Part shown: positions 1 to 64,000 of the stretch, one piece after another
How the letters are laid out: each line of letters begins with the position of its first letter
Numbering within the stretch: position 1 is the stretch's first letter
DNA from: Plasmodiophora brassicae
Lineage: Eukaryota
Direction of reading: 5' to 3'
Assembly (NCBI GenBank): GCA_036867785.1
Contig: CP145411.1
Coordinates: 1,550,001-1,614,000, forward strand
DNA: 64,000 nt
Notes under the pieces: generated by a model
Told to the model about the DNA's origin: nothing
Seen by the model: the letters and a program-made list of their open reading frames with translations, nothing else
Database searches by the model: none
Program-made: the position numbers and the translations under genes

Positions 1-1119
1 GCCCGCACCCGGCGTGCACCAGCAGACCGTACAGGTTCTGAGGGTGCTGCAGCGGCAGCGGCCCCAGGATCGTGAACACGTCGTGGTCCCAGTCGGTGTC
101 GTGCAGCGCGTCCAGCGCCCTGATCATGCCATGCAGCGGCGTGTCGATATCCTTGCCGTCAGCGGCGGCGAACACCCGCAGGACGGCAACGCTGATGGCG
201 GCCGACGGCAGCACGTGCCCGACGCGGGCGTCATTATCCAGCCAGAGTTTCGCGAGCAGCAACGTGCGCTTCAGGAGGTGGTTCCGACCGATACGCCGGT
301 CGGCGTCCTCGAAGAACGCCGTCATGGCAACGGAATGCCCCTGGTTGCACCCGATCTCGATCGGGATGCCGTTGACCGTGATCCTGATCGAGCGTGTGCC
401 GTCCGGCGCCGTCCTGAACGAGGCGGCGTTCACGCCGACCGTCGGGTGCGCCATTTGGTGGAGGCGGTGCTGGGGCCCGCGAACGAACGGATCGACGCTG
501 TCGGTCGTATCCGACGATAACGCGCGGATCACACGCTGGAACCAGCTCTTGTCATGGTTCCGCGTGAAGAACGCCGACAGGTTGATGTCGCTGTCGGGCA
601 GGAATGTTCGTATCGCGAACGACCTGTACGCTCGTCAGCCAGCAGGCAAACGGTGACGACGTGAATCCACAAGGTGTACCCGTGGGGAACGACCTTGACG
701 CCAAGGGTTGCAGACAGGACGAGCTGGACGAATGTGATGACCTTCTCGCGGTGGTCGAGCGCCAGCTGCGTCGGGCGCAGGGCGGCGAGAAGCTCGTCGA
801 CGGCGGCCTTAAGCGAAGGCGTTGACAGGGCTTCCGTAAGCATTGGGTCCGTTTTCGAGGCTGGCGGCGCTGGGCCCGTCGCTGGACGCGGGACCGAGCT
901 TCGGGTGCCAGCGAACCGGTCGACGCGTTTCGGCAACGACGGTGTACCTGGCGTGATACTGGCCGCCACCCAGACGTCGAACGGGATGTGCGACGTTGCC
1001 GACCAGAGCGACGACATGGTCGACTGCTTGACCTCGGGCGACAACCCGTAGTCCAACGCGGGCGTCGGCGGCGCCCATGTTGGATCGACGATCAGGCCAT
1101 GGACGCTGCCGCGTCGCAT
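1..1119 (-). CDS. Pol-beta-like nucleotidyltransferase, PAP/OAS1 (TRF4-like) family; runs off the window start
   Basis: ORF 529..1119 spliced over a 56-nt GT-AG intron (624..679) gives VVPHG-SFAIRTFLPDSDINL, then IPIEIGCNQ and IGRNHLLKRTLLLAKLW, matching the plant-type GSVPLKTYLPDGDID / IGxxHLFKRSIILIKAW pattern. Confidence 0.75.
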
Positions 1120-1453
1120 GAACGCGTGCGTCGTCGTCGACTACGGCCTTCACTTGCAAACTCGATCGAACCAGATTCGACAGGTAGGCGCGCGCAACCG
1201 TACGAATCTGTCTGCGCACGACGGTGCGTGCCCAGGCGCCCGCGCCCGGCGAATCTCGCCCCATGCAAACCCGCACGGTACTAAGAATACGAACCGTTTC
1301 ACAACCCGCTGTCATCAGCCACGGAGAAGCTGCAGCTGGGCCTGACTGGCAGAGTCGCGCCGGCGCTGCAGTTGTTTGCCCGGAGCTGCACTGTCGCGCG
1401 GGCCGCGCCGCACAAAGTGGACACGTTCGCGCATGGGGCGGCGGTGGTGACGG

Positions 1454-2581
1454 ATGGACGACGCGGATCGGCCGACACCGCTGCAGGTCGGGTCGCGCTA
1501 TTCGGCGCAGGCGCGCGAGGCGGAGCGGCGCGGGCACTTCGCGCAGGCGCTCGACAAGCACACGAGGGCGCAGGCGCAGTTCAGGGAGGCGCTGCTGTCG
1601 GCGCGACACCCCAAGGTGCGGGTGCGCGAACGTCTGTCTGCGCGCCGACAGCGTTACTCATCGGGATGCGCGCGCTGGGCAGTCGAAAGAGATTCTGCAG
1701 TTGCTGTTGAGGTCGCACGAGAGGAGCGCGCTGCTGATCAGGCAGTACCTTGATCGCGGGCTGATCATCGCGGAGCCTCAGGTCGGTGGCAAGGTATTCG
1801 TTCGATTTGGGGATCGGGGCCCCTCACGGTGCTGCCAGGTGGTGCAACCCCCCGAGCCCCCGAGCACGATGGTGCCGCTTGCCGATTTCCTGGAATCCAT
1901 CGATCGCCTGGCGGCAGACCTGGTCGCCGATCTTGCGGCGGTGCAGCGTCCGCTTCGTGGCCGTGACTATAGTCAGGTTGTCTGAGAAAGCGTCTGGCCA
2001 GATACTAGGCGCACCTGGACCGGCGATGCGCCCGGCGTCTCCCCAAGCGAAAGGCGACGACCACGGGTGGGCGAGGCCGACAACGAACGCGTTACGTCGG
2101 TGCTGAACGAGTCCGCTGTTGCAGGAACGTCGGCGCGGTCGCAATCCATGAGGACTTCTTCGGTGCGCCTGCACCAGAGGCGACATCAGCGGGAGCCGAC
2201 CCGCAGAGCAAGTTCGTCACGTGCGCGAACCGCATCCGACAGTTCCAAGGGAGGATCCAGGATCGGGTTGGTGCCCGCCGCCCGCTTCCGCACGTCGTCC
2301 GCTGACGTCGTTGACTTGTTCGATGTGTGCAGATCGGCAACGCGCGTGTCAGCGAAAGCGAAGCGTCGTCCGTTCGCGCCGAGAACGAGCGCCTACGCGC
2401 GGCGGTCGCCGACGCCCAGCAGCGTGCCGAGCGCCTGCAGGCCCGGCTCAACGAGGAAGTGGAGAAGAACGCGGCACTGACCGCCGCGTGCGACGAGCAG
2501 ACGAAGCTCGTCGAGAAGTACGCCCTGCAATGGCAACAACTCAAGGAACGCGCCCGGATGCGCAAGAAGCCAATAGGATAA
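1454..2581 (+). CDS. MIT-domain plus C-terminal coiled-coil protein, NRBF2/Atg38-like
   Basis: Multi-exon (introns about 1616..1682, 1782..1838, 1941..2001 and two more). N-terminus PLQVGSRYSAQAREAERRGHFAQALDKHTRAQAQFREAL...LQLLLRSHERSALLI resembles the NRBF2 MIT; C-terminus KYALQWQQLKERARMRKK resembles the end of fungal Atg38-like proteins. Confidence 0.55.
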
Positions 2582-2664
2582 ACCCGATCGGAACAGGTTG
2601 CTCAGGGGAGGGTTTCTTCCATGCCAGTTGCGGGGCGTTTATGTAGACGAGTGGCAGAGGGCGG

Positions 2665-3463
2665 CTACAGGTCTTCATCGAAATCGTTGTCGAATGTCTC
2701 CTCGGTGTTCAACGCGCTGAACGCGTACTTGACGTCCTGCGCGGCCAGGCGCTGGTTGATCAGGGCGGCGACGCCGCCGAGGACAGCCCCGATCGGGTAA
2801 CAGATGCTCTGGTCGCGCATGAACGCCAGGCGGAGGTTGGCCAGGTGGGCGTCCTCGACGTCGAGCATTCCGAAAACGAACCCGAAGACGACGCCCATGA
2901 TGACGGACGTCGCCAGGATCAGGTTGACCTGGGCGGTGTTCTCTATCAGGCCGGGCGACGTCTCCGTCTGGCACGTCGACACGAAGAAGTTGATCAGGTC
3001 CAGGATGGCGAACAGCAACGCGAAGACAACGGAGACGCCCAGGATGCAGAAGAGCGGCACCTTGGACAGCCATCCGAACCGCTGAACGATCGGCGTGTCC
3101 AGCACGAAGCAGATCAGACCGGACAGGATCACCAGCGACGAAAACGCGAGCAGGAGGACCGATCGCGCATGCGACAATGTCTTAACGCGCCAGAAGACGA
3201 CGCCGCCGATGAACAGGAACAGCATGCCGAAGTACTGACAGCGACGGTTAGGATCGGCGTGCCGAACGCAAGCATTGGGCACCTACGAATCCGAAGAAGG
3301 GGTTCAGGCTGATCTCAACGAGCGTGCAGTTGGCGATGAACGAGACGCAGGCGCCGAGTACGGCGCCGCTCAGGCAGACGCCGACGTTCTGGACCGCCGG
3401 TAGCAGGCTGGCACCCAGCGCGTCCACATCGGCCCGCTTCGCCGTCATCTCCGCCGTTTTCAT
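2665..3463 (-). CDS. Multi-pass membrane protein of unknown function
   Basis: Two exons (intron 3235..3286) joining NCTLVEISLNPFFGF to YFGMLFLFIGG; about 6 hydrophobic segments and an acidic tail. Confidence 0.75.
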
Positions 3464-4286
3464 CGCGAGCGACCACGGCAGCGAGCAGCAGCGGCGACGA
3501 CGTGTGGTCCTTCTGTGACACGCATTGCACGACACAGGAGCTCTGGTCAGAGAGGCGCCCGCCGCCCGCGGAAGCCCCAACGCGCGCGTGTATCGTAAAC
3601 CGCTACGACTCGACCGCCCCGGATCCGCAGCGCTATGCGCGCAGCTGCAGGCCCCGGCGGCGAATGAAGCAGGCGCCGGAGCGTCCCGGGTGCGGGCGCG
3701 CATGCGCAAAACGACACGCGGACTGTCCGGACTTGGGCCGCGCTGTTGTGCCAAGTTGCGACGCGTTTTCTGTGTCTTTTTTTTGCGGCTGGCGTGGCGT
3801 GGCACGAGACTGATTATTGATTGGTGGGCCGGGGCGATCGCGACTGGCGCGATGGCCGGCGCTGTGGCGCGCCTGCAGGCGCGTGTCGCGTCGAGCAGCC
3901 TGCCGAAGCCGATCAGGGATTTCTGCGCGCACCCGGCTGGACTGTTTGTGGGTTGAACGCGTGGTCCGGTTGCGGTCGGGCGCGAACGTTGCTGATCACG
4001 GGGCGTGTCCGCAGACGATCCACTTTTGGGCCCCGGCATGGAAGGTTCGGCGTGGAGGGTTCGTGCTGCCGATCCGGTCGCCTGAGTTTCGTGTAGTGGG
4101 GGCTGGTTGCTGCCGGGATCGCCGACCTACAGCGCCCGATAGAGACCGTTTCGGTACCCCAGACTGGTGGTGAGCGATGCAACGTCCGCACACGCCAGGA
4201 GCGTTCTGTCACCTAAGCAAGTGCAATGGTAGCCCTCGCAGTGACTGGAGTGATCTGGTCACGATACGCAACCCAAATTATCCCTG

Positions 4287-7200
4287 TCAATTATAACCTA
4301 TTGAGCGTGCGTCTCTGTTGCTCACGTCGGGCGAAACATTGATGCGAACATGAATCTCTGGCAGGTGAACGTCTTTGTCGGCCTCACTGGCATTTACCAG
4401 CTGTACAGAGTGTACCGGCACAAGGCGTAGCTGGTGCAGAGACCCACGCATCCCACCGCGTTCGTTCAGCAGTGTCATCATTCTCCCGTATGGATACAGG
4501 GCACGTCTTTGAGTTCTGGAAGCGAAGCAGGTATCGGTCGATTGCGAGTTGGACGGCCGGTTTCTCGTACAGAATATTAGTGTACCGTACTGAGAGGAGC
4601 TGCTTGGGTATACAGTGCAATGGCGGACGTGCACAATCACATGACGTCTTGACTGAAACCGTCCGGTGCAGTATCCTCCTGGAGAAGGTCGAGGCATCCG
4701 GTTCCAACCAACTCAGCGCGTACGACGGCAGCACGCTGCGCAATCCTGTCCTCCATATGCATGAGCCGTGTCAGCACGCTCAGGAACACGAGGCGGTGCC
4801 CGCTGGTTGCTTGGAACACGTTAACGTGCGGCAGCAATGTCTCGATTAGCGCCAGTCCCTTGTAGATGACCGGAAGCCTAATCCACTAGTTAGTACACGG
4901 TCGAACGAAGGGCAGCACCCGTGCAAGAAACCTCTGGGAAACATCGCCGGGCCGGTCGAGTTCATCGGTCAACATGAGAGCGAGGCGAGGCAGGATTTTG
5001 AACTCGCTCTCTGCAGTACCCGTACCGCTAGGATATACCCCTAACAGTTTGGAAATGCCATCGATGCCGTATTTCGCAGCGATGAATGTCATCGTGTCGA
5101 CGGCTGCTGTCCGAAGTTCGTACAGCTGACAAGCGCAGCGTTAACGAAGGGGAATGATACGCTGGCATGTGAGACGTACCTCTTGCGATGGACAGTCTGG
5201 CAAACGTGCCAGGCAAACATAAACGTACTGAAGAATCGACTTCTGGTTGTGCCGGGAGTCGAGTACAACGAGATTCGCTTCTGTCTGACAGACTGCTGCC
5301 AACACTCTTAATGCCAACTAATACATCCGTCAGCGAATTTCGTAAGTCACGAAGACAACGCTCTTACAGTGCGACACACTGGAGACAAATGAGGGTGCAG
5401 CAGGTTTGCCAACGTGTTGCCCTCAACTAAGGGTCGGAACCTGCCGCATTGCTCAGTCAGGAGAGCCGAACGACAGCGCCTCTCTTACCTGCGCATTCGC
5501 CTAACGTCGGCCTTGCTGAACAGTTCCAGGAGGATACGAAGAGCTGCCACCACCACTGGGATGTCAATCGCCTCTTCAGAAGCAATGATGTTGAAAAGGG
5601 AGGTCAGGAGCTCAGGACAGTCAACCACGTTGTACGTAGACGGCTGATCCTTGCGTGATGTGCCATTCGCGTCATCTGACCCGGGTAGGTCTGTCGACGG
5701 TGTCGCAGACTGGACGACAATAAACGACGTCTTACTGACAAGGAATGGGTTCGGCCTCAGTCCACCACAGCCTTCCAAAGGCAAACGCTGACATCGGGTG
5801 TCGTTTCCGCCTCCCGACGACGAACCAAGGACAGACTGACAGCAATCCGAATTGTTCGACACCAGTGCCCGGAGAAGTCTCAGAGAGGGTACCAAGCTGA
5901 ACAAACGTCATTAATAAGCGGGAAAGCGGGGCTGACTAGACGTACACCGGTGAGCGTATCGTCATAATGCGCCTCAGGATGGGGAGGGCACAGAATGGAG
6001 GAAGACCCCCACTCAGCATCATATTCAAGGCGTTCTCATCGCCATCCTCTGCAACACTTGACCAACCAGGAGAGCGCAGCAAATCGAACAGACAGTCTTC
6101 GAGCGCAGACCTGAGTCCAATAGCGAGTTGAGTATTGCCGCCGCCAGTAAAGTACCAGTTGCATACGTGAAATCGGGATCGCTTCCAACAATCGCATGGC
6201 TGGTGGCAAGTTTTCTACGTCGGGCACCGCCTTCAGAAGGTTTGCGATGCATCGTGCTGTCATCAGACATCTTGACGGCAACCGTTCGACTGAACTGAGT
6301 GTGGTCCTCAGAGACAATCTTGTTCTGCCTATACGCGACAGATTGTTGAGCAGACGAAATGCCGAGTGCAGCGAACTACCATACGAATGGGAGGGTGAGT
6401 GCTTCGTCGACTCTCGAACGGCAGCCAGCTCGCGCTTCAGCGACACTGCCCTTTGGCGTTCATCCGCAAACGCCTGCAAATACAGTCAACATCCACAAGC
6501 GGTAACTCCAGCAACTGTCAGACCCGACCTTAGACAGGCTTTCGACCTTATTGGAGAGCTCTTCTAACTCTCGCTCCTGACGGTAGGCACTCAGGTAGGG
6601 CATTTAAACGTTTAGGGAACACGTACGTATGTTTCTCGCTCTGCAATGAGGCCATCGATCTGTGATTTCATCCGGGAGTGTTGGGCCCTTTGCGCCTCTT
6701 GCTCACTGCTGATTTTGGCCGACATCTCGCCTCTAAACTTGTTAAGCTATGGATCCATGTCAGTAATACGTAAGCAGACCCGACGAATCCAGTACGGCCC
6801 ACCCGTAGCTCTGTGGCTTGAAGCTTCGATCGCAACATTGTAATAGCACCATTCTATCTGGACGCATCACGGATCACGTCGTTAAAGAGTGCATTTGGTG
6901 GTGGGTACCTTTTCGGTGACCTGGTTCTGAAGTGCCCTCTGTTTCAACCTCAGTTGCGAACGATCGTGACTGCAAGATCGCAACGAGCTTAACAAGCGTT
7001 GAATTTCAGCATCAGGATTGGGATGACTCGCTACATTCGTCGTTGGCACAGTTGCACCCGAAGTCGACATAAGCGTACACGACGACGAGACATCGCGGGG
7101 AGGAGGCCCATGTCCATTCGCCGTATATGGGCCTCCAGGCGGTTGGCAACTGGACGCAGCACCTTGTTGATGCACTGTGTCACGTCGAGGATCAGGATAG

Positions 7201-7955
7201 CCAGGACCAGGTCCTGAATTGCTCCTCTGCAAATTTTGTTGGCCAACGGAAGACTGGTCAAACGTGTGACCAGGGGGAGCGCCGGGTTCCGCCTTGATAA
7301 CTGTTGGGGGCGGCATTGCGTTCCCAGGCTGACGATGATGCGGTACGACATCATTGCGAACCGGTTGGGACGCGACATGGGCTTGGCGTACTTGAACCGG
7401 GGGTGCAGCCGAGAGGTGTTGTCGCCCAGGAACAGGATACGACATTGCCTTCTGTACAGGAGGGTGGGGCCGATGCTGCGGACCCACTTGTGGAACGGGA
7501 AGGGGCCTAGGCGGACAGTTTGCCGTTTGCTTATGAGGCGCGTATGATTGTTGCTGCTGGTGCTGCTGTTGGTGTGTTGGTGGTGGTGGTGGTGGTGATC
7601 GCCGTACGGGGACGGAATGTGTGTCAAAGGCGGACCCAGGAGGATAGGTTGCCGGGTGACTGCGAGATTCGAACGACGCCTGCGGCGGTTGGACCGCTCG
7701 GGAATGATGCTGGGCCATCGGATGGGGCTGCAAGTGGGGATGTGGAGGGACGACGTGCGTAGGTGGTCCTGGCCCAGTTCGAAAATGTTGTTGTTGATGA
7801 ATCTGCGGGTGCATAGGACCGTGCTGCTGCTGCGGCTGCTGCTGCTGGCCAAGCATCTGGATCCGCCTGCCAATCTGCGAATGCGGGAACGGGTTGTCGG
7901 GGGTCGGTGCGACGGTGGTATCCTGCCCGAAATGCGGCCGTTTGGTATCAGCCAT
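4287..7955 (-). CDS. Large multi-exon protein: Q/P/H-rich N-terminus, coiled coil, helical C-terminus; ATRIP/Rad26-like
   Basis: ORF 6882..8081 from MADTK; splicing to the acceptor at 6854 gives QVTEK-NGAITMLRSKLQATE, resembling the ATRIP coiled-coil signature KNGEIKILRDSL. Downstream exons are Leu-rich and helical. The 3' end is approximate. Confidence 0.5.
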
Positions 7956-8239
7956 GCCGAGCGGCGCGCCCGCCGGACCGGGGCGCTTCGCTCCCGCATG
8001 CGGCGGGGCCGACCGCGGCGGACCCCCTGCCTGCATGCACCGGCGCAACACGCCACCGCGCCCAAAATGACCGACAACCAAATGAGCTGCACGCAGCAGC
8101 CTCTGTGCAGACTGGACACCGCAGCGGAGGGGTCGACACCTCGCCTCGCATGTAACCTACAGGTTGGGAACACCCAGCCTGGCCCCATTCGCCATGGCCT
8201 GCCGTGTGTGCGTTTCCAGTTTAGCGGGATGGCAACGTA

Positions 8240-8629
8240 GGATCTGATCTGTTTCGTGCTGGACCCCGCCGATCGTTCAACATTTCGGGTGGCAGTTCTG
8301 CATCCTAGTCTTCTCGTTCGTATTCGCGCTGTCGTTCGCCATCCTGGGCCTGATCAACGTCTCCGTGGCGACGTGCTAGACCGAGAAACCTCCGGGCCTG
8401 GTTAAGTACACGACCCAGGCCAAGCTGATCCTAGCCACATCCGTCATCATACACCTGTCTCCGGGTTCGTCTTGTGGGTGCTCGACGTCGAGGACGCGCA
8501 TCTGACGAACCTTCGTCTGGCGTTTCATGCGTGTCCAGAGAATTCGCTACCCAACGGTGCCGCCTTTGATGGCATCACCGCCCTGATCAATGAGTGTCCG
8601 GCCACAAACGACACCAGGTACGCGTTCAG
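8240..8629 (+). pseudogene. Degenerate inverted partial copy of the membrane-protein gene at 2665..3463
   Basis: Reads LICFVLD...FAILGLIN...LDVEDAHLTNLRLAF...ALIN...YAF, collinear with the parent, with indels and an in-frame TAG at 8377..8379. Confidence 0.85.
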
Positions 8630-8697
8630 AACCGCGACGTTGATGTAGACTTGTAGGACGTCTCTGCGGGCGCCTGTGCATACTCCTCCCGATTTCG

Positions 8698-10798
8698 TTA
8701 TGTGGACGTCACGGCGATGCCATGAGCGTAGCGTATGGGAAGGAGACGGCCCCATTGTAAGACGCGTTGCCGTGCGGATGCTGGAACGTCAGTAAACGTC
8801 TTGTCGGCAGCAAGGACCCAGCACATCGATGCGGAATACACAGCGTCCATGGTCAGCGCTGAGGTTGCTGGGTGCGTAGGTGGCTCGCCGAGCTCGTCGA
8901 TGCAGGTCTCAAAGATGGACACAAACTGGCGACCGTGACGCCAATCGAATATCGTTGTTGCTAAGCGCTGGGACGACCAGGTCAACGCGTCATCTTGCCT
9001 GACCTTGCCGCAATGGAACGAGTTGGACGTCAGACCGGGATCGTTCTGTTGTTCATCGGCTCGAGACAAGTATCGCATGATAGCGGGCCTATCGTCATTC
9101 GCAATGTCAAACTAACTGAAATCAGGATTTCAACGCCCCCACTTACGCTTCCGTAATCCGAACGTCATCGAGAGTTAGTTCAACGAGAGAACCCGATGGC
9201 GACTTTGTCAACTCGATGACGACGTTCACCGATATGTTGAAGTAGTGACAGAAAGTGAGAATGGCGCACGCATCACTGTTGATGCAGGAACGGTTGCCAC
9301 ATGACGTGCATCGCCAGACACGAACCGCCGGGTACAACAATGGGATCTCAAATGCCACTTGGTGGCGAAGACGACGCGATACTCTACTGTGGAGTGTCAC
9401 CTCTGCGGTCGGTAGGGAAGCAAGTGCCCTATCCAAGTACAGAAGGCCAGCGGAAAGAGTTTGCCCAATACGATTCGTGTTGAACCAGGTGATGAGCTCT
9501 CGAAGCTCACTGGTTGCTCTCTGGACGAAACGAGCCGGCCATGGACGCGGCTCCATTGCAACCTCAAGCAATGGAATCAATCGACAGACGACCGCGGTGA
9601 TAACTTCATCATCTTCAGCGAGCCGCCGAGCATCAGGCATTGCGTTACACCCCTTGAGCTTGCGTGCGACCAGGTATCGCAGGACGGCCGCAGGTTCTCT
9701 GACCTGTGCCAAGACGACGTCGTTGTTTCTCAAGCAAAGCAGGGGACCATTGGAGGATGGCACGTGCAGGTCTACATCCAACGAGTAAGCGCTATCAGTG
9801 AATACTGTGGGAAGGGACACCGAACAATATTCTCGCCACGACCGGATCACTCGAGAGCCCCAGTCCGTTGAAAGAATAAGGACCGGTGACGGCTCAATGG
9901 AACGCTCCATTGGAACGCGTTCCCGCCAGCTACTTATCGATTTGCATGAAGCCAGCAGTGAAGGTAGGATGCCTGTTAGGACGACCAGTCGATCGATGGA
10001 CGCAGCCGCCACAAAATCGGCCAAGGAGACTGTCGGCCCGCAAACGAACGCATCGCCGATTTCCTCGTCGAGTGTGGCCAATTCCTCACGAATGGATTTG
10101 GTCGAAAGGCGACAAACTGAGGCGTAGAACGAGGCAGAGTGGACGGGGTCGTCAAACCCCTCCCGAATAATATCATCAATGGCGCGATCGATGCGATAGT
10201 GTATCCGGCAGAGGGCATTGTCAACAACAGCGTCATCTGGGCGAAGGTCGCAGCGATACCGGCGGCACATGAACCGTAATGCAGCAAGGTCGGTTGCGAT
10301 CGTGCGACCGTTGGACACCAGCTCGATCTGCGCGCTACTGTCACCGGGGACGCAGGCGACAATGCCGTCGGGACACCCTTTGAATAGAGAGCGCGCCACA
10401 CAACCAAGTGCCTTGTTCGGGTCGCTTATTCGCAGTGACTCAAGAGAGGGGCCTGGATTCCCCGAGGGCAACCGGATAACAGAGGGTAATATCTCCTCGG
10501 GGGGCATGGTTGCGGACGGTTGCCCTGGGAGCGCTACGGGTTCGTGGCCATGCTGCGCGGCACCGGTTTCCTCAGCCGGCGTTGGTTGCGGTTCGGCCGG
10601 AGCGACCGACTGCACACGGACAGGAGCCACCGGCTTCGCTTCAACGGACGGCACCGGTGCAGGCTTCGGGTCGGCAGGCGGCACTGATGCCTCCCGCGGG
10701 TGGTCAACAGGCGACGCCGATGCCGGCTGAGCCCCGGGCGCAGCCGGAGCCCTGGCGCTATCGGTCTCAGGCGCCGCCTTCGACGACGCACACCCCAT
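8698..10798 (-). CDS. N-acylated (MGCASSK) protein with a Pro/Ala-rich linker and tandem GST-like modules
   Basis: ORF 9143..11107 from the ATG at 10798, plus intron 9089..9146. Three GST-N-like motifs (IATDLAALRFMCR, VREPAAVLRYLV, ITEAPAIMRYLSR) and a GST-C N-capping motif FVCGPTVSLADF. Confidence 0.65.
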
Positions 10799-11190
10799 CT
10801 CCGTCACTCGTCGACCTGCGACGTCACTAACTGAAAAACGGCAGCTCGCCATGCCGGTTGCAGTCACACTGTGCGACCCCGGGCGTTGCCAGCCAAAACA
10901 CGACCCGCCAATTTCATCGGTCGACTGGGGAGCGGGCTGCGCCCCACGCGGGCGCGCGTAACGTGGCACGGGGCGCGGGCGACCCCGTCCCGTCCAGACG
11001 GGTTGTTTGTTGTTGCGGTTGTGGTTGTCTCCGTGACTGTGCCATCGCGACTGTACGGCCAGTGTTCGAAGTTGTTGGTTTTCGTTGACGTTGGCGCCGG
11101 CGGGCACGGACGGGTCCGCATCGGAGCGGGAGGCGAGACGCGCCGACCTGCAGAGTGCCGGGTGTGGGTTGGCTGTTCTAGTGCCCCGTC

Positions 11191-12132
11191 ATGGTCGCCA
11201 CGACGTCGTACTCGTCGCAGCAGCAGGGCGTGGGCGCCACGGCGCTGTGCCCTGAGGCGATTGCGCTGAAGGTGAGATTCCTGTGGTCGTTCGCCGCGTC
11301 GGTGTTTGGTATTGATGGGGGACGCGATATCAGTTGAGGCAGCTCGCTGCCGAGCCTGACAACCAGATGTATATCGCGAGGGAACCGGGCTGTATCGGTG
11401 GCCTGATCGGGTTCCTGGCACCGGGCAATGACCTGCGCATCATGCTGATTGCCGCTCAGGCAATATTGTTCCTGTCGTCGCATCCCAGCAATCGGAAGCT
11501 CCTCCTGGGGATGTCGGCGCTCATCAGCCACCTGACAGAGCTGTGCACGCACCCGAATCAGAATCTGGTACATGTCGTTCCGGACAGACGAGCGAACAAC
11601 GCAGGCTTATCCCGATGCGTAGGCGCATTTCGCGAGCGCCGCGCTGGTCAACCTGACGAAGAATGACGAGAACCGGGTGCAGTCGTTCAAGAAGAAGAGC
11701 CTGGAGCTGGTCAAGCTCCAGCTCCAAGCGCCACCCGCCGACGAAGCCGCTGTCAAGAACGCGTTGCTGTCCGTTGCGGGCGTTGTCAGCGTCACCCTGA
11801 GCCGGCGCCATGTTGTCAGCGCGTATTCGGTCAAGAAGGCGCTCGCGTATTCGCTTATCGACGCCCTGCGAAGAATCGATGTCGACGCCGCCGAAATACT
11901 CGAGAAGCACTCCAATGCGACTGCGTCGTGCGTTGGCGCCAGCGCGCCGCAGTACCTGGAGCACAACTCGTTCAAAGCGAGGCCGGACGCGCTCAGCATC
12001 TTCGCCAATTCGTTCGAGGAGAGCAGCCTGGCCACGCGGCTCGCTAGACAACGGAAACTGGAGCGCGAGAAGCTCGAATCGCAGAACAAGACGCAAAGCA
12101 TCCTGTCCAAAGTCTGGACGTCGATCTGGTAA
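11191..12132 (+). CDS. ARMC1: Armadillo repeat-containing protein 1 homolog (ARM + HMA-like)
   Basis: LRQLAAEPDNQMYIAREPGCIGGLIGFL, the HMA-like ALLSVAGVVSVTL, PQYL and a terminal ILSKVWTSIW match the ARMC1 layout; 3 exons. Confidence 0.75.
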
Positions 12133-12278
12133 TCCGCATTGGTCCACGTTATCATTGCTCCCCTCGTATACCGCCCCTATTACACTGAATTGGTTGTTCG
12201 TGAAGCGCGAATCCCGCTGTGGCCTGCGTGTCAATGCTGTCGAGGAATAGGACAGTGGATATCGTCGTTTTAGGTATA

Positions 12279-23794: not shown

Positions 23795-24544
23795 TTATGC
23801 CGCTCCGAATTCGATGGCTTCGCCTTGCGCCTGCGATGCTGCCGCCCGCCTCGCGGCCAACCTCGCGTCGATCCGTTGCATCTCGGCAATGATCGCGGGC
23901 CGTAATCGCTCCAGGGGGCCGAGGATGCGCCGCTCGATCGTGCGGATGTCGTGGTGCTTGATGAGGCTGGCGAACAGCGGGCCTCCTCGCGACGTATCAC
24001 GCGCGAGGAACCGCAACACGGTCGCCATCTTTGTCGGCATCGCTGTGCACAGTGACCGGACGTTTCCGATGCCGAACGCGTCGAGGCGCATCAGCAGGAT
24101 GTAGATGATGACGCCGTCAATGTCGCGGTCGCACTGTCGCAACCCGGTAATCTCGTCCAGCATCGCGTTGATCATTCGCGACTCCTTCTCGATCGCCGCC
24201 GTCATCTCCAGGACGAACGCTTGGTCCTTGGCCGATAACGACGGGTACATGGTTGGCAGATTATCGGCTAGCTGTTTCGGCGGGGGCAAACGCGTTCGGA
24301 ACGCGAACTGGGACCCGTAGAACGTGCTCGCTGTTCGTAACAATTTCATCAAGGGCCGTGCCGGAAGGTTCGGGTCGATCGACAGCGGCAACGGCTCGCA
24401 GCTGGTCGACGATGCCGACGAGGCTGATTCACCGCCCCATGACGGTTTGACTCGGTGGACGCGCTTAGGGGTCTCACGACACGCTGACGACATGTGCGAG
24501 ATTTCGTGCGGGATCCACGGGCGATCGTCGATATCTTCATGCAA
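23795..24544 (-). CDS. Hypothetical protein resembling the CFAP99 N-terminal domain
   Basis: Single ORF of 249 aa; DQAFVLEM, IIYILLMRLDAFG...KMATVLRFL and DIRTIERRILGPL recall the CFAP99 N-domain. Confidence 0.45.
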   Translation of the reverse strand: MHEDIDDRPWIPHEISHMSSACRETPKRVHRVKPSWGGESASSASSTSCEPLPLSIDPNLPARPLMKLLRTASTFYGSQFAFRTRLPPPKQLADNLPTMYPSLSAKDQAFVLEMTAAIEKESRMINAMLDEITGLRQCDRDIDGVIIYILLMRLDAFGIGNVRSLCTAMPTKMATVLRFLARDTSRGGPLFASLIKHHDIRTIERRILGPLERLRPAIIAEMQRIDARLAARRAAASQAQGEAIEFGAA

Positions 24545-24584
24545 GCGGTGGCGACTTGCTGTGTATTGAGAGGTCGGTTTCCAT

Positions 24585-25211
24585 CTACGACTCCTGGACG
24601 ACCTCGCATCGATGAGCCTGCGGGAATCGACTGGAGTGCCCTTTGTGAGCGGCGATGAAGGCAGGGCTGTATCCGACCAGACGCGCCACTTCGTCGACAG
24701 ACTTGCCGCGATACTGTGGCGCGTTCAGGAACGGGCAACCTGGCATGAAGCCCAGCGCCTGTAGCTGTCGTTCACTCATCCGCGACAACGGGACCCGTCC
24801 CCATTCCTCGATCGTCAGCTCCCTGCCAAGAAGGTGGGCGATCTCGCGCAGCTCGGGATCAGTATAAACGTCGACTTGCATGCGCTCCTGGTCGGTAATC
24901 CTGGTCTGCTCCTGCCTTGGCGTCGATCGAGCCGGCTGCGGCGTGTTGTTGACGGTCGGTTTTCGGTAGCGCCACAAGTCCCACTGCATTCGCAGGAACA
25001 TCGACGCCATAACGATGGGAAGGATCAAGTACAGCCAGCTAGGGTTGAACGGGAACCACTTCGGTGGGCCGTATTTCAGCTCTCGCATCCCGCCAGGCCC
25101 CACATTGTCGCGACCCATGTTGAACAGCAGGCCGTCATCAGGGTTGTCGGCGTTGGCGGTTGCGCATGCGTCGAAGACGACCATGGCCATTGCGATGCAT
25201 ACAGACAGCAT
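24585..25211 (-). CDS. Type I membrane protein of unknown function
   Basis: Signal-like MLSVCIAMAMVVFDACATA and a single TM segment WLYLILPIVMASMFL. Confidence 0.6.
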   Translation of the reverse strand: MLSVCIAMAMVVFDACATANADNPDDGLLFNMGRDNVGPGGMRELKYGPPKWFPFNPSWLYLILPIVMASMFLRMQWDLWRYRKPTVNNTPQPARSTPRQEQTRITDQERMQVDVYTDPELREIAHLLGRELTIEEWGRVPLSRMSERQLQALGFMPGCPFLNAPQYRGKSVDEVARLVGYSPAFIAAHKGHSSRFPQAHRCEVVQES

Positions 25212-25468
25212 GCTATGACGACCTGACGGCACTCGCCGGCGCGTTGATAACAGAACCTTGGCCAGGGCTTTGCACCTTCGCACGACTATTGCTATGCTGC
25301 GACACCGACTGCCTTCTGTAACGGTATGCCATGCAGCATCGCAAGCGTACTGCTCGTCTGCTCACGAACAAGGGCGCGGCGCGCTTCACATTGCAAGGTG
25401 GATTGAAGCATAAAGAACCTGGACAATCAAATTGTAATGATACACTGCAACGGAGAACGGCGGTACAC

Positions 25469-28400
25469 TTATTTCTTGCGCTGTCTCATCGCGAGCTCCT
25501 CCATCATGCTCATGGGCTTTCGAGCAGGAGGTGGCTTGGGTGCAGATGCCGCCTCGCTTGCAGGCACGGACGTCTTCGACAGCTTCTTTCCTGCACGGAT
25601 GGCCGCCATCAACTCAGACCGAGCGTCGTCACCTGCAAAGAGCGATTCAGGTGCTGAGTCACAATTACAGACACGTCGACGAACCTGAGGCATTCGACAA
25701 GGGCGGTGGAGCAGACGCGTTCGATGGTGGTGGTGGAGGCGGAGGCGCTCCGCCCAAAGCCGGCGGAGGAGGCGGGGGCGGAGGCGCCCCGCCCAAAGCA
25801 GGCGGAGGAGGCGGAGGCGGAGGCGCTCCGCCGCCCAAAGGTGGAGGAGGTGGAGGAGGTGGTGGCGGTGCTGACGCTAAGGGAGGCGGAGGAGGATGCC
25901 GAGCAACTCCACCCAACGGAGGAGGTGGCGGTGGCATCCCTCCCGCCAATGGTGGCGGTGGAGGTGGAACGGCACTGGCTATTGGTGGGGGTGGCGGAGC
26001 AGGACCAGAACGAGCAAGGGGAGGGGGTGGTGGCGGAAGCCCTGAGCCAATCACTGGTGGTCGCGGCAGTCCAGTTGCAGGTGGAGGAGGAGGAGGAACA
26101 CCTCGAGTTATCGGAGGTGGAGGGTTTCGCACCTGAGTCGGTGAAGGCGGCGGTGGCGCTCCAGTAACAGGAGGGGGAGGCGGAGGCGGGTGACGACCAG
26201 CGATGGGAGGCCTTGATGGAGGGGGCATTCTACCAGCTAATGGAGCCGGAGGTGGGGGACCACCTGGTGGGGCGTTACTACCCGCCGACAAATCAACAGA
26301 TGATGGAAGCGGAGGAGGAGGAGGCGGCGGTGGCACAGCAGTCGGTAATGAAGGAGGCCCAGCGACGACCTGGGGCGGTGGCGGTGGTGGAGGCGGTGCC
26401 GTGGATTGGGCGTTCGGTGGAGGTGGCCGTACTGGTTGACGCAATGCTGGTTGCGGAGCGACAGGCGGAGGAATAGGAGCAGGTGGAGCAGGGGGTGCAA
26501 CGAACCCTGACGGCATGGAGCCGATCTGGGAGGCAGCGATCGACTGCTTTTGAGGTGGCATAGCACCAGGAGGTGCAACCGTCACATTGCTACTGACCCT
26601 GCGAGCTGGATACACACATTTAGAAATGAGATGATATGCAAGACCGTCCCGAATGGCTTACAAGCAGTATCACTGGCGTTTACAGACACGTCTTGATCCG
26701 GGCGGAGCATCACAACAGGGCGCTGATTAGGGCTCTCGATATGGGCTTCGCAGATCGAGAAGATGTAGCTGTTGAGCAGCTTGATGCTAGAGCCTTCCTC
26801 AAGTATCCGTTTCACAAACGGGAATAACTGATTCAAGATGGTTAGACCAATACCAAACGGTAGCTGTCGGGCGTAACGAACGAACCTCTTGTTCAGGCGT
26901 CAGCTTGGATTTCTTGGTCTTCTTGACGTCGACGAACAAGTTCGTCGGAGCGATCATCTGCATGCGAAGAATGTAGTAGACGAAGTCTAGCGCTTCGAAT
27001 CGCGAACGGAATCCGCAGATATGAAGAAGGGTGACACCAGCCCATGAAAACCCATCACCAAACGTTTGCTTGTCCGACAGCTTCGTGCCCTCAATCTGCT
27101 CAGGTGTTGGCGTGAGGAATATGAACTGCATGGCCGACCAGAGCCGGCACAAGTCTCGAGGCGTCTCCAGATCCAGAACTCCATTGGTAGCAGGCTTACC
27201 GAGCCACTCCCCCAGGGCTTTCGATTTTTGAATGCTGGCGTACAGCCGGTCAAGGCAGACCGTCAGTAGGGGAGTCTCCACTCTGGAGCTGAATCCCCCC
27301 AGCAGTGCACAAGTCTGAGGCATGTATCAAACAGGGACACATCTTACATATGCCACTGAGCTGACCTGCTGCGCGCATGTTCTTAAATTCGCTGGCAGGG
27401 ACATGTCGCGTGACAGTTTGTCGAAGATGGGGATTACCGATGCTTCCGCTACCTGGACGAGCTTACCATTGGCATCAGCAGAGATTCCCATGAACTGGGA
27501 AGCGATGTTGAAATCCCAGAGGTTGCTTTCGCACAGGGCGAGAGACAACTGGTGAATGAAAGCCAGAGAATTGCCCTACGATCCGGTTGGTTAACGTGCA
27601 TGCAACTGCCATAGTGCACAGCGGAACATACAATTTCCCTCAAGATCTGAAACAGTTGGGACCGTAGGTTATCGTACGCGGCCAGAGGCTTGAGCTTCAG
27701 GTCAAAGTAACCGTACCCGCCGATGACACCATACTTGAGCGATGGAAGTTTGATAGGATCCATCGAATCCATCAACACCTTCGCGTACGATGCAAAGACG
27801 TAGTTCACCTGGGGAACAAGTCAACCGCCATCCCATTCATTCAGTGGCCATTCGGACCTTATCCTCCATTGAAGAGCACAACTGGTCGAAAAGCGTCGTA
27901 AGGTCCTCCACATCAATCAAATTGAGAACGGCCTGAATGTGCTCATTGCCAAAGTACTCGCGCGACACTTTGAGAGCATCGGTGAACGCTTTGTTGAATC
28001 GGGCCGTATACCAGAACTGCGACATAAACGGCGGCATCGAATCACGAGGAGGCGGTTCAACGAAAGACACAGGGCCGCGGTTGAACAATTGCATCGGCGT
28101 ATCGAAACAGAAGTTTGGAAAGACATCAGCGACAAGTTCGGAAAACACGTGAACAACGATGCGGCCACGGAAAGGCGCAAATCGTGTGTTCTCGTTGACC
28201 TCACTGAATATCGTCTCGTACGGGTCCAGTGTCAGGTGCTCCGCAAGCAGCCGATGCGCCAGTTCCGTCTGCTCGAGTATAGACTTGAGCTCGACAATGG
28301 ACGTCAAATCGCTGCTTTCAAAACGCGCAATGGCCATATCCACGTTCTGCCTACGACGTGTTACGTGTAAGATGATGGAGAGTAGATTCAACTTTGCAAC

Positions 28401-31400
28401 ATTGCCAACAACCTGAAATAGCCATTGATGTGCTGTGCTAGCAGCCGCCGTAGATCAACTGAACGACCAAGAAGACGGACGTCGCGTTGTTCAAGAAGCG
28501 CGATATACCTTGGGAAGATGATTAGATTTGAGACGCAAAAGCAAACGTTGCGGTGAAGTACCCCGAAGCGGTTGGGTCATATTTACGCCAGCACCTCGTT
28601 CGTTGTTCAAGCACCTGTTTTTGGTCATGGTCAAGAAGGATCGCAGACGCAATGCCTTTGAAACATGTGAACACATTCATCGCGAGAGTGTAAACCTGCA
28701 TCGTTATTAGTTACTGCCTTGCCCCACATCGGAATAAACGACTGACAAGAGTGTTGAACGCCAGATTCAGCTCAGCTTCTATTTCGCGAAACAGGAACTG
28801 CTGTTTCATTTGAGTGAGTGCCCGAGAAGCAGCATCATTGTAAATGTCCACGCAGAAGAACAGGTTGTCGGATATGGCAGGCACAGAAATAACGTGCTCG
28901 GCCAGCAAGAACGGAAGCGACATGGAGATCGGAAATTGGACGCACTGTTTCAGCACACAATTCCATGAGTTCAGTGCGCATACACTGAAGAAATCCTATC
29001 AGACCTTCGTGATCTCCAGATAGAACTCCCTAAACCACAAGTCGCTCATATCGGTACAAGCATCAAGCGTTGCTTTGAAGTCCAGGACGTATGAGTAGAA
29101 GAACGTCCTTTCATAGAAGCGCTCAAAGTCTGGGAGCTGGTCTTTCTGGATGTCTTTCTCGGTGAACATGCCCCCCTGCATCCCTTTCGACTTTTCAGAG
29201 AAAACCTGAAGAGATAGACGCCTAGCAACGGTTTAGATTATACGGGGGGCGTGAATAGGACAATCCCACCTGATGAGGAAGAGTTGGGTAGTCGAAGGCT
29301 GAACGCAGCGCTTGGGAAAATCGTGGGATGCGTTCTTCATGTTCTTCGAGCGGGTCTTGTAATCGAGGGATTGTGTGGCGTCTGGAGCCCAGTCGGCACC
29401 AATAGACCGCATAAGGCACATAGCTTGGCGCACTTCGTCACGTCCTGGGGGCGCATTCAGAGAACACAAGCAACGACCAGGGCGTTTCTCACTAACCTCG
29501 TTTGTAGGCTTTGCGAAGAGGCCTAGATAGCGTTGTCTGGAGGTATTCCTGCAATTCATCATGCATTGCGCGCCTGATTACAGGCCCGACGTATGTCTCG
29601 GAATCGCGAAGCATGAGACCGACCCCTGAAAAAGGTGAGCTCACCGCAGCAACCTATGCGAAGCAGCGACACCTTTGAGCATGCTAAGAACATCGCTAAG
29701 GACCGTCAGCTCCGCTTTGGAATAGTTGTATCTGTCAACGCATTCGAAGTTGAACCCGTTCCCTTCGGCACCTCCGAGGCCCTGAGACCAAGAAATCGAA
29801 GATGTCAGTAAATATAACAGCACGTTCATGAAGAACGCCCTCACCGGAATTGTCTTAGGATCAACTGGGTTTGCCCGTTTGAACGCGGATTGTTCTTTGA
29901 TCGCAGCATGCCATTTCGACATTAATCGAAACCCGTCAACAACGCGGTCGAAGACTTCACGCCCTGTCGCACGGTCCATTGGCGAGTCATCGTGGCCTTG
30001 CGCCCGGGCTTTGACTGAGTTCAGAACCTGGTCCGAACAAGCGTTAGGCACCGAACCCAAATAAAATGACAACGATTGTTACCTGCAGGAACGTGTTGGT
30101 GAATAAATTGTACTCAGCCTGAATCGACTGCCTTTGGTTGATGAGCAGGAAGTGTCCCATATCACCGCCGATCCACTGGCTTTCCATTTTCGCTTCATCG
30201 TAATTGCAGCATCGCCGCAACACGAACTTGATGTTGAGGTGCTACACGATACGCCTCAGACGAATGCGGGGAATCGGACAGAGCGAAACAAGAGTACCAT
30301 ATCACCAAACAGGGGAAGGTATTGATATCCGCGGAAGACCTGTCTGATCGCTTCTATCTGGAAGCGTTTCGCCTTGAAAGCGTTTGCCGTATTTTTCGTT
30401 TCTCCGTCAAACAGAAACACGGTATTGATCAGCACGCGTAACAGCATATGCTTCTCGTCCGCTAGCATATACATCTTCTTGTTCAGCGCAGCGAGCGCAT
30501 CGTCGGCGATCAGAATAAGGACCTCCTGATAGCCAGAGATCTTTTGAATCTCCGTTCTCAGGTGAGTGATGATGAGGTCATTGGGATGCTGCGGGTTGCC
30601 CAAGAACATTTGCAGATTGTGAATGTCATCGGCAATGGAATCAGAATCTGGGATTTCCGCCCTGATATTGGAGAACGACCGCTGCAGAAACAAACGTCAG
30701 AGGGTGTCGACATAGCGAAGGGGTACACGTATTTACCTTATATCGCGCGAAATCATTCTGGAAACAGGCCTTCATGTCCTTCAGGGAATCCAGTATCGCT
30801 AGCCTGTCGATCACTTTCTGAAGCATGCGGATGTGCTCGTCGCTGCACACCTCGTTCTTGGACGCGGGTTGCACCTGTCCCAAATCAGCGGCCAGCCGCG
30901 GCAAGAACAGGTGCCGCTCCGTACCATTTGCCTGTAGGTGCGAATGAAGACAGCGATCGCCCTCTCGTGAAAGGCCGAAAATTCGTGCAGTTTGGCAATT
31001 TCGGGACGCAGAACCGCGAACGTTCTAGAGCGAAACGTCAGACTTGCTGCCGCGCTGACTCCAGTGGACGTCCTGCCATACCGATGATGGATGTCTTTGC
31101 GTGCTTCGTCATCTACTTCATTCTTCATCATCGGCAGCGCTTTTGAGCAACTCCTGTTAAATTCCGAGCACGGTCAGCAGAGCATGCCAAACGGTTAGAC
31201 AGTAAGGCCGAACCGGTAGGAGTAGATCATTGAAATGAACCGGTTGCTCTCCTCGAAAACCTCATCCAGCGCTGTTAGGTTCTCGACCTCCTGCGTGGGA
31301 CGTCCTGTCAGAACGCACGCGAAGGCAAGCCGACAAGGAGGGTGACCTCTGTGAACGGCGTTTCATACGCTCGGATATCGAGGTACGTCTTCGACGGCGG

Positions 31401-31592
31401 CACTAACACGACCTGGTCAGATCGGACCAATACGAGACATCCGCATGGTCAACGCATACCGATGGGATCGACCGCAATCGATATGGACGCGGTCTCGATG
31501 TTGGCTCCCGACGCGAAGACCGGGATGTCATCCAGCGCGCGGACCTTCTCCAGCAGGACGTGGTCGTCGGCGGGCGCGGCCATGGACGCCAT
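25469..31592 (-). CDS. CYFIP: CYFIP/Sra1/PIR121 homolog with a C-terminal polyproline-WH2 extension
   Basis: CYFIP motifs [77 protein letters not shown] and FGDGFSWAG. In-frame splices (26606..26661, 25633..25684) lead into the Pro-rich exon and the WH2 exon. Confidence 0.9.
25725..25870 (-). repeat. Coding minisatellite, about 36-bp units encoding PPPPPPP(A/P)LGGA
   Basis: Three near-identical ggaggcggaggcgc(t/c)ccgcccaaag units within the polyproline exon. Confidence 0.8.
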
Positions 31593-31884
31593 GGCGATCG
31601 TTCGCGCTGCCGTCAGCCGATCCGGCGGCCTCGTCTCCAATCGACAGCCGCGACGGCTCGAAATGACCCGGACGGGCGACGACAGGGAATTTTTAGCATT
31701 CCTTTTCTTGGGACGGACCGACGACGCCAGTCGGCTCAAAAATAGAACCGTGGCGATGGCGGCCACCCACACTCGGCACCTGCCGATGCATGGCGCGCAG
31801 CGAAATTGGCAGACAGTTGCGCAGCCCTGCCTCTCGGGAGCGTTCGCTTGTCGCGCATACGGTTGGGGAATGTGAAGAAGGGAT

Positions 31885-32504
31885 TGTAGTGAATGATGCT
31901 GGGCGTAACCTTGCCGGGAACAGTACTGTTGACCTACCTCGCGTCTTTGTTCAGGTACGTCAATGAACAGCCCAGTGGAATTTGGGTAAATCCCACTGTT
32001 CACGAACGCGCCTCCAACAAATAGGGCAGCGGCACTAAAGCGCTGCAAGACGCCCAATGGGAACACCATCATCCCATGACAGGCGTCATGCTGAACGAAA
32101 CCGGAACGATACCGATGATGCTGTAATTACTGCCGTCATACATACCCAGTGGTCCGGCCGCTTCCGAGCTGGTGCATTTATATCCTGCTATGGGAGAAAC
32201 TGAGTGACCGGTGCAAGCTTGCACATGAAAGTGTTTGATCTGTCATCCTGTTCGACAGAAGAATGACGTTGGGCCTAACGTTTAGCACACCACCATGGGT
32301 TCTTCTCGGACCAGGGCATTGGTACCGAGTACTGTAGGAGAACGCTAACCGATGAGCTTACGCTGAACAGTGCCGCACCGCAAATGACATTTCAGCACGA
32401 ACATGGCCTGGCGCTTCCCAGACGTTCAAACTGTTGAACAGGGCGAGACGCACCACCACCGCTGCTACAGACATGACGGAGACTACCCGACCAACAACCT
32501 CCAT
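31885..32504 (-). pseudogene. Degenerate inverted copy of the adjacent 7TM gene (32758..33725)
   Basis: Shares an exact 22-mer ttctcctacagtactcggtacc; SIIGIVPVSFSMTPV vs GIIGIIPVAFGIMPV; frameshifted and truncated. Confidence 0.8.
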
Positions 32505-32757
32505 GTTCAAGCAGTGCCATGGCAGCATAATCCAATTGAACTATCATAACGATCAGCTCGTCTCCGAGCAACGTGTTATGACCGACGAAAGGCGATGTCC
32601 AGACTTCTTTGAATTTTGTAATATCGGAGGGAGAATAGCGGGACAGCTGTGGAAACCTCACGAGTGAGACCTTCTATGGTGGCTTGTCGATCATCGGATT
32701 AGATCGCCTTCCGCGCTGTAACGACCGTACTCGTCATACCTAACGGATAACCACGTA

Positions 32758-33725
32758 ATGGAATTCGAGTTCGTCGTTCAAATCGCCTCAGCTGTGTCCG
32801 CACCACTGGTGTCGGTACAATTCGCCCTGCTTGTTTGCGTTTCTGTCACAGTCTGGAGAACGGGCCTGCGCCAGGCCACCGGCGTGCTCAGGTGCCAGTT
32901 CGGGGCGTCGCTGTTTGCCACAATCTCCTCTACGAGCATTCTCCTACAGTACTCGGTACCTTGGACGCCCGATATGAACCCGCTATGGTGTGAACTGAAC
33001 AGCAGGGCCACACCATTTTTCTGTACGAACTCCAGTGGCACGGCCAACGACATCGTGTCTGATACGTTCTGCTCGCAGATGCATGGGAGTTCACGTTCGT
33101 GCTCCAATTCCTGCTTGAACGACTGAAGTGTGTCCAGCCGGACGCTGCCCAATCACTGGTCGTCAAGGTGTTGCAACTCGGCATTATCGGTATCATCCCT
33201 GTGGCATTCGGCATTATGCCCGTCATACGTGGGACGATGGTCTTCCCTGGTGCCGTGTGCATTGCGTCAGCGCCCACGTCAGTATTTGCTCTATTTGACA
33301 CGGCTTCAATCGCTGTCAGCGGAATCCTGATATCGAGGTTCCATTGGGCGGTCGTCGAAGTGTCCAGACGACGTCGTGAATTACAGCCAGTGACCAACAA
33401 TACCGGTTATTCGCCCGAATCGCTCTACAGGATGGCTACCAGGAACGCGGTGTCGTCCATTGTAGCGATGAGTTGCACGGTTACGACGTTCACCATCTAT
33501 CTGGTCGTCAACGTCGCCGTTGTGGATCGGCTGACCTCATGGGCCATCCTGGCGGAGCTGTGCGGCCTAATCGACATGCTCGTCAACGTGCTGGTACTGT
33601 TCATGTGTTCCATCAAATGGATGCCTGCTGAGTTCAGGAACTGTTTTGGGCAATATGTCCAGCGCAAGGGTACACCCAGTCAACAGGTTCAGGCAAATCG
33701 TAGAGTCGCGCCCAGTCTTCATTAA
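32758..33725 (+). CDS. Seven-transmembrane GPCR-like protein
   Basis: Two exons (intron 33022..33078), about 7 hydrophobic helices, FLLERLK after TM3, Cys in extracellular loops, IDMLVNVLVL in TM7. Confidence 0.7.
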
Positions 33726-34111
33726 AAGGTCTTCTCCCATAGACAATATTGAACACATTGAGACCCGCTCGCTCCAGGTGACCCTATCGTCACGTGACAT
33801 CCACTGCCGCACGCGGAGACAAGGACGAACACGCTTAGCGACGATGTACTACAGGCAATAGGGCCGAATGCACTCGCAATACTGGCGGAAGCCATGACGG
33901 CATTCAGAACAACGCGGTGGCCTCGTGGAGGAACAATCCGACACAGCGCCAAGGAACGAAATAATTTCCAGCCCGTTGAGAGGAACCCTTTCTGTAGGTC
34001 GTTGCCGTTGAGGTTTACTGCAAACTTGTACAGCAAAAACAGGCAGGGCGACACGGCGCAAAACGACGCGTCGCGGCAGTTCGTCGACCGCTGAATGAAA
34101 TTCATTTCGGA

Positions 34112-37100
34112 ATGACGACGCCGGTGGAGCAGATCGCATGGGCCGACCTGTGTGGCCTGTTCGAGCGGGTGGAGAGGGCGCAGGGGTCGCTCGACAAGCA
34201 GCACGCGTTCGAGGAGTGGTTCGGGGCGCACCCGGCCATGGGCACGGCCGACTGCTACCCGGTCATGCGCCTGGTCGTCCCCAAGTTCGACAAGGACCGC
34301 ACGTATGGCATCAACATCAAGAAGATCGCCGAGCTTTACATCAAGACAAACGTGTGGCCCGACAGCAAGGCTAGACGTCTGATCCATTTCTCCAACGCCA
34401 AGGTCGTCCATAAGAAGGAGGTAGCCCCGCCTTTCGGCTGCCTAAAAGCATGCTGAATAGATCCGTCACTGATTTTGTTGCAGACGGTTGGTAACTTTAC
34501 GAGCGTTCTTGGGCAACTGCTTCGCGAAGAAGGCCTGACGACACCATCGAAACGGACCCTTGGTGACACTAATGGGCTGCTGGATGCGTTGGCGCATTCG
34601 GAGAATCGCGCCGAACGTGAGAAGCTGTGGTACAGCATGCAGGTCGAGGTGCCGAGCGCTATCGAGCACAAGGTCAGATGGAGTGGGGTTGCTCGGAGCA
34701 CGCTATAACAGAACGCCCCCTAGTGGCTGATGCGAGTCGTCTTGAAGGACATGAAACTAGGTATTGGGGAGAACACTATACTACGCGTGTTCCACAAGGA
34801 CGCTGTAGAATGGTACAATATCACCAGCGACCTAAAGACGGGTATGCAGCGTTCAGCGTGTATGGATGGTTCGTCGTCGTGACATTCGATGCATAGTGTG
34901 CAGTAATGCCATTCATCCGGAAATTTCCGGGACCGGTAGCGGATCCACAGAGATTTCGCTATCGTTCGCCGTTCGTCCCATGCTCGCCGCTCGAGTGGAA
35001 TGGGCCGATATCGTTGGGGTAGTTCAAGACTCTCCTCCTGGGGACTGGTCTGTTGAACTTAAGTTTGACGGCGAACGATGCCTGGTCTATAAGAACGGTG
35101 CCGAATTTCGCATGTTTTCTCGGTAGCGGTCTCGTGCGGGCGTCTGTTTGCGTTCGCTGACCGGCATATCATGCAGGAATCAACTCGAGCTGTCTGTGAA
35201 ATATCCCGACTACTTGAGGTCAATGCTTCCCTATTTCAGAGATCGCATCGTAGCGAGATCGTGCATCATCGATGGTGAGCTGTTGGCATGGGACAACGAC
35301 CGAAACGGCTACATGCCTTTTGGCAGCAATCGTCCAGTTGCTTCGGGCTCCATCCCGAATGCCACCCTTTGCTACGTGGCGTTCGACATCATATTGCTTG
35401 ACGACAAGCCTCTTAATAGCTTGGTGAGTTACTGAGTAATACCTGCCGGTGTTTCGTGTCTCTGATCAACGCAGCCGTTAAGAAAGCGCCGGGCAATTCT
35501 GTCGGACGTGATTCCAAATCCGGTGTATAGCATCAGTTCCCAGCGACAACATCGCGTCGTAACTCGTTTGATGTTTCGCAGGCCCCATCGCCTGGAGGTA
35601 TCGTGGAATCGAGAAGTGCAGAAGCCAGACGATATCATGGCGGCACTCGACCTGGCTGTTGAGCAAAAGTGAGTTTGCTGGATCCGACATTATGAATCGT
35701 GGGTTGACGATAGTTCAGCAACGAGGGGCTCGTTTTGAAGAACCTGTCTACCACGTATGAGACGAACCTAAGGGACAAACGGTACTGGATGAAGGTCAAG
35801 GCGGACTACATTCTCGTAAGTGGTTTCTTAGTATTTGTTTGCTGTTCCAGTGAACGATGTTGCAGGGTGATTCTCTCTGCGATACAATGGATGCCGTGTT
35901 AGTCGGTACTGTCATGTGTGTTGGTTCCGCTGATGTGACGGTAATCATCATCATCGCTACAGGCGCATGGCATGGCAAGCGTCACGGTGGCGGTTTAGCG
36001 TCGTTTCTGTTTGCTATTGCCAACGAACGGAATCTGGATGCAGACGGGCATCCGAAGACGTTTTACACGTTGACCAAGGTTAGTGGAGCCGGTTTTCTTT
36101 GTCCCTGTCCATCGTTTCATTTCATGGAAAGGTAGGGTCGGGATACTCGCAAGACGATCTGGCGTTAATCATGGAACACATTGAACCTCACCTGGAGACG
36201 TTTAATCGCGATTCGGTTCCCAGTTGGCTTGAGGTTGGCATTGTATTGCGTTTGGGAGCGGCATTCTAACACCTTCGCGTTAGCAACCTTTGCCTAGTCG
36301 GTTTGAGAATCCCGAAGTTGTCATCGACCCGAAGAAGTCAATCGTAGTCGAAATCAAGGTTCACAGTGGCGCCTCGGGCATTGTCTCTTCAGCGATTGAC
36401 AGCACTGTAGGGATTTGAACTTCGACCTTCGAACCGGTTCTCCTGTGGTTACACTGTGCGGTTCCCGACCATCGTTCGATTACGTCTTGACAAAAACTGG
36501 TTCGACGTGCACACAATTGCAGACCTTCGCCAGGTCGGGGATTCAACGTGATGCTCGTGAACGATATCGTTGACGCCCGTGTACGTAGATGGTGTCAGGT
36601 CCTCAGGGCGGACGTCTGTTCCACAGTGTGCGCCTTCATGTAGGCGAGGACGGTCATGGCGTTCGCAAGAAGGCAAAGAGGGTAGAATGTGGAATACGGT
36701 GAACCTTTCCCCCCTTTTCGCTCAGCGCATCCGATGTTTAGTCCCATCCTGAACCGATACAAGTAATATCTTCTCTGCCTTCGAGTCAGCTCAACGTTAT
36801 AGAAGCCAAGTCGTCGCTGTAGGTCGACGTTCTGATCAGGCAGTTAATGTTCGTTTTACATCTTCGGCTAGGTTTGCTGGCCTAACGTTCCACGTCCGAA
36901 GTTGCACTTCTGAGATGACCACGCAAGACATGTTGAAGTTGTTGAAAGCGAACGGAGGTATGCACCTAATGCGCTTCGTGTATCTGAACTTCTCTCTGAC
37001 GAATTCGGTCAGGCAATATCCAAATGAATCTGACGCAGGATTCAGCCAGCCGGGTCACCTACGTCGTCGCTGGCGACAAGACCGTACAGGTTGCCAACTT

Positions 37101-38143
37101 GATACGACAGGTTGGGCGGCATTGGGGACTCTTGCAGTGGATGGGTCTTTAACCCCATACTAGATGACATGCGAAGAACCGCAGCTCGACGTGGATGTCG
37201 TCACGTTTCAATGGGTTATTGACAGTATTGCTGCGAACCAGTTGCAGTTTCTGCTTCCAAGGTTGCCCCTATTCGGAACCGTCCACTCGTGAACTCTAAT
37301 GATTACCAGATACTACTACCATCTGAGCCAGACCACGCGAGAGAAGCTGTCGTCGCTTATGGATGTCGAGACAGGTGTTGTCTGGGGACACGTTCCTGAT
37401 GCCGGCGAATGCAAGCAGGTTCCTCGGAGTTGGATATCGAGAGCTTACAGGTCTTTCTCACCAGTCAATTAGATTTACGAAACAGTCCGGGAACTCCATC
37501 CCAGAGACGTTCGGCCCCCCATGGGCCTCAAGTACGTCCACGCGCGACGCCTGCTGTCGTTTTCGGTGTGTGCTAAACATCAACGTTGGACGCAGGCGGC
37601 TGCGGTCGGTTGTCGGCGATTGTCTGTACGAGTTACTTTTCACTCCAATGACCATGTTCCGGGACCTTTCTGTCGTGTCTGTCAATCAGTGTTCGAAACC
37701 GGACGTTCATGGATCGCCTTGGTTGGGCATAACAGAATCCGATTATATAGCGCTGTGGCATTGACAAGTCACTGCAGTTGGAAGGTCCGCTCAATCATCG
37801 CCCTTCTGCGTGTGTACTCTGCTACCGTTGCCGACTCTGTCACTTCTGACACATCCCACATCCTCGTCTGCAGCTGCAACGATCTCACAAACCCCTCGTA
37901 TGCGTTGTGGGTTCGGGCAACTCTCGTACGATCACTAAGCAGCTTAATTGTAGCGTCCTGAAAGCAATGAACACGATGCTTTCGACGACCTCCAGGCATC
38001 AGAGGGAATCACTGCACGTGAGTACACGCCAGTGGGTCCTTGAATGCTGCGAAAGGATGCCGCTGGGGACGAAATCGCACATCTTTGATGAGGACTCACA
38101 AGAAGTTTTCCGCGTGCCGGATGTACTCTCGCCGCGAAGATGA
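34112..38143 (+). CDS. LIG4: DNA ligase IV (ATP-dependent, tandem BRCT)
   Basis: MRLVVPKFDKDRTYG, active-site ELKFDGER, IIDGELLAWD, EGLVLKN, WMKVKADY and C-terminal BRCT-like exons; many introns. Confidence 0.9.
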
Positions 38144-38245
38144 CGACAGCGGAAGTCGACTTATATACTTAACGTTCTTGTTTACATACTTCGTTGATGT
38201 ACAGATTGACTGCATCGTGTACCTCGAAGTGGAACGTGACGCTGT

Positions 38246-41200
38246 TTAGTCCCCATTGGAGCTCGAATCGACGGATATTTCCGCGTCAACGTGAAACGCG
38301 GCGTCGCCAATGGTGGACTCCCTGTAGGAATTCAGGTCCCCGTCCCTTACTGTGTCGCAAACTGTTTCGCAATAGGACTGTTCCTCCTGTACGCGATAAT
38401 CAGCACCTGCGAAGGACTGAACTGTTAACATGGCTACCCAGGTCGCAATGGCACTGTCGTTCTTGTCGCTTGGGTCCCGATCCAAGGTAGCGATCATAAC
38501 AGAGTCGGGAGGCTGTGACGATGTGGAGCCGTTGGCCCTGATGAAGGCGTTGAGGTCAGCCTGGGCGTTAACACGGTCGATGGAGCCGCCAAGGGCTGCC
38601 AGATTGTCGCTCAGCTGCTGCCCATAGAACCTGCCGCCAATGTAAGAATCGGCCAACCGGTGCGAAATGAAGAACCGGCGGACGTTTGGTGCTCGCAGTG
38701 GGTCGTGAAGGCCCATTTCACAGCATTAATGCGAGTAGTATTAATGCTCTGAAGAGTCTGCAAATGGCATTTCACAGTCGCTCCGTGTGTTGAGATCGCC
38801 TCCTTCCAGGCGTTGCTCGCGTGATCAAGCGCTCGCTGCGTCCGGTTCGCAATCTCAATTGCAGAATCCATCCTTGCACGAGCGTTCTTTTGGGGGAGCC
38901 TGCCATGGATCATTGTTGCAATGAATGATTGGCGGCGTTCTGTAGGGCATGTCAACAGGCGCATCAGCGGTACTTGGTGAACATACCTTCTGGCGCTGGC
39001 AAAGATCGTTCCCGTTCCAACGACTTTTCGTGCTTGAGTGTTAGCTTTTCCAAATGCTCGACCGCCTTCTTGTATGACGTAGAGACGTTGTTATACGCCG
39101 TCTCCACGGAGACAGCCTTCTGAACAGCTGTTTGATTCTGAAACGTCCATCAGCTCATTGCTGTGATTTAGCGAGCGCATAGTGTCACCTGCTTGACGAT
39201 ATCAAGTATGTTAGACTTGATAATGCTTTTCTGAATGTAATGTATCAAGCAGATGCATCATTCACGACAGAATACCATTGTAACCTGGCGCCTTAGTGAC
39301 TTTGCGATCTCCTTCATGCGCGAGCTGCGCTCATCGATGGAACTTTGGATGCACTCCATCTAGTTAAGCAGTGTCAGGGGGCATCAGCGAATACGTAGTC
39401 GTACCATACCGTCTTCTGAAAACCAACAAGGCAGTTTGTCAGGGATGAGTAACGGTTGGACTGGTCAATTCCTGCGCTGATGTCGAATGGGTACTTGCGA
39501 AGAATGCGAACAAACGAGTCATCGATAGTGCTCGCTTCCTTTTGTACGTGTCAGCAACATTTAGGCTACACAATGGGTTGGCGTACCTGGAAAATGCTGA
39601 TCAGGAACCGCAATGCAGATACCCCTTTCGAACTCTTCGATCGGACTGCATCAAACGAAGAAACATCAATCTGCTCTCTGAAGTCAACGTCCGCTGCGGA
39701 TTCTGACGATTCCTGTCCTTGACGATTGTGATGAATCTGGAAATTTACGTCAGCGCAAGGAGCCCTGACTGAACATGGGAAAGTGGGTACAGAGTGGATA
39801 AATTCGCGAAGATCCGTTTCTGTGTCAATCGACTGCACCATGCGTTCCAGAGTCTGCATGGATGTGCGGGATGCGTTAGACAGGCTCTGCAGCTGTCGGA
39901 AGAACCCGAATATGATCCTCTTCGTGTCTTCATAGTGCCTCAAAGTGCAGTCCTACAAGAATCCGTCATCACACAGCCGCTCACAGTCGCACCACCTACC
40001 TCAGCTGTCTGTAGGAAGACCATGACGACAGAATCGCTCCTGCGCTGCAAGCTTCCCAGATTCCTTTGTGCAGCGGCGCATTTCGATTGAATATCGAAGA
40101 GCGCGGTTTGCGCTTTAACAAACGCATTGATCTGACAGAAGCGTAAATGACGCTGCCAGCGGACGTCCTCGTGCTTACCCTTGTTTTGAACTGCCTTTGA
40201 TCTGGACAGTCCTTGAATTCAATACATGAGTCCAACTGTGCACGAGCTGACGCCAACGCCGATTGGGCTTGGGATTTCTGCACCACCATACGGGAGACGT
40301 CTTCAGTTAGTTCGGTGATCTGCTTATCCAGGCCATTCTTGGTCCGAGAAAACTGGCTACGCAGCTGTCTACCTTCAGACCTAGGATACAGTAGTATCTA
40401 ATCAGCCGGGTGACATTGGACTGCGTTTTGTCACGTACTGAATGAACTGGAACATCGATATCCCTTTTCGAAGAATTTTCGCCGTTTCTTTGTTCTGCTG
40501 CGCCTCGGCATTGAAGGAATCCAGCAGGGCCAGCCATGACGACTGGATCGCCTCACTGTTGAAGAACTTGGAGGCCGAGGCTTCATGGGATGATACAGCT
40601 TTGCGCATCTGTTTCGAACTCATCTCCATGGCAAGTGCCATGCCCTGGACAAGTATCAGCGCATATGTTCAGGCGAACGCTTGAACACGTAATCACCTCG
40701 ATTGCAGAGCACAGTTGAGAAAGCATGACCTTGTACTTCTGTAGCAAATCCCATGACCGGCGGAAACCGTCCGTGCCCCACCTGTTGCATGATAAGCTGC
40801 TGCACTGGCGCAAACCAGATCCTGCTGTACATATCAACAACGTATGATCGTGGACGATCATTGCACAGGAAGAAGTTCCTGACAATGCCACGAATTTCGT
40901 CGTCCTCATTAAGCGAGGTCTTGCGTGACGCGGGTTCTCCGACGCTAGATATCCTGGATGGCAAGCTGCCATGTTCACTGACTGAATCATCCGAACAGCT
41001 GGCACCTTCGCTGCTTTGTTCTCCGATTGGAGGAGCAATCGTTTCGAAAACGCCCAAGTCCTTCTCTAGCCTGAGGTTGTCGGAAAGAGCATTTTGAAGG
41101 TACGAAGGGTCGCTAAGCGTTTCTCCAATCCAAGAATGCTTCAGCTTGACGAAAGAACGAAGAGTGTCGTGAAGGATGATTAGCCTGTCGAGCCATATCA

Positions 41201-42754
41201 GACAAGGTCATAATCTGCGATGCAGAAGTACCGTTTCTGGTTCAACTGCCGGCACTGAGACAGAATGGGGACGTGGCGACTCACAAACGTTTCGACCAGC
41301 TTCCGATACTGCTCGCTTCTCGTGACGCGCTCGATCTCATTCTCTATGATTTCGTTCTCGAACTCGGCAAGAGCGGAGACTTCCGACACTGTCCTGAAGT
41401 CAGTGGCTACCCCCAGGTAGAGAATCGGTTCGGACCTGAAGATATCGACCGCCTTCTGATTCTGCTCTTATACATTGCGAACCGAGAGAAAATGGATTTT
41501 CTGGCCTCCTTCGCGTCCCGGTTCTTGCCAATACAAGCAATCACTGTATCTTCGGACTGCCGAAGGGATGCCATGAGCTCAAGTGCTTCGGAGAACAGCG
41601 CGTGAATCGCTTTCGTGATTTGTGGGATGTCAACACTAACAAACGCCAAACGGCCAGGCTCAGAGATGGGGCAACCCGACTGACTAAACACGAGTGTGTA
41701 CCTCAGAGGCACGACGCATTCTTGGCGAAAGTTGGCTAACAGAGAGCCCCAGTTGTCCATGTCCGACGCCGTACGAAGCTGCAGCAGACCCCACATTTGC
41801 TGAGCAGTAAACAGGACAGTGTTCCCGGGCGTCGGCGAGGAGAAGGAACATGCACTCGCTGCATTTGCGTACTGCGATGAGGTCGTCTCCAGCATGGCTT
41901 GGAATGCGCAAGCAAAATCAGCACCCTGGACATCAACGTAAGCAGCCGAGCGACGAGAGGAATGGTTTCTTCCCAAGCTCACATTCTGCGCCAGGTCGTC
42001 CAAAGCGTCCGACTTAGCCTTCAGGTCAGACAGCATGGATCCGAATCTGTTAACCTTGCCGGATAGGTCGTTGACGACGCCAACGATAGGGTCGCGTCGC
42101 AGACCCTGGAACTGTTCAGTGGCAGTCGCCTCTGAGCGATTGCTCAACTTCCGATCCAGGGGCGCTGGGCCGAACGGCTCTAGGCTTGAAGGCTCCGGTT
42201 TCAAGGACGTCCGTTCGCTACCAGATTTCGACGCCAACGGGTGGAACGCAGGCAGGATCGATGCCGCACCTGGCTGCAAATCCTGTTGGTCTTTCTCGGG
42301 CGCGTTCTGGCACTGGATCGGTTCTATGTCCAAGGGTCAACTGTCGTAAAGAAGCGTCACGGGAAGCGCTGCTAGAACCTTTCTTCGAATGGGCGTCGTT
42401 AACAGGTCCACTGGTTTCTTCGCCGTTGGTCATATCCATTGCGTCAATCTCGTTGTCGAGCTGTTCGTCGATCTCATTCCGGTCCGACCGGTGCACGATC
42501 GTGTCCTCCAACCAGTCATGCTGCGATGGCACGTCGGACGCTGCATCCGACAGCATCTCGCCGATCGTCTCGACCTTGCTGACCGGGGAATCTGGATAAC
42601 GAGGCCACTGGGCCGCTCGCTGCTGCTGCTGCTGCTGCTGCATCTCTTCCAGTTTGCCGGGCGTCGCCACCATCGTCTCGAATATCAACTGCTTCAGCCC
42701 AGTCAGGTTCGACGAGTGTCGAGGCGTTGGCGGCGCCGGCAGGTCGAATAGCAT
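38246..42754 (-). CDS. Large protein with a disordered N-terminus and three tandem F-BAR-like helical domains
   Basis: Three repeats ending in F-BAR-like signatures: QLNQKRLIILHDTL...LEKDLGVF, HYEDTKR...IDTETDLREFI, SINTTRINAVK...VNAQADLNAFI; exon joins partly inferred. Confidence 0.6.
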
Positions 42755-43066
42755 CCACAGATGCGCGTCCCCGCCCCCAACTCAACCCTGGCTCCCACAC
42801 CCACTTATGACTGTGACCCCGGCCGGCTGTGGGGTCACCCAGACCCACTGACGTTGCCCAGTCATTTTGGTGTTACAGACCCGCCCCCTCAAAAGTCGGC
42901 CCCAGGTTGGGGAAATTCGGCAGAGAACGACGGTCGTTTTTGCGCGCTGGGCTGGGGGCAGTGCCGCAGTGACGAATCTTCGACATCGCAAAACGAACCG
43001 AACACAGCATCGATGGCGACGCGACGTTCACAGACAACACATGACAATGGGAAACAGCGAACGCGT

Positions 43067-46000
43067 TTACAAAGAGACGCGTTCCGGTTCTTGTTTCTTG
43101 GGGGCCTGGTGGCGCTTGATGACGTCCTGGCGGCGTCCCCGGCAATGCAGGCGAACATGTCGTGCCAGTTGCACGACGTCGCCTTCGTTGACGACAGAGG
43201 CCGACACGGGAACCGTAACGTTCTCGAGCTCGGTCCGGAACGTGATCGACGACACGAATGACCCTTTGGAGGACGCGTATAGTTCGACCTCGACACGGGA
43301 CGACATGCCGGGTGCTAGTGGCCCTGGCGTACGTACCACCCGAATACAAGCGTCATCGGCAACGTTGTCAATCGCGAATCGACCCGCCTCCAGGCCCACG
43401 TTCGTGACGCGTAACGCCAGGCGATAGGTATTGCCGACGGCGACTGCCCCGAAGAACGCTTCGGCAGGTTCGATGCGCATGAGGGCATACGCCACGAGTG
43501 TAGACGGGTTCCCGACTAGGGACCGACTGATCTCGCCACGGTACGCGGCCGCTTTGATCGTCGCTGACGTCCGCAAGCGTCGCCGGGCGCTCGCCTCCCG
43601 CTGAGCGAACGATTCCGGGCTGGGAGATCGTGCGATCATCGTTGTTTGCTTTGCAGGCTGTGGTGATGGCGATACGGATGGCGACAGCTCAACGAGCTTG
43701 ACGGCTGCTGCCGTATCCACGCGTCCTGGCTCGATGGCAGGTGGCGCCTGCTCGCTGCCAACGTTCATGCAAAGGCGCTGCAGGCGATACGATTCGGCGG
43801 TCAGCGCGTCCAAGGCATCCTTGAACGCACCCAGGTCGTGCTCGATCCCGAACGTCTGCGTCTCCGGGATGGCTTGCAACCCAAGTGCCTCGAGGATACG
43901 ACCAGCATTCGCCTCTAGTCGAGCACAGGACGCCAGCAGACCTGAGTAGGGTGCCCTATGTTTACCATTAGCAACTCACTGCGAGAAACTGGAATCTGTC
44001 CCCATACTTGCTCAAATCGATGAGGTGAAGGTTCTCGGTGGAGGTATCATTGGACGGCTCTAGGACGCGGGAGAGGAGCAAAGCGAACTCGTCGAGGGCC
44101 TGAAGGACGGTGATTTGCTCTGTGGTGCTGATGCTGGTATCAGTCATGCGTCGTTCGCCACCACGGCCCGAGCGTGCCGTCAATCGCTGAACGGCTTTCT
44201 GCGTGTCGAACGCCCTGGATACCGCCGGATCGTTGAAGTATCCGACGTTCAGTGTACCTTCGTCGTCCACATCGCGGTGAACGGAGCGCGGTCTACCACC
44301 TCTTCGCCCTTCCGCTGGAACATCCTTCTGCACAGTCGACTCGTTCTGTTGCTACTGTTAAGACTGTGGGTTCCGCAACGAAACATGTAGACCTGGGAAT
44401 GCGATGACGGTTCGTTCGCAGCTGCACGTCGATCGAGAATGGCACGCTGGAGTTGGCGTTGTTCCTCGACTTCATAAGCAGATCGGTCCTCCACAACGGT
44501 GGCGTAGAGCTCGTCGTTGGCCTCGTCACGAGTGCGTTTGTCGCGCCAGGCCTGCAGGTCGCTGAGCGCCCGACTGTCATTTGATTCAGAATGTGTCTTG
44601 TGCAAAGCAACGACAGGAGAACCTCATTTCATCGTTGGACAGAGGCGCGTGTTCGACCAAGGCACGTGCGATAATATATGGAGATGGTACGTGGTCGTCA
44701 TTGGATTCAAGAACGGTGGAACACCCGGCTCCTGTTGAATCGTTTGTGAGAATACGACCTGCGTTAGTCCTCAGCCGTACCTCCGCGAATAATGTTCGGG
44801 ATCTCCATTGCCATCGTAAACTTTCGGCGTCTGGTGACCGGTTGATGGGTAATGAACGTTTTCGGTGCGACGTTGCCCTCGCCAGGCCGTACAATGATCT
44901 GACCAGCGATTAGCTCCGCAATGCGCCCACAGATGATCAAGCTGAACCTGAGGGTCCAGGACCACAACGTCTTGGGTTCGGGCGGCGTCGCTCTGTAGGC
45001 GAACGACATCGGTTTGTCTTAGGTATTCCGTACCGGAACCTTTCGCACGTAACAAGAACGCTCGTGGTTCGATGGGATCCTGTGGCAAATATTAAGTCTC
45101 GGCGTACGAGCTAGAAATGGTGTGCGTACCTCGGGTCCTGCATAGTACTGAACGGGAATCGGGTCTTTCTCTTCTGACCCAGGAATAACGTTATTTGATT
45201 CCATGCGTAGCTTCCTAGAGAATGTCCCGTCGTGGCTCAACATGAAGTAGTTGTCGTCAGCGTCCAGCGTGCTCAAACGACCGCCGTCATAGGTGTAGCA
45301 CCGTGCGATCCGATCCTGTTGTACAATCTTGAGTCCTTCGGATGAACCGGGCTACCCGACGATAGAGGTAACCTGTGTGCGCCATTGCTCTGGCAAGGTG
45401 AACTCCCCGCCGGGGCAGATGATCGTCCTGGACGATGTCGCCACGATACGTATGTTGTCAATCGGGTTCGAGCAGGACATGGTACCGGCCGACAGGTCCA
45501 GTGACACAGTCGCCTGCTGCTCGGCGATGACCTCAACCGCAACTGGCAAGGAGTTGCTTAACAAAACGCTGAAATGCTGATCGATTGCCTTACCTGGACC
45601 ACGCTCGCCTTGTTTGATAATAACGTTGCCCGCGAATGGCGTCTCGATGCGCGTGATACCCTTCTCGAACACGAACCGGGTGCTGTCGGGGAACACGATC
45701 ACCCGGTTGCCGCTTACATAATCGATCGTCATCACGCCATCAGCCCGCGTCGTGATAACTGCTGACGATTCTGGGTCCGTCTGAGACACGACCGCAACGT
45801 TTTCAGCGTCTTTGTCAACGGAGGACAGAAAGGATCCATCTGGAGCCGTGCTCGTCCAGGTTGAATTGCGACTGTATCGTGTTAGGCGCCCATCGGTACC
45901 GTACACGTCAACGGTTCCGTCTGCATGTTTCAGCACGACGTGTCCATCCGTATGGATCACGCGATAGAAGTCGCTAGTGGGGCTCTGGCGACAGGTGACG

Positions 46001-47994
46001 ACACCGTTCCAAGCGACTGACAGCTGGTTGCCGTCCCAGGCGACACTGCTGACACCGGATTTGTCCACGACCAGCTGGCTGTCGTCCGGAAATTTCATCG
46101 TCATCTGGTAACGATTCGTTGGATGGCGAACGCACTGGAACGTGGCAAACGTGTCCGCTCCCAGCGACAACCACAGCAGAACGTCATCGTTCACACGAAG
46201 CGACGACAAGATTCCTGTGGAAGCGTTAGCACACAAGATGGAATGGAATGTTTAAGGAAGGACCTCTATCTGCAGTGAAGAACATGTGGCATTCCTTCAC
46301 GGATTGCACGACAGAGTTGCACCCTTCGAGTAACGACGGTTGACGTGAATCTCGAATAGACGTCGGCGAGGATAACCATGCGCGGTACGACAGGTCGCCA
46401 CATAGGACGCGGTCCCACGATTCAGACAGCGTTCGCAGATGTGGCGTATGCGTATGGATGAGAACCAGTAACGCATCTTCAGCGACATCTACAAGCAGTT
46501 GAGATTATTATTGGTTCGGGCTACGAAGACAATAATGTGTACCGGATTCAGTACGGCATTCGACAGGGACAGGTGTTCCCATAAGTGCCTTCGTTAACGT
46601 TGCCTGCATCTCATTTGGCGTTAACGCTTCACGAAACGATCGATCACCAAAGTGCCAGTCGCGGGCGCTAGCCGTTGCGCTGAACGTTAACATCATCTTA
46701 TTGAATGCTTCGCACCTGCAGTCATCGTTAAGAACGAATTCCCTCGCGAAGCGGTATACAACCTTAGCGCATGGTAGAAACGATCAGGAGGCAGTGTCGT
46801 GCATGACAATTGTTGTGTCCGCTGAGTACCACGCTGCGCCTTATAGGGAGCGTCAGTAACACACCGCTGATGAACCAACAGACTGATCACCTGTGGCATT
46901 GTTGTAGGAACCGACAGCACATTCAGGACCCGGTCGCGTAGACGTCTGGCCGTCGTCAGCATACCCGAATCACTAACTGGCTTCCCGCCCAGGACCACGT
47001 GCCGCGCTCCGATCAGCGAATCCCGGTCAACGGCGGCGATCAGCGTCGGCGTTTTCATCGATGTCGACACGACATTCGTGATATTGTTCTTCGGATGCAG
47101 AGCGGTCCACGTCGCCTCGAGATGCGTCACGATTGCTGGGTCAACGTCATTCGGTACAGATACCGGTGGATTACGAGCGTCCTCGGCCGCCTTTTCGCCA
47201 GCGACCATCTTCTCCACCTGCTGGAACATGGCAACGAGGAGAACGTCGACAGTCTGCATCGTATTCGGGATAGGCTTCAGCACAGCGTCGTATTCAACGA
47301 GAGGAACCGACGAGGCTCTTGGCATTGGCAGTATAGGGACGTCCTGACGCCAGGCACGATACCGGAGCAGGTTGCGATGGTCGGCGAGGATGATGGGGAA
47401 GACGACATCACCAGACAGCGACGTAATCGGTAACGTAGTGGTGGACAGATCCGGTGTCTTCGATGCGATCCGCAATGAGGCACGGTCGTCGGCGTCGGGA
47501 TCGCCTTCGTTCTTGACGCCGAGGAGGGTTAACAGCGGCGCACCTCGAGATGCTAACGACAAGACGTCATCGGGAGATTCGAGGACGCCACGTAGGATAA
47601 CAAAGATCGGGAGACGGGGCAGTTCGGCGACGTCTCCCCGACGGTCTTGGTACAAGGCATTGATGGCGGTGCGCCTAGCACCAAGTTCCTTGGCGATACG
47701 ATCCTGCACGGCTTTGAGGAACGGGTCGGACGGCCCCGGCTGGTCCGGGGCGCGCGCCTGCACGCCCTTAAACGATGTCGCGTGGACGACCAGGATCTGC
47801 TGGTTCGACTCCAACCCGGCATCGACCTTCGCGATGTCGACGGACGGGCTCTCGGGCACGATTCCAACGAACACGGCTTCGAGGTCCTGTGCGAAACCGG
47901 CCAAATCCGAATGTCACCCGCGGACGCGCTGGGAAAACGACGGGGCAACTACACCGGGTACCTTATCAAGAGGAGCTGGCGCCTCGGTCGCCAT
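43067..47994 (-). CDS. SPAG17: Sperm-associated antigen 17 / PF6, central-pair C1a projection protein
   Basis: TDPESSAVITTRADGVMTIDY...FPDSTRF, EPRAFLLRAKGSGTEYL and a C-terminal PapD-like FGAVAVGNTY...TNVG...PGPLAPGM. Confidence 0.8.
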
Positions 47995-48248
47995 GGCGTG
48001 CCCGAACTTTTTTGTGCCCAGTGACGTGCAGCGTGCCCCCACATGACGCGGCTGGCAAGGGCCCTGTCGTACTACTACCAGCAAAGGGAAAGGCCGCGCG
48101 CAGACTGATGTGCGCCTGCACTCACGAACGGTCCAGACTGTAGATGCAGCACCAGGAAACGGAACAGGCCAGCGTTGTTGGTCACAGGCCTGGCGCCATT
48201 CGACTGCCAGAGCCGTCGTGCGTGTACATTCTCATATCCGAGAAACGC

Positions 48249-49530
48249 ATGGCGATTACCGATGACGATGAGGCGTGGCGGAAGGCGTTCACGGCGGCGG
48301 TCGCCGACGTCGGTGATAGAATGTCGTATCAGCAAGCCGCCGAGCGCCTACATGGCATCGTCCGCACCGGGTTAGACGGACATCGTCGAGCGCCCGCATC
48401 GCCCGGGAGTCGACGCGCCTCGACCCTGGGTTCGTCATTCGGTTCACTGTGCATTACAACCTGTTCGCTGGCATCGTCATCGCCCTGGGCACACGCGCAG
48501 ATCGCAGAGATGATCACCAGGAACAGGGAACACCCGCGTCTCGGGTGCTTCGGCCTGAGTGAGCTCTTAACCGGCGTCAACAGCGGGCTCATCGTCCAGA
48601 CGGCCGCTGAGTTCGACCAGGCAACTAGCCAGTTAATCATCAACATGCCGAATCCAGGCGCGACCAAGAACTAGATCACGCAGGGCGTCGTCGCCGACGA
48701 AGGTGTCGTGATCGCCGCCCTGACCGTTAACGGGAAGACGTATGGCCCACAAGCCTTCCTGGTCATGTTCCGCGATAAGGCTGACTTCTTGCTGCCGGGA
48801 TCCAAAGCATCGACATGGGACGGAAGACGGTCGGCAACGACCTCGACAACGCGCGCGTGATCTTCACCAAGGTGCGCGTGCCACGCTCAACGCTGTTGTC
48901 GCGTTACCTGGAGGTCCGACCCGATGGAAGCGTCGTGCAACCGAATGGTAAGTACAGGACGATGGAGATGATCGGACAGTGACTTTTCACCGGGCGTATC
49001 GCTGTGGTCTACTTGGCGCTGTAATTCGCCAAGTCGATATTCGCGAACGCGCACGCGTTCGCTGGCAGGAAGCCGTGCTGGGCGCCCGGCGGCCGTCGCC
49101 CTAACCTGAACCAGGTGCCGCAGATCAGGGCGATCTTCCACGACGCCGATCGCCAGCTCGCGCAACTCACATCGTTCATGGGGCAGATCGAGAACCGCCT
49201 CGCCGACTGCCTTCGTAACGATCGCATATCGGCGGTGGACCTACAGCAGGCGATTGCCGTCGCTAAGGCCAAGGTGGTCGAAACATCGATCTCGCTCTGT
49301 TTCGCCCTGAAGCAGGATGTTGGATCGTCTGCGCTCATGGCCGGGAAAGGATTCGAAAACTTGGGCACGAAAGCTCGTCTGTGCGTTATTGAGGCTGGTC
49401 CTGGATGTCAGACTTCCTGCAATGCTGCAAGTTCGCCGAAGGCGGCAGTCGCATTCTGATGCAGAAAATGGCCCGGGACATTGTCGGAAGCCGCCGCTCT
49501 CTGCCCTGAAGGCGTCCGGCAAGACGGACA
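48249..49530 (+). pseudogene. Tandem pseudogene copy of the acyl-CoA oxidase-like gene at 49793
   Basis: Highly similar to the downstream gene, with frameshifts and stops (TAG about 48672, TGA about 48980, TAA about 49022); retains the intron. Confidence 0.9.
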
Positions 49531-49792
49531 CAAGGCCGTTCGGTGTCGTTGCCCGTACCTCGCGCTTCCCTCAGTTCGATGCGGCATTCCACAACAGTTA
49601 TATACGTGATTACACATTACCCAGGCGCCGTACTATTGAATAGGAGTGCTGCCGGTGCAACCCACGTCTATTTTGAAAAGGCGCGAGCCCGACGTCTTAC
49701 GTTTCCATTCGACGAATGATCAATCGTCCGTCCACGAAATTCGGCGTAGGTTTTTGGAGACTGGAGGCCAGTCCGAAGTTGTGACGAAGGGA

Positions 49793-51255
49793 ATGGCGAG
49801 TGACGACAGTGATGCCTGGCGGGAGGCGTTCACAGCGGCGATCGCCGATGTGGGTGATGGCATGACGTACAGGCAGGCGGCCGACCGCCTGCGTGCCGTT
49901 ATCCGCACCGGGCTCCTCGGTCTGACGGACATCGTCGAGCGCCCGCACCGGTTCTTCGAGGCGCACCGCCTGATTGCCAGACAGGCGACGCGCCTCGGTC
50001 CTGGGTTCTTTATCCGGTTCACGGTGCACTATAACCTGTTTGCTGGCACCGTTGTCGCGCTGGGCACGCGCGAGCAGATCGCCGCCCTGCTAGCCCGGAA
50101 CAAGCAGCGCGCGCGCCTTGGCTGTTTCGGCCTCACCGAGCTCCTAGCCGGCGTCAACAGCGGCCTCGTCGTTGAGACGACTGCCACCTTCGATGCCGCG
50201 TCGAACGAATTCGTCATCAACACGCCGAATCCAGGGGCGGCCAAGAACTGGATATCCCAGGGCCTTGTCGCCGACGAAGGCGTCGTCGTCGCCTCGTTGA
50301 CCGTCAACGGCAAGAAGTTCGGCCCGCAAGCCTTCCTGGTTCAGTTCCGAGATGACGTTGGCACCTTGCTGCCCGGTATCCAAGCCGTCGACATGGGACG
50401 GAAAACGGTCGGCAACGATCTCGACAATGCGCGCCTGACCTTCACGAAGGTTCGCGTACCACGCTCGGCACTGCTATCGCGATACCTGGAGGTTCGCGCC
50501 GATGGGAGCGTCGTGCAGCCCAATGGCCAGCATCGGACGATGGAGATGATCGGGCAGCGACTATTCACTGGTCGTGTCGCAGTGGCCTATGCAGCGCTGG
50601 AATTCACCAAGTCGCTGCTCGCGAATTGCCATGCATTCGCCGACCAGAAGCCGTGCTGGGCACCGAATGGACGTCGTCCCAGTCTGAACGAGGTGCCGCA
50701 GATCAACGCGATTTTACAAGACGGCAATCGCCAGCTCGGGCAGCTGTTCTCGTTCGTTTCGCAGGTCGAGAAACAACTTCGCAGCGACCGTATTCCGTCT
50801 CTGGGGTTACAGCAAGCTATTGCTGTTGCCAAAGTCAAGGCTGTCGAAACGTCGATTGCGCTCTGCTTCGCCCTGAAGCAAGAGGTTGGATCATACGCGC
50901 TCATGGCTGGCACGGGATTTGAACAGATGGGTTTGATGCGGCAATATGATATCGCATACTGGTTTATCGAGACTGAAACCCGTCCTTAGACTTCCTGCAG
51001 TGCTGCAAGTTCGCCGAGGGCGACAGTCGCATTCTCATGCAGAAAATGGCCAGGGACATCGTTCGATCCGGGCCCAGGAACGCTTCGGAATCCGCCGCCC
51101 TCAAGAAACTCCAGCAATCCATGAAGGCATCCGGCAACACCGATAAGGCCGCCGCCTGGGATGCCGCCTGGCGCGAGGTCTACGGCCTCGCCGACGCGCA
51201 CATGTCCGTCATCCTACAGTCGTTCGGCGTCGGTACCCTGTCCTCACGTCTATAA
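49793..51255 (+). CDS. Peroxisomal acyl-CoA oxidase/dehydrogenase-family protein
   Basis: FTVHYNLFAG, GCFGLTE, INTPNPGAAKNWI, GNDLDNA, CKFAEGD; intron 50931..50989; PTS1 -SRL at the C-terminus. Confidence 0.9.
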
Positions 51256-51418
51256 AAATACGTGCAAGTGCGTTCGGGCCTGGGGGCGACAGCTGTCGTT
51301 CGACGAGGCGGTCCCGGAGTCCGTACGGTGTTACGCCGAGAGCCCCGAGTTGAGATTTCTGTCGTGCCAGGTCAGTTCGTTATTCTTCGCGGCGGGACCG
51401 GTCTCCAGTGCAACAGTA

Positions 51419-52245
51419 ATGACATTGGCCGATCTCGCGGGGAAGCTGCGCGACCAGCGCCTGCTTGCTGATGGTGTTAGCTATGGGTCGGCGAAGGCGG
51501 ATGAGTTCCTGCAGTGGGTGGGCGGGTCGCCGTCCACGGTGCATGCCGTTGCTGGGACGATCGCTCCGCCTATCAATGCCGTTGTCGGCCGCGTCGATTC
51601 CGTTCTGGGAGAGTCGTTCAACGCGCTCGAGGGTAGCGTCAAGGCTGTTCGTCAGGGCGAAACCGTTGTCGTCGTCAAAGACACTATCAACAATGTTCAG
51701 TCGAAAGTAGTCGCCTGCGCTGCCAATGCTGTGGACCGTTTGCTGCCGAATGAAGGCGACCAACTCACCAACGAAGCCAAGCTTGTACGCTTGCCTCAGC
51801 TTTATCTGCCCCATCAGCTCTGACTGTATGCCTTTAGAGCGATGTCAACCAAGCGCTGTTCAGCCGTATTCAAGATCGGTTCACAGGGTACGCTCATGCA
51901 GTGGCGAAGACGAGCGAGAAATTGCCTGTGGACATTGTCGGCCTGGCGACATCAACGATACTGGCCAGTGTATCTTTAACGAAGACGGCGAAAGGGAACG
52001 GCCTGGAAGCACTGAAGGTGACATCGTCAACTGCGGCGCGCGCCTGGAAACACGTTGCCAAGGTTGGGTTGTTAAGCGGCGTCCCGCGCGAGATCCTCTC
52101 TCTTTCCAAGCAGGTCACCGGCTTGTCCGATCGCGATGAACTATACAGCTCAACGACGTCTACCCTCACCGACCTGGGCACCGTCTACAAGCGTCTCTTA
52201 CTATTCCAGCAAGTCGCCCCAAACGACGAATCTTCTGCGAAATAA
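51419..52245 (+). CDS. Amphipathic helical protein, perilipin/lipid-droplet-protein-like
   Basis: Two exons; PPINAVVGRVDSVLGESFNALE and AVDRLLP recall PAT-domain features; Ala/Val/Thr-rich helices. Confidence 0.45.
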
Positions 52246-52526
52246 GGTTGCCCGATTCGTCCTGTGGTCGCGGCCTCCTATTCACGACTGTTCTAATCTT
52301 CCTAAACATCTGCAGCGATTTGCACATTTGCTGTCTACTGGATGAACCATTCTCAGAAATCATATTGCGTATTTCGCTGAAGTTCTTTTGTTACGAAAGC
52401 ACTGGCATACGTCGTCGTTTGCTGCTGTGCCGCGTTCAGTCAAGGCCGCCTAACTGCAGCTCTAGTCGAAAAAGTGCGTGGGCACATCGCGGAAATTTGC
52501 TGGCCTGGCAGTGTTGGCTAGCCGCC

Positions 52527-53595
52527 ATGGGGAAGCACGCTCAGCTTGTTGTTGGGCCAGCTGGCAGCGGGAAGGTATCCTACGCCGAAGGGGTCATAGT
52601 CGTGCTGTACTTACGATCGATGTCTCTGCTCAGTCGACGTTTTGCCACCTGATCAATAGGCATTGTGAGAACGTCGGGCGCACGGTGCATGTTGTGAACC
52701 TGGATCCAGCAGCGGAATCGTTCCAGTATCCTGTTTCCATCGGTGTGTTTGCTTGTAACAATACGAGTCTGCGATGATGTTGTTGAACGATGTATATGCA
52801 GATATCCGCGACCTCATATCGGTGACAGACGTCATGGAAGAGCTGGGCTTGGGCCCAAACGGCGCCTTGATTTTCTGCATGGAGTATCTGATTGAAAACA
52901 TTGAATGGTAATTATTCTGCATATTGCTGGTTGTTATCTAGCTAATACTCCTGCTGTTGTTAAAGGCTTACTGACCAGCTAGGCGATTACGCTGATGACT
53001 ACCTGATCTTCGACTGTCCAGGCCAGATCGAAATTTACACGCACATCAATGTCATGCGTTCGTTCGTCCAAACTCTGGAACGAATGGGGTACCGAACATG
53101 TGGTGTCTTCCTTCTCGACTCAATCTTCGTGTCCGATTCTTCCAAATTCATTGCCGGCATGCTCTCCTGCCTATCGACGATGGTCCAGCTCGGTCCGTTG
53201 AGCATATTCGCCATGTTTGACGTGTTCTTATCTTCTAACGTTTGGGCCGGTCAGAACTTCCCCATGTCAACGTTTTGTCCAAGTGCGATCTTCTGAAGGA
53301 CAAGAAATCCCTAGACACGTTCCTGGATTCGGACTTGCCTGTCATCATGTCGTCTTTAAACGCGACGATGTCAGGAAAGCTTCTGCGTCTGAACCAGTCA
53401 ATCGGTGAACTGATCGACGAATACTCGATGGTTTCGTTCGTGCCGCTCGACCCGAACGATGACGATTCGATCACGTACATCCTGTCCAGCATCGACCACG
53501 CTATCCAGTACGGGGAAGACCTCGAACCGGTTGACAAGACCATCGCGGACCGTACCGAGGACGATACAGACCGACTACCTGCAATACACGAATGA
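52527..53595 (+). CDS. GPN3: GPN-loop GTPase 3
   Basis: [54 protein letters not shown]. Confidence 0.92.
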
Positions 53596-54264
53596 ATCGC
53601 CTTCCCGATGGGGTCCCATAGGTAGAAGCAGGCCGAGTAGTGGCGGGGTATAAGTGCGCAAGCAGCCCGCAGTGATAATTGGATCGCTGCGGTTGAGAAG
53701 CTTGCGCATAGGCGCAGTCACAAACGGACACGTTACGTGTCAAACGTTCACTCTTCATCGCCTGGGAAGGTCGGAGACACCGTGCACCCGCGAGGGGTAA
53801 TCGTCACCGACGATGTAGTTGGGAACCAGAAATGCACCGAGCGTCGTGGCTAAACCCCCGAGTCCCAACGGACGGGGCACTGACGCTCGGATGAAACAGC
53901 CCAACAGGTGTGATTTCAACTCTAAGATCAATGCGCAAGCGAAACGGCGCCCGGCAGCCCTTTCGAACTTGATTCCGACTACTCTCTCGGCCCCAGCGGT
54001 CCACTTCCCTTTTTTAACATTGCGAAGGTGTCAGTCAGCCCGGTCATTCCGCCCACGTGACTCAACGTGATTATGGTCGTCACGCGACGATGACATGAGG
54101 ATGGCGTCATCTAGGTGAGTCAACAGGGCGAACAGTCGCGATGGCAATCGCGGGTGGGCCGTGATATCTTGAAGCTACGTTGGCCAGGAGGTTGTCATTC
54201 TGAAATTTTATCAGCAGTCGTAAGGCCCCACCCCTCGAAATCTGAGCGTTATTATATCATCACC

Positions 54265-55070
54265 ATGACGGCCAATCGCGTCGCGATCGCTGCCCTGTTC
54301 CTGGTCGTCGGCCGGCTCGCGTCGGCGTTCGAGCTGATGGAAATGCACAACGTCAACGACGAACTGGAAGATTTCGTAAGTCACGCCGTTGCCAAATACC
54401 TTGTCTCTATGCGCTTACATGACCTTGACAGGCCCACGCTCACCATGACGGCTACTTCCAGAAAGGACACTCGCTGGACCACATGGACGACGAGGACATC
54501 AACCACGAACGCGACATGGACAGGAACGGCGGTTCGCCGCACTACCCGTCTTGGTACGAGTACGACCTGGGCCCGCACGGCGAAGTTCCTATCGGCCCCG
54601 AAGCCTACCACGACGCTCGAGTCGGCCATGGTGTCTACGACAACCGTGCCGAGTTTGACCTCTACGACCGAGGCCTCCCCGGCCACGTCCACGATGAGGA
54701 TGTCGTTGAGGAACCGTACCACGGTGCGTTCGAGCACGGGCATCCTCACGGGTATGAGCATGGGTACCCGTACCCTGAGGGCGTTGAGCACGGTTACCCC
54801 GGTCACGACCTCGGCCACGAGTACTACGGTGGACAAGCGCATGGCCTTCACGACGCCCATGAGATGAACCTGCCGTTCCAGGGCCCGCACCCGCAGGGCG
54901 ATGTGAACGGGTTCAACATGCTGCACCAGCAGGAGTACGAGGAGGCCGGCGACGGTGGGCGTCACCCGCACGCCTGGAAGCACGGGCACCACCACGCGCA
55001 CAACCCCAACGGCCGTCAACACCACAACGGACACGGCGACCTCGAAACTCACCTCCACGATGACTTCTAA
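54265..55070 (+). CDS. Secretory-pathway His/Gly/Asp/Glu-rich low-complexity protein ending HDDF
   Basis: Signal peptide MTANRVAIAALFLVVGRLASA, intron 54376..54431, EHG(H/Y)P repeats. Confidence 0.75.
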
Positions 55071-55557
55071 CTGTATTGCAATACAAGCCGGGTGCGACCT
55101 GTTCCCACAGAACCAGGGTTTGAGCGAACACTTTGGACAGTCCACAGGGAGAAGGCAGCAGTCGAAGGCGAGAGACGTTGACGTTTGCGATGATAGCGAC
55201 CCGGGTCGTACACACAAACGCGAGACAGGTGCGAGGCGTTCTCCTCCATCGCCTACTATGCCCACGTCGCCTACAGAGGCGTCGCACGATCGGCAAAGAA
55301 GAAGCTCTGTATGCCCTGTCGAAATCGTCACCACCGACGGATGCAGGCTGGTTCCCAATGAGAGCCAGCACGCACTGGCTCTTCTTGCCAGACTTCGGAA
55401 ACCGCCCTCCGAATACGATTCCGCTAACAGCGTTGACTGACATTGTCAGGTCCTGTGCGTGCATGAGGCGGCAGGCGGCGCAGGCCCCCCTTTCAGTTGC
55501 GCGACGGGACGGACCCGCTGGACCCGTTCCCGCCGTTCGTCGCTTGTTTGGCGTTTA

Positions 55558-56873
55558 ATGCCTCGGGGATGCGCACGCATTGGTCCCACACTCGGCGTGC
55601 TGCGATCCCTCGTAGTGGTCGCTGTAGCCTGTCAGGCGGTGACGCTTCGTTCCAGCGACGGTGCTGACCATGCTGTCGATACCTGGTCCGCAATCGCCCA
55701 TTCCGGAATGTTGCGGCATCTCATCGATGACCCCGACGCATGCGCCGACCTGGTCGTTCCGTTGCCTGGCGTCGCCGATACCGAGCTTGGACGGATCGTC
55801 GAGTTCGTTGACGCGGTCAATGTACATCAGGTACATTGTCATGTCCTCCGAAAGGCCATCTCTGTTCCCTGATGCTGCAGCGACAGTTCAGACTGGCTGC
55901 CCAGTGGGCCAGAGACAGGCCGGACGTGCTGAAGCCTGAGTCGCGTTGCCAGTTGCTAATAGCCGCCAACTACCTCGACATGCGGTTTTTAACGATAGCG
56001 ATCGCGTCCACGACGTCTGTTCGTCGCGATATCCCTGCGATGCAGGGCGCGCTTCCCGAGAATGTATTTCGATTCGTAACAGGCATCGCCCAGCTGGCCC
56101 ACGCCGCGGACACAGAGGAAAAGCAGGCGCTCGCCGCCCAGATCCACGATGTCATCGTTCGAGACGGCAACGCGACGAACATGAAGGCCGCTGTCTCCCT
56201 GATCAGTTACGCCGTCTGGGATGCCTGGTTGATGCACACGGTGCTGCAGTGGGCGGCGATTCACGCAGAGGAACTCGTTGTCGAGCTGCTGGTTATCTAT
56301 GTCCCCGGCATCGCCGTCAACCTGCCTGATAGGATCAAGATGACGCCGTTGCACATGGCCGTCGCTGCTTGCAGCGTTGGTGTCGTTGAGCTGCTTTTGA
56401 AAGTCCCTGACATCAACGTCAATGCTCGCGAACCTCGTCGAGGAACGCCTCTCCTGTGGGCCGTTACCTCCGGGCAGGAACGTATCGTCGAGGTGCTGTT
56501 GAAGGCCCCCGGGATCAACGTTAACACCTGCGACGCCGACAGGAGGACCCCGCTGTACATGGCTGTGAAGGTTGGACGTAGAGATATCGTCGCGTTGCTT
56601 CTGACCTCCGCTAGGATCGACGTCAATTCTCGCACCAGGGACGAAAAGACGCCATTGCACAGGGCGTCGATCAACGGGCGGGCCGACCTAGTCGAACTGC
56701 TACTGAACGCCACTGACATCGACGTCAGCGCGTGCGACAATCTGCAGAGGACGCCGCGCCAGTGGGCTGCGATCAAGGGATACGACCGCATCGTCACGAT
56801 GCTGCTGCGGGCTACTCCGAACGCAGTCGACCGGTCGCATCACGACGGAGCCGCCGCCGCGTGCTCCGGATAA
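55558..56873 (+). CDS. Secreted SKP1/BTB-like plus ankyrin-repeat protein (candidate effector)
   Basis: Hydrophobic signal, VTLRSSDG...LGRIVEF...LLIAANYLDM (SKP1/POZ-like), then about 5-6 ankyrin repeats (TPLHMAV, TPLLWAV, TPLYMAV, TPLHRAS); intron 55831..55880. Confidence 0.85.
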
Positions 56874-57049
56874 CGCACTGCAGCAGAACAGTTGGCTGTC
56901 CACCATCGTCGACAGGCGACAGAACAAAGACGGCGTTCCCCTGTCTCGTTTTTCGGTTCTGCGGCCGCCGTTGTTCGAGTTCGACGCGTGCCTTGATCAG
57001 GGCTGGTTGTTGTTTTGCGATCGCGGCGGGGGATGTCCGAAGGTGGGAC

Positions 57050-57750
57050 TATAGATCTGTTATATAACGCTTGGCCGGGGGGTGGGCGTTATATAACGTT
57101 ATGTAACGTTATATAACGGTTATATAACGGTTATATAACGCCCTTTTTGGGGACGCTTGGAGACCGCCCCGGACAGCCCGGACTGCGCGGAGAGGCCGTG
57201 GAAATCCGGCGGACTCGCATTGACATCTCGAAGCACAATTCTCGACGATGGGGAAGCGTAAGTCTGTAGTGTGGAATGATTTCTCGGAACGTGCGAGACT
57301 TGGAGACGCGAATATTGAACGCCAGACTGCAGTGTGTTTCAATTCGTCCCAACTGAAGCGAAAGGTTCCGGACGCACGCCCGATAGACGGACTAAGCACC
57401 TCATCAGTTTCAACTACTGGACAGAATCTCTGGTGGGATCTGCTGCCGATGGATGCGAAGATGACGACGTGATTGATCCTGTCGACGACTTCGAATTTGT
57501 AGACGCCTGTGATCGCGAGGTCGACCGCGCGCGTAGTGAATCCAAACGAAATTGACGACCACGTGATCTACAGCGACTCTGGTACCGAGGAAGTGGTCGT
57601 AGAATCAGGATGGGTGTGAAACATGACCGGTACACTGTTATTCGTTATAAATGGAATATAACGCGTTATATAACGCCTCTGTGACATAACGTTATATAAC
57701 GCGTTATATAACGCCCGTTATATAACGCCAAAATAACTAACAGATCTATA
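57050..57750. mobile_element. 701-bp non-autonomous hAT-like DNA transposon (internal-deletion derivative)
   Basis: 13-bp TIRs TATAGATCTGTTA / TAACAGATCTATA, an 8-bp target duplication GGTGGGAC (57042..57049, 57751..57758), subterminal GTTATATAAC arrays and a BED-finger-like start MGKRKSVVWNDF...AVC. Confidence 0.85.
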
Positions 57751-57830
57751 GGTGGGACCGTACGAGGGGCAGGAGGAGTAGGTGGTATACTCCGTGTCCA
57801 GACACGGATTCGTTTGGTTGACGGGGCGAC

Positions 57831-59117
57831 ATGTCGTCGGCGGTGTCCGTGCTGAGCGGTGTGACGGCCGGGCAGGTCGCCGCCCAGCATCAGAAGCCGA
57901 TCATCATTGATTCGGGGTTGACGATCAAGGAGGCCAGTCAGGTGGGGCGGCGCACGGTTCGCGCGTGCTGCGCCCCGGGTCTGCGGCTGACTCGTGCGGT
58001 TAGGTCCTTGCGAAACACTCGATCACGAGCGCTCCCGTATACAATAAGACCAACCATTCGTTCGAGGGGTTCTTTGACTATTCCGATGTCATCAGCCTTG
58101 TCTTGAAGGTCAGTAGGCGCTGCAATGTACGATTCAAATACGAGGTGCAGATATATTGATGTGAGCGTCATCCACTTTCAGGTCGTGGCCGAGAGAACAA
58201 CCCTTGAACCTGATAATTCTCTGGAAGTATATCTGCAGGACCATAGCGTCCAGGAAATTACTGCCGGAATGGTCACCCGTGCGTCCTTCGTGAACAAACG
58301 CCCGCCGCCGCATTCTCATGCGTCGTTTGTGTAGGACTGTCGCGCAAGAACAAATTCTCTCCCGTGCGAGACACGACGCCACTGTCTGAGCTTGTCGACC
58401 GATTTTCTGAAGACATCCACCGTCTGCCGGTCACTTCTGAGAACGGGGACTTTTGTGGCGTTGTTTCGCAGTCGGACATCATAAAGGCGCTGTGGCAGAA
58501 GGTCATTTCATTCCTCGTTATCGTCGTCGTGCGAGTTGCTGATTCTGTGGCGCACAGCGAGCCGAACTCGCAGACTTCATGCACAAGCCGGTATCGGCGC
58601 TCTCGCCCCGGCAGTCGGAGGTCGTCCAGATGAACGTCGACGAGCCGCTTCTCACCGCGTTGAAGATCATGCACGAGAAGACGGTTACTAGCATTGCCCT
58701 CATCGATGAGGACAAGGCTATCGTCATGGTTCTCTCGCTGACTGATTTCAAGGTGGTCTCGTGCGTCACGATTTCCTATGTGCTTCTCTGATATCCCCAA
58801 TCAGCACCTGTTCCACACGAACATGTTCACCGATCTGCATCGTAGCGCTGGCGAATACAAGTCGGAACTGTTGCGGTCGTCTGTTTCGGTGAAGGTAAGC
58901 CGCCCTGACGACTGTTTGTGCTATCGCTATCGAACATGGCCCATCACAGGATACATCCCCGGTTTTCGCCGTCTCCCCCGATGCCACGCTCGAGAACGCG
59001 ATCGGCAAGCTGGTCGCCACCCGCTCCCATCGCGTGTACGTCTGCGACCGCCACGTCCCCGTCGGCGTCATCGCCCTGTCCGACATCATCCGCAGCATCC
59101 GCCAACTCAGCAAGTAA
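57831..59117 (+). CDS. Four-CBS-domain protein (SDS23/AMPK-gamma-like)
   Basis: ITSAPVY...GFFDYSDV, IHRLPV...GVVSQSDII, VTSIALID...LSLTDFK, SHRVYV...GVIALSDII; multi-exon. Confidence 0.85.
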
Positions 59118-59335
59118 ACCGGGTCCGCATTCAGTGTCGTTGGCGAGGTATCGCCCCCACACCGTCCACCACCAAGCACCCGCTGCACCCACCTGCCGTA
59201 TCATTCGCTCTGCAAGGGGGCGCCTGTGGCAGCTGCATGCCGCGTGCCGTGCCGTTGTAACGCCGGGGGGTGTTACATGCTGCGACGTGTGCGCCGTTGG
59301 CGTTGGCGCCGGGCCGCATTTCCATTTTGGGGCGC

Positions 59336-60070
59336 ATGTCCGATGTTGGGCCGGGCGACAGCGACGACGGCGACCCGTTCATGTTCCGGCCCGTCACCGC
59401 CCAGGACGCGCACCGGAGGCGGTACCGGGTGCCCGAGCTGACCGCGACGGAGAAGCACCAGGTCCACGCCGGGTTGCGTCGGTTCGGCCGGCACGATGTC
59501 GGCGGTATCGCGCGCGGCGTGCCGACGAAGAACGTCGTGCAGGTTGCGAATTATATCGCGGCCATGGGCGCCGTCGCCAACGGCCCGGGCGAGGACGACG
59601 ACGCGGATGAAGATTTCCGACTTGTGGAACGCGATCGACCTGCTGCGATCCCGTTCGGGTTGTCCAGCGACGATGAGGAGATGGACGAAGAAGTCGTCGA
59701 CGACGACGACGACGACGACGAGATTGTCATCGAATCGGATTCCGACGCAAGCGACATTGCTGCTGTCCCTGCTGCCGCAGCTGATCTTCCCGAGTCCTAC
59801 GCCCGCCTGATTCGATTGCCGGGCGATGCGCGCGTTACCGTGCGGGCGCCTGTTTATGCGACCCTTCGTGCCTGGATCACACACGTCGTGCGGAACATCG
59901 TCGCGTACGCGTCGCTGCGCGACAAACCTGTCGTCGACTACGCCGACGTCGTCAGGGTGCTCCGGGATCTCAACTTTACAACCGACTGGAACCTCATGTC
60001 CGATGATGAGAGCGCCCCCGAACCGCCTGCAAAGCGCCGTCGTCGTCGTCGTCGTCGAACGGTGTCCTAA
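59336..60070 (+). CDS. SANT/Myb-like + acidic + histone-fold-like nuclear protein, Rrn5-like
   Basis: LTATEKHQVHAGLRRFGRHDVGGIARGVPTKNVVQVANYI, an acidic tract, LRAWITHVVRNIVAYA...VDYADVVRVL and a terminal [13 protein letters not shown]. Confidence 0.6.
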   Translation: MSDVGPGDSDDGDPFMFRPVTAQDAHRRRYRVPELTATEKHQVHAGLRRFGRHDVGGIARGVPTKNVVQVANYIAAMGAVANGPGEDDDADEDFRLVERDRPAAIPFGLSSDDEEMDEEVVDDDDDDDEIVIESDSDASDIAAVPAAAADLPESYARLIRLPGDARVTVRAPVYATLRAWITHVVRNIVAYASLRDKPVVDYADVVRVLRDLNFTTDWNLMSDDESAPEPPAKRRRRRRRRTVS

Positions 60071-60113
60071 CGAGCATCTGTATTGCATTGTCGTGATGAC
60101 GAGATGTGTCAAA

Positions 60114-61250
60114 CTAGGGACGATGCAAGTAACGCTGAGCGCATCGTCGACGGTGGTCATTGGCCCAGGTGATGGATGCGTTGTCGGGTAACGGGACCAG
60201 GTTTTGCTGGAGATTGTCCAGAACGGCATGCAACTCGTGACGATCGGAGTCAATGCTCAAATACTCGTCGATCCATTCGCTGCGGATCTCGTAAATTGTC
60301 GAATCCGTGGCCGACTTGAACCCGAGCATCAACGTCGTGTATCGGCCGTCATCGCCGTGCTCAACGCAATACATCAGGCCGACCTCGCCGCCAATGGCGT
60401 CGTGATCGACAGTCACGCCCGCACACTGATCCGTCGAGAGGTTGCGGAGGGTGCTGCGAACCGACGTGTCGTACGGGGCCGCTGAGACGACATGATGCCC
60501 CATGATCTCGTGAGCGAATGCGAACTCGAGGGCGACAGCGATCACGTCCCAGTACGTGTCGGCCAGGACGCCGCTGAGGAACAACGGGCTGATGTAGATG
60601 TGGGTGCGCCAGACGGCGTGATCATCGGCACCGCCCAGCACCATGTTCGACGACAGGAGATTCGTGTGGCAGCCCTGACGTTGCAGGCAGACGAGCGGAT
60701 GGCAATTCGTGATCATGCGGATCAGGATTTCGTACGGAGACACGCAGCCAGTATCGCACCCAATCGTGTCCAGCAGGCCTCCGAATGCACGAAGGTACGG
60801 GCTGCTTGTCATCAGCTGGATGACACGTGGGATGGTGTTCTGGACCCGTTCCGCTGCTTCGTGGTTGCCAGGGATCATGGTCCCGAACGACAGAGCGTTG
60901 ATGGCGGCGACATCGTAGACGTCGACGTGCAGCAGCTTGCGAATGTCGCGATCTGGTGTGGCCAGGGTCTCGTTCACCATCTTGTCAATCGTGCCCGTCA
61001 GGTCCTCGATGACGCGAACGTCGGCGTCCTCCACGATCGCATCCATGATCCGGTCGAACACGTCGCCGTACAGACGGCCCATCATCTTCGACACGTAGCG
61101 CAGGTGCAGGAACTCGTGGAGGTACTTCTGCACGATCCATGTCTCCTCTTCCAGGCGCACCTGCATCGTAACCGCGCCACCACCGAAACGAGACACGCCC
61201 ACATGCACAGTACGTACGTGCATGCGCTTCTTCGTCGTGGGCACCCGCAT
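60114..61250 (-). CDS. Intronless hypothetical protein with zincin-like motifs
   Basis: 378-aa ORF with FAFAHEIMGHH (60495..60512) and YLHEFLH (61104..61118); the real start may be MQVRLEE at about 61166. Confidence 0.6.
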   Translation of the reverse strand: MRVPTTKKRMHVRTVHVGVSRFGGGAVTMQVRLEEETWIVQKYLHEFLHLRYVSKMMGRLYGDVFDRIMDAIVEDADVRVIEDLTGTIDKMVNETLATPDRDIRKLLHVDVYDVAAINALSFGTMIPGNHEAAERVQNTIPRVIQLMTSSPYLRAFGGLLDTIGCDTGCVSPYEILIRMITNCHPLVCLQRQGCHTNLLSSNMVLGGADDHAVWRTHIYISPLFLSGVLADTYWDVIAVALEFAFAHEIMGHHVVSAAPYDTSVRSTLRNLSTDQCAGVTVDHDAIGGEVGLMYCVEHGDDGRYTTLMLGFKSATDSTIYEIRSEWIDEYLSIDSDRHELHAVLDNLQQNLVPLPDNASITWANDHRRRCAQRYLHRP

Positions 61251-61386
61251 CGTTGTGCCTGCTTTCGCACTTTGACGTTCGGCCGATAGTCGAGCCGCGA
61301 TTCTGGCACTGATCCAGGAATCACCGCAAGAACACTTGAGGGTAGAACACCCATAACGTCCGAAAAGAAAATAACGTTATCCATAT

Positions 61387-64000
61387 TCAATTTCTGGAGG
61401 TGGTGGATCCGTTCTGCTTCGTCCGGTAGTAGTTGTTGAAGTCGAGTCGGGTGCAGAGGTTCGTCATGTGCGAGTCATACTGGCCGGTGGCGCGCTCCAT
61501 CAGCTGCCCGATGAATTCGTTCAGCTTGTGGTCGAACCCGGACAGGTACTCGTCGATCTTGTTGCTGTACTCGGCATCCTGCCCAGCAGCCATTGCTTGC
61601 TTGGAGAGAATTGCCAGGCGCTCGCGGCGCCGCGCTCCAGTCAATCGGTCAATATCTCCGTTGGTGTCCAGAGAATCCCTATGACTGTAATAAGAAATCG
61701 CAATCATATAAAGCGCAACGTTGAGGTCACAGACCTTTGGGCGTCAAATGCAGCATGGAAGCGGTTCATGTGTTTCGCAAACAGCAAACAGGACGACAAG
61801 AGGGACGTCAAACTTTGTAACACATTGCGGTTCGTCAACAGACACTCCTTCAGACAGGTATCCAGGAAGGCATCGTGCGCTTCAAGAACCTGAAAGATAT
61901 GCCTTCAGCGGAGCCAAAGCGTTTACCGAAACGCGACTAACCTGATCAACGGTAGACACGTTCTGCTTCAATGCCGATTCCAATCGATGGTAGTTCGGTT
62001 CGAGTACTTCTACCGTCAGGTAGAACAAGAGGTTCTGAAGGAAGTGCATCATGCGCTGGCGAAGCACTAGGGACCTGGAGAACGTTGACGATAGGTCGAG
62101 TTCTCGCATTCTAAAACAGCGGTCAGAAGCCGGACGCGTTCAGCAACAACAACCACTGAACCTTTGCTGGTAGCGCCAAGTAATCCCGATCTGACGCTCG
62201 ACATGTTTGATGAAGAAGATGTGTCTGAATAACAACTCGTACTTGGTCATCGCCTTTTTCGACAATACGATCGAGATGGGCCACTGCACAGCATATTCCA
62301 GCGTAAACGCCTCGATACCAGTAAGCGGCGACCCGGTCGGGCGATGAAGTGTCTCAGACGAGTGCATCGTTCGAGAATACGCGTCATTAGCAACATTGTG
62401 GATCACATTCCTAAACGATAACGCAGGTTGGCTCATCTTCAACAGAAACGCAAGCAGGACACTCATACAGCTTCTCCAATAGTGCATGCTGCTCTAGACG
62501 ACAAGAGATCTCATCGTGACCAAAGTCATCGCCTGCCGTTGAGAGTGACAGCTCCAGCAATGACTGCAGACGAGCAAGTCTCTGAGCAGAGACGGGCCGG
62601 CTCAAATCTTCCTCCGCCGAATCTAAAAAGTGGACAAAGAAATCGCCCTGACCATGCAGGAAATACCGTTTGAGGCATCTGATCGATTCTTAATCAGAAA
62701 AGACAGGTCGAACACGTCGGATGAAAAAATGACCTCAAGCGCGGCAACAAGTTGTTCTGCTGCAACAGCACGTCCAGCAATGCAGAGCTCGCGTAGCCAA
62801 ATGCAGCATCGATGATGCTTCCATTACTAATAGAGCGACAAAGTCAGACCTGGGCTGGGCGGTGATTAACTGACGTATACAGAGCGGCGTCGAAGCCGAA
62901 GGACTGGTCGGCATCTTGTGACGAATCCCGACCAGCTTGCCCAAAGGAGCACTGCCGAAGCACGTTGAGGTATTTTCCCGTCAGTAGGATCTTGTTGGAG
63001 AACTGCTGGAGAAACGCTGGCACATGCTCGTTTCTCACAACGTATCGTTCGTCCTAGCAGACGCAGCCGAGTAAGTAGCTGGCCTGACTGGACTGCTGGC
63101 ATGGCGCCTTACCCAGTACGAGTCATTGAAGTCACGCTCGAGGTTATCCCGTGTTATGTCATCACGAACCTACAAAAACTATCAGATCTGAGCCCATAGC
63201 ACCATTACGTAGCCGAACCCGTATTTGGAATTCATCGTATGGATCCTGGACAATTCCAAACTCGATCCATTTCCGTAACAGGACGAAATAGGGCTCCGAA
63301 CAGTCTTTCAGGATTTGAAAGTACAGGGCACGCGAATTCTCATCACTACCAGAAATCGTAAGAAACGCATCCAGTCAATTTGAGCTAGATGCCATCTTTA
63401 CCCCTCTTTGCAGTACAGGTCGTAGAGTACTTGGATTAGCGAACCTCCGCAAGCACCGGCGGCTGCACTAACAAGAACATGCAATGCCGATATCGTTGCA
63501 ATAGAAGGCTGGAGCTGGAACCACAGCTGCTGGAGGGACAGGTCAGGAGAATCCAGCTGGGCGATCTTGACAACGTACATCTGTCCCGACACATAAGTGG
63601 ACGATCGGCCACATCCATCAACGGGAATTCAACCAACCTCAAGAACCGCCTCCATCGCGCCAGCAAGTGCCTGGCTGACAAGGCCATACTCGTATCGGGA
63701 GCGCAACTGCCAATAGCGCCGTACTGTGAGACAGGTCGAGTATAACTAGCCCGCCTGGAAGCAAACCTTTACGAAGTGCACGATTTCCAGATACTGGTTG
63801 CACACAGGGAAGCATCGCTCGACTTGGAACTGCATCGTAACGCAAACTTGCGTAGCAGAAAGTTTGAACCCAAGGTTCGGCGAGGACGATAAGCCGACCC
63901 ATTCTGATTCGAGGCCGAGTAATGCCGTAAGAAGCGCCCTGCAAAGAAGACGCTCCTAGCAAAAGTCAAGAACCTGCTGACCAGCCCGTGCATTATTAGT
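61387..64000 (-). CDS. TUBGCP2: Gamma-tubulin complex component 2 (Spc97), 5' part outside the window
   Basis: LSLQQLWFQLQP, DPYDEF, DSYW-DERY, KILLTGKYLNVLRQC, YAVQWPISIVLS, FLDTCLKECLLT, TRLDFNNYY. Confidence 0.9.

What the first reader, a model, noticed from the sequence alone, without database searches (positions are those of the whole stretch)
25469..26900. CYFIP/Sra1 fused to its own polyproline-WH2-helix actin module
Seen: after the normal CYFIP end ([11 protein letters not shown]), canonical 56- and 52-nt introns (26606..26661, 25633..25684) keep the frame into about 300 aa of polyproline, then [21 protein letters not shown] and [19 protein letters not shown]. Known: the first matches the WAVE WH2 (DARSxLLxAIRxGxxLRKV), and the second resembles a WASP-family C helix or the Ena/VASP F-actin-binding GLMEEMNAMLARRRK. 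In the WAVE regulatory complex these elements belong to SCAR/WAVE, and Sra1 sequesters them until Rac binds. Inference: the Rac-binding scaffold here carries its own profilin/actin-binding tail, possibly autoinhibited in cis. With no acidic-Trp segment it may be a Rac-gated elongation or actin-delivery module rather than an Arp2/3 activator, i.e. a rewired WAVE complex.
Basis: partly seen in the sequence, partly recalled or inferred. Interest (0 to 1): 0.85.

Follow-up and report, generated by a model that had tools for sequence, protein, structure and literature searches.

The report
CYFIP gene with polyproline-WH2 tail
A protist gene for CYFIP/Sra1, the Rac-binding scaffold of the WAVE actin-regulatory complex, is spliced in frame to a long polyproline stretch, an actin-monomer-binding WH2 motif and a short basic helix, so the scaffold appears to carry its own actin-recruiting arm.

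Summary
On the minus strand a 23-exon CYFIP/Sra1 gene (CDS 31592..25469, 22 GT-AG introns of 47-63 nt) encodes about 1639 aa: 1278 aa of CYFIP plus a 361-aa tail. cDNA-like contigs from three runs of three studies each carry both disputed junctions (26606..26661 and 25633..25684 removed) in one 5.0-7.5 kb contig. A DNA run shows no joints. So the fusion exists at mRNA level.

The tail is 41% Pro with 13 runs of at least 5 Pro. It then has a WH2 above Pfam's gathering score (24.8 against 23.1 bits) and a terminal helix ending in RQRKK. It has no Trp and no acidic segment.

The polyproline part is not unique. Of 68 long CYFIP representatives, 13 end in a proline run, and they come from several eukaryotic supergroups. 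The WH2-helix exon was found in none of 150, and 0 of 20 tailed homologues have a Pfam WH2.

Actin or profilin binding, Rac gating and cis autoinhibition are inferred, not shown. No whole genome is held, so SCAR/WAVE, Abi, Nap1 and Arp2/3 could not be looked for. I rate it a new variant of a known kind, of moderate to high interest.

The parts
26662..31592 (-). CYFIP/Sra1 coding part: 21 exons and 20 introns, 1278 aa, start ATG at 31592
   Evidence: Pfam FragX_IP on exon translations, 137.9 and 75.4 bits. 3P8C_A matches E 2e-25 and 1.4e-13. Of the 20 introns here, 13 are joints listed and confirmed GT-AG. One (30242..30297) follows from contig coordinates. The six N-terminal introns are placed by homology plus GT-AG only; the borders of the first two are ambiguous.
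26606..26661 (-). 56-nt intron joining the last CYFIP exon to the polyproline exon (phase 1)
   Evidence: Joint 26605/26662, skipping 56 nt with ends CT..AC on the + strand, in 1 contig each of X7, X10 and X12 and 0 contigs of DNA run X4. GTAAGC..CCAG. GC 43% against 55% for the CDS.
25685..26605 (-). Polyproline exon, about 307 codons, with FH1/PRD-like xPPPPPPP repeats
   Evidence: Translation: the whole 361-aa tail is 41% Pro, with 17 runs of at least 4 Pro and 13 runs of at least 5 Pro. No Pfam family. Colinear in the RNA contigs; the repeat stretch 25789..25876 was skipped by the tool, but record coordinates stay colinear.
25633..25684 (-). 52-nt intron before the terminal exon (phase 1)
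   Evidence: Joint 25630/25683 (cut +2), skipping 52 nt, in X7, X10 and X12 and not in X4. GTTCGT..TTGCAG.
25556..25630 (-). WH2 motif ([20 protein letters not shown]...)
   Evidence: Pfam PF02205, 24.8 bits against a cut-off of 23.1, E 1.6e-5, residues 1-25. Spire WH2 in PDB, E 1.4e-4. AF2 helix at residues 2-12, block pLDDT 85.
25472..25513 (-). C-terminal helix with basic end ([14 protein letters not shown]); stop codon at 25469-25471
   Evidence: AF2 single-sequence model: helix at residues 42-51 of the 53-aa peptide, block pLDDT 91. No family match. The hydrophobic moment is no higher than in shuffles.
25316..25468 (-). 3' UTR, at least 58-153 nt
   Evidence: RNA contigs of X10 and X12 end at 25316 and 25411. 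CDS 4920 nt + 153 nt + 81 nt of 5' UTR equals the 5154-nt X10 contig.

Best explanation
This is a genuine, expressed fusion gene. One mRNA of about 5.15 kb encodes a protein of about 1639 aa: a complete CYFIP/Sra1/PIR121 scaffold continues into a 361-aa disordered tail. The tail has about 300 aa of polyproline tracts, one WH2 motif, a 19-aa linker and a short helix ending in RQRKK. All of that is shown. The rest is inferred. The CYFIP part keeps the residues used for Rac binding (A-site Arg190; D-site Tyr967 and Gly971) and most residues of the surface that holds WAVE's WH2 and C helices. So it most likely still works as the Rac-regulated scaffold of a WAVE-type complex at membranes. By analogy with the PRD-WH2 units of WASP-family proteins and the polyPro-GAB-FAB unit of Ena/VASP, the tail would act as a monomer-delivery or elongation arm. 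The polyproline tracts would collect profilin-actin, the WH2 would hold a G-actin and pass it to nearby barbed ends, and the basic helix would contact F-actin or acidic membrane. With no acidic-Trp segment it should not activate Arp2/3 by itself. In evolution, a polyproline C-terminal tail is widespread in protist CYFIPs, and this lineage added one more small exon (WH2 plus helix) behind it.
For: The fusion is real. Three cDNA-like contigs from three studies (7547, 5154 and 5006 nt) carry both joints and the other CYFIP introns, and the DNA run carries none. The frame is open to the single stop. WH2 is above Pfam's gathering score, with a Spire WH2 hit in PDB. Two helices are predicted at the expected places. 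The tail has 13 runs of at least 5 Pro. CYFIP identity is supported. Residues map as R190=R, Y967=Y, G971=G, L697=L, Y704=Y, F844=F, L841=V and W845=S, and S is the commonest residue at that column among 64 aligned rows. Polyproline tails ending the protein occur in 13 of 68 long CYFIP representatives, including transcriptome ORFs marked complete. Buracco et al. (bioRxiv 10.1101/2022.05.14.491902, abstract read) report that the complex's proline-rich domains, not the VCA, are indispensable. That makes an extra proline-rich domain on the scaffold functionally plausible.
Against: No binding was tested. No orthologue of the terminal exon was found, so there is no evidence of purifying selection on it. 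WH2 scores only 1.7 bits above threshold. The terminal helix matches no family, and its hydrophobic moment is not above shuffles (44% of shuffles reach it). Whether SCAR/WAVE, Nap1, Abi, HSPC300, profilin or Arp2/3 exist in this organism is unknown. The RNA status of the runs is a guess on record, and contigs cannot show minor isoforms such as retention of intron 26606..26661, which would give a tail-less CYFIP. The analogies to Ena/VASP and to WASP-family PRD-WH2 elongation are recalled knowledge.
Confidence: 0.6

Rival explanations
1. The tail is a cis V-C mimic. Its WH2 and terminal helix dock on the CYFIP surface that normally sequesters WAVE's WH2 and C helices and are released by Rac. 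They would either compete with SCAR's WCA or replace a lost or degenerate SCAR VCA.
For: The contact residues L697, Y704 and F844 are identical, and L841 is conservatively replaced by V (residue list from Schaks 2018 passages). The WH2, 19-aa linker and helix layout resembles V-C spacing (the comparison is recalled). No SCAR was found in the rhizarian B. natans in Fritz-Laylin 2017 (table passage). That bears on this only if the organism is a rhizarian, which is unproven.
Against: W845 is Ser here, and this surface is variable among protist CYFIPs, so its conservation says little. No docking prediction was possible, because the spliced protein is not accepted by the folding tools. Conservation of L697 and Y704 is explained equally well by an ordinary SCAR partner.
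Confidence: 0.15
2. The tail is mainly a docking or spacer region. The ancestral polyproline end would serve SH3, WW, EVH1 or profilin partners, and the terminal WH2-like exon would be a recent exonisation with little or no actin function.
For: Polyproline ends without WH2 are the common state (13 of 68; 0 of 20 with WH2). No relative of the last exon was found anywhere. WH2 is only just above threshold.
Against: A WH2 placed directly after a proline-rich domain is the standard functional arrangement in actin regulators (established knowledge). The E-values are 1.6e-5 against Pfam and 1.4e-4 against PDB. The exon is constitutively spliced in contigs of three studies.
Confidence: 0.17
3. Artefact: two adjacent genes (CYFIP ending at 26582 and a separate Pro-rich WH2 gene starting at an internal ATG) or a chimeric assembly.
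For: Unspliced, the CYFIP frame closes at 26582, and in-frame ATGs exist early in the Pro-rich exon.
Against: The GT-AG joint 26605/26662 physically links the last CYFIP exon to the Pro-rich exon in cDNA-like contigs of three studies, and it is absent from the DNA run. The contig length fits one mRNA. The space between the 26582 stop and the first in-frame ATG of the Pro-rich exon is only a few tens of bases.
Confidence: 0.03

Closest known systems
CYFIP1/Sra1/PIR121, scaffold subunit of the WAVE regulatory complex (PDB 3P8C chain A)
   Same: The first 1278 aa are homologous to it: Pfam FragX_IP and 3P8C_A matches. Rac A-site and D-site residues and most WH2/C contact residues are kept.
   Different: Human CYFIP1 is 1253 aa (chain length) and ends where this protein's tail begins. 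This protein adds 361 aa of polyproline, WH2 and helix. The WIRS-pocket residue Y923 is Val here (residue named in Schaks 2018 passages).
Polyproline-tailed CYFIPs of other protists (Pharyngomonas P0023, Rhodelphis P0029, Fabomonas P0017, Rigifila P0004, Stygiella P0103, Balamuthia P0007, Planoprotostelium P0043, Paulinella P0008)
   Same: A CYFIP followed by a C-terminal proline-rich extension of roughly 80-260 aa with xPPPPPPP repeats.
   Different: Those proteins stop within 0-4 residues of the last proline run. None has a WH2 (0 of 20) or anything like the terminal exon (0 of 150). Identity to the window's CYFIP is only about 35-44%.
SCAR/WAVE and other WASP-family C-terminal PRD-VCA modules
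   Same: The order is proline-rich domain, then WH2, then a short helix, as in PRD-V-C. WH2 is met by Pfam.
   Different: There is no acidic-Trp (A) segment, and the protein ends at RQRKK. There is no WHD or WH1 head. The module sits on the subunit that normally sequesters the VCA.
Ena/VASP EVH2 region (polyPro, G-actin-binding WH2-like motif, F-actin-binding basic helix)
   Same: The order and spacing of polyPro, WH2-like motif, a linker of about 20 aa and a Met/Glu-rich helix ending in basic residues look alike. This comparison is recalled and was not tested by a tool.
   Different: There is no EVH1 domain and no tetramerisation coiled coil; the protein ends at the helix. No Pfam hit other than WH2 was found on the terminal exon.

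Membership tests
CYFIP/Sra1/PIR121 (Pfam FragX_IP PF05994) | Profile match above the gathering score | tested here: met
   137.9 bits (exon ORF 27837-28454) and 75.4 bits (26799-27326) against a cut-off of 23.3. 445 library hits at E<=1e-3, and 20 of 20 scanned hits are FragX_IP proteins.
CYFIP/Sra1/PIR121 | Rac-binding A-site Arg (R190) and D-site Tyr/Gly (Y967, G971) | tested here: met
   R, Y and G are all present (residue names from Schaks 2018 passages). The Y967 exon alone gave no PDB hit, so its mapping rests on the 64-row alignment.
CYFIP/Sra1/PIR121 | Contact residues for WAVE's WH2 and C helices (L697, Y704, L841, F844, W845) | tested here: inconclusive
   The residues here are L, Y, V, F and S: 3 identical, 1 conservative and 1 changed. 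Positions 841, 844 and 845 vary widely among 64 aligned rows.
CYFIP/Sra1/PIR121 | Part of a pentamer with Nap1, Abi, HSPC300 and SCAR/WAVE | not testable with these tools
   No whole genome is held. 31 other window ORFs showed no such genes.
WH2 motif (PF02205) | Profile match above the gathering score, with an N-terminal helix followed by an LKKT-like motif | tested here: met
   24.8 bits against 23.1, E 1.6e-5. The sequence is ...[14 protein letters not shown]. Helix at residues 2-12. Spire WH2 hit, E 1.4e-4.
WASP-family VCA (Arp2/3 activator) | Acidic segment with a conserved Trp after the C helix | tested here: not met
   The tail has 0 Trp, 3 Asp and 4 Glu in 361 aa, and it ends ...RQRKK-stop.
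WASP-family VCA (Arp2/3 activator) | Family-specific N-terminal domain (WHD, WH1 and the like) | tested here: not met
   The 1086 modelled residues that end at the tail junction (the last 1086 of the 1278-aa CYFIP part) align to CYFIP homologues up to the CYFIP end, and the N-terminal exons align to CYFIP N-termini. No room is left for another head domain.
WASP-family VCA (Arp2/3 activator) | C (connector) helix able to bind Arp2/3 | tested here: inconclusive
   A helix is predicted at residues 42-51, but it has no family match and no significant amphipathicity.
Ena/VASP | EVH1 domain and C-terminal tetramerisation coiled coil | tested here: not met
   The protein ends at the helix. The N-terminus is CYFIP. 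The only Pfam hit on the last exon is WH2.
Ena/VASP | FAB-type F-actin-binding motif | not tested
   The likeness of [12 protein letters not shown] to the VASP FAB is recalled only.

The most novel reading that the evidence does not exclude
In this lineage the Rac-binding scaffold has taken over part of the output of the WAVE complex. The WH2 and helix at the end of CYFIP's own polyproline arm would be held on CYFIP's conserved WH2/C-binding surface and released by Rac. That would give a self-contained, Arp2/3-independent, Rac-gated actin-delivery and elongation machine, possibly with SCAR's VCA reduced or lost. More broadly, a polyproline arm on CYFIP would be an ancient feature of the complex that animals, plants and Dictyostelium lost. 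It would be natural evidence for the view that proline-rich domains, not the VCA, are the complex's core activity.
Probability: 0.15. Interest if true: 0.85.

Novelty: new variant of a known kind. Interest (0 to 1): 0.62.

Why it matters
In the textbook WAVE complex, CYFIP/Sra1 is a passive, inhibitory platform and all actin-binding elements sit on SCAR/WAVE. A natural CYFIP that carries polyproline tracts, a WH2 and a terminal helix is a ready-made experiment on how much of the complex's output comes from proline-rich/WH2 monomer delivery and how much from Arp2/3 activation. Buracco et al. raised that question (abstract read). A second point came out of this work: proline-rich C-terminal ends are common in CYFIPs of distant protist groups. 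Six literature searches found no description of this. It suggests the scaffold's tail is an overlooked functional part of the complex.

Tried and rejected
- No whole genome is held, so SCAR/WAVE, Abi, Nap1, HSPC300, Arp2/3, profilin and a second CYFIP could not be sought.
- The search for homologous proteins gave nothing three times: CYFIP exon with 'longer', and terminal exon with 'longer' and 'near'. The tool calls this weak evidence.
- The look-up of sequencing runs listed no holder on record as RNA. The 'RNA?' runs are guesses, and I treat them as cDNA only because their contigs lack 22 introns.
- The library's best CYFIP hit is only 42-44% identical, so no close orthologue was available to test conservation of the tail.
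- PDB searches with the Y967 exon and an N-terminal exon found nothing at E<=0.01.
- P0099 proved not to be a vertebrate CYFIP (585 bits). I used it only as a bridge for residue numbering.
- The ESM Atlas gave only sub-threshold leads: 0.84 to a WH2 (WHAMM-like) cluster.
- Hydrophobic-moment test: neither helix exceeds shuffles (fractions of shuffles reaching the observed value 0.35 and 0.44).
- No second copy of the terminal exon exists in the window.
- Complex prediction and a full-length fold were not run.
- Organism: not determined. It is a eukaryote with 57.6% GC and very short introns. A flagellar HYDIN/PapD-like ORF lies in the window, and the holders are plant-associated runs. From memory this fits a plasmodiophorid-like plant parasite, but nothing here tests that.
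Full report
**What is in the sequence**

- The last CYFIP-like exon is ...[55 protein letters not shown].
- It is followed by a 56-nt GT-AG intron (26661..26606), a 921-nt proline-rich exon (26605..25685), a 52-nt GT-AG intron (25684..25633) and a terminal exon (25632..25469).
- Both introns are phase 1 and keep one frame open to a single stop at 25469-25471.
- Unspliced, the CYFIP frame would instead close at 26582 after 27 more codons.

**Is the fusion real?**

No whole genome is held, but public runs hold the stretch. I laid window:24000-31600 on three runs guessed to be RNA (X7, X10, X12; three studies) and on one DNA run (X4).
- Each of the three has one long contig (7547, 5154 and 5006 nt) in which 26606..26661 and 25633..25684 are cut out, along with 13 other listed introns of the CYFIP gene. 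Seven more joints were not displayed.
- All listed joints have CT..AC ends on the + strand, which means GT..AG on the minus strand.
- The DNA run has 0 contigs with any joint and is colinear with the window.
- Contigs cannot show minor isoforms or expression levels. They do show that a spliced molecule links the last CYFIP exon to the proline-rich exon and that exon to the WH2 exon.
- With the 22 introns (47-63 nt, mean 54.7, all GT-AG) the CDS is 4920 nt, or 1639 aa. CDS plus 153 nt of 3' UTR (to 25316) plus 81 nt of 5' UTR equals the 5154-nt X10 contig.
- Fifteen introns are listed joints and one follows from contig coordinates.
- The six N-terminal introns are placed by tblastn with homologues plus GT-AG and frame. 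The exact borders of the first two are ambiguous.

**What the parts are**

CYFIP part:
- Translated exons hit Pfam FragX_IP at 137.9 and 75.4 bits.
- They hit human CYFIP1 in the solved WAVE complex, 3P8C chain A, at E 2e-25 and 1.4e-13.

Tail, 361 aa:
- It is 41% Pro, with 17 runs of at least 4 Pro and 13 runs of at least 5 Pro, mostly as (L/A)[15 protein letters not shown] repeats.
- It has no Trp and only 7 acidic residues.

Terminal exon, 53 aa:
- It matches Pfam WH2 at 24.8 bits against a gathering score of 23.1 (E 1.6e-5, residues 1-25).
- Its only PDB sequence hit is a Spire WH2 construct (E 1.4e-4).
- A single-sequence AlphaFold model (mean pLDDT 77.7) has helices at residues 2-12, the WH2 helix, and 42-51 ([10 protein letters not shown]), with a disordered linker between them.
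- The second helix matches no family, and its hydrophobic moment is not above shuffles.
- ESM Atlas gave only sub-threshold WH2-type leads.
- No second copy of this exon lies in the window.

**State of the CYFIP part**

The functional residues are those listed in Schaks et al. 2018 (PMC6264382, passages read). I mapped them through the printed alignments to 3P8C_A and a 64-row alignment.

| Site | Human residue | Residue here |
|---|---|---|
| Rac A site | R190 | Arg (preceded by Lys) |
| Rac D site | Y967 | Tyr |
| Rac D site | G971 | Gly |
| WH2/C contact | L697 | Leu |
| WH2/C contact | Y704 | Tyr |
| WH2/C contact | L841 | Val |
| WH2/C contact | F844 | Phe |
| WH2/C contact | W845 | Ser |
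| WIRS pocket | Y923 | Val |

- Positions 841, 844 and 845 vary widely among protist CYFIPs, and Ser is the commonest residue at 845 (14 of 64 rows).
- The scaffold looks like an ordinary, functional CYFIP. This fits continued work with Rac and a WAVE-type partner but does not prove it.

**Relatives**

- An exhaustive HMMER search with a 164-aa CYFIP exon found 445 proteins at E<=1e-3. The best were only 42-44% identical, apart from a 111-aa fragment at 66%, so no close orthologue was available.
- Among the 150 listed, none contains anything like the terminal exon (best phmmer E 1.4).
- Of the 20 homologues with C-terminal extensions, 20 have FragX_IP and 0 have a Pfam WH2 at E<=0.1.
- Three word-index searches found nothing.
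- Many homologues do carry a proline-rich C-terminal extension. Of 68 hits of at least 1000 aa, 14 have two or more runs of at least 4 Pro in their last 120 residues, and 13 end within 4 residues of such a run. The same ending is seen in 16 of all 150.
- Their source names place them in very distant groups: Rigifila, Fabomonas, Rhodelphis, Pharyngomonas, Stygiella, Balamuthia, Planoprotostelium, Paulinella and an MMETSP transcript. Several are transcriptome ORFs, and at least two are marked 'type:complete'.
- So the polyproline arm is a widespread, possibly ancient feature of protist CYFIPs. What is special here is the extra WH2-plus-helix exon spliced on behind it.

**How it most likely works**

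Only the gene structure, the mRNA and the motifs are shown; everything else below is inferred.
- The protein is probably still the Rac-binding scaffold of a WAVE-type complex.
- Its long flexible tail would collect profilin-actin on the polyproline tracts and hold a G-actin on the WH2. It would feed nearby barbed ends. This is the role described for proline-rich-plus-WH2 units of WASP-family proteins and for the Ena/VASP EVH2 region, which I cite from memory.
- The basic terminal helix could touch F-actin or acidic membrane.
- Without an acidic-Trp segment it should not activate Arp2/3 by itself.
- Buracco et al. (abstract read) report that the complex still makes protrusions without the VCA but needs proline-rich domains. 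That makes such an arm plausible.
- The bolder reading is that the WH2 and helix dock in cis on CYFIP's WH2/C-binding surface and are released by Rac, perhaps replacing SCAR's VCA. This is not excluded and not tested. In Fritz-Laylin et al. 2017 (table passage) no SCAR was found in the one rhizarian examined, but the organism here is not identified.

**Surroundings**

- Pfam on 31 other long ORFs of the window gave WD40/EML-like, flagellar HYDIN/PapD-like, ankyrin and acyl-CoA dehydrogenase hits, and no actin regulators.
- The Gly-rich ORF on the + strand (25441..26136) is the mirror image of the proline codons.

**Literature**

- Six full-text searches turned up no description of a CYFIP with a polyproline or WH2 tail.
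- The Kollmar et al. 2012 passages mention CYFIP only as a complex member.
- Supplements were not available and could list such architectures.

**Verdict**

I rate it a new variant of a known kind, with interest 0.62.

Noticed in passing
Proteins P0003, P0004, P0007, P0008, P0015, P0017, P0023, P0029, P0041, P0064, P0066, P0075, P0103 (library hits, not in the window): 13 of 68 long CYFIP representatives from distant eukaryotic groups end in a run of at least 4 prolines within 4 residues of the C-terminus (...PPPPPPP-x-COOH), often after 80-260 aa of proline-rich repeats. This looks like a conserved but undescribed C-terminal feature of protist CYFIPs.
   Followed up: partly
window 24000-25316: The X7 cDNA-like contig runs on unbroken from the CYFIP 3' end through the downstream region (ORFs 24588-25361 and 23798-24724, minus strand, no Pfam hit). 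X10 has a separate contig at 24000-24520 with a different depth. This could be tightly packed genes or overlapping or read-through transcripts.
   Followed up: no
window 43070-43975 (-): An ORF with flagellar PapD-like / HYDIN-type Ig domain hits (E 3.3e-11), suggesting that the organism builds flagella.
   Followed up: no
window 55812-56870 (+), 12282-14655 (-), 49640-50986 (+): An ankyrin-repeat ORF (E 1e-32), WD40/EML-like beta-propeller fragments and an acyl-CoA dehydrogenase middle-domain hit. None is related to the finding.
   Followed up: no
window 25441-26136 (+): A 231-aa Gly-rich open frame on the opposite strand of the polyproline exon. It is a mirror artefact of CCN codons, not a gene: all splice joints are minus-strand GT-AG.
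   Followed up: yes
window 25789-25876: The near-perfect repeats coding [13 protein letters not shown] caused the read-laying tool to skip this stretch and broke a small DNA contig. Copy number of these repeats could vary between strains.
   Followed up: no
P0058 and P0102 (library hits): Two CYFIP homologues carry other odd C-terminal extensions: a His/Trp/Glu-rich repeat (possibly a frame-shifted reading of a repeat) and an acidic Glu/Tyr/Asp-rich tail after short proline runs.
   Followed up: no
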